Virus record (IMG/VR): IMGVR_UViG_2734482779_000004
Span: 1 to 27,850 of that record
Reading direction: 5' to 3' (one strand)
Length of the DNA stretch: 27,850 nt
Origin: a virus
Lineage: Duplodnaviria; Heunggongvirae; Uroviricota; Caudoviricetes
Part shown: piece after piece, positions 1-27,850 of the stretch
How the letters are laid out: every line of letters begins with the position of its first letter
How positions within the stretch are numbered: position 1 is the stretch's first letter
Translations under genes and position numbers: made by a program
The notes under the pieces: generated by a model
Told to the model about the DNA's origin: nothing
Seen by the model: the letters and a program-made list of their open reading frames with translations, nothing else
Database searches by the model: none

Positions 1-10542: not shown

Positions 10543-11073
10543 TCACACCATTCCGGGCAAATACATTTGCACTTCATTTGCCGCTCTCTCACGTGCAACA
10601 TGAAGCAATCTTTTTCGCCCACCAACGCCCCACTTAGCCATTTGGCTTGCGCACTGGCTTATCGCTTTGGTTTCAGTATTGATGATGTGATCGATTCTAT
10701 TCAGACGGGACATTGCGCCAACGCCGAGACGGACGACCGTTTTGAAAACTTCATAAACTTCGATTTCAAATTCCGGCTTAATCCATGCTGCATATCTGAT
10801 TGCCAGAAGTTCAACACCCCACACACCTGGTTCTGCACCACCTTTGATTATTTTAAGTGGTTGAATTTGTTCCAAAGTGCTTTTTTGCACTTTGGCCTCC
10901 AGTGCTTTTATGAAGCGTTTTATCTGCGCGCTACGCAAAAACTGGCTTGGGCGCTGTTGCTCTGTAGCCTCTCCATTTGCAACTGCTGCTGCATGGAGAT
11001 CGTTTAAGTTGTAGCGTCCATCCTCATCAACACGAACGGACACACCATTGACAATAACTATTTGGTGCTTCAT
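10543..11073 (-). CDS. KilA-N domain protein
   Basis: 176 aa. The N-terminal IVIVNGVSVRVDEDGRYNLNDLHAA pattern is the recognised KilA-N signature; the C-terminal 70 aa are not recognised. Confidence 0.6.
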   Translation of the reverse strand: MKHQIVIVNGVSVRVDEDGRYNLNDLHAAAVANGEATEQQRPSQFLRSAQIKRFIKALEAKVQKSTLEQIQPLKIIKGGAEPGVWGVELLAIRYAAWIKPEFEIEVYEVFKTVVRLGVGAMSRLNRIDHIINTETKAISQCASQMAKWGVGGRKRLLHVARERAANEVQMYLPGMV

Positions 11074-11220
11074 CGGTGATTACCTTTTAGTGATGAACCT
11101 TGTCACACAGGATTCCGGCCCACAGAAAGGCACCGATTACCAAACCGGCATCCTCAAGGGTCATCCTGAAAGGTTCTGTGTTCATAACTCGCGCGTGTGA
11201 AGCGCGTTTACTGCGGACAT

Positions 11221-11246
11221 AAAAAAGCCCCGCTTCTGCGAGGCAT
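11221..11246 (-). terminator. Rho-independent terminator downstream of Rz
   Basis: Minus strand GCCTCGC-AGAA-GCGGGGC hairpin (one mismatch) followed by TTTTTTAT, about 40 nt after the Rz stop. Confidence 0.4.
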
Positions 11247-11286
11247 TTTCCTGAAAGTCACTTGTTAAATTTCAGTGCAATTAAAA

Positions 11287-11724
11287 TTATTTTAAGCACT
11301 GCGTCCTAATGTACTCCTGCAAGTAGTTAACCTGCGCGGTTATCCTGTCGATTCCACTTCGGAGACGGTAATAATTGAGTTCAGCATCTGCTGTAAGTCT
11401 TGGGCTTTCTCCATCGCCCATGCCGCTGGCTCTGGTCGTTGACTTTGCACAGGTGGCAGCGACTTGCAGGCGCTTACGCCCAGCAGAAACATCAGCACGG
11501 AGACTTTCGATAGTCGCGTTAGCATCAGCAAGCTCCTTTGTGTATCTGGCGTCGAGTTCTGCTACATCACGTTGACGCTTCTGCATGTCAGCGATGATGG
11601 ATGCGGCCTTATCGCGCTGCTCTTTGTAGGCGATAGCGTTATCACGGTAATGATTAACAGCCCATGACAGACAGACGATGATGCAGATAACCAGAGCGGA
11701 GATAATCGCGGTGACTCTGCTCAT
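11287..11724 (-). CDS. Rz: Spanin, inner-membrane subunit (Rz)
   Basis: 145 aa with N-terminal TM segment ([20 protein letters not shown]) and a coiled-coil periplasmic domain; directly follows the R endolysin and contains an embedded +1-frame lipoprotein ORF. Confidence 0.85.
11340..11525 (-). CDS. Rz1: Spanin, outer-membrane lipoprotein subunit (Rz1), embedded in Rz
   Basis: Embedded ORF with lipobox LLGVSAC and a proline-rich mature region ([16 protein letters not shown]). The tabulated ORF begins at a TTG; the first ATG is at 11525. Confidence 0.75.
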
Positions 11725-12197
11725 ACCTCAATCTCTCTGACCGTTCCGCCAGACTCTTTGAATTTTGCAATCAGGTTGTCAGCCTTATGCTCGAACTGAC
11801 CGTAACCAGCCCCCGGCAGTGAAGCCCAGATATTGCTGCAACGATCGATAGCCTGACGGATATCACCGCGATCAATCATCGGTAAAGCGCCACGCTCTTT
11901 AATCTGCTGCAATGCCACAGCGTCCTGGCTTTTTGGAGAGAAGTCTTTCAGGCCAAGCTGCTTGCGGTAGGCATCCCACCAACGGGAAAGAAGCTGATAG
12001 CGCCCGGCTGCTGTTGATTTGAGTTTTGGGTTTAGCGTGACAAGTTTGCGAGGGTGATCGGAGTAATCAGTGAATAGCTCTCCGCCAACAATGACGTCAT
12101 AACCATGATTTCTGGTTTTCTGCCGTCCGTTATCAGTTCCCTCTGACCACGCCAGCATATCGAGGAACGCCTTACGTTGATTATTGATTTCCACCAT
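11721..12197 (-). CDS. R: Endolysin, lambda R-type lytic transglycosylase
   Basis: 158 aa, nearly identical by recall to lambda R ([51 protein letters not shown]...). Confidence 0.95.
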
Positions 12198-12504
12198 CTT
12201 CTACTCCGGCTTTTTTAGCAGCGAAGCGTTTGATAAGCGAACCAATCGAGTCAGTACCGATGTAGCCGATGAACACGCTCGTTATATAAGCGAGATTGCT
12301 ACTTAGTCCGGCGAAGTCGAGAAGGTCACGAATGAACCAGGCGATAATGGCGCACATCGTTGCGTCGATTACTGTTTTTGTAAACGCACCGCCATTATAT
12401 CTGCCGCGAAGGTACGCCATTGCAAACGCAAGGATTGCCCCGATGCCTTGTTCCTTTGCCGCGAGAATGGCGGCTAACAGGTCATGTTTTTCTGGCATCT
12501 TCAT
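12181..12504 (-). CDS. S: Holin/antiholin, lambda S-type
   Basis: 107 aa beginning [22 protein letters not shown], the lambda S dual-start motif (Met1 antiholin, Met3 holin), with three TM segments. Confidence 0.95.
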
Positions 12505-12746
12505 GTCTTACCCCCAATAAGGGGATTTGCTCTATTTAATTAGTAATAAGGTCGATTACTGATAGAACAAATCCAGGCTACTGTGTTTAGTAATCAGATT
12601 TGTTCGTGACCGATATGCACGGGCAAAACGGCAGGAGGTTGTTAGCGCGACCTCCTGCCACCCGCTTTCACGAAGATCATGTGTAGAAGGCCGCAGCGTA
12701 ACTATCACTGATGAATTCAGGATAGCCAGTGGCTACGGCTCAGTTA

Positions 12747-12822
12747 TGGTGCTGGTTAACGGACTTGAACCGCTACCCATTCGCTTACAAGGCGACTGCT
12801 CTACCATTGGAGCTAAACCAGC
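12747..12822 (-). tRNA. tRNA-Thr (anticodon UGU)
   Basis: Hand-folded 76-nt cloverleaf on the minus strand: acceptor GCTGGTT/AACCAGC, D-stem GCTC/GAGC, anticodon loop CTTGTAA, T-arm AGCGG-TTCAAGT-CCGTT, discriminator A plus encoded CCA. Confidence 0.75.
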
Positions 12823-12827
12823 ATGTT

Positions 12828-12902
12828 TGGCGGGACAGCGTGGGCTCGAACCACGATAAGAAGGTTAACAGCCTTCCGTAATGACCTTTATACGACTGAC
12901 CC
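12828..12902 (-). tRNA. tRNA-Asn (anticodon GUU), slightly atypical
   Basis: 75-nt cloverleaf: anticodon arm GAAGG-CTGTTAA-CCTTC (loop identical to E. coli tRNA-Asn), T-arm CGTGG-TTCGAGC-CCACG, encoded CCA. The acceptor stem has one T-T mismatch and the D-stem is weak. Confidence 0.55.
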
Positions 12903-12965
12903 AAATAAAAAAAGCCACCGTTGCAACTTAAGAGTCACTAACGGCAGCTTACCTTCTAATTATGG

Positions 12966-13484
12966 CTAAATGGATAATTGCATGTCAAGGCTTTTAACAG
13001 CAACATGCTTAACTTTCTCAACACGTTTACGCATTTTGAAAGCATTTTGCATTGGCTGGTACAAAACAAATAACGACGCTTTCAGGATGTCGTCAATTTC
13101 GTTTCTACAGGTTGCCAGTGAAGGTTTTCTACATCCCTCGCCACCACGTCCACACATCTTGCGTGGCTTTGCAGTCGCGTGATAGTAGGATGCAATTGCT
13201 CGCTTAGATGAACCATGAGCGTAGTAGCTGAGGAGGATGCCAAAGGCTTTCTTGTCAATGTACATGACGGAATCGACGACCTGAGAAATCAACATTCCAT
13301 CATCATCATTACACATTGGCCTTGTCATAACTCTTCCCGGCTCTACGCTCTCCATGAACTTAGCTATTACGCTGCTCATGCGCTTTTCCAGACGACCTGA
13401 ATAAACCCATGCTCCCCACAGTTCAAGCCAGCCATTCAGCCACTCGTGCTGCTCTTTGGTGAGGTTTAGTTCTCTTATGCTCAT
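12966..13484 (-). CDS. Late-gene antiterminator Q (non-lambda Q type)
   Basis: 172 aa in the Q position (downstream of ninH, upstream of the lysis cassette) with a Cys-rich putative zinc motif CGRGGEGCRKPSLATC. Confidence 0.7.
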   Translation of the reverse strand: MSIRELNLTKEQHEWLNGWLELWGAWVYSGRLEKRMSSVIAKFMESVEPGRVMTRPMCNDDDGMLISQVVDSVMYIDKKAFGILLSYYAHGSSKRAIASYYHATAKPRKMCGRGGEGCRKPSLATCRNEIDDILKASLFVLYQPMQNAFKMRKRVEKVKHVAVKSLDMQLSI

Positions 13485-13669
13485 CGTCTTCCCCTCTTGC
13501 CCTGTTTGACCATCAGGACGCCGTTAACTATTACGTGACGCTCACCTTTGCTGTCTCGGTTGTACTTGAGCACTGTTCCTCTTGCACAGGAAAGCATCCT
13601 CGCCACTTCGGTCTGATTGCCTCGTGTCTGGATAAGAAGCTCTGGTATCGTTTGAATTGTGGCGTTCAT
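13481..13669 (-). CDS. ninH: NinH-like small DNA-binding protein
   Basis: 62 aa. TIPELL..T.GNQTEVARML.C.R.TV.KY....G.RH.IVNGVLMV resembles lambda NinH. The ATG overlaps the rusA stop (ATGA). Confidence 0.65.
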   Translation of the reverse strand: MNATIQTIPELLIQTRGNQTEVARMLSCARGTVLKYNRDSKGERHVIVNGVLMVKQGKRGRR

Positions 13670-14028
13670 GCGTTCTCCAGTTCGGTGATTTTTATTCCAA
13701 GCCTTCCGCCTGGAACTTTCACGCCACGAATTACGCGAATGTCATCGAATTGCTCGTCATCTTACGCAAATCCGGCGTGGATAAGGGAGTCGAGTAAACC
13801 TTTCAGGATGTTGTCGAGGTCGCGGCGGCGGGAGTCTGGAACGTCTGCGATGACTTTGATGCGGAGTCGTGATTTGGTGAAAATATCTAACTTGAGTTGG
13901 TGGATGATTTGCTGGACGTCTTTTCGGTATTTCTGGCCTTTATCGCTTATGTAATATTGGCTTCCCCGTCTTCGCCAGTAGGTATTCACCGACGGCGGGT
14001 ATGGAAGCACAAACTGATATTCGTTCAT
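13666..14028 (-). pseudogene. rusA: rusA Holliday-junction resolvase interrupted by an in-frame TAA at codon 89
   Basis: The 88-aa ORF (MNEYQFVLPYPPSVNTYW...DSRRRDLDN...HAGFA) ends at TAA (13762-13764); the same frame continues DDEQFDDIRVIRGVKVPGGRLGIKITELENA to a TGA overlapping the ninH start. Total is 120 codons, the RusA length. Confidence 0.75.
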
Positions 14029-14315
14029 GACTTAATCTTCCCCTCCCTCAGCAGTATCGCCTGCGTTCTGATCACGCCTTCGAGGTGGTAAAGTCTGGCG
14101 TCTTTGTTGTCGAGATTATGGGTGCGTCGGTCGATTTCATCGTGACACGCACTACAAGCCCATGCACCGATCAGGTCGTCAGGCTTCATTCCCGTTCCGC
14201 AAATTCCAGCCATCCGGTAATGTGCCAGAACTGTAGTTTCAGGGTTGCCATTGCATACGCCGTAAATACGTACCTGGCATTCTCTGCCGCGCGCTTCTTT
14301 GCGTAGGTTAGCCAT
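14025..14315 (-). CDS. YbcO-like (DUF1364) putative zinc-binding nuclease
   Basis: 96 aa with Cys/His cluster (C..C, CSACHDEID) and position immediately upstream of rusA, as ybcO is in DLP12-type nin regions. Confidence 0.6.
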   Translation of the reverse strand: MANLRKEARGRECQVRIYGVCNGNPETTVLAHYRMAGICGTGMKPDDLIGAWACSACHDEIDRRTHNLDNKDARLYHLEGVIRTQAILLREGKIKS

Positions 14316-15037
14316 TAAGCAGCCTCCCCTGTTACTTTCAGCATTCCGTTATCGAGCAGCTTTCTGGTCAGCCACTGTTGACCACGCCCGGTGATTTTTG
14401 TGGTGAACGATATCTGTATTCCGTGATTTGTGTTGAACGCTGTTTCTTTCACTGTGAAATAGCCGCGATCCATATATTCCTGCATTGGCACATTGCGCCA
14501 GGAACCTGAAGCAATAAGGATTTTGTGATCGCGCATCCACGCAAACAGTTTGTTTGGACCAATTCCAACAACCTTTGCAAAGTTTCCAATCAAAATTCCG
14601 CTGGCCTCGCCAACGCGATCGGCAAACTCAACTTTAGGTGCGGCAATTGCGAGCTGGTTTTCCAGTTGCATTTTCTGCTCAGCAAGGTCAGCAGCAAGGC
14701 GCAACGCTTCCGGTAGAGTTTTGGGGATATTAACCGCAGCGTCTTCAAGTTCTCGCCAGCGGTCAACAAGGCGAGCGGTGAATTCCGGCGACAACTGGGC
14801 TACAACAACAATACTATCTCGCTTACCTTGTTCGCCTTCGAATACGTAATGCTCGTACTGAACATTGAATCCTAAGTTATTGATTCTTTCGGAAACCTCA
14901 ATTTGAGGAAGCCGGATAACACCATTTTTAGCCAGCGTTTCGATGGTACGTTTCACATTGTCATTACGCTTACCAACCAACTCAGCGATTTCAATGCTTG
15001 TCATTTTGATGGCATTGCCATTTATTAACTCATTCAT
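14315..15037 (-). CDS. Rha-family regulatory protein / antirepressor-like
   Basis: 240 aa; N-terminal Rha-type region (MTSIEIAELVGKRNDNVKRTIETL) and a C-terminal Ant/KilAC-like region. Confidence 0.7.
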   Translation of the reverse strand: MNELINGNAIKMTSIEIAELVGKRNDNVKRTIETLAKNGVIRLPQIEVSERINNLGFNVQYEHYVFEGEQGKRDSIVVVAQLSPEFTARLVDRWRELEDAAVNIPKTLPEALRLAADLAEQKMQLENQLAIAAPKVEFADRVGEASGILIGNFAKVVGIGPNKLFAWMRDHKILIASGSWRNVPMQEYMDRGYFTVKETAFNTNHGIQISFTTKITGRGQQWLTRKLLDNGMLKVTGEAA

Positions 15038-15198
15038 CGTCTTCTTCCTCGTACATTGAGCTATTCGGATCGCTCATCAGTTCTGCGCAGCAATCGGAGC
15101 ACACGTGAACTTCCAGCACATGCAACTTCTGACCGCAATTAGCGCACGTTAAAGCCCGCTAGACGCTTTCTTTCTGGTATTGAAGGGATTGTGATGGG

Positions 15199-15546
15199 CT
15201 AAGCATTATTAGCGTCCTGCATCAGGAGAAAGACAATCATGGCGGCGCGGAGAGGTCTGGTATCAAATATTGGGCTTACGCCATTTGCATCCACACACCA
15301 TTCAGTTAACTGGTCTAAGATAGAAATCCTGTGTTTCTCAATAATCGGCCATGAGGCACTCGGATCATTGCAGTAGTCAGGTAAAGGGTTTAATGGCTCA
15401 AAAGTTGTATCAGCATTTCCGTAATACCATTTGTTGGTGTTATTCCCTGACGTTTCCGGTTTACATGCCCAAAGGCCTTTAAAAATTATGTCTCCTACCA
15501 TTCTGTTAATTTCAAAATCACTTAACTGTGAATAATCCATTGTCAT
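15199..15546 (-). CDS. Phage protein (DUF2591-like); start reassigned to an internal ATG
   Basis: The ORF track gives 127 aa from 15582. The ATG at 15546 ([14 protein letters not shown]...) overlaps the ninE stop as ATGA, so it is the likelier start (115 aa). Confidence 0.5.
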
Positions 15547-15719
15547 TTCCTCGCACGATGTCTTAGCCACCGGATATCCCACAGGTGAGCCGTGTAGTTG
15601 AAGGTTTTTACGTCAGATTCTTTTGGGATTGGCTTGCGTTTATTTCTGGAGCGTTTCGTTGGAAGGTATTTGCAGTTTTCGCAGATGATGTCGGTGATAC
15701 TTCGTCGCTGTCGTCTCAT
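15543..15719 (-). CDS. ninE: NinE
   Basis: 58-aa ORF below the track's length cut-off: [58 protein letters not shown]. Its ATG overlaps the ninB stop and its stop overlaps the next gene's ATG. Confidence 0.7.
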
Positions 15720-16126
15720 TCGTACCTCCTGTCGGTAAATCTGACACCCTGACCAATAGCCCAGGCTGTTGTGTACTCGATCAGACTTGCCATGCGCTTC
15801 ACGCTCATCTGCGCGCTGCTTTCGCGAATGTTGACGTATTCGCCTTCAAGGCCGGGCAAAACATCAGCTTCCTGCTTTGTTGCCACTGCATGACCGCTGA
15901 TCAACAAAACCTTCCATTGTTCTGGTTTTAACCATTTATCGCACCATTGAACCTGACGAGCGATATCCGCCAGCATCGCGTGAAATTTTGCGTTCTGGTC
16001 AAGATTTCGCTTGTAGTCAGTAATGCGGATTGTGACTGGCTTGTCTTTATCGAGTGGTGTTGAGAGGATGGCATTTATTGCGGCTTGCTGTTGTTGCTTA
16101 CTTCGGAGGAAGATTGTTTGCTTCAT
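15716..16126 (-). CDS. ninB: NinB (recombination protein, Orf family)
   Basis: 136 aa. ...[30 protein letters not shown] matches lambda NinB (RSLDQNRKLWACLGDVSRQVEWHGRWLDAESWK). Confidence 0.85.
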
Positions 16127-16128
16127 CG

Positions 16129-16434
16129 TTACTCCTTCACTTTGATTCCAGATGCGCGGAGAATTTCGATAATTTCTCGAGATTCAAAACATGGGACAGC
16201 ACCGGCCCAGAACTTTGTGCTCGGAAGTGTTATCTCAGGTTTGTTTCGCTCCATCTTACTTATGATTTCTGCTGCACAATCGTGAGCCTCCCTAAAACTC
16301 CTAGCCTGCCGAAGAAAGTCTTCGCTCCTATCCCTTTCAGCCTCCAGGTCTCTGCGACAATTTCTAAGCTCCAATTCAAGCTCACATATACGCTTTCTTG
16401 ATTCGTCCATATCAATCCCCGTTAGTCGTTTCAC
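16129..16434 (-). CDS. Hypothetical nin-region protein
   Basis: 101-aa ORF, same orientation, packed against ninB. Confidence 0.4.
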   Translation of the reverse strand: MKRLTGIDMDESRKRICELELELRNCRRDLEAERDRSEDFLRQARSFREAHDCAAEIISKMERNKPEITLPSTKFWAGAVPCFESREIIEILRASGIKVKE

Positions 16435-16633
16435 TCACGAATCTGACAAAACCAGCCATGTTAATTTGCATGAGTTTTTTCAACACTTTGTCTCGCCGGC
16501 TACGTTTTGGTTTTGGCCTGTGGTTGAATCTTTCACAAACTGGAAGGTTTGATGATTTCCAGTACCTATTACGCCTTGCTCCATCTTCCGCCATATCGGC
16601 ATGAATAAGGTCTGCGAGTGTGCTCATATTCAC
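16412..16633 (-). CDS. Hypothetical nin-region protein
   Basis: 73-aa basic ORF overlapping the next gene's start by 23 nt. Confidence 0.3.
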   Translation of the reverse strand: MNMSTLADLIHADMAEDGARRNRYWKSSNLPVCERFNHRPKPKRSRRDKVLKKLMQINMAGFVRFVSETTNGD

Positions 16634-16641
16634 CTCTCCAG

Positions 16642-16824
16642 TTACATTGGTTTTGTAATGTTGCTAGTCATCTTGCGAATAAAAAGATGCGTACGTAGCT
16701 TTGCTTCCCACATGTAAATCTCCTCAAGGCGAGATAAATCTACGAATACCGGACCTTTGTAATCTGGTCTTGATGCCCTTATGTATGAGCTAATAGTTTG
16801 TGCATCTTGCTCGTCAAGATTCAT
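16642..16824 (-). CDS. Hypothetical nin-region protein
   Basis: 60-aa ORF in the same gene chain. Confidence 0.3.
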   Translation of the reverse strand: MNLDEQDAQTISSYIRASRPDYKGPVFVDLSRLEEIYMWEAKLRTHLFIRKMTSNITKPM

Positions 16825-17017
16825 GACTTCCCTCTCTAACAGATTTCAGGTTATTCCACTCCGTTACCGCACTGCGATAATTCGCGGCCGCCACAGCGGC
16901 GTGGTTAGCGCAGTAGATTTGGCACCCGTTCTCCATGTCGAATATTGTCGGTGATTTTCCGCATTTACATTTTTTGGCACGCGGTGCGTCTGAACACATT
17001 CCGTTAACGGTGTCCAT
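16814..17017 (-). CDS. Hypothetical Cys-rich small protein
   Basis: 67 aa with C-x-C and several further cysteines (KKCKCGK...CQIYCANH); first gene after the tR2-like terminator. Confidence 0.35.
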   Translation of the reverse strand: MDTVNGMCSDAPRAKKCKCGKSPTIFDMENGCQIYCANHAAVAAANYRSAVTEWNNLKSVREGSHES

Positions 17018-17046
17018 CAGGATCCCCCTCGTTCTTAATCCAATAA

Positions 17047-17081
17047 AAAAGGGCTACTGTGTAAATAGCCCCTGTTATTAG
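17047..17081 (-). terminator. Rho-independent terminator (tR2-like) between the replication genes and the nin region
   Basis: Minus strand GGGCTA-TTTACACAG-TAGCCC hairpin followed by TTTTTTATT. Confidence 0.55.
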
Positions 17082-17098
17082 CTCAGTGATGTAGATGG

Positions 17099-17389
17099 TC
17101 ATTGCCTTACCTCCATAAGCGCCCTATTAATAAACGCCGTCATTGGATTTGCACATCCCCACCCCTTACCATCTGGATTTCTTTTAATTGGCTCCTTCTT
17201 CACTTTGCGTTTTGCATAAATAACCGTCTTCCACTTACGCTCAACAACACTCAAATGTCCTTGTTTCACCATATGCCTTGCTGCTTGAGCGATTCTGTTA
17301 TTTTGTATTCCGGTGATCAGTGCTAATTCATGTGGGGAGAATTGTTCATGAGTTTTCAGATATTCCAGGATGATTTCTTTTCCAGTCAC
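17099..17389 (-). CDS. Hypothetical HTH-containing protein
   Basis: 96 aa with HTH-like segment (FSPHELALITGIQNNRIAQAARHMVKQG); overlaps the loader gene stop by 4 nt. Confidence 0.45.
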   Translation of the reverse strand: MTGKEIILEYLKTHEQFSPHELALITGIQNNRIAQAARHMVKQGHLSVVERKWKTVIYAKRKVKKEPIKRNPDGKGWGCANPMTAFINRALMEVRQ

Positions 17390-18231
17390 GATCTGCTCCT
17401 GTAACTATCCCATGTAAACGCAAGAGTGCACCCGCCGCCATCATTCATCCTGTCAATAACACGCTCACCAATGAATGCAGACAGTTCATCTTTGCTCTGG
17501 TTGCTAATCAGGATTGTTGGCTTCATGCGCTCGTAGCGGGTGTTGATGATTTCGAACATGATCATCTTTTCCGCCTCGCTTCCAAACTGCACACCAACCT
17601 CATCGATAATTAGCAGGTCAGGTTTAGTGAACTGTCGGATCACTTCATCCTCTGTGCGGGTGGAGTTTTTCGACCATGTTGATTTATATTCTCTGGCAAT
17701 TTTCAGCGCCGTTGTGAAAATAGCTGAGCTTTGATGTTCCGTAATTGCGTGCCGGGCGATAGCCAGTGCAAGATGATTCTTTCCAGTACCAGGCTTTCCA
17801 CACATAACCAGCCCACCGCCTTTCTGTAACCTCTCAGGCCATTTGCTGGCGTATGCCTGACACACCCTGAGCACTCTCTTTGCATCGTCGTTGACTGGCT
17901 CGTAGTTCTGTAGTGTGCAACCCTTGAATCGTTCAGGAATATCAAGATTATTCAACAGAAACTCGACATTGCGCTTACGTGATTCTTCGTCGATTTTAAT
18001 CTTCTCTGCCTGTAGCCGAATAAGCTCATCTCTCATGCATTCCGGGCATTCGCTAGGTCTTGAGGCAAACTTAATTGGCCCAGTCGAGTAACGGTTACGC
18101 TGCTCAAACTCACCATGTTTTTCACAGATGCCAGTGCCAATTTCTACAGCTGTATGCTCGATAGCAATTGGCGGAGAACTCAATTCTGCAAGTTTTTTCT
18201 CCAGTTGGGAGATCTTTTCATCCAGCGTCAT
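17386..18231 (-). CDS. Replication helicase loader, DnaC/IstB-like AAA+ ATPase
   Basis: Walker A (CGKPGTGKNHLA) and Walker B (LLIIDEVG). Likely start is the second ATG at 18231, which has AGGAG 6 nt upstream (the track ORF starts at 18249). Confidence 0.85.
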   Translation of the reverse strand: MTLDEKISQLEKKLAELSSPPIAIEHTAVEIGTGICEKHGEFEQRNRYSTGPIKFASRPSECPECMRDELIRLQAEKIKIDEESRKRNVEFLLNNLDIPERFKGCTLQNYEPVNDDAKRVLRVCQAYASKWPERLQKGGGLVMCGKPGTGKNHLALAIARHAITEHQSSAIFTTALKIAREYKSTWSKNSTRTEDEVIRQFTKPDLLIIDEVGVQFGSEAEKMIMFEIINTRYERMKPTILISNQSKDELSAFIGERVIDRMNDGGGCTLAFTWDSYRSRS

Positions 18232-18233
18232 GT

Positions 18234-19076
18234 TCACTCCTGCGCCCATGAAGGCATTTCAGTTTGTCCGTAATCTTTGGTGGCAAAGTTTTCCTGCATA
18301 GCTCGATGCTGCGGCCTCGGTTGAGATTTCCCCTTTGGAGTCTTGGGCTCAAAAATCCCCTGCCAACCACTGGCGATGCTCTGGTTTATAATTTCTTCAG
18401 GTGTATATCCCTTCTCCAGACTTCTGCTTAGAACGTTGATAGCCTGAGTGACACTTTGCTTAGACTTGATCGACTTACCTATCTCCTTGCGATAGGTAAC
18501 CCACGACAACCATGTTTCTGCTGATAACCAATCAGGCAACTCTGTTTCTAGCGGGTCGAACTTCTGAGAAACTTTTTTGGGGGATATAGGGGGTTTATTA
18601 ATATTTTCTTTTGTCTTTAAAGAATGTCTTTTGTGTGTCTCTAACTTCGAGACATTGAGTGTCTCTAATTTGGAGACATTTTTTGTCTCTAACTTCGAGA
18701 CAAAGTTGCTAACTTGGAGACACTTGCTGAATTGCCACGCAGATACCTCACTGTTTACACCGATTTGATTTCCATCCATAAACAGGCAATTCATTGAAAT
18801 CAGTTCTTTTTTAGCCTTGTTAACATTCTGCCTTGACAGTCCTGTTAACTGAGCAATTTGCTCATCGGCTATTCGATCTGTTTTCTTATTGAATCCATAT
18901 GTTTTCCGGACGTAGGCCAGCATAACTTTCAACTGGCGAGCGGTTAAATCGGCACTTGCGATAGCTTCCAGCAGCTCGTTAGCGAATCTGGTGTAACCAT
19001 CATCGATATCAGCCACTCTTCGCTCCTGTTCAACAGGTTCACTCTTCGGCAGGTAAAATACTTCAGCAAGGCTCAT
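18234..19076 (-). CDS. O: Replication initiator, lambda O-like
   Basis: N-terminal region (ERRVADIDDGYTRFANELLEAIASADLTARQLKVMLAYVRKTYGFNK) resembles the lambda O DNA-binding domain. The track ORF starts at a TTG (19109); ATG at 19076 has GGAGG 7 nt upstream. Contains the ori iterons. Confidence 0.8.
   Translation of the reverse strand: MSLAEVFYLPKSEPVEQERRVADIDDGYTRFANELLEAIASADLTARQLKVMLAYVRKTYGFNKKTDRIADEQIAQLTGLSRQNVNKAKKELISMNCLFMDGNQIGVNSEVSAWQFSKCLQVSNFVSKLETKNVSKLETLNVSKLETHKRHSLKTKENINKPPISPKKVSQKFDPLETELPDWLSAETWLSWVTYRKEIGKSIKSKQSVTQAINVLSRSLEKGYTPEEIINQSIASGWQGIFEPKTPKGKSQPRPQHRAMQENFATKDYGQTEMPSWAQE
18590..18721. repeat. Replication origin inside the O gene: four 17-bp iterons plus an adjacent AT-rich region
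   Basis: GTCTCTAACTTCGAGAC (18636-18652), GTCTCTAATTTGGAGAC (18661-18677), GTCTCTAACTTCGAGAC (18685-18701), degenerate GTTGCTAACTTGGAGAC (18705-18721), spaced 20-25 bp, with AT-rich 18590-18635. Same layout as lambda ori. Confidence 0.7.
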
Positions 19077-19707
19077 TTCCAACCTCCGCATCAAAGCATT
19101 GGGCTTCAAGAGACTTAACCATCACCACACTGCCATCTGTATTAATAACTATCGATGAGTTATATTTGCTTATCAGTTGCTTCGCGTAATCAATTCCGGC
19201 GCGAATAAGGAAATTTTTCACCGCAGGAAGATGACCAACTACACTACCCAGACCTTGCTCTATAAGCTCCTCATTAAGATCAAGCTCATTTTCATGGCGA
19301 AAAGAAATGAATGAGTCGTAAATTGCGTATTCTGCCGTCTCGCCATTTCTTTCAGGGCCAACCAGCGCCCTTATTTCATTTAGAGATTCAGAAAGATCAT
19401 TATCTTCAAGCTTGAAAAACTCTCGATTATCACTAAGCCTCTCTTTTGCAAAGGCTTTATGAATGAGTTTTTCATCTGATGCGGGATTATTTGAATGAAA
19501 GGCTGCTATCACCTTAAATGGCTTAGGAACGCCAGTAGAGGCTGAAATTTCTTTAGCCCTAACTTCTGGTGAATGCTTAGTCATCCCAATCTTATAAATT
19601 CCTGGCATGCACTCATTCGAAAGCACATAAACAAAGCCATTTGATTTAAAATCATCTGGAACCTTCATGCTCTTCAGAACCTGGAATTTGTCATTTTCGT
19701 ATGTCAT
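19063..19707 (-). CDS. T5orf172 / GIY-YIG-like domain protein inserted between cII and O
   Basis: 214 aa, ATG with AGGAG 6 nt upstream. N-terminal FVYVLSNECMPGIYKIGMTKHSPEVRAKEI...FKVIAAFHS fits the T5orf172/MUG113 pattern; the C-terminal ~100 aa are not recognised. Confidence 0.6.
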   Translation of the reverse strand: MTYENDKFQVLKSMKVPDDFKSNGFVYVLSNECMPGIYKIGMTKHSPEVRAKEISASTGVPKPFKVIAAFHSNNPASDEKLIHKAFAKERLSDNREFFKLEDNDLSESLNEIRALVGPERNGETAEYAIYDSFISFRHENELDLNEELIEQGLGSVVGHLPAVKNFLIRAGIDYAKQLISKYNSSIVINTDGSVVMVKSLEAQCFDAEVGNEPC

Positions 19708-19717
19708 AATTACTCCT

Positions 19718-19796
19718 GTGGATTGATCCAGTAATGACCTCAGAACTCCATCTGGATTTGATCAGAACGCTCGGTTGCCGCCGGGCGTTTTTTATT
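19718..19796 (+). ncRNA. oop: oop antisense RNA with its terminator
   Basis: Plus strand GTGGATTGATCCAGTAATGACCTCAGAACTCCATCTGGATTTGATCAGAACGCTCGGTTGCCGCCGGGCGTTTTTTATT is near-identical by recall to lambda oop. Overlaps the cII 3' end antisense; a CATAAT -10 lies at 19705-19710. Confidence 0.7.
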
Positions 19797-20033
19797 GGTG
19801 AGAATCGAAGCAACTTGTCGTGCCAATCGAGCCATATCGTCGTCAACGACGCCCCATTCAAGAACAGCAAGCAGCATTGAGAACTTTGGAATCCAGTCCC
19901 TCTTCCACCTGCTGATCTGCGACTTATCAACTCCCACAGCTTCCGCTGTCTTCTCAGTTCCAAGCATTGCGATTTTGTTAAGCAACGCACTCTCGATTCG
20001 TAGAGCCTCGTTGCGTTTGTTTGCACGAACCAT
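19740..20033 (-). CDS. cII: Transcriptional activator cII
   Basis: 97 aa from the internal ATG, MVRANKRNEALRIESALLNKIAMLGTEKTAEAVGVDKSQISRWKRDWIPKFSMLLAVLEWGVVDDDMARLARQVASILTNKKRPAATERSDQIQMEF, essentially lambda cII. The track's 117-aa ORF is a 5' over-extension. Confidence 0.95.
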   Translation of the reverse strand: MVRANKRNEALRIESALLNKIAMLGTEKTAEAVGVDKSQISRWKRDWIPKFSMLLAVLEWGVVDDDMARLARQVASILTNKKRPAATERSDQIQMEF

Positions 20034-20112
20034 ATGTAAGTATTTCCTTAGATAACAATTGATTGAATGTATGCAAATAAATGCATACACCATAGGTGTG
20101 GTTTAATTTGAT

Positions 20113-20144
20113 GCCCTTTTTCAGGGCTGGGATGTGTAAGAGCG
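20113..20144 (-). promoter_or_regulatory. nutR (boxA and boxB)
   Basis: Minus strand reads CGCTCTTA (boxA) then GCCCTGAAAAAGGGC (boxB hairpin), matching lambda nutR, between cro and cII. Confidence 0.8.
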
Positions 20145-20152
20145 GGAATGTC

Positions 20153-20368
20153 TTAAGCGGCTTTGTGTTCCGGCGGGAACACGTCATCAAGACTGACTTT
20201 TGCGCCTAACTTGTTTAGGCACTCAACAAGAGCACGGCATGTTTTAAGGTCTGGGAAGCGACGACCAGATTCCCAATGTCCGATAGCTCCCTGTGTGCAT
20301 CCAACTGCCTTAGCAAGTGTTGTTTGAGAGATATTCAGTGACTCTCGATATTTTCGTAGGTTGCTCAT
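20153..20368 (-). CDS. cro: Cro-like repressor (XRE-family HTH), non-lambda immunity
   Basis: 71 aa from the ATG at 20368, which has GGAGGG 4 nt upstream. HTH ISQTTLAKAVGCTQGAIGHWESG. The track's 128-aa ORF is an over-extension. Confidence 0.75.
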   Translation of the reverse strand: MSNLRKYRESLNISQTTLAKAVGCTQGAIGHWESGRRFPDLKTCRALVECLNKLGAKVSLDDVFPPEHKAA

Positions 20369-20394
20369 ATGCCCTCCATAGTAACCATGAAACA

Positions 20395-20468
20395 ATAATA
20401 CGATATGTACTTTTAGAATGCAAACAAAAAATACATCTTGTGCATGGATGGTTTTAGTACAGAGCGTA
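20395..20468. promoter_or_regulatory. OR region: pR and three candidate operator sites
   Basis: Minus strand pR: -35 TTGCAT (20418-20423), 17-bp spacer, -10 TATTAT (20395-20400). Candidate 11-bp TAC-N5-GT sites at 20399-20409, 20432-20442 and 20458-20468, spaced 33 and 26 bp. Confidence 0.45.
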
Positions 20469-20485
20469 ATAATAAGGGTATGAAA

Positions 20486-21139
20486 ATGAAATGGTATGAA
20501 CTGGCTAGATCCAGAATGAAAGAGCTCGGCATAACTCAAGAGAAGTTAGCTGAAGAGCTTGGTATGACGCAGGGTGGAATTGGTCACTGGTTGCGCGGAT
20601 CTCGTCATCCATCTCTTGACGAGATTGGTGTGGTGTTTAAATACCTTGGTATTGATAACGTCTCATTCAACCACGACGGTACATTTTCACCTGTTGGCGA
20701 ATACTCATCTGCCCCCGTTAAAAAACAATATGAGTACCCTGTTTTTTCTCATGTTCAGGCCGGGATGTTCTCGCCTGAGCTTAGAACCTTTACCAAAGGT
20801 GATGCGGAGAGATGGGTCAGCACAACCAAAAAAGCCAGTGATTGTGCGTTCTGGCTTGAAGTTGAAGGTAATTCCATGACCGCGCCAACAGGATCCAAGC
20901 CAAGCTTTCCTGACGGGATGTTAATTCTCGTTGACCCTGAGCAGGCTGTTGAGCCAGGTGATTTCTGCATAGCCAGACTTGGTGGTGACGAGTTTACATT
21001 CAAGAAACTGATCAGGGATAGCGGTCAGGTGTTCCTACAGCCACTAAACCCGCAATATCCAATGATTCCATGCAATGATAGCTGTTCCGTAGTAGGGAAA
21101 GTTATCGCCAGCCAGTGGCCTGAAGAGACATTTAGTTAA
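20486..21139 (+). CDS. cI: CI repressor (HTH plus LexA-like S24 autocleavage domain), non-lambda immunity
   Basis: [26 protein letters not shown]; C-terminal S24-type domain with [10 protein letters not shown] and FTFKKL. Start is ambiguous between ATG 20480 and 20486; 20486 has better SD spacing. Confidence 0.85.
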
Positions 21140-21170
21140 CAGCCTCACCACTCTAAAACACACAACAATA

Positions 21171-21199
21171 ACCCGACCTTAGCGTCGGGTTTTCTTTTT
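21171..21199 (+). terminator. Rho-independent terminator after cI
   Basis: ACCCGAC-CTTAGC-GTCGGGT hairpin followed by TTTCTTTTT, about 30 nt after the cI stop. Confidence 0.6.
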
Positions 21200-21220
21200 C
21201 CAAAATATAAACCCATTAAA

Positions 21221-21293
21221 TACAAAGCGTTATAAAAAACTAATTATATTTAGAACATTTTGTATTGACTCGATAAAGTACAAATCGTACTAT
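21221..21293 (+). promoter_or_regulatory. OL/pL: promoter and three candidate operator sites
   Basis: pL: -35 TTGACT (21265-21270), 17-bp spacer, -10 TACTAT (21288-21293). Repeated 11-mers TACAAAGCGTT (21221-21231), TACAAAATGTT (reverse, 21254-21264) and TACAAATCGTA (21279-21289), spaced 33 and 25 bp. Confidence 0.5.
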
Positions 21294-21332
21294 TTAGCCA
21301 TCGGCAGGACGCACTGACCACCATGAAGGTGA

Positions 21333-21363
21333 CGCTCTTAAAAATTAAGCCCTGAAGAAGGGC
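21333..21363 (+). promoter_or_regulatory. nutL (boxA and boxB)
   Basis: CGCTCTTA (21333-21340) and GCCCTGAAGAAGGGC (21349-21363), matching lambda nutL. Confidence 0.85.
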
Positions 21364-21535
21364 AGCATTCAAAGCAGAAGGCTTTGGGGTGTGGTGAAGG
21401 GTTCATGGATGGGAATATGTCGCACGTAAAGCGGCGAGGCCTGCGGAACTATTGCCGAATTGAAGTCGGCCGAAGCAGGTCGAAATGGGTCTCCCACCTA
21501 CCACACCACCAAAGCTAACTGACAGGAGAATCCAG

Positions 21536-22433
<898 letters not shown>

Positions 22434-22646
22434 TTAAAAGACAGGCATACTAATAAACACTGCACTGTGTATTTATTCCAACGAGTGAATACACGGAGCA
22501 ATGTCGCTCGTAACTAAACAGGAGCCGACTTGTTCTGATTATTGGAAATCTTCTTTGCCCTCCAATGTGATGGCTTTTTTATATGCATACCAATAACGCT
22601 TCACTCGAGGCGTTTTCGTTATGCAATCAAATATAAGGAGTTACCC

Positions 22647-22781
22647 ATGATGCACTTTCAGCTCGCGGGTAGCGGCGTCATGTCCGCTTTCTACCCGCAC
22701 GAATCTGAATTATCACGCCGAGTTAAACAATTAATCAGAGCAGCAAAGAAACAACTGGAGGCGTTATGCGCAATGAAATAG
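22647..22781 (+). CDS. cIII-like protease inhibitor (small protein)
   Basis: 44 aa from ATG 22647 with AAGGAG 6 nt upstream: MMHFQLAGSGVMSAFYPHESELSRRVKQLIRAAKKQLEALCAMK. Weak resemblance to lambda cIII (ES.L.R...KL amphipathic helix); first pL-operon gene after N. Confidence 0.45.
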   Translation: MMHFQLAGSGVMSAFYPHESELSRRVKQLIRAAKKQLEALCAMK

Positions 22782-22918
22782 CCATTAATCACCAGATGCT
22801 TCGTGCTGCACAGAACAAAGCAGTAATAGCCCGATTTATTGGTGATTCAAAAATGTGGCTTGAAGCAAATAAAGCGATGAAATCAGCTATCAACCTTCCG
22901 TGGTATCGCAGGAAATGA
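22766..22918 (+). CDS. kil: Kil-like small protein
   Basis: 50-aa ORF below the track cut-off, GGAGG 5 nt upstream of ATG. IARFIGDSKMWLEANKAMKSAI resembles lambda Kil (IATFIGDEKMF...). Confidence 0.5.
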   Translation: MRNEIAINHQMLRAAQNKAVIARFIGDSKMWLEANKAMKSAINLPWYRRK

Positions 22919-23022
22919 GTTTTACAGATAACTGGTCAGACGAAGAATTCATTCGTCAGATGAAAGAAATGCTCAATCAGCACAAAGAACAGGAGAAAGA
23001 TGATGATTCTGACTCTGAATGA
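22915..23022 (+). CDS. Small acidic hypothetical protein
   Basis: 35-aa ORF (MSFTDNWSDEEFIRQMKEMLNQHKEQEKDDDSDSE) whose ATG overlaps the kil-like stop (ATGA). Confidence 0.25.
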   Translation: MSFTDNWSDEEFIRQMKEMLNQHKEQEKDDDSDSE

Positions 23023-23311
23023 TAAGCGTGAAATATCGCAAATAATCGCAAGTTTTACTGATGAAGATTACGAACGAATCAACAGTGAAGTTGATCGCCT
23101 CTGCAAACGTTGCGACCCAATAAGCGAAATGCTTCGCTCATATAAACCAGATGAACACACTAAGGACGCTATCGACTGGCTGGAAGATGATGACTGTAAC
23201 TATCAGGAAAAAGCCGCTGAATGGTTCTGGGATGCAATAACCGAAAGAGTTAAGGCTGAATATGCCTTCGCAATATTCAAACGCAGACACATTTTTGGAG
23301 AAGCTGCATGA
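23003..23311 (+). CDS. Hypothetical early-left protein
   Basis: 102 aa; AGGAG 7 nt upstream of the second ATG; overlaps the recT start by 4 nt. Confidence 0.45.
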   Translation: MILTLNDKREISQIIASFTDEDYERINSEVDRLCKRCDPISEMLRSYKPDEHTKDAIDWLEDDDCNYQEKAAEWFWDAITERVKAEYAFAIFKRRHIFGEAA

Positions 23312-24216
23312 GCAATATCGTTGAATTCGTTAAACAGCAGGAGCAGTTATTCTGCGGAGCATTGACTGAACAGACGGTGACATGGGCTAAGGAAAGCCAG
23401 TTTGCAATTCAGTATTTCCAGAAAAACGATTACCTGGCTAAAACAGCACTGGCAAATCCAACCAGCGCACAGAACGCCATCATCAATGTTGCGGCGATCG
23501 GCATCACCTTAAACCCGGCCAGCAAACTGGCTTATCTGGTTCCGCGCGACGGCATGGTGTGCCTTGATATCAGTTATATGGGATTGCTCCATATTGCAAT
23601 GGAGTCTGGTGTTATCTCATGGGGTCAGGCAAAACTTGTTCATGCTAACGATACCTATGAGTCAAACGGGCTTGATAAAGCACCAACCCATAAATACAAC
23701 GCCTTCGGTGATCGTGGTGATATCGTTGGCGTTTACTGCACAGTTAAGACGCCAGCAGGTGATTATCTAACGGAAGAGATGAGTCTGGCTGAAATTGAGG
23801 CTGTAAGGAAAACAAGCAAGGCGGCCTTCAGCGATAAAGGACCATGGGTAAATCACTGGAATGAGATGGCGCGAAAGACGGTCGTAAAGCGTGCAAGCAA
23901 GTATTGGCCTAAGGCATCACGTCTTGATAGTGCTATTCACGTACTAAACGAAGAAGAAGGTGTGTGGACTGAACCAGTTATGCCGCACAAATCAGAGGAA
24001 GATATCCGCGAAGATGAACGGAAACGCCAGCAGGAAATAACGGATAAAGCACAACTTCTTTGTGATGAAATGGCTCAGGCTGAAAACATGGATGACCTTA
24101 AGCGCATCTTCGCTAATGCCTACAGGCTCACACATGGTATGAAGCTGCAACAAAACGTCCAGGCAGTCTACATGGAATGTAAAGAAAAAATAGAGATTCG
24201 GCATGAAAGCGTCTGA
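23308..24216 (+). CDS. recT: RecT-family single-strand annealing recombinase
   Basis: 302 aa; the region LAYLVPRDG...LDISYMGLLHIA...GDIVGVYCTVKTPAGD fits the RecT family as remembered from Rac RecT-type proteins. Confidence 0.8.
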   Translation: MSNIVEFVKQQEQLFCGALTEQTVTWAKESQFAIQYFQKNDYLAKTALANPTSAQNAIINVAAIGITLNPASKLAYLVPRDGMVCLDISYMGLLHIAMESGVISWGQAKLVHANDTYESNGLDKAPTHKYNAFGDRGDIVGVYCTVKTPAGDYLTEEMSLAEIEAVRKTSKAAFSDKGPWVNHWNEMARKTVVKRASKYWPKASRLDSAIHVLNEEEGVWTEPVMPHKSEEDIREDERKRQQEITDKAQLLCDEMAQAENMDDLKRIFANAYRLTHGMKLQQNVQAVYMECKEKIEIRHESV

Positions 24217-24670
24217 ATTGTTTCGTTATGAAGATGGATTGCTTTTTTGGCGGATTAAGCCAGCACGATGGATGAGGGCTGGTGATAAGGCAGGAGGAAA
24301 AACAAAATCTGGCCATTGCATTGTAAGCATTAACGGAAAAAGAGAATACGTGCATAGGGTTGTATGGGAAATTCACCACGGTGAAATTCCAGAAGGGATG
24401 GTAATAGACCATATCAATGGAAACCCGAGTGATAACCGAATAGAAAACCTTAGGTGCGTCTCTCAGCAAATAAATCTTCTGAACAAGAGAAAACAGAAAA
24501 ATAACACATCTGGCATTACTGGAGTTGGGTTTCACAAGCAAAGAGGAAAATGGAGAGCCACATTCATGAATGAGTATCTTGGGTCGTTTGGTAGCTTTGT
24601 CGACGCCTGCGAGGCAAGGATAGTTGCTGAGGTTTCTTCTGGGATCTCCACTGAGAGGAATGGCAAATGA
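24203..24670 (+). CDS. HNH homing endonuclease (HNH_3 with AP2-like domain)
   Basis: 155 aa. YVHRVVWEIHHGEIPEGMVIDHINGNPSDNRIENLRCVSQQIN is the HNH_3 signature; SGITGVGFHKQRGKWRA is AP2-like. Confidence 0.8.
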   Translation: MKASELFRYEDGLLFWRIKPARWMRAGDKAGGKTKSGHCIVSINGKREYVHRVVWEIHHGEIPEGMVIDHINGNPSDNRIENLRCVSQQINLLNKRKQKNNTSGITGVGFHKQRGKWRATFMNEYLGSFGSFVDACEARIVAEVSSGISTERNGK

Positions 24671-25149
24671 GCAAACTGTATGAAATTGCCAATGAATACG
24701 CAAAGCTGATGGATTCAGATTTAGAACCAGAGATGATTGCTGACACAATAGAAGGCATGGAAGGAGAATTTACCGATAAAATAGAGCAACTTCTTGCCAT
24801 TATTAAAAATGAATCTGGTTATGCTGAATGCCTCAAGGAAGAGGCAAAGTCACTAAATGAACGAGCCGCAGTAATTCAAAATAAGATTGACAACATTATG
24901 GCGTATATAGCGTCATCGCTTGAAATGGTTGGCAAGAAAAAGATTCGAGCAGGTATTCACCAGGTAACAATCCGCAAACCGTCAGAAACTGTAGAAATCA
25001 TCGACTCAAGCGCCATTCCTCCTGAATACGTTGAGTTTGAAACGACAATTAAAGCCGACAAGTTGGCAATCAAACACCAACTAAAAGCAGGAATAAATAT
25101 CCCCAGCGCTCAACTCAAAGTTGGGAAACCTTCACTTCTTATCAAATAA
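24667..25149 (+). CDS. Siphovirus Gp157-like protein
   Basis: 160 aa. N-terminal MSKLYEIANEY..L...LEPEMIADTIEGMEGEFTDK resembles the Gp157 family; ATG overlaps the HNH stop. Confidence 0.55.
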   Translation: MSKLYEIANEYAKLMDSDLEPEMIADTIEGMEGEFTDKIEQLLAIIKNESGYAECLKEEAKSLNERAAVIQNKIDNIMAYIASSLEMVGKKKIRAGIHQVTIRKPSETVEIIDSSAIPPEYVEFETTIKADKLAIKHQLKAGINIPSAQLKVGKPSLLIK

Positions 25150-25160
25150 CGGTATCGCCT

Positions 25161-25475
25161 ATGAAAAAGACTCCATGGGAGAAATGGGAAGTCGATTTCT
25201 TACGCGAAGTAGCGGCGACAATGCCAGTTGAAGTTATCGCTGAAAAACTGGAAAGGACTGAAAAAGCAGTAATGGCGAAAGCAACAAGGATTGGCGCTGA
25301 CATTGTTAGCCGACTTCGTGGAAGACGATGGACAAGAGCCGAAGTATCACTTTTCGGTAAGTTCTCCGCAGAAGAAATAGCAATTGCAACCTGCCGCTCA
25401 ATTTATTCAGTAAGAGCTATGCGATACAAGCTAAAAAAACTCGATGAAGAAAGAGCAGGCATACGAATAAATTAA
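25161..25475 (+). CDS. Hypothetical protein
   Basis: 104-aa ORF in the co-oriented early-left chain. Confidence 0.4.
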   Translation: MKKTPWEKWEVDFLREVAATMPVEVIAEKLERTEKAVMAKATRIGADIVSRLRGRRWTRAEVSLFGKFSAEEIAIATCRSIYSVRAMRYKLKKLDEERAGIRIN

Positions 25476-25491
25476 CATGGAGTAATTAACA

Positions 25492-25773
25492 ATGAAGCTA
25501 AACATCGACCTCGGAAAATACGTTATTACCGGAACCAAACACGATCTGATTCTTAGCGAAAGAGGAATTATCAAAGAAGGCGAGAATGCAGGCAAAGAAA
25601 CACTAAGTCGTATCGGTTATTACAGCAAGTTTGAGCATCTGGTTAAAGAGTTATGCAACCGTGAAATCCTGTTATCTCAGGCGCAGACGCTACAGGATAT
25701 TCAGCAACATATCGAGACTTTAGGTGTGTCACTTAGCATGGCTGTTGACCAGTTCGTGGAGAGTAAATCATGA
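25492..25773 (+). CDS. Hypothetical protein
   Basis: 93-aa ORF; stop overlaps the next ATG (ATGA). Confidence 0.4.
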
Positions 25774-25937
25774 GAGGACTTGCATACAATCCCGGCATTC
25801 TTCCGGCAGAAATGATTATTCGCCAACGCGTAAAGCCAATGTCATCGAGAGAGGAATTGCTTAAGAGAAAGAGTTTCGGTTCTGTTAATGACAACAAATA
25901 TCTGAATGCGATGTTGCGTAAAGGAGGCAAGCAGTGA
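25770..25937 (+). CDS. Small hypothetical protein
   Basis: 55-aa ORF ([36 protein letters not shown]...) linked by ATGA overlap upstream and GTGA overlap downstream. Confidence 0.3.
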
Positions 25938-26233
25938 GTGTATGTCTTATTGATAAACGTCGACGTGGGCAACAAATACCATCTGTTGGAATGCCGAATC
26001 ACACATGGTTTTGCGTACTTGATATCGATGGTATGGATGCGTTGGTTGACACTCGTCATTACTGCGATACCGCAACAGCTACTCCGGCGAAAGCAAAGAA
26101 AATGGCTGCTCTGATAGAAAACTGGACTCCACCTGATGGTTGGTGCAATGGGAATGATCGAGATTGGCATGAAAAAATGAAGGGCTATATCTGCGATTTT
26201 TTACGTAAATGCAACGGCTTCAGGGTGATGTGA
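25934..26233 (+). CDS. Hypothetical Cys-rich protein (GTG start)
   Basis: 99-aa ORF beginning at GTG 25934, immediately followed by the Ead/Ea22-like gene. Confidence 0.35.
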
Positions 26234-26234
26234 T

Positions 26235-26780
26235 ATGACCAAAATAAACTATCAGGCACTGCGTGAGGCGGCAGAACGTGCAATTCCGGCAATGGAATGC
26301 CTGTTAATGTTGCCAGTTGATGATGATCTGATAAGCGAACAGGAACTTAAAGATTACGGTGTGGATATTGATGCGCTCAACGCCTTCAAATTTCTGACCG
26401 GACCAGAAACCGTGCTGGCGCTGCTGGATGAACGGGAAAGAAACCAGCAATACATAAAAAGCCGCGACCAGGAGAACGAGGAGATTGCGCTTACGGTTGG
26501 GAGGCTGCGCGTTGAGCTGGAAGCCGCAGAGAATAACCTCATTGATAGTGAATGCCATGTTGCTGAACTGGAAGAAGCGCTACGCGATAAGCAGGCGTTA
26601 CTTGAAGCATCAGAGAAGCGTATTGCTGAACTGGAAGCGCGGAAAATACTGCTCCCGGAACGTATCAGCATGCTTCATCGAACAGATTTTCACGATGATT
26701 ACCAAACGGTAATGGCATACAAAGTTTCTGAAGTCATCGCTGCAATCCGCGCCGCTGGCATTCGCATCAAAGGAGAGTGA
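26235..26780 (+). CDS. Ead/Ea22-like protein
   Basis: 181 aa with central coiled coil (LRVELEAAENNL...AELEEALRDKQALLEASEKRIAELEARK), in the b-region-proximal part of the early-left operon. Confidence 0.55.
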   Translation: MTKINYQALREAAERAIPAMECLLMLPVDDDLISEQELKDYGVDIDALNAFKFLTGPETVLALLDERERNQQYIKSRDQENEEIALTVGRLRVELEAAENNLIDSECHVAELEEALRDKQALLEASEKRIAELEARKILLPERISMLHRTDFHDDYQTVMAYKVSEVIAAIRAAGIRIKGE

Positions 26781-26781
26781 T

Positions 26782-27324
26782 ATGAGCACTATCACTAAAG
26801 AACGTATCGAATTGTTCATTAAAAATCCGCTTGAAAACGGACTTACCCGTGGCGAACAAATGGAACTGGCACGGATTGCACTGGCATCGCTGGAAGCCGA
26901 ACCTGTAAGCCAAACTTACAAGTTTCCAGTTAATACACCTTGCCTGGATGCGCCAGCCCATATCTGGCTGCAAACGGCTGGAGTATGGCCAGAAGATGGC
27001 GAGTTAAGCGAATTAACGTGGTGCAGCCACAATCAGCACCATGATGACACGCTATTTGTTCGAGCTGACCTTGTGAATGGCAACTATCCGGTAACTCCGG
27101 ATGGTTGGATAAGCTGTAGTGAGCGAATGCCTGAAAAGGGCCAGAACGTGCTTATTTCGGTGAATTTCGATAGCTCTCTGGTTGAACCGCTAATATGCTC
27201 CGCACGCTATACCGGAAGCACCTTTCGGCGCGGAGATGCAACGATTAAGCCGGGTAATGGCATTGAGCAAGCAACTCACTGGATGCCGCTACCGGAACCG
27301 CCGCAGGAGGTAAACCGTGGCTAA
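26782..27324 (+). CDS. DUF551-domain phage protein
   Basis: 180 aa; C-terminal GWISCSERMPE...HWMPLPEPP is the DUF551 pattern common in lambdoid prophages. Confidence 0.6.
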   Translation: MSTITKERIELFIKNPLENGLTRGEQMELARIALASLEAEPVSQTYKFPVNTPCLDAPAHIWLQTAGVWPEDGELSELTWCSHNQHHDDTLFVRADLVNGNYPVTPDGWISCSERMPEKGQNVLISVNFDSSLVEPLICSARYTGSTFRRGDATIKPGNGIEQATHWMPLPEPPQEVNRG

Positions 27325-27424
27325 CCTGCAACTTGCCGTTAAAGGTGAATAACAATCCTCGCACTCGCGGGGATTTCTTTTATCTGAACTCGCTACGGCG
27401 AGTTTTATTTTATGGAGATGACAA

Positions 27425-27592
27425 ATGCACTTCCGAGTCACAGGTGAATGGAATGGAGAACCATTCAACAGAGTTATCGAAGCCGAGAACATCAGCGACT
27501 GCTATGACCACTGGATGCTGTGGGCGCAGATAGCACATGCAGACGTAACCAACATTCGAATTGAAGAACTGAAAGAACACCAAGCCGCCTGA
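27425..27592 (+). CDS. Small hypothetical protein
   Basis: 55 aa from ATG 27425 (GGAG 8 nt upstream): MHFRVTGEWNGEPFNRVIEAENISDCYDHWMLWAQIAHADVTNIRIEELKEHQAA. The track's 27333..27533 ORF is in a different frame and judged spurious. Confidence 0.35.
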   Translation: MHFRVTGEWNGEPFNRVIEAENISDCYDHWMLWAQIAHADVTNIRIEELKEHQAA

Positions 27593-27605
27593 TGGCGGTT
27601 TTTTC
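27585..27605 (+). terminator. Rho-independent terminator ahead of xis
   Basis: CCGCC-TGAT-GGCGG hairpin followed by TTTTTTCTTG, overlapping the stop of the preceding small gene. Confidence 0.5.
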
Positions 27606-27649
27606 TTGCCTGATTTGCAGGTTCGATTCCCTATTCGGAGATAGCACTC

Positions 27650-27850
27650 ATGCAACACGAACTACAGCCTGATTCACTGGTTGATTTGAAATTCATCATG
27701 GCTGATACTGGCTTCGGTAAGACCTTCATCTATGACCGGATTAAGTCCGGCGACCTGCCTAAAGCCAAAGTTATCCACGGACGAGCAAGATGGTTATATC
27801 GTGACCATTGTGAATTCAAAAATAAGCTCTTAAGCCGCGCCAATGGGTAA
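27650..27850 (+). CDS. xis: Excisionase / AlpA-family DNA-binding protein
   Basis: 66 aa, ...GDLPKAKVIHGRARWLYRDHCEF, the AlpA/Xis-type winged-helix pattern, at the int-proximal end of the early-left operon. The integrase and att site would lie beyond the window. Confidence 0.6.
   Translation: MQHELQPDSLVDLKFIMADTGFGKTFIYDRIKSGDLPKAKVIHGRARWLYRDHCEFKNKLLSRANG

Follow-up and report, generated by a model that had tools for sequence, protein, structure and literature searches.

The lambdoid phage 21 has been described in the literature as having "2 tRNA genes", and the annotation of Sf6 lists, in order, the late promoter pR', a qut site, the terminator tR', tRNA-Asn and tRNA-Thr, each marked as 'similar to phage 21'. 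tRNA genes occur at the same locus in Salmonella phage L, 46 bp downstream of the start of the late mRNA; the paper describing them states that Sf6 carries Asn and Thr 'here' and leaves undecided whether tRNAs at this place are cut out of the late mRNA or made from a promoter of their own (PMC8022706). In Stx-converting lambdoid phages, too, tRNA genes separate the Q/pR'/tR' module from the first late genes, and they seem to be transcribed from a promoter of their own located between tR' and stx (PMC7547250).

Phage tRNAs of this kind have also been studied in connection with nucleases that cut host tRNAs. P2 Old, the nuclease of classical P2-lambda interference, kills by cutting the host tRNA-Thr(UGU), thrU, at a paired CNG motif formed by nt 28-30 and 40-42, and it also cuts Asn(GUU) and Lys(UUU), more slowly (PMC12445682). 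Phage tRNA-Thr(UGU) genes, including that of phage 21 when carried on a plasmid, rescue cells from P2 Old (PMC12445682, 2025). Old+ Gam+ cells rescued by tRNA-Thr alone form small colonies. The phage 21 tRNA-Thr, which combines C28U/G42A with a shorter anticodon stem, is partly cleavage-resistant in vitro; resistance needed the motif change and the shortened stem together, and anticodon changes in a rescue tRNA abolish protection from Old (PMC12445682). The PARIS nuclease AriB cleaves host Lys(UUU) and Thr(UGU) and, less efficiently, Asn(GUU), at a site between nt 40 and nt 41, next to a U36AAU39 motif that the three tRNAs have in common, and substitutions of U39 and A41 in tRNA-Lys abolish or reduce its cleavage (PMC12409363). 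The Lys, Thr and Asn variants encoded by phage T5 together neutralise PARIS (PMC12409363).

Here we compare with these systems a tRNA pair found in a P22-like, HK620/Sf6-type E. coli phage mosaic. The whole stretch of DNA analysed, 27,850 bp in length, is referred to below as the window.

Identity and context of the two tRNA genes

Within the window, ARAGORN called two tRNA genes and no more, and Rfam recovered the same two; both are encoded on the minus strand, in the sense of the late transcript. The tRNA-Asn(GUU) gene occupies 12828..12902 (75 nt, G73) and the tRNA-Thr(UGU) gene 12747..12822 (76 nt, A73), each with an encoded CCA; the 5-nt spacer AACAU, read directly from the sequence, lies between them at 12823..12827 on the same strand, and the order in the transcript is Asn, then Thr. 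The Rfam model RF00005, for which a gathering score of 29 is the threshold for a tRNA call, matched both genes end to end, with 61.5 bits (E = 3e-11) for Thr and 53.0 bits (E = 6.4e-9) for Asn. The initial annotation had described a tandem of tRNAs in the Q-S interval, separated by 5 nt and oriented with the late transcript, and had named tRNA finders as a check; ARAGORN accepted both genes, and the two programs bore out the exact coordinates.

Single-sequence minimum free energy folding yielded a cloverleaf for Thr and for Asn, the Asn fold not being set apart from those of shuffled sequences (z = -1.09). Two non-standard pairs are present in Asn, U4·U69 in the acceptor stem and U13·U22 in the D stem; the first of these is the acceptor-stem mismatch that had been reported earlier, and it is real. 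In Thr, the anticodon stem is cut to 4 bp by a G27·A43 mismatch. The E. coli AsnRS recognizes G34, U35 and U36 together with G73 as identity elements, and the identity elements for ThrRS are G1-C72, C2-G71, G35 and U36. Read from the sequence, the window Asn has GUU and G73, and the window Thr has G1-C72, C2-G71 and UGU. Sequence comparison further indicated that Asn is intact in G73, the GUU anticodon, the T-loop and the encoded CCA. Both genes are intact and of the canonical elongator type, and they look functional.

Upstream of the pair on the same strand is the late antiterminator gene Q (12966..13484, minus strand), an ORF encoding a 172-aa protein of the phage-21 type (Pfam Phage_antitermQ PF06530, E = 1.1e-25) that is collinear with Sf6 gene 59, annotated as 'similar to phage 21 Q', and with the Q of HK75. 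The late promoter pR' (TTGACA-18 nt-CATAAT; 12959..12988, minus strand) overlaps the 3' end of Q. It matches 11 of 12 sigma-70 positions, was the sole sigma-70-like site returned by a promoter scan of 12400-13100, and has the sequence that is annotated as pR' in HK75 and in Sf6, where it is called 'nearly identical to phage 21 late promoter'. Next comes tR' (12903..12949, minus strand), the intrinsic terminator of the short leader RNA, which was assigned from its fold and from the Sf6 and HK75 annotations. It consists of a hairpin followed by U7AUUU and folds at -20.8 kcal/mol, compared with -12.3 ± 2.6 for shuffled sequences (z = -3.35; 0 of 200 shuffles as stable). A consensus terminator scan of 12400-13100 found no terminator; it missed tR' because the loop of this hairpin exceeds the 8-nt limit of the scan. 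The 5' end of tRNA-Asn lies 1 nt after the T-run of tR'.

Between the CCA of Thr and the start codon of S is a lambda-like late-mRNA leader (12505..12746, minus strand), which folds at -89.8 kcal/mol as against -60.8 ± 4.6 kcal/mol for shuffles (z = -6.3). Several long hairpins form in this leader, among them GGCAGGAGGU/ACCUCCUGCC at 12629-12660 and another just before the dual start of S; the relatives of the leader, at 96-99% identity, are too alike for a covariation test. S itself (12181..12504, minus strand) is an ORF for a holin/antiholin of 107 aa with the dual start MKM, is homologous to Sf6 genes 60/61 and to lambda S, and is the first gene of the late operon, so that S, R and Rz are found downstream of the tRNA pair on the same strand. 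Farther along, between Rz and the head genes, the window encodes a 176-aa KilA-N protein (PF04383, E = 7e-18; 10543-11073, minus strand), and a second KilA-like ORF is located at 14315-15037, upstream of nin-type genes; both look like accessory ('moron'-type) genes. An origin of the tRNAs as an attP or integration site was rejected, as no integrase is nearby and the genes are inside the leader of the late operon.

The promoter scan of 12400-13100 returned no promoter besides pR', and the gap from tR' to Asn is too short to hold one. Given that the tRNA genes have neither a promoter of their own nor room for one, we infer that their expression depends chiefly on Q-mediated read-through of tR'. 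The tRNAs would be made mainly by Q-modified RNA polymerase that initiates at pR' and reads through tR', and they would then be excised from the head of the late transcript, probably by RNase P and 3' trimming. A hint of expression may be seen in the BTP1 transcriptome paper, where the tRNA pair is set apart from the list of genes with TPM > 100.

Distribution of the cassette

By every feature tested, the pair is a member of the phage 21/Sf6 late-leader tRNA cassette, and as such it was already known. The window Thr is identical to that of phage 21 (AJ237660) at 76 of 76 positions and the window Asn at 74 of 75, with C in place of U at T-loop position 60; the 171-nt cassette region as a whole is 99.4% identical. 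In Sf6 (AF547987), the whole Q-S interval is 97.9% identical and Asn again differs at 1 nt, position 60. The C60 variant of Asn is common to the window and eight other loci. The Sf6/phage 21 group shares with the window the order and spacing of the genes, their site right after tR' and the lambda-like leader that continues to S. The same cassette is also found in BTP1, SPN9CC, HK446, mEp506, Kapi1 and many P22-like and lambda-like prophages, and the Q-S interval of the window is 97.9-98.8% identical to those of CurroJimenez_Bas106, HF4s, vB_EcoP-720R6 and Sf6. Among phage records, 185 matched the Q-S interval, and the pair occurs in about 190 (185-196). Of 5426 complete E. coli genomes, 369 (~7%) carry the cassette, annotated by PGAP as tRNA-Thr and tRNA-Asn, and it was also found in at least 120 IMG/VR contigs. 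Across 122 loci the 5-nt spacer is near-invariant, being mostly AACAU or AACAC with a few other single-base variants.

Several variants of the arrangement were observed. In at least one genome, that of H57 (NZ_CP100958), PGAP annotates only tRNA-Thr and omits tRNA-Asn. One IMG/VR contig (IMGVR_UViG_2657245634_000025) has an Asn body in which the anticodon is changed from GTT to GAT, along with three further substitutions, and ARAGORN calls it tRNA-Ile; either a sequencing error or a switch of specificity could account for it. Nine loci have a chimeric second tRNA in which positions 1-25 correspond to the phage tRNA-Thr and the remainder resembles host thrU, and ARAGORN rejects most of these. 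For one of the nine, L096, the match of the 3' part to MG1655 thrU is perfect. The chimeras suggest recombination or gene conversion between the prophage tRNA and host thrU. In the Klebsiella lambdoid phage ST16-OXA48phi5.2, the genes that come after Q are Asn-Phe-Thr-Arg. Asn(GUU) followed by Thr(UGU), with a 2-nt spacer, also occurs in the P1-like RCS47 and in the 108-kb phage Cyrano, where the tRNAs are of another lineage, whose acceptor stem is fully paired. Recurrence of the Asn-Thr adjacency in unrelated phages suggests a shared selective pressure on this pair.

A replaceable slot behind tR'

The window, Sf6, HK75 and lambda were compared in an alignment across the Q-S interval. From the end of the Thr CCA to the S start codon, 234 of 243 positions are identical to lambda (96%), including the GGCAGGAGGU/ACCUCCUGCC hairpin, in agreement with the earlier description of the S-proximal flank, with its stem-loop upstream of S, as lambda-like. 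The same description had the tRNAs inserted into a lambda-like spacer, and a simple insertion of this kind does not fit the alignment. The upstream half of the interval (Q, pR', qut and tR') is of the phage-21 type with a layout identical to those of Sf6 and HK75. In lambda and HK75, unrelated sequence, 165-205 bp long, fills the slot. HK75 shares with the window Q, pR', tR' and the leader that runs to S, the tRNAs being replaced by ~205 bp; in lambda, Q, pR' and tR' are of its own type, ~165 bp of unrelated sequence follows tR', and the leader after it is the shared one. The bounds of the cassette are the T-run of tR' on the 5' side and the Thr CCA on the 3' side. In all of the 122 loci the cassette abuts the T-run of a terminator, which is of the 21 type in 99 loci, of the lambda type in 16, and of at least three other types in the remaining seven. 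The tRNAs are therefore no insertion into an intact lambda spacer: they are one of several alternative fillings of a slot that begins at the tR' T-run and ends where the shared leader starts, and their presence reflects a cassette swap.

The DNA that fills the slot in HK75 and lambda was searched with ARAGORN and with Rfam (E ≤ 5), and no tRNA was found in it. The HK75 slot (~1690-1822) has a cloverleaf-like fold with a 7-bp closing stem, a hairpin resembling a D arm (GCUC AAUGGC GAGC) and, followed by ACC, a T arm of consensus sequence (GCCGG UUCGAUU CCGGC); its middle part is expanded by ~76 nt. The Rfam tmRNA model matches the T-arm/acceptor part at 20 bits (E = 3e-5), which is below threshold. 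It may represent the remnant of a tRNA or an unusual tRNA-like element. At the same place in lambda (NC_001416, ~44858-44945) there is a 9-bp closing stem, both strands of which are changed with respect to HK75. The idea that lambda contains a hidden tRNA was dropped, the only signal being the sub-threshold tmRNA-model match in HK75.

The precision of these joints raises the question of whether the cassette is mainly an RNA-processing or recombination element, with decoding incidental. Cleavage at the tRNAs by RNase P/RNase E might serve as 'punctuation' to separate the late mRNA from the qut/tR' leader; alternatively, the cassette might be a conserved joint at which modules are exchanged. Such a role would suit the exact fit of the cassette bounds to the tR' T-run and the Thr CCA, the occurrence of the cassette behind at least four terminator types and before lambda-like as well as other leaders, the tRNA-like T-arm/acceptor relic at the same right-hand joint in HK75, and the unusual degree of structure in the downstream leader. 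However, lambda and HK75 work without tRNAs in the slot, and neither the conserved anticodons and identity elements nor the same Asn and Thr pairing at unrelated loci in P1-like and other phages is explained by it. In addition, a tRNA-Thr identical to that of the window has decoding-dependent activity, in that anticodon changes in a rescue tRNA abolish protection (PMC12445682). We consider a processing or recombination role as the main function very unlikely.

The acceptor-stem mismatch of tRNA-Asn

The mismatch in the acceptor stem had led to the suggestion that tRNA-Asn is weakly functional or decaying. U4·U69 is present in 117 of the 122 loci, among which the Asn sequence is almost invariant; the exceptions are single loci with G·U, U·G and U·C and two apparent ones that come from one-base indel offsets. 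Three Asn lineages that have diverged from one another (A, B and C) also keep the mismatch, although other pairs of the molecule have changed in a compensatory manner. In the type B Asn of three loci, the D, anticodon and T stems differ, with every difference compensated, and in type C, from the Klebsiella lambdoid phage, pairs 6-67, 7-66 and 28-42 are compensated; both retain U4·U69. The type B Asn has, with the same acceptor stem, A8 in place of the near-universal U8, a 7-nt D loop and a 5-nt variable loop.

A covariation test on 12 distinct Asn sequences and 19 pairs found double-sided change in 8 of the 19 pairs, and 0 of 500 shuffles reached the observed values. Paired cells made up 89.9% of the total, compared with 33-57% when the partners were slid by 1-3 columns. 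Pair 4-69 was the exception, being unpaired in 10 of the 12 distinct sequences. That U4·U69 has been kept amid compensatory changes elsewhere argues that it is a conserved trait of this Asn lineage, with no erosion.

The reading of tRNA-Asn as a decaying or weakly functional pseudogene thus draws on the non-standard U4·U69 and U13·U22 pairs, on a single-sequence fold that shuffles match (z = -1.09), and on the omission of Asn by PGAP in some genomes such as H57. It has to be set against a gene that is near-invariant in 122 loci, 117 of them with the U·U; against lineages B and C, which compensate other stems or pairs and still keep it; against eight pairs with double-sided change, a level no shuffle attained; and against the intact G73, GUU anticodon, T-loop and CCA and an Rfam score of 53 bits where 29 is the threshold. 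Decay appears extremely improbable.

Nuclease determinants in the anticodon stems

The window anticodons, UGU and GUU, are those of host tRNAs targeted by both Old and AriB. To locate the determinants of the two nucleases, nt 36-41 and nt 28-30/40-42 were compared between host, window and T5 tRNAs, with the T5 Lys matching the published sequence (PMC12409363) and thereby validating the numbering. Host thrU reads UAAUCA at nt 36-41 and CUG/CAG at nt 28-30/40-42, and the window Thr reads UAAGCG and UCG/CGA; Thr thus differs from its host counterpart by U39G, A41G and C28U/G42A, in addition to the G27·A43 mismatch. Host asnT reads UAAUCC and CGG/CCG, compared with UAACCU and AAG/CUU in the window Asn, which therefore carries U39C, C41U and C28A/G42U in a full 5-bp anticodon stem. 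The corresponding T5 sequences are UAAGCA and UUG/CAU for Thr, UAAACC and UGG/CCA for Lys, and UAAGUU and CAU/UUG for Asn. Both window tRNAs lack U39 and the C28-G42 pair, which are the determinants of the two nucleases in the host counterparts.

On these grounds, we think it probable that the pair represents late-expressed replacement tRNAs that resist the OLD-family Toprim tRNases of rival prophages, with extra decoding of ACA a secondary matter. Rival P2-like prophages and P4-like satellites carry such nucleases (P2 Old and PARIS AriB), and the phage tRNAs would replace the host tRNAs that these nucleases destroy. The window Thr should protect against P2 Old, as has been demonstrated experimentally for the identical tRNA-Thr of phage 21 (PMC12445682). 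For Asn, resistance to such nucleases is suggested by the sequence of its anticodon arm.

Several observations limit how far replacement of destroyed tRNAs can be taken. Resistance of Asn to Old has against it the full 5-bp stem, given that Thr needed stem shortening as well as the motif change. An anti-PARIS role has against it that tRNA-Lys(UUU), the main AriB target, is absent from the cassette; since T5 requires its tRNA-Lys to bypass B185 PARIS (PMC12409363), the pair alone should not defeat this system. P2 old was found, at ≥85% nucleotide identity, in 17 of 5426 complete E. coli genomes, as against 369 of 5426 for the cassette. P2 Old is therefore too rare to be the only driver, and as the sole explanation of the frequency of the cassette it was rejected; a broader set of nucleases would be needed. 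A homologue of Gam, the classical trigger of Old, was not found among the early-left ORFs tested, which belong to RecT, HNH, Gp157, Ead/Ea22, DUF551 and similar families, in a window that covers part of that region. We found no literature linking a lambdoid tRNA-Asn to defence.

A more specific proposal is that, in temperate phages of enterobacteria, Asn and Thr form a dedicated counter-defence cassette against OLD-family Toprim tRNases in which U4·U69 is a selected anti-determinant. The mismatch would hide tRNA-Asn from a nuclease that reads parts of the tRNA outside the anticodon stem, and AriB has been reported to need contacts distal to its cleavage site. Acceptor-stem tRNases such as CdiA-CT toxins are further candidates for a nuclease that this anti-determinant would evade. 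We regard this proposal as possible and, for now, on the doubtful side.

Codon usage

The older explanation for such genes is pure codon supplementation, in which the tRNAs boost the decoding of codons favoured by the late genes relative to the host, independently of any defence. A codon-usage comparison, which the initial annotation had proposed for ACA and the Asn codons, gave different answers for the two tRNAs. ACA is enriched about 2-fold in phage genes: per 1000 codons it occurs 16.6 times in the late genes and 19.9 times in the early-right genes of the window, compared with 9.4 times in a sample of ordinary E. coli genes and 3.6 times in genes for ribosomal proteins and elongation factors. 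As a share of Thr codons, ACA accounts for 29-41% in the window, 17% in ordinary E. coli genes and 6.5% in the ribosomal and elongation-factor set. No enrichment was seen for Asn codons, which amount to 42.0-49.5 per 1000 in the phage versus 42.1 in ordinary host genes, with a similar share of AAU; a codon deficit therefore does not explain the Asn gene.

The enrichment of ACA keeps codon supply viable for Thr, for which extra ACA decoding is plausibly a benefit. It is helped by the fact that thrU is the sole ACA-reading tRNA in MG1655 (PMC12445682), and for Asn the phage L paper had proposed supplementation in the coat gene (PMC8022706). Nevertheless, use of Asn codons in the phage is close to that of ordinary host genes, and supplementation leaves unexplained why both tRNAs differ from the host precisely at positions 39 and 41 and at the 28-42 pair, and why the tRNAs chosen are two of the three main targets of AriB. 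Burman et al., comparing tRNA abundance with codon use in phage arrays, likewise found no direct support for the codon-bias hypothesis. We hold it unlikely that codon supply by itself accounts for the pair. High use of ACA also makes the phage especially vulnerable to the loss of thrU, and if the tRNAs serve primarily to replace nuclease-targeted host tRNAs, added decoding of a codon that the phage uses ~2 times as often as the host would come as a secondary benefit.

Comparison with known systems

As a sequence feature, the pair is an ordinary, widely annotated tRNA cassette. Its tRNA-Thr is identical to one of the few temperate-phage tRNAs with an experimental anti-defence role, that against P2 Old, and for its companion, tRNA-Asn, there is good reason to suspect the same function, directed at Old and nucleases of the PARIS type. 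What may be added to the published picture is modest, namely the conservation of U4·U69 and the suggestion that Asn shares the anti-Toprim-nuclease logic of Thr. The mismatch and the terminator-abutting site offer testable handles on how temperate phages may time the supply of their own tRNAs and keep it protected.

Beyond phage 21 and Sf6, the nearest described locus is that of phage L (PMC8022706), which is ~89% identical to the window over the cassette region and has a tRNA-Asn of the same lineage. Its second tRNA is Leu(UAA), where the window has Thr(UGU), and its holin module is of the P22 type. The Stx-converting phages share the position of the genes but differ in expression, the window having no room for a promoter comparable to the one that appears to act between tR' and stx. 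They also carry other tRNA specificities than the window, their cluster being ileZ-argN-argO. The closest functional parallel is T5, in whose Lys(UUU)/Thr(UGU)/Asn(GUU) set (PMC11464382, PMC12409363) two of the three anticodons match those of the window. Both sets lack U39 beside the AriB cut site and have weakened or altered anticodon stems. The tRNA bodies of T5 are unrelated to those of the window, however, and T5 supplies Lys(UUU) as well; its tRNA genes form a large array served by dedicated promoters, whereas the window has two genes in a late leader that is predicted to depend on Q.

Follow-up and report, generated by a model that had tools for sequence, protein, structure and literature searches.

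A rusA pseudogene in a P22-like prophage, probably due to a recent nonsense mutation

The rusA gene of the prophage described here is interrupted by a single TAA codon. We consider it very likely to be a recent null allele, restricted to the prophage of one E. coli strain, which arose by a single G:C>T:A transversion that changed codon 89 from GAA (Glu) to TAA. The gene is one base away from intact orthologues, the stop codon has a private distribution, and the frame is otherwise undamaged, as in a simple nonsense pseudogene. The gene family is well known, and the lesion has the features of an ordinary pseudogene made by a recent nonsense change. A preliminary description of the sequence had offered three options. 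The first one, a recent inactivating mutation, is favoured by our results. The second, a sequencing error, is disfavoured by the presence of the same base in two assemblies, and the third, read-through, receives no positive support.

The DNA analyzed, which we call the window, is the stretch of 27,850 nucleotides in IMG/VR record IMGVR_UViG_2734482779_000004. We identify it as a P22-like prophage (HK620/CUS-3/Sf6 type). The late genes are of the P22 type (portal, coat, gp4/gp10), and the early region is lambdoid, with cI, cro, cII, O, a DnaC-like gene, nin genes, Q, two tRNAs and lambda-type lysis genes. The source contig extends 142 bases beyond the start of the window and begins within a DUF2824 gene (window positions 1-507), which lies just past the tail-needle gene. 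The ejection proteins and the tailspike are on another contig, and int lies beyond position 27850: The window is part of the prophage. Two genes of the homing-endonuclease type are also found as insertions in the early regions. One of them, T5orf172/MUG113 (GIY-YIG-like; 19063-19707, minus strand), lies between cII and O, and the other, HNH_3 (24203-24670, plus strand), adjoins RecT. In relatives, such genes appear at other places, for example between ybcO and rusA in one of the loci compared (L021).

The interrupted frame and the distribution of the stop codon

The rusA frame is found on the minus strand (14028..13666). Its translation is MNEYQFVLPYPPSVNTYWRRRGSQYYISDKGQKYRKDVQQIIHQLKLDIFTKSRLRIKVIADVPDSRRRDLDNILKGLLDSLIHAGFA up to the internal stop and DDEQFDDIRVIRGVKVPGGRLGIKITELENA from there to the terminal stop. 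This corresponds to 88 codons which are still translated (13765..14028), a premature ochre codon, TAA, at codon 89 (13762..13764), 31 in-frame codons which are left untranslated (13669..13761), and a TGA: The frame has 120 codons in all. The terminal TGA and the ATG of ninH form an ATGA overlap, and another ATGA overlap joins the rusA ATG to the ybcO stop. The preliminary description had already reported, at these positions, a 120-codon frame intact except for one TAA at codon 89 and followed by 31 in-frame codons that end in the ninH overlap. Translation of the sequence bears this out.

The frame can be aligned without gaps to E. coli K-12 RusA (PDB 1Q8R/2H8C) over residues 1-119, with 44% identity (E=9e-26 for the PDB match). 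The Pfam RusA family (PF05866, cutoff 22.8 bits) matches the 88-aa product with 45.9 bits and the repaired frame with 60.9 bits. The source contig, as annotated by NCBI, has no CDS at rusA or at ninF. We have also considered an internal restart, which can be discarded: The 31 downstream codons contain no ATG, and their sole GTG (codon 103), which has no Shine-Dalgarno sequence, would start a peptide of 18 aa.

Codon 89 is GAA (Glu) in all 28 relatives whose alignments cover the site. The original sense codon, which the preliminary description proposed to look for by alignment with intact prophage RusA, is thus identified. Since every relative has GAA, a single altered base accounts for the lesion: Position 13764 has undergone a transversion, G>T when read on the coding strand and C>A on the plus strand. 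The closest allele is that of E. coli MB64, with 2 differences in 421 bases, the codon 89 base being one of the two. A Logan contig (SRR3160309_1376) with only 3 differences in 1608 bases has GAA at this codon, as do CUS-3 and ST95-32.

Searches with the altered sequence agree with a private allele. None of the 567 E. coli complete-genome records which match a 61-mer centred on the stop has the TAA, the best ones having one mismatch. No sequence of IMG/VR, of the 185,579 GTDB species representatives or of the JGI metagenomes matches an exact 38-nt pattern with T at the altered base; when G or T is allowed at this base, at least 120 IMG/VR contigs match. The TAA allele is found solely in GCA_000797675.1, the source of the window, and in the Logan assembly of run SRR2239640. 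At the protein level, the 88-aa product with its stop codon is on record only in SRR2239640, two contig-end fragments aside, while the repaired 120-aa RusA has exact matches on at least 1000 contigs. These two fragments (L005 and L006), which appeared as further carriers of the TAA, were rejected: They are unrelated short wild-type contigs whose final base is the first of codon 89 (...GCGG). Contig ends may mimic a truncated protein in an exact-sequence look-up, a trap for any query of this type.

Other nonsense alleles of rusA are present in 2 of the 144 full-length copies in the loci we have fetched. They are S53* (TCA>TAA) and K46* (AAG>TAG), located at positions 229-588 of L102 and 3234-3593 of L048, both IMG/VR contigs, and they are independent of the allele described here. 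Such sporadic knockouts, about 1% of the copies (about 1.4%), fit the occasional decay of an accessory gene which is usually maintained. On the other hand, they do not fit a mechanism specific for codon 89.

Predicted effects on the protein and on the operon

In K-12 RusA, residues D70, D72, K76 and D90/D91 are critical for cleavage, and D70, D72 and D91 form the cation site (PMC1636454). The monomer has a four-stranded mixed sheet with two flanking helices, and the sheets make the dimer interface (PMC1636454). The 88-aa product includes R69, D70, D72, N73 and K76, and its RRRDLDNILK segment (residues 67-76) aligns column for column with the K-12 protein. The third metal-binding aspartate, D91, is absent together with D90, as the stop comes before them.

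Several residues past the stop are conserved. When 24 homologues (53-88% identity) are compared, D91, Q93, D95, R101 and G108 are invariant, and F94, I97, G102, G107, R109, K113 and I114 are nearly so; position 89 varies. For a homologue with 98% identity, the AlphaFold2 model (pLDDT 89) shows strands at 3-9, 54-62, 94-101 and 109-117 and helices at 29-44 and 71-84. This predicted order coincides with that published for K-12 RusA, a four-stranded sheet with two helices. Strands 94-101 and 109-117 (beta3 and beta4) fall past codon 89, and the complete fold of about 120 aa would not be retained. The stop therefore entails the loss of two of the four core strands and of one of the three aspartates which bind the metal. 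The preliminary description had stated that the DSRRRDLDN cluster (residues 65-73) is kept and that the DDEQFDD region (residues 90-96) and the C-terminal fold are lost. This is correct, and it can be made more precise: The missing segment includes D91 and half of the beta-sheet.

Translation would stop after codon 88, and the arginine-rich loop would remain along with D70, D72 and K76. Judging from K-12 RusA, a protein without D91 and the two C-terminal beta-strands would not be expected to fold properly, dimerise or cleave junctions. The 88-aa RusA is very probably catalytically dead, as suggested by its sequence, the model and the K-12 enzyme; its structure and mutagenesis, at 44% identity, also suggest that the truncated protein would be a misfolded fragment. 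The preliminary description had considered homologues which naturally end at this point. No such 88-aa class is found: Clusters of RusA homologues with thousands of members have 117-126 aa, and the shorter entries are partial sequences or singletons.

The putative nuclease gene ybcO (DUF1364; 14025..14315, minus strand; PF07102, E=3e-44) precedes rusA, and ninH (13481..13669, minus strand; PF06322, E=2e-24) follows it, with a GGAG 5 nt upstream of its ATG. The last gene of the delayed-early operon is the antiterminator Q (12966..13484, minus strand; PF06530), which is intact. A strong PR'-like promoter, TTGACA-18-CATAAT, is located at 12988..12959. A pair of tRNA genes on the minus strand, tRNA-Thr(TGT) and tRNA-Asn(GTT), at 12747-12822 and 12828-12902, lies between Q and the holin gene; the same pair is found in MB64.

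The stop in rusA leaves an untranslated stretch of 93 nt before ninH. A promoter and terminator scan detected no terminator-like site between this stop and Q, and the prophage has an N-like antiterminator gene. In lambda, transcription beyond cro takes place under N antitermination, and full plaque-forming ability is kept when the whole nin region is deleted (PMC10695390). The operon is presumed to be antiterminated by analogy with lambda. Given the GGAG of ninH, the short untranslated stretch, the lack of a terminator, the N-like gene and the lambda precedent, serious polarity on Q is probably absent and the phage should be viable. Expression of ninH and Q would be expected to persist.

The rusA gene thus lies in the nin region, which lambda can lose and still form plaques, and which is repressed in a lysogen. 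From these two properties, we consider the lesion as tolerated, rather than adaptive or programmed. The idea of an adaptive loss of rusA has no positive support.

The ninF mutation, private substitutions and alternative readings

A second gene of the same operon is also interrupted. Comparison with relatives shows that ninF (15030..15206, minus strand), 1.1 kb upstream of rusA, has a TAG (15159-15161) at codon 16, where the ancestral codon is GAG (E16*). The change on the coding strand is again G>T. In 535 bases of ninX-ninF, six relatives with an identical NinX allele differ from the window only at the ninF stop base, apart from one gap at the alignment end. A 76-base query over this stop has no exact match in any of the 855 E. 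coli records found. When the open frames of the relatives are compared with the window by tblastn, the only real genes which appear interrupted are rusA and ninF; all other genes are unbroken where the window is well sampled. Other stops flagged in this comparison, such as those in portal (7810) and cI (20414), lie in non-coding frames or upstream of the real start codons. As a separate observation, portal has a private in-frame insertion of 3 nt (6995-6997), and codes for 709 aa; the usual length among relatives is 708 aa, with 696 and 732 aa in some. The two nonsense mutations, private and of the same chemical type, indicate that one process acted twice on dispensable genes of the prophage.

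We have counted private substitutions by comparison with 41 relatives, using the 14.8 kb of the window covered by at least eight of them. Nine were found: 629 G>A, 7885 G>T, 8359 A>G, 8497 G>T, 8545 G>A, 9204 G>A, 12544 G>T, and the two stops, 13764 C>A in rusA and 15161 C>A in ninF. Five of the nine (7885, 8497, 12544, 13764 and 15161) are G:C>T:A, vs 21% of the 699 singletons of the relatives (Fisher p=0.028). Where coverage reaches 24-31 relatives, a stretch of 6 kb, there are three private substitutions (12544, 13764 and 15161), each of this type. Earlier counts of 113 (12 relatives) and 42 (22 relatives), together with a Fisher p=0.0017, were discarded, as they were inflated by unsampled alleles. 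Several sites lost their private status because they are shared with closer relatives: 15125, 15138, 15192 and 15211 (near ninF), 17166 and 17304 (hyp96), and 5267 (scaffold).

These figures might be explained by a G:C>T:A-biased regime in the strain, caused by a defect of the mutY/mutM type or by oxidative damage, with both nonsense mutations as its marks. If so, the prophage would display a small part of a mutator signature extending over the whole genome. The excess is weak and may also be due to chance, and we regard this explanation as possible but doubtful.

The same bias bears on the possibility of an artefact: The strain would really have GAA, and the T would be an error, for example an oxidative G>T library artefact which reached the consensus. 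The changes in rusA and ninF are both G>T, the classical 8-oxoG artefact type, five of the nine private substitutions are of this class, and the allele is known from one strain. Nevertheless, the same base is found in the NCBI assembly and in the Logan k-mer re-assembly of SRR2239640, whose contigs pass unbroken through the rusA and ninF stops. Over 20.7 kb, the window has 100% identity to contig JUBY01000009.1 of GCA_000797675.1 (the record coordinate is the window coordinate plus 142), and the 10.3 kb covered by the SRR2239640 contigs (window 12045-14925 and 14901-22389) also match the window with 100% identity. This identity indicates the same strain, possibly the same data as the deposit: SRR2239640 may be the run behind GCA_000797675.1, and in this case the two assemblies are not independent. 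The shared base argues against an assembler or consensus error as the source of the TAA. The remaining private G>T changes lie between genes or leave the protein unaltered, like real polymorphism, and 8-oxoG artefacts of the library are found in a low fraction of the reads and do not normally appear in the consensus of an isolate assembly. A sequencing artefact at the rusA stop is unlikely.

Selection for inactivation has also been considered. The loss of RusA, and of NinF, might be favoured in the lysogen, for example if a leaky junction nuclease is harmful. Two of the seven private coding substitutions are nonsense, a high proportion when compared with the possible changes in the genes of the window, where stops are created by 4.4% of all substitutions and by 9.7% of those which are G:C>T:A; the independent origin of the other rusA nonsense alleles points in the same direction. 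However, very few changes are involved: With four coding G:C>T:A changes, at least two nonsense mutations are expected about 5% of the time, which is unusual, but not extreme. Null alleles are found in about 1.4% of the relatives, so that rusA is generally maintained. In addition, TerL and TerS have five private coding changes, every one of them synonymous. Silent changes in terminase and nonsense in nin genes fit purifying selection on an active phage which tolerates only dispensable knockouts, and this pattern is expected from purifying selection alone. We believe that selected inactivation is very unlikely.

The last alternative is useful decoding of the TAA, by a host ochre suppressor tRNA or by its context, with full-length RusA still being made. 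The 31 codons past the stop are in frame and unmutated, in agreement with this explanation, and a very recent mutation predicts the same. In contrast, the stop is conserved in no homologue among the 567 E. coli records, IMG/VR, the GTDB representatives, JGI metagenomes and the 28 relatives. Both RF1 and RF2 recognize UAA, the stop codon with the least read-through (PMC5289835); here, this least leaky codon is followed by G. The tRNAs of the prophage are Thr(TGT) and Asn(GTT), and the window contains no suppressor; an Rfam scan of the window detected nothing else, and no recoding element at the stop. The RNA downstream of the stop is marginally more stable than shuffled sequences (folding energy z=-1.9; 9 of 200 shuffles fold as well), and in relatives with GAA it is identical, as part of an ordinary coding sequence. 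No clear sign of a recoding or regulatory element at the rusA stop came from Rfam, from the promoter and terminator scan or from RNA folding. Furthermore, the ninF stop is a TAG, which would require a different or broader suppressor. Our search within the window gives no support for a programmed read-through site at codon 89, and we consider read-through extremely improbable.

We conclude that a recent nonsense mutation remains by far the most probable explanation, and that the gene should be annotated as a rusA pseudogene (E89*), neither as a short RusA nor as a recoding candidate, with ninF as a second pseudogene (E16*). The lysogen would be left without a back-up Holliday-junction resolvase from this prophage, and the recombination toolkit of the phage would lose the RusA nuclease. 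The case adds one more data point to a pattern of nonsense in accessory genes of the nin region and silent private changes in essential genes. Beyond a correct annotation it has little weight, and the weak G:C>T:A excess is the only wider lead.

Comparison with related phages and resolvases

A solved member of the family is K-12 RusA, coded by the DLP12 prophage (PDB 1Q8R/2H8C/2H8E). Its residues D70, D72, K76 and D90/D91 are found at equal positions in the window frame. The K-12 gene is intact, whereas the coding sequence in the window is broken upstream of D90/D91. K-12 rusA is poorly expressed until upstream insertions activate it.

In other lambdoid and P22-like genomes (L016, L018, L020 and L040), the ybcO-rusA slot of the nin region is filled by lambda Rap (NinG), which is dispensable for plaque formation. 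Rap belongs to a different family (PF05766), unrelated to RusA, and is analogous to it in position only.

Two IMG/VR records provide parallels to the lesion. In UViG_2558860290_000008 (S53*) and UViG_2654587728_000004 (K46*), a rusA gene with about 98% identity is also interrupted by a single-base nonsense change. Neither has a stop at codon 89: Other codons are affected, which indicates an independent origin.

The P22-like and lambdoid coliphage relatives have the same gene order, roi-ybcO-rusA-ninH-Q, with the same ATGA overlaps. The rus genes of HK620, CUS-3, mEpX1, HK542 and the UTI89, APEC O1 and S88 prophages are very similar to ours, with 96-98% nucleotide identity over ybcO-rusA-ninH. 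The rusA gene of these relatives is intact, with 120 codons, and it has GAA at codon 89, where the window has TAA.

Follow-up and report, generated by a model that had tools for sequence, protein, structure and literature searches.

The immunity region of the window (the whole 27,850-nucleotide stretch of DNA analysed here) is very probably a lambdoid CI/Cro lysis-lysogeny switch in working order, of the immunity type carried by VT2-Sakai and Stx1-converting phages. The host element, a prophage or phage of the P22/Sf6/HK620-like kind, has the N, nut sites and cII of lambda, and its CI repressor (219 aa) is a natural chimera in which a helix-turn-helix N-terminal domain of its own is fused to what is essentially the lambda C-terminal domain. 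This immunity type is an ordinary one, and its six operators have been annotated and published before, so the novelty implied by the original prediction is not borne out.

The assignment is based on sequence comparison, in which cI and cro proved 97–99% identical to those of VT2-Sakai and of the Stx1-converting phage. CI is 96.8–97.2% identical to the CI proteins of VT2-Sakai and the PA-series phages and 100% identical to that of phage Dewey, Cro shares 99% identity with the Cro of the Stx1-converting phage, and the helix TQGGIGHW is the same in CI of the VT2-Sakai type. At the DNA level, cro and cI, together with the DNA between them, show 93% identity to their counterparts in Stx1/Stx2-II/Nil2/2851. 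The cassette is common among E. coli prophages, being present in 768 of 5426 complete E. coli genomes at a coverage of at least 80%. The only Rfam matches in the window are two tRNAs. The protein-coding part of the module and its terminator are as follows:

20153..20368, - strand: cro, 71 aa; Pfam HTH_3 (1.4e-12); recognition helix CTQGAIGHW
20480..20727, + strand: CI N-terminal domain and linker, residues 1–83, non-lambda; Pfam HTH_3 (8.3e-11); recognition helix MTQGGIGHW
20728..21139, + strand: CI C-terminal domain, residues 84–219, lambda-like; Peptidase_S24 (8.9e-29); Ala94-Gly95 cleavage site, Ser132, Lys175
21170..21199, + strand: intrinsic terminator of the cI (PRM/PRE) transcript, found by terminator scan; stem at 21170–21191 followed by a T-run

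The two genes are divergent (cro at 20368–20153 on the minus strand, cI at 20480–21139 on the plus strand) and are separated by a 111-bp intergenic region. As originally proposed, CI and Cro share a helix-turn-helix (MTQGGIGHW and CTQGAIGHW, respectively); Cro aligns with the N-terminal domain of CI at 35% identity (E 5e-13) and is, as judged from its sequence, a paralogue of that domain, of the all-HTH_3 type. A PDB sequence search found no solved structure close to the N-terminal domain of CI (best E 1e-4), and the match for Cro was 28tn, described as a 'lambda repressor-like protein'. The other half of the repressor resembles lambda: residues 84–218 are 98% identical to residues 102–236 of lambda CI, and Ala94-Gly95, Ser132 and Lys175, all invariant columns, align with the cleavage site and catalytic dyad of lambda. 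When the terminator was compared with the lambda sequence and with 933W tM, it was found to be the homologue of the one located downstream of rexB in lambda, with one compensatory change in the stem (G:C to A:T). It directly follows cI, and rexAB is absent, both as had been noted at the outset.

On either side, the module is embedded in lambda-like DNA:

19740..20033, - strand: cII, flank outside the immunity-specific cassette; DNA about 97% identical to lambda
20113..20144, - strand: nutR, with boxB GCCCTGAAAAAGGGC (20113–20127) and boxA CGCTCTTAC (20136–20144); identical to lambda
21333..21363, + strand: nutL, flank, with boxA CGCTCTTAA and boxB GCCCTGAAGAAGGGC; identical to lambda
21536..21859, + strand: N antiterminator, flank; Pfam N36 (1.5e-26); DNA near-identical to lambda N

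DNA alignment with lambda confirms the lambda character of cII, N, nutL and nutR. Identity stops at 20152 and resumes at about 21296–21300, the start of the PL transcript, from where it continues through nutL and N; the cII box of PRE, TTGC-N6-TTGC, lies inside cII at 20011–20024 on the plus strand. The view of the cassette as a mosaic replacement thus stands as far as the non-lambda DNA-binding specificity and the lambda-like flanks are concerned. The replacement is not a clean one, in that one junction falls inside cI at about 20728, and, since the C-terminal domain and the terminator are also homologous to those of lambda, the non-lambda DNA forms two separate patches, one comprising cro, OR and the CI N-terminal domain and the other OL with PL.

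Six 11-mers of the TAC-N5-GT(A) type had been proposed as operators, three in OR and three in OL, and all were found at the positions claimed. The proposed size of 11 bp is too short: the sites are 15–17-bp palindromes, with the 15-bp form ARTACR-N3-YGTAYT, against which they are scored below.

20396..20412: OR1, 17-mer TAATACGATATGTACTT; 11-mer TACGATATGTA at 20399–20409; 12/12; centre at -16 of PR
20429..20445: OR2, 17-mer AAATACATCTTGTGCAT; 11-mer TACATCTTGTG at 20432–20442; 10/12; centre at -49 of PR and -43 of PRM
20455..20471: OR3, 17-mer TAGTACAGAGCGTAATA; 11-mer TACAGAGCGTA at 20458–20468; 11/12; centre at -17 of PRM and -75 of PR; overlaps the PRM -10
21218..21234: OL3, 17-mer AAATACAAAGCGTTATA; 11-mer TACAAAGCGTT at 21221–21231; 10/12; centre at -74 of PL
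21251..21267: OL2, 17-mer TAGAACATTTTGTATTG; 11-mer AACATTTTGTA at 21254–21264; 11/12; centre at -41 of PL; abuts or overlaps the PL -35
21276..21292: OL1, 17-mer AAGTACAAATCGTACTA; 11-mer TACAAATCGTA at 21279–21289; 12/12; centre at -16 of PL

Within the twelve half-sites, A(-4), C(-3) and a purine at -2 are present in all, and A(-7) in 11. These sites coincide with those annotated as 17-bp operators ('putative operator'), alongside PR, PRM and PL, in the GenBank entry of an Stx1-converting phage (AP005153, 2003), and with the oligonucleotides VT2-SA OR1-3 and OL1-3 given in Table S1 of PMC10742460. The differences from these published sequences amount to 0–2 bases per 17-mer and leave the conserved half-site core (positions -7 to -2) untouched.

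Whether the motif is more frequent than chance depends on its form. Over the whole window the bare 11-mer is not enriched: exact TACN5GTA has 4 matches against 2.74 expected, a number reached in 24 of 100 shuffles, and with at most one mismatch there are 91 matches against 75.9 expected. These counts, the low G+C content of the two regions (33% in OR and 24% in OL) and the overlap of several sites with promoter hexamers are what would be seen if the 11-mers had arisen by chance in AT-rich promoter sequence, or belonged to -10 and -35 elements, and were not repressor sites, a reading that we nevertheless regard as extremely improbable. Three of the 4 exact matches fall in OR/OL; the 15-bp motif reaches 11/12 or better at only 4 positions in the 27,850 bp, every one of them in OR/OL, and the six sites make up 6 of the 13 positions in the window that score at least 10/12. 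Three sites of at least 10/12 within one region of about 110 bp occurred in none (OR) and one (OL) of 5000 local dinucleotide shuffles. The 15-bp pattern was derived from the same six sites that these statistics test, and the independent support therefore comes from comparative evidence, that is, from the annotation described above and from related phages. The operator arms are invariant across phages of E. coli, Salmonella and Proteus while the spacers vary, the OL of VT2-Sakai retains the same three sites though the DNA between them differs, and the sites have a dyad symmetry that is not required of promoter hexamers. An additional candidate between OL2 and OL3 (AAAACTAATTATATT, centre 21243) scores 9/12, and its VT2-Sakai counterpart (AAAACGCCCCGTTTT) 10/12; as the window does not preserve its right arm, it was not counted as a site.

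The operators are arranged around three promoters:

20395..20423, - strand: PR; -35 TTGCAT (20423–20418), 17-bp spacer, -10 TATTAT (20400–20395); +1 inferred near 20388
20445..20473, + strand: putative PRM, read from the sequence; -35 TGGATG (20445–20450), 17-bp spacer, -10 AATAAT (20468–20473)
21265..21293, + strand: PL, found by promoter scan; TTGACT-17-TACTAT; +1 at about 21300

For PR, the promoter scan proposed TTTGCA with an 18-bp spacer, and the TTG conserved in six phages favours TTGCAT with the 17-bp spacer. PRM, the -35 of which is poor (3/6), was missed by the consensus promoter scan; the maintenance promoter is annotated at the same place in AP005153. The statement that one site sits within the spacer of each promoter holds for OR1 in PR and for OL1 in PL, where the site also covers the start of the -10. 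In a comparison of six phages that includes Salmonella NM-3 and Proteus Pm34 (CI 68% and 57% identical, respectively), the invariant columns of the intergenic region correspond to the operator arms, to ATAAT of the PRM -10 and to ATGAAAATG. OR3 is located 16–17 bp from the cI ATG in all six. The distance from OR2 to the ATG is 43 bp in the four phages of E. coli; in NM-3 and Pm34, where this operator is below the scan threshold, hand reading and alignment put it in the equivalent place.

Measured from start to start on the plus strand, the spacings are 33 and 26 bp in OR and 33 and 25 bp in OL, which agrees with the original prediction of a common 33 then 25–26 bp pattern in these coordinates. 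The agreement does not extend to the lytic promoters. Because PR and PL diverge, the spacings are swapped relative to them, the order being O1-33-O2-26-O3 at OR and O1-25-O2-33-O3 at OL; the centres lie at -16/-49/-75 and -16/-41/-74, respectively, with the middle operator shifted. We considered whether OL is a direct duplicate of OR, and this could be ruled out, as identity at that offset outside the operators is 13/56, the random level; among 400 offsets and orientations, the mirror alignment that places OR1/PR onto OL1/PL came out best. Among the six relatives, OR1-OR2 measures 32–34 bp (33 bp in the window and likewise in phi458; 2B8 and the Stx1 phage have 32 bp), OR2-OR3 26–27 bp and OL1-OL2 25 bp. 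The conservation of the sites and of their spacing, like the sequence anatomy, domain content, homology and local enrichment described so far, is directly observed.

From this anatomy we infer binding, an order of affinities, activation, cooperativity and looping along the following lines. Dimers of CI would bind the six 15-bp palindromes, with the lambda-type C-terminal domain predicted to mediate dimerisation and higher-order contacts and to allow self-cleavage, stimulated by RecA, between Ala94 and Gly95 through Ser132/Lys175. Establishment would proceed via lambda's own cII/PRE, from which transcription would run antisense through cro into cI. Bound at OR1 and at OL1 and OL2, the repressor would occlude the lytic promoters, and from OR2, which as in lambda lies 43 bp 5' of the start point of PRM, it would activate this weak promoter. 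The PRM transcript is predicted to start with the A (20480) of the first ATG of cI and is thus probably leaderless. At high CI, OR3 would mediate negative autoregulation, and the same site is the likely first target of Cro, the recognition helix of which is nearly the same as that of CI. The match to the consensus predicts an order of intrinsic affinity in which O1 (12/12) would exceed OR3 and OL2 (11/12), and these in turn OR2 and OL3 (10/12); this would be the lambda pattern, with a weak OR2 in need of help.

How such help could be provided is less certain, as the OR1 and OR2 centres are 33 bp apart (32 bp in the Stx phages) and not 24 bp as in lambda, so that lambda-style cooperativity between these two cannot be taken for granted; at OR, it is OR2 and OR3 that are 26 bp apart. 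The same parts may therefore follow another logic, in which the repressor binds independently according to intrinsic site affinity, as in 933W, or cooperates on OR2-OR3 (26 bp) and OL1-OL2 (25 bp) instead of OR1-OR2. The conserved geometry of the six relatives is compatible with this possibility, which we consider a serious one although the less probable, and so is the precedent of 933W, which has the same AC-N5-GT core with 24/32-bp spacing and a repressor reported to bind its operators non-cooperatively (PMC3317979). The relevance of that precedent is diminished by the 933W CI being only 20% identical and having a different C-terminal domain. The domain present here is 98% that of lambda, which mediates both pairwise and octameric cooperativity (PMC8951638), and OR2 is the weakest match to the consensus at OR (10/12), a kind of weakness for which cooperativity compensates in lambda. 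These points speak against such a logic. As a more speculative proposal, for which we see rather low odds, a lambda C-terminal domain on a non-lambda geometry (OR1-OR2 32–33 bp; OR2-OR3 and OL1-OL2 25–26 bp) might operate a different scheme of cooperativity, with OR1 bound alone or through a 0.8-kb OL-OR loop, adjacent contacts formed on OR2-OR3, and mixed oligomers formed with lambda CI.

Such mixed oligomers, if formed, would explain the cross-immunity between VT2-Sakai and lambda that was seen by Fattah et al. (2000), as related in PMC10742460. The 98% identity of the C-terminal domains likewise raises the question of whether the module is partly or wholly lambda-immune, through mixed CI oligomers or weak cross-binding, and hence not truly heteroimmune. 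The sole binding measurements found for these operators, reported in PMC10742460, were made with lambda CI, which shifts all six VT2-Sakai operators with micromolar apparent Kd values (3.7–6.4 uM). In that assay, lambda CI bound OR1/OL1 of lambda 10–30 times more tightly, and its affinity for the VT2-Sakai sites is near the non-specific level, the operators have no recognisable likeness to the TATCACCGCCAGTGGTA-type sites of lambda, and the recognition helices differ, all of which makes immunity to lambda unlikely. For the cognate CI or Cro of this immunity type, the literature yielded no footprint or EMSA.

A switch of a common and previously annotated type, correctly read, has little significance as found. 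It does have a practical use, since it predicts that the prophage is homoimmune with Stx phages of the VT2-Sakai type, which bears on superinfection and on the acquisition of Stx phages. In addition, a lambda C-terminal domain combined with operators spaced unlike those of lambda provides a ready test of how spacing governs CI cooperativity and, if the different scheme proposed above is true, a natural spacing variant for testing the reach of lambda-type C-terminal contacts.

The closest known systems are those of VT2-Sakai (Sp5), AP005153, Stx2 phage II, Nil2, 2851 and the PA-series 'PST1' phages, along with the non-Stx phages Dewey, Louie, vB_EcoP-720R6/683R2 and phi458; within this set, CI is 97–100% and Cro 99% identical. 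The module shares with these phages the same six operators, with differences only at central or outer bases, the positions of PR, PRM and PL, and the junction to the lambda-like C-terminal domain. Over its full 1.2 kb, OL included, the cassette is more than 99% identical to that of Dewey, Louie, 720R6 and 683R2. The Stx phages differ in carrying 1.4–2 kb between cI and OL, made up of extra ORFs and lambda-like spacer DNA, where here the terminator and OL directly follow cI, and in having N and cII of the HK97/HK022 type in place of those of lambda, which are accompanied here by lambda's nut sites. The slot between cI and OL is occupied by rexAB in lambda, by stk in 933W and by other ORFs in the relatives, and is empty here, so that OL and OR are only 822 bp apart (2.4 kb in lambda).

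With lambda itself the module has in common the tripartite OR and OL, the divergent PR/PRM, and the placement of O1 at -16/-17 of the lytic promoters, of O2 at -42/-43 of PRM and of OL2 at -41 of PL, as well as the CI C-terminal domain, the terminator after the cI operon and the flanks (nutR, cII/PRE, PL +1, nutL and N). It departs from lambda in the CI N-terminal domain, which aligns weakly and has the recognition helix MTQGGIGHW where lambda has MGQSGVGAL; in the operators, unrelated to the TATCACCGC-type 17-bp sites; in the lack of rexAB; in the OR1-OR2 (33 against 24 bp) and OL2-OL3 (33 against 20 bp) distances; and in Cro, which here is an HTH_3 protein paralogous to the N-terminal domain of CI, the Cro of lambda being folded differently.

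The similarity to 933W resides in 15-bp operators with invariant A4/C5 and the core (T/A)AC-N5-GT(A/T), with the 933W OR1 (CGTACTTTCAGTACG) fitting TAC-N5-GTA exactly, in the unequal operator spacing, and in the recognition helix frame G-x-(I/V)-x-x-W. The differences, beyond those of the repressor, are that 933W has two OL sites, that position 6 of its operators is a pyrimidine where a purine is found here (half-site -2, 12/12), and that its long gap separates OR2 from OR3 and not OR1 from OR2. As in 434 and P22, the N-terminal domain of the repressor is homologous to Cro, both being all-helical helix-turn-helix domains that would read the same operators, whereas the recognition helices and the operators themselves are unrelated to those of the two phages, and CI is 32–37% identical to 434 cI and P22 C2.

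The lambda map runs from right to left in the window, and the immunity region contains the following elements:

19740-20033, minus strand, cII
20153-20368, minus strand, cro, encoding an HTH_3 protein
20480-21139, plus strand, cI, encoding HTH_3 and Peptidase_S24 domains
21170-21191, hairpin and T-run directly after cI
21265-21293, lytic promoter PL, TTGACT-17-TACTAT
21536-21859, plus strand, N, with a match to the lambda N36 peptide

The original prediction placed three 11-bp TAC-N5-GT-type operators between cro and cI (OR) and three at PL (OL). All six are present, at 20399, 20432 and 20458 in OR and at 21221, 21254 and 21279 in OL, with spacings of 33/26 bp and 33/25 bp, respectively; the proposed common order of 33 then 25-26 bp holds when the plus strand is read through both regions but is lost when each is read relative to its promoter. 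Over the whole window, the bare TACN5GTA pattern is not enriched (four exact matches versus 2.7 expected, and 91 versus 76 with at most one mismatch) because it is too short, and three of the four exact matches are located in OR/OL. Alignment of the twelve half-sites reveals that the true unit is a 15-bp palindrome, ARTACR-N3-YGTAYT, with A and C invariant, a purine after the C in all twelve half-sites and the outer A in 11. Unlike the 11-mer, this extended palindrome is enriched at OR and OL: in 27,850 bp, a score of 11/12 or higher is reached at just four positions, all of them in OR/OL, and when each of these AT-rich regions was dinucleotide-shuffled 5000 times, three sites scoring at least 10/12 within one ~110-bp region arose in 0 trials for OR and in 1 for OL. 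Since the pattern was derived from the six sites themselves, independent weight is carried by the comparative data.

The window was compared with a Stx1 phage, 2B8, phi458, Salmonella NM-3 and Proteus Pm34, the last two having CI proteins that are 68% and 57% identical, with the related helices TKGAVSHW and SKGAVGHW. The intergenic columns invariant in the six phages are the operator arms, the -10 element (ATAAT) of the cI maintenance promoter PRM, and the tandem ATGAAAATG at the cI start. Measured from the first ATG, OR3 is at 16-17 bp in each of the six phages and OR2 at 43 bp in those of E. coli (four phages); OR2 of NM-3 and Pm34 is below the threshold of the pattern scan, which in NM-3 flags a different site 51 bp from the ATG, but hand reading and alignment put it at the equivalent place. 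The OR1-OR2 distance is 32-34 bp, as given by the scan for the four E. coli phages and read by hand for the other two. The TTG of the -35 element of the lytic promoter PR is conserved at 20423-20421, which upholds the 17-bp spacer proposed to enclose an operator.

The tandem start, at 20480-20488 in the window, is kept in the E. coli, Salmonella and Proteus relatives. Its first ATG is 7 nt past the PRM -10 element, so that a leaderless PRM transcript is predicted, as in lambda. Upstream of the second ATG, at a distance of 7 nt, is AGGG, which could serve the transcript from the establishment promoter PRE as a Shine-Dalgarno sequence, and CI may have two N-termini, depending on the promoter.

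Positions of operator centres, assuming PR +1 at ~20388, PRM +1 at 20480 and PL +1 at 21300:
OR1, -16 of PR, -76 of PRM
OR2, -49 of PR, -43 of PRM
OR3, -75 of PR, -17 of PRM
OL1, -16 of PL
OL2, -41 of PL
OL3, -74 of PL

O1 and O3 thus occupy equal positions at both lytic promoters, 59 bp apart in OR and 58 bp in OL, and the position of the middle operator differs by 8 bp between the two. OL2 at -41 of PL is at the lambda position, and OR2 at -43 of PRM is close to lambda's -42, at the price of the 33-bp gap to OR1. The idea that OL is a direct copy of OR was rejected on alignment of the two.

The module is a standard lambdoid switch. CI dimers at OR1 and at OL1/OL2 would block PR and PL, CI on OR2 would activate the weak PRM, and OR3 would serve autorepression and is probably the preferred site of Cro; induction would proceed via RecA-stimulated cleavage at Ala94-Gly95, and repression would be established by lambda's own cII/PRE (TTGC-N6-TTGC at 20011-20024). 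The lambda oop-terminator hairpin (19764-19791, plus strand) and this PRE cII-binding box (plus strand) are unchanged, so that the lambda establishment circuit feeds a non-lambda repressor gene. Ranked by consensus match, the sites follow the pattern of the lambda intrinsic affinities (O1 > OR3 and OL2 > OR2 and OL3). Whether CI binds OR1 and OR2 cooperatively is less evident, as these sites are 33 bp (3.1 turns) apart versus 24 bp in lambda, with 26 bp for OR2-OR3 and 25 bp for OL1-OL2. The 933W repressor, whose operators share the AC-N5-GT core and are spaced by 24/32 bp, reportedly binds non-cooperatively (PMC3317979), but it is only 20% identical to the window CI and has a different C-terminal domain. 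The C-terminal domain here is lambda's, with few and apparently conservative substitutions, and lambda-like OR1-OR2 cooperativity, to which the short OL-OR loop (822 bp) may contribute, is in our view somewhat likelier than the other options.

Alignment with lambda delimits the foreign DNA. Identity spans cII and nutR up to 20152, a little past the cro stop, and restarts at ~21296, the PL transcript start, running through nutL and later N, in agreement with the predicted lambda-like flanks. The proposed mosaic replacement was right as to non-lambda DNA between them, but the cassette is not uniformly foreign, being lambda-like again from ~20728 to the cI stop: over residues 84-218, which contain the Ala-Gly cleavage site, Ser132 and Lys175, CI shares 98% identity with lambda CI 102-236. 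CI is a natural chimera (lambda-like part at 20728-21139, residues 84-219) with an N-terminal domain unrelated in specificity to that of lambda CI, and the recombination junction falls within the linker, shortly before the cleavage site. The terminator predicted right after cI is there, and is homologous to the one downstream of lambda rexB, with one compensatory stem change. Just two patches are therefore immunity-specific, cro-OR-cI N-terminal domain (20153 to ~20727) and OL/PL (~21200-21295), which must co-vary, and do. A further ~110-bp non-lambda patch (21393-21503), bordered on both sides by lambda-identical sequence, sits in the N leader, past nutL and ahead of the ribosome-binding site of N; the corresponding stretch of lambda contains the N-leader RNase III site.

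As predicted, neither rexA nor rexB is found in the window. The cI-OL slot, whose cargo differs among phages, contains no genes here, whereas it holds rexAB in lambda, stk and others in 933W, and various ORFs in VT2-Sakai, 2B8, phi458 and NM-3. The terminator element, also found in 933W, is common to lambda (~1300-1330 of the lambda locus), 933W (~1416-1437 of its locus), VT2-Sakai and this phage (21170-21199), and is kept although the upstream cargo differs; the stem change in the window is G:C to A:T.

Several neighbouring genes were also recorded. A 214-aa T5orf172/MUG113 (GIY-YIG-like) gene (19066-19707, minus strand) separates cII from the replication gene, whereas in lambda O follows cII directly; because this slot is taken by an HNH endonuclease in phage Dewey, homing-endonuclease-like genes may have a hotspot here. 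N is directly followed by a 167-aa ORF (21855-22355, minus strand; phrog_1244) that runs antisense to the PL operon and has no Pfam match and a possible Cys-rich C-terminus. In the late region, tRNA-Thr(TGT) and tRNA-Asn(GTT) genes (12747-12822 and 12828-12902, minus strand) are flanked by a Q-like ORF and the lysis genes.

The 1.2-kb cassette (20100-21320) is >99% identical over its full length to vB_EcoP-720R6, 683R2, Dewey and Louie, and from cro stop to cI stop 93% identical to the Stx1-converting phage AP005153, Stx2 phage II, Nil2, 2851 and PA-series phages. CI is 96.8% identical to VT2-Sakai CI, and Cro 99% to Stx1-phage Cro. The annotation of AP005153 lists three 17-bp "putative operators" at OR and three at OL, plus PR, PRM and PL, and on the sequence these are exactly the six sites of the window, as are OR1-3 and OL1-3 of VT2-Sakai in Table S1 of PMC10742460. 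PMC10742460 and PMC4587872 credit Fattah et al. 2000 with the six operators, and the former also with describing this CI as having a lambda-like C-terminal and a dissimilar N-terminal region. Of 5426 complete E. coli genomes, 768 carry the cassette with a coverage of ≥80%. The feature in the original prediction is genuine, is placed at the right position and was for the most part interpreted properly, but it is an ordinary one that is already known and common. In the VT2-Sakai RefSeq record (NC_000902), TAG replaces the CAG (Gln of TQGGIGHW) of the window and other relatives in the cI helix-turn-helix, equivalent to window ~20568-20578, which splits the annotated cI of that record into two fragments; either the isolate that was sequenced has an amber mutation or the record contains a sequencing error.

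The genome has an Sf6/HK620/P22-like backbone, and "lambda-like" therefore fits the early regulatory flanks only. Judged by its proteins, operators and their positions, all of which agree, the module is assigned to the VT2-Sakai/Stx1-converting-phage immunity type; it is distinct from lambda immunity, despite the lambda C-terminal domain of its CI, and from 933W immunity, despite similar operator cores.

Follow-up and report, generated by a model that had tools for sequence, protein, structure and literature searches.

Gene content of the recombination region

The window, i.e. the whole 27,850-nt stretch of DNA that was analysed, derives from a phage or prophage of the lambdoid group: N and cI are of the lambda type, cIII and kil are present, and the portal and coat genes are of the P22 type. 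Its early-left operon is carried on the + strand and runs up to a xis-like gene at the right end of the window, with int and the far left arm lying beyond view. Pfam was run on 38 window ORFs, which took in the early-left operon in full, N and the xis-like gene included, together with the majority of ORFs of at least 90 aa elsewhere, other than four at the far left (1–3261). Within the early-left operon we identified the following features.

23000–23311, + strand: 103-aa ORF (102 aa from the second Met), overlapping recT by 4 nt (ATGA); PHROG 3486, function unknown
23308–24216, + strand: recT, encoding a 302-aa single-strand annealing protein of the SAP-4 type; PF03837, E 5.6e-32
about 24065–24690 (boundaries approximate), + strand: mobile cassette spanning the final ~130 nt of recT in recoded form, the HNH ORF and ~20 nt from the start of gp157
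24203–24670, + strand: gene for a free-standing HNH_3 homing endonuclease, 155 aa; PF13392, E 1.6e-23
24667–25149, + strand: gp157 (Sipho_Gp157), 160 aa; PF05565, E 7.4e-36; phrog_253, E 5.5e-52
25161–25475, + strand: 104-aa ORF with two tandem helix-turn-helix-like repeats; phrog_323, E 2.8e-20

The initial annotation of this DNA had listed recT, an HNH gene and gp157, and all three ORFs were found where it had placed them, with their families matched by Pfam. The core gene order is thus the 103-aa ORF, recT, gp157 and the 104-aa ORF, with the HNH gene placed between recT and gp157. This four-gene core is kept in ∼300 Escherichia coli genomes and 80 viral contigs: the recT–gp157 pair was present in 301 of 5,426 E. 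coli genomes, the trio of recT, gp157 and the 104-aa gene in all 80 IMG/VR loci, and the 103-aa gene as well in 77 of these. A promoter and terminator scan of positions 21400–25600 returned matches that were no commoner than in shuffled sequence. Furthermore, the window contains no Chi sites, as against 0.65 expected, which fits an anti-RecBCD phage and carries no statistical weight.

Absence of an exonuclease gene

No lambda-Exo/YqaJ or RecE gene, the mark of a two-component RecT/Red-beta system, adjoins recT in the window. Moreover, Pfam detected no YqaJ/lambda-Exo, RecE or PD-(D/E)XK exonuclease among the 38 window ORFs, in line with the earlier statement that recT has no exonuclease partner here. 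The remaining nuclease-like genes of the window are YbcO (14025–14315), a T5orf172 gene (19063–19707) and the terminase.

This absence had been presented as an anomaly, a view that does not survive comparison with the literature. The same type of module is already listed for phage HK140, as SAP-4 plus MuGam without nuclease and without SSB, in a survey in which 84 of the 246 Rec modules from lambdoid phages have no nuclease gene (Zheng et al., 2025; PMC12315714). In phage Gally the same module has been named recT-gam-abc1, and Gally from which it was deleted still formed virions and was able to lysogenise (Misson et al., 2023; PMC9928086). What the region contains is a lambdoid Rec module of the HK140 type, an already described kind that lacks a nuclease gene, and a RecT without an exonuclease is both documented before and common in lambdoid phages.

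A dedicated exonuclease might nevertheless be encoded beyond the window, which stops at the xis-like gene and does not cover int or the far left arm, or be hidden among the small unassigned ORFs, several of the early-left ORFs being DUF5405, DUF2737, DUF7739 and DUF551 proteins. We consider this extremely improbable. In HK140, Gally and Louie, for which complete genomes are available, none is annotated from the repressor to xis; HK140 was placed in the nuclease-less class after AlphaFold-based inspection (Zheng et al., 2025; PMC12315714); and the unassigned ORFs are all ≤ 181 aa, with none matching a nuclease family.

A mobile HNH cassette at the recT–gp157 junction

The HNH gene overlaps the genes on both sides of it: its start lies 14 nt within recT, an overlap that had been reported earlier and that we confirmed from the ORF coordinates, whilst the start of gp157 overlaps its stop codon (ATGA). 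The HNH motif (...DHINGNPSDNRIENL...) is intact in the translation, as judged by eye, and the PADLOC homing-endonuclease (HEase) models match the protein (1e-7). The product had originally been labelled HNH/AP2; the first half of this label stands on the PF13392 match, and the second half does not, as the Pfam AP2 model (PF00847) gave only a partial, sub-threshold resemblance, confined to the first 20 of its 54 positions (E 0.02; 15.6 bits, the cut-off being 33.3).

When the window is compared with HK140, Gally and Dewey, the HNH gene stands out as 469 nt inserted precisely at the junction. Rather than being fixed at this site in all relatives, it was found in four of the ∼300 E. coli genomes with recT–gp157 and at the junction in none of the 80 IMG/VR loci. 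Similarly, amongst ∼11 sequenced phages with the module only Louie carries it, with a protein 100 % identical to that of the window, and it is missing at the module in HK140, mEpX1, Gally, Kapi1 and Dewey. More distant copies nevertheless occupy the same position. In a prophage of a Ca. Erwinia dacicola assembly (locus L091), the HNH protein at the same site is 94 % identical, as against 81 % for RecT and 78 % for Gp157, and the discrepancy between the HNH protein and its neighbours therefore indicates recent lateral spread. At the nucleotide level, identity to this prophage is about 70–80 %, rising to 90–97 % only across about 24085–24685. In Pantoea phage PdC23, an HNH protein of 52 % identity is encoded between erf and gp157, in the same slot and with the same ATGA overlap.

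The insertion, which forms part of a cassette of ∼600 nt, is accompanied by a change in the gene that precedes it. Compared with HNH-less alleles, recT is 98–100 % identical, dropping to ∼73 % across 24065–24198, and of the 32 codons that differ amongst the last 50 of recT, 20 are synonymous. This 3′ variant of recT was present at ≥ 95 % identity only in the four HNH-bearing E. coli genomes, with the other 293 records at 60–80 %. These comparisons show a precise, rare and horizontally transferred insertion that brought with it the recoded last ∼40 codons of recT. The earlier suggestion of a selfish insertion is therefore upheld, the gene being precisely inserted, sporadic and better conserved than its flanks across hosts.

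In the mechanism that we propose, the HNH enzyme would cut HNH-less alleles near the junction of the recT tail and gp157, the cassette would be copied in by repair from an HNH-bearing genome, and the recoded tail, together with the disrupted junction, would render the carrier immune to its own enzyme. The divergent end of recT could, however, be a co-conversion remnant of a diverged donor instead of an immunity change. The locus is a clean natural example of an HNH homing cassette travelling with part of the adjacent gene in recoded form, and could be used for mapping the target of the enzyme.

Alternatively, the HNH endonuclease might contribute to the function of the Rec module itself, replacing the exonuclease by making breaks or nicks for RecT recombination. 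Such a role has been proposed in phage ES18, where the HNH gene is tightly packed, and HNH is among the four Rec-module nuclease types of the same survey, there with a warning about mobility (Zheng et al., 2025; PMC12315714). The window gene is likewise tightly packed, with overlaps at both ends, and a related HNH gene holds the same slot in PdC23. We nevertheless regard this role as very unlikely: the gene is missing from ∼297 of the 301 E. coli recT–gp157 genomes as well as from this junction in all of the IMG/VR loci and from the five phages named above, the 94 % identity amid flanking proteins of 78–81 % points to recent lateral spread, and it is homing-endonuclease models that match the protein.

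The annealase and its C-terminal tail

The window RecT scored above the curated cut-offs of both PF03837 (111.3 bits against 24) and TIGR00616 (82.5 against 52.65). The Rac RecT equivalog model NF007351 was not reached (101.8 bits against 296), and the window protein is therefore not an orthologue of Rac RecT. It is laid out as a RecT core followed by a C-terminal tail of ∼48 aa (about aa 251–298). This tail is 54 % identical to that of the Erf annealase of PdC23 (E 1e-14) and is common to all 18 gp157-linked annealases tested, the PdC23 Erf included. The Rec protein of phi80 shows another arrangement, in that its core is RecT-type and 59 % identical to the window RecT, whilst its last ∼76 aa are 74–76 % identical to the C-terminal domain of lambda Bet, with exo next downstream.

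As such, the C-terminal tail of the annealase varies with the downstream gene and not with the annealase core. The finding that Exo is accompanied by a Bet-type tail and Gp157 by a different one, carried by RecT and Erf cores alike, is new here; the analysis of partner domains in annealase tails had been left open by Zheng et al. (2025; PMC12315714). The correlation could reflect physical linkage, as the tail is encoded beside gp157 and mosaic breakpoints alone could suffice to produce it. Nevertheless, the pattern yields a testable prediction, namely that Gp157 binds the annealase tail.

A Gam-fold protein encoded upstream of recT

The 103-aa ORF had no Pfam or NCBIfam match, and the lambda Gam model (PF06064) did not match it even at E-values up to 10. 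The profile of its family likewise returned nothing significant from PDB sequences. More sensitive comparisons, however, connect it with Gam. The family HMM matched the Gam protein of another locus (L093) with an E-value of 4.2e-5, and BLASTP gave 34 % identity over 73 aa (E 8.6e-4); the two have a motif, DDDxx[FY]QE, in common. An hhalign comparison of the family with lambda Gam gave an E-value of 8.8e-4, far above the shuffle null, at a low probability of 23 %, and the 103-aa protein also has the GamS fold. Furthermore, the gene holds the Gam slot directly upstream of the annealase gene, where it alternates with lambda Gam (in Dewey and loci L090, L093, L096 and L107) and with phi80-type GamL (L092, L098, L102, L105 and L108). 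Both the fold of the 103-aa protein and the position of its gene are thus those of lambda Gam.

The protein is all-helical, with no residue invariant across the family, and its closest 90 %-identity cluster holds > 1,000 sequences. The initial annotation had offered two guesses for this ORF, a host-nuclease inhibitor or a divergent exonuclease; the former is favoured by fold and position, and a nuclease, a divergent exonuclease included, was rejected on account of the size (∼100 aa), the all-helical make-up and the lack of any invariant residue. At locus L104, an annealase seemed to be fused to a 103-aa-like domain in a single protein of 437 aa; this proved to be an artefact of masked N runs and was rejected as fusion evidence of a functional link.

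The protein is most likely a divergent RecBCD inhibitor of the lambda Gam type, and we treat it as a candidate that would block RecBCD in the manner of lambda Gam. A Gam-fold assignment is hereby given to a family that had no functional annotation in Pfam, NCBIfam or PHROG. The corresponding gene of HK140 (gp42) was not counted as an anti-RecBCD protein by Zheng et al. (2025; PMC12315714). If the assignment is true, each RecT–Gp157 module surveyed pairs a Gam-type with a MuGam-type protein, a pairing that the 2025 survey scored in one phage only.

Gp157 as a probable partner of the annealase

The product of gp157 matched PF05565 over its entire length (124 bits against a cut-off of 28.6; profile positions 1–162 of 162). 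The gene sits where exo sits in lambda and phi80, and its family adjoins RecT, Erf or Sak4 annealases in unrelated phages. PHROG 253 bears the label 'Mu Gam-like end protection', Gp157 is called MuGam by Zheng et al. (2025; PMC12315714), and gp157, Mu gam, DUF2483 and DUF1351 have been described as occupying one slot beside annealase genes (Steczkiewicz et al.; PMC8093625). Gp157 had also been linked to phage-resistance phenotypes. We rejected this connection as a database echo; Gp157 has been associated with a PER element, an origin-type stretch of non-coding DNA comparable to that of phage Sfi21 (302 bp), and it is to this element that the resistance is attributed (PMC6356513), so that the phenotype appears to belong to the DNA.

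With respect to Mu Gam itself, the Pfam model Phage_Mu_Gam (PF07352) did not match Gp157 at E-values up to 10, as against 4.1e-42 for Mu Gam. The Gp157 profile found nothing significant amongst PDB sequences. An hhalign comparison of Gp157 with the single Mu Gam sequence gave an E-value of 0.046, which was lowered to 0.011 by the use of diverse Gp157 and Mu Gam alignments, over 60 colinear columns at a probability of just 3.8 %. The latter scored 22.1, with the shuffle null at 11.9 ± 2.0 (maximum 17.2), and none of 150 shuffles attained this score. Taken together, these comparisons weakly suggest a relationship between Gp157 and Mu Gam.

The neighbouring 104-aa protein points in the same direction. 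PHROG 323, to which it belongs, also takes in P22 Abc1 (1.3e-23) and Mu gp9 (5.2e-29). BLASTP aligned the 104-aa protein with Mu gp9 (E 5e-5) and gave no alignment with P22 Abc1, a true homologue of which occupies the same slot at locus L101. In Mu, gp9 is encoded directly upstream of gam. Judged from sequence, the 104-aa protein has its nearer relative in Mu gp9, and may be a more remote one of P22 Abc1.

Gp157 could instead be a different kind of annealase accessory, such as a loader or mediator, an adaptor that brings in a nuclease or helicase of the host, or a cryptic nuclease acting in place of Exo. Its gene stands where exo does in other modules, and the annealase tail changes together with it, in parallel with the Bet tail and Exo. 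In addition, every module surveyed already has a protein with the Gam fold, next to which a second RecBCD blocker looks redundant. Besides the failure of the Pfam Mu Gam model, neither Mu Gam nor Ku was returned by fold searches with Gp157, and the weak matches given by Foldseek were to PD-(D/E)XK and RecB-like phage exonucleases (best E 1.3e-3). Against this stand the 60 columns colinear with Mu Gam, well over the shuffle null, the Mu gp9-like neighbour, as in Mu, and the Mu Gam-like label given by PHROG and two expert groups. An enzymatic role is further disfavoured by the diverse Gp157 alignment, across which no catalytic-type residue is conserved, with no conserved acidic or histidine residues in the C-terminal domain. 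On balance, we find a different accessory unlikely, and favour a Mu Gam-like protein.

According to this preferred scheme, Gp157, probably a Mu Gam/Ku-like end-binding dimer, would fill the partner position held by Exo in lambda. It would probably dock on the tail common to RecT and Erf, holding or protecting dsDNA ends for RecT, whilst ssDNA would be supplied by host nucleases and helicases or by replication forks and not by a phage exonuclease. We note that a Gam-fold and a MuGam-like protein within one module look redundant if both merely block RecBCD. A bolder proposal, which we think unlikely, is that Gp157 is the actual replacement for Exo rather than a second blocker of RecBCD, binding dsDNA ends, docking on the ∼48-aa tail acquired by the unrelated RecT and Erf cores and coupling the ends to host resection. 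The 103-aa family would then be a third sequence type amongst the RecBCD inhibitors with a Gam fold, so far unannotated and carried by hundreds of prophages of enterobacteria. If Gp157 does replace Exo, this would constitute a third kind of two-component phage recombinase, consisting of an annealase and an end-binding adaptor and free of a nuclease.

The locus as a whole is probably best explained as a nuclease-less Rec module of the HK140 type, made up of the Gam-fold 103-aa protein, RecT, Gp157 and a Mu gp9/Abc1-like helix-turn-helix protein, with a free-standing HNH cassette lodged between recT and gp157; its mechanism is inferred from sequence. For recombineering, modules of this kind suggest minimal sets of an annealase plus accessory proteins that work without a phage exonuclease.

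Comparison with known modules

The closest counterparts are the modules of HK140 and Gally, which have the same genes in the same order and no nuclease, with a nucleotide identity of 96–98 % apart from the HNH gene; the window copy differs by the addition of the HNH cassette.

With the lambda Red (gam-bet-exo) and phi80 (gamL-rec-exo) modules the window shares its operon position after cIII and kil, and in all three a Gam-fold gene lies directly upstream of an annealase gene whose product bears a C-terminal partner tail. Unlike these modules, however, it has gp157 where they have exo, and its annealase tail is unrelated to the Exo-binding domain of Bet and phi80 Rec. Moreover, the 103-aa protein represents a third sequence type, traced to lambda Gam only via profiles and structure.

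Like the erf-abc1-abc2 region of P22, the window has a lambdoid Rec module with an annealase and without a phage exonuclease, and in both an Abc1-family (PHROG 323) gene follows the annealase region. In contrast to P22, the window module has RecT instead of Erf, and Gam-fold and Gp157 proteins in place of Abc2 (PF11043), which is missing; there is therefore no sign in it of a RecBCD hijack via RecC. In BLASTP comparisons with Abc1, Abc2 and Arf of P22, the ORFs of 104, 93 and 103 aa gave no alignment, and the DUF5405 ORF was therefore rejected as Abc2.

As regards phage Mu, Gp157 (160 aa) and Mu Gam (174 aa), the latter a Ku-like protein that binds dsDNA ends, are close in length, their C-terminal domains align colinearly with weak significance, and each is adjoined by a helix-turn-helix gene of PHROG 323. 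They differ in that Mu Gam belongs to a different Pfam family and has an extra helix inserted in its C-terminal domain, and in that linkage to an annealase is constant for Gp157 but not a feature of Mu gam.

Finally, the HNH gene resembles the seg and mob genes of T4, which specify free-standing (intron-less) phage homing endonucleases, lie between conserved genes and occur sporadically, with co-conversion of their flanks. The window gene likewise sits between two conserved genes, neither of which is disrupted, is sporadic and has a co-converted flanking stretch, and sequence differences at its putative target site could provide immunity. It differs from seg and mob in that the enzyme is of the HNH_3 family, with only a sub-threshold AP2-like region, and in that it resides inside a recombination module, the products of which could aid its own homing.

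The recT module and its genomic setting

The feature centred on recT is a known, nuclease-less Rec module that carries a rare homing-endonuclease cassette. Every ORF of the initial annotation was found where it had been placed, on the + strand, which is the direction of an early-left operon comprising a cI-type repressor, lambda N, cIII, kil and then the module; the AP2 label of the HNH protein reflects only a sub-threshold, partial match.

Genes of the early-left operon (+ strand) and nin region
20438-21139, cI-type repressor gene
21485-21859, lambda N
23000-23311, 103-aa ORF, PHROG of function unknown, no Pfam or NCBIfam match
23308-24216, recT, 302 aa, PF03837 (E 5.6e-32)
24203-24670, HNH gene, 155 aa, PF13392 (HNH_3; E 1.6e-23), overlaps recT by 14 nt
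24667-25149, gp157, 160 aa, PF05565 (Sipho_Gp157; E 7.4e-36), ATGA overlap with the HNH stop
25161-25475, 104-aa ORF, PHROG 323
15716-16126 (-), nin region, NinB (lambda Orf family)
14025-14315 (-), nin region, YbcO, PF07102, 'putative nuclease'

The absence of an exonuclease partner, already noted in the initial annotation, was borne out: no YqaJ/lambda-Exo, RecE or other PD-(D/E)XK exonuclease was detected in the 38 ORFs scanned, a set that takes in the operon from N as far as the xis-like gene and the greater part of the remaining window. This absence is real yet ordinary. HK140, mEpX1, Gally, Kapi1 and Louie are 96-98 % identical to this stretch, 301 out of 5,426 complete E. coli genomes carry recT-gp157, and all 80 of the closest IMG/VR loci encode RecT, gp157 and the 104-aa protein (77 with the 103-aa gene too). 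Three short contigs of 1.9-5 kb (L094, L097 and L103), assigned to Actinomycetes, Micromonospora and Streptomyces assemblies, bear a 103aa-RecT-gp157 module of enterobacterial type, with 68-71 % protein identity; contamination of the assemblies is a likelier source than an actinobacterium.

The window is an enterobacterial lambdoid phage or prophage, the remainder of which encodes O- and DnaC-like replication genes, NinB, NinX, YbcO, Q and lysis genes, as well as a P22-type terminase, portal, scaffold and coat. With NinB, a recombination mediator, and YbcO in the nin region, the phage has extra recombination-related functions outside the early-left module. Chi sites (GCTGGTGG) number zero on both strands of the 27.85 kb against 0.65 expected, which is not statistically informative; the count is compatible with the class of lambdoid phages that have anti-RecBCD proteins and no Chi (PMC12315714).

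Between kil and the 103-aa gene lies a 40-aa ORF (22900-23022, +), the N-terminus of which matches both PHROG 2123, which bears the label 'recombinase', and PHROG 17766; its position is roughly that of P22 arf, which comes after kil. Just after N, on the opposite strand and in the sieB position of lambda and P22, a 167-aa gene (21852-22355, -) is placed in PHROG 1244 (function unknown), carries C-terminal CxxC pairs, has no Pfam or PADLOC match, and adjoins a hairpin (22356-22378) that is terminator-like on both strands. A 214-aa T5orf172/MUG113-domain gene (19063-19707, -), located between cII and the O replication gene, matches two PADLOC models for candidate defence systems, PDC-S57 (6.4e-29) and PD-Lambda-1 (8.5e-12), and may have a defence role in the prophage or be a further selfish nuclease; an HNH gene occupies the equivalent place in Louie.

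The HNH cassette

Alignment of recT loci with and without the HNH gene showed 469 nt (24199-24667) to be precisely inserted where recT meets gp157. This insert is lacking in HK140, Gally and Dewey, and so is not fixed in relatives; recT and gp157 are both intact, and still overlapping, around it. The gene was found in four E. coli genomes only, always at this junction, and Louie is the only sequenced phage with it. Up to about 24065, recT is 98-100 % identical to HNH-less alleles, then ∼73 % as far as the insertion. This variant 3' end is present at ≥ 95 % identity solely in the four HNH-bearing genomes (60-80 % in the other 293 records), and 20 of the 32 differing codons among the last 50 of recT are synonymous.

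The same arrangement occurs in L091, a prophage from a Candidatus Erwinia dacicola assembly, with protein identities to the window of 94 % (HNH), 81 % (RecT) and 78 % (Gp157). At the nucleotide level the two loci are ∼70-80 % identical except within about 24085-24685, where identity reaches 90-97 %; the transferred unit thus comprises the HNH ORF together with the final ∼115-130 nt of recT. Pantoea phage PdC23 encodes a 52 %-identical HNH protein at the corresponding position, likewise with an ATGA overlap, but there an Erf annealase gene lies upstream. Judged from sequence, the cassette features fit a free-standing homing endonuclease, which would cut HNH-less alleles close to the recT/gp157 junction, and the carrier would be immune by virtue of its recoded recT tail and split junction. 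The original view of a selfish insertion is thus upheld by an insert that is precise, sporadic and laterally transferred with a recoded recT end. The early regions of Louie, Dewey, the Erwinia prophage and the cross-species loci L093, L101 and L107 contain further, different HNH genes at other positions, with 31-43 % identity to the cassette HNH (Louie's second copy is outside this comparison); HNH genes are recurrent sporadic insertions in these early operons.

The 103-aa ORF is a predicted Gam-fold protein

Sequence and position agree in assigning the 103-aa ORF as a predicted Gam-fold protein. The ORF is a member of a genuine family (∼100 aa, homologues down to 28 % identity), and its AlphaFold2 model, of five helices, is confident (pLDDT 91.6, pTM 0.78). 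In hhalign the family matched lambda-type Gam (E 8.8e-4), with a common DDDxx[FY]QE motif at colinear positions and a score of 24.8, reached by 0 of 150 column-shuffled targets (10.8 ± 2.1). A lambda-type Gam was also matched by the family HMM (E 4.2e-5) and by BLASTP (34 % identity over 73 aa, E 8.6e-4), and phi80 GamL aligned near end-to-end (hhalign E 0.005). Across the cross-species loci and Dewey, the ORF directly upstream of recT is of three types.

ORF directly upstream of recT
lambda Gam: Dewey, L090, L093, L096, L107
phi80-type GamL: L092, L098, L102, L105, L108
103-aa family: L091, L095, L097, L101, L103, L106

The 103-aa family also precedes a partly masked recT in L104, where a seeming 437-aa protein that joins a 103-aa-like domain to the RecT C-terminus (1528-2841) was rejected as an artefact of a masked N run, and a distant member precedes erf in PdC23. 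Of the two roles first suggested for this ORF, exonuclease is disfavoured, as the lack of any invariant residue in the family argues against an enzyme, whilst host-nuclease inhibitor gains from the Gam fold and Gam slot. Zheng et al. (PMC12315714) list both GamL and MuGam, their name for Gp157, in HK639 only; the HK140 counterpart, gp42, was therefore not scored there as anti-RecBCD.

Gp157 and the 104-aa neighbour

PHROG 253 (Gp157) is labelled 'Mu Gam-like end protection', Mu Gam itself being PHROG 491. Support for this relationship is consistent and weak: hhalign of 15 Gp157 sequences (down to 27 % identity) against six Mu Gam homologues (down to 41 %) aligned whole C-terminal domains colinearly (E 0.011), scoring 22.1 versus 11.9 ± 2.0 for shuffles (0 of 150 reached 22.1), and the 104-aa ORF next to gp157 has a homologue beside Mu gam. 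Other tests lent no support: the Pfam Mu Gam profile did not match Gp157, and fold searches with Gp157 were uninformative or negative. The 104-aa ORF is homologous to Mu gp9 (E 5e-5), which lies immediately upstream of Mu gam (1483-2326 of the Mu locus) and has two tandem HTH-like repeats; PHROG 323 unites both with P22 Abc1, and this HTH family is repeatedly paired with Gam-like genes.

Across phages Gp157 adjoins RecT, Erf or Sak4 annealases, in agreement with PMC8093625, and no annotated exonuclease gene stood beside gp157 in the loci fetched. In Pseudenterobacter timonensis (L099:3774-4942) an IS3-type transposase pair (HTH_Tnp_1 and rve) lies directly upstream of gp157, at the expected annealase place, and this looks like a decayed module. 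The phage-resistance link first ascribed to Gp157 appears to derive from a non-coding origin-type (PER) element rather than the protein (PMC6356513).

The annealase tail and comparison with known Rec modules

The final 48 aa of PdC23 Erf and HK140 RecT are 54 % identical (E 1e-14), their cores being unrelated in sequence, and this tail is encoded in 18 of 18 gp157-linked loci tested. In phi80 Rec, a RecT-type core 59 % identical to the window RecT ends in ∼76 aa that share 74-76 % identity with the C-terminal domain of lambda Bet, with exo next downstream. That domain reportedly binds lambda Exo and SSB (Caldwell et al., in 2019). By analogy, we infer that the shared tail may be a docking site for Gp157; alternatively, the tail-partner link may reflect physical linkage of tail and gp157 on the DNA.

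The module type itself has been described, as its relatives and two studies attest: Zheng, Casjens, Davidson, Amundsen and Smith surveyed 246 lambdoid Rec modules (Genome Res 2025, PMC12315714), and Misson et al. (PMC9928086) named the Gally version recT-gam-abc1, deletion of which did not abolish virion production or lysogenisation. This analysis adds two points: the assignment of the 103-aa family to the Gam fold, and the association of the annealase tail with the partner gene that follows it. The classical precedent is P22, which, like the window, has an annealase without a phage exonuclease.
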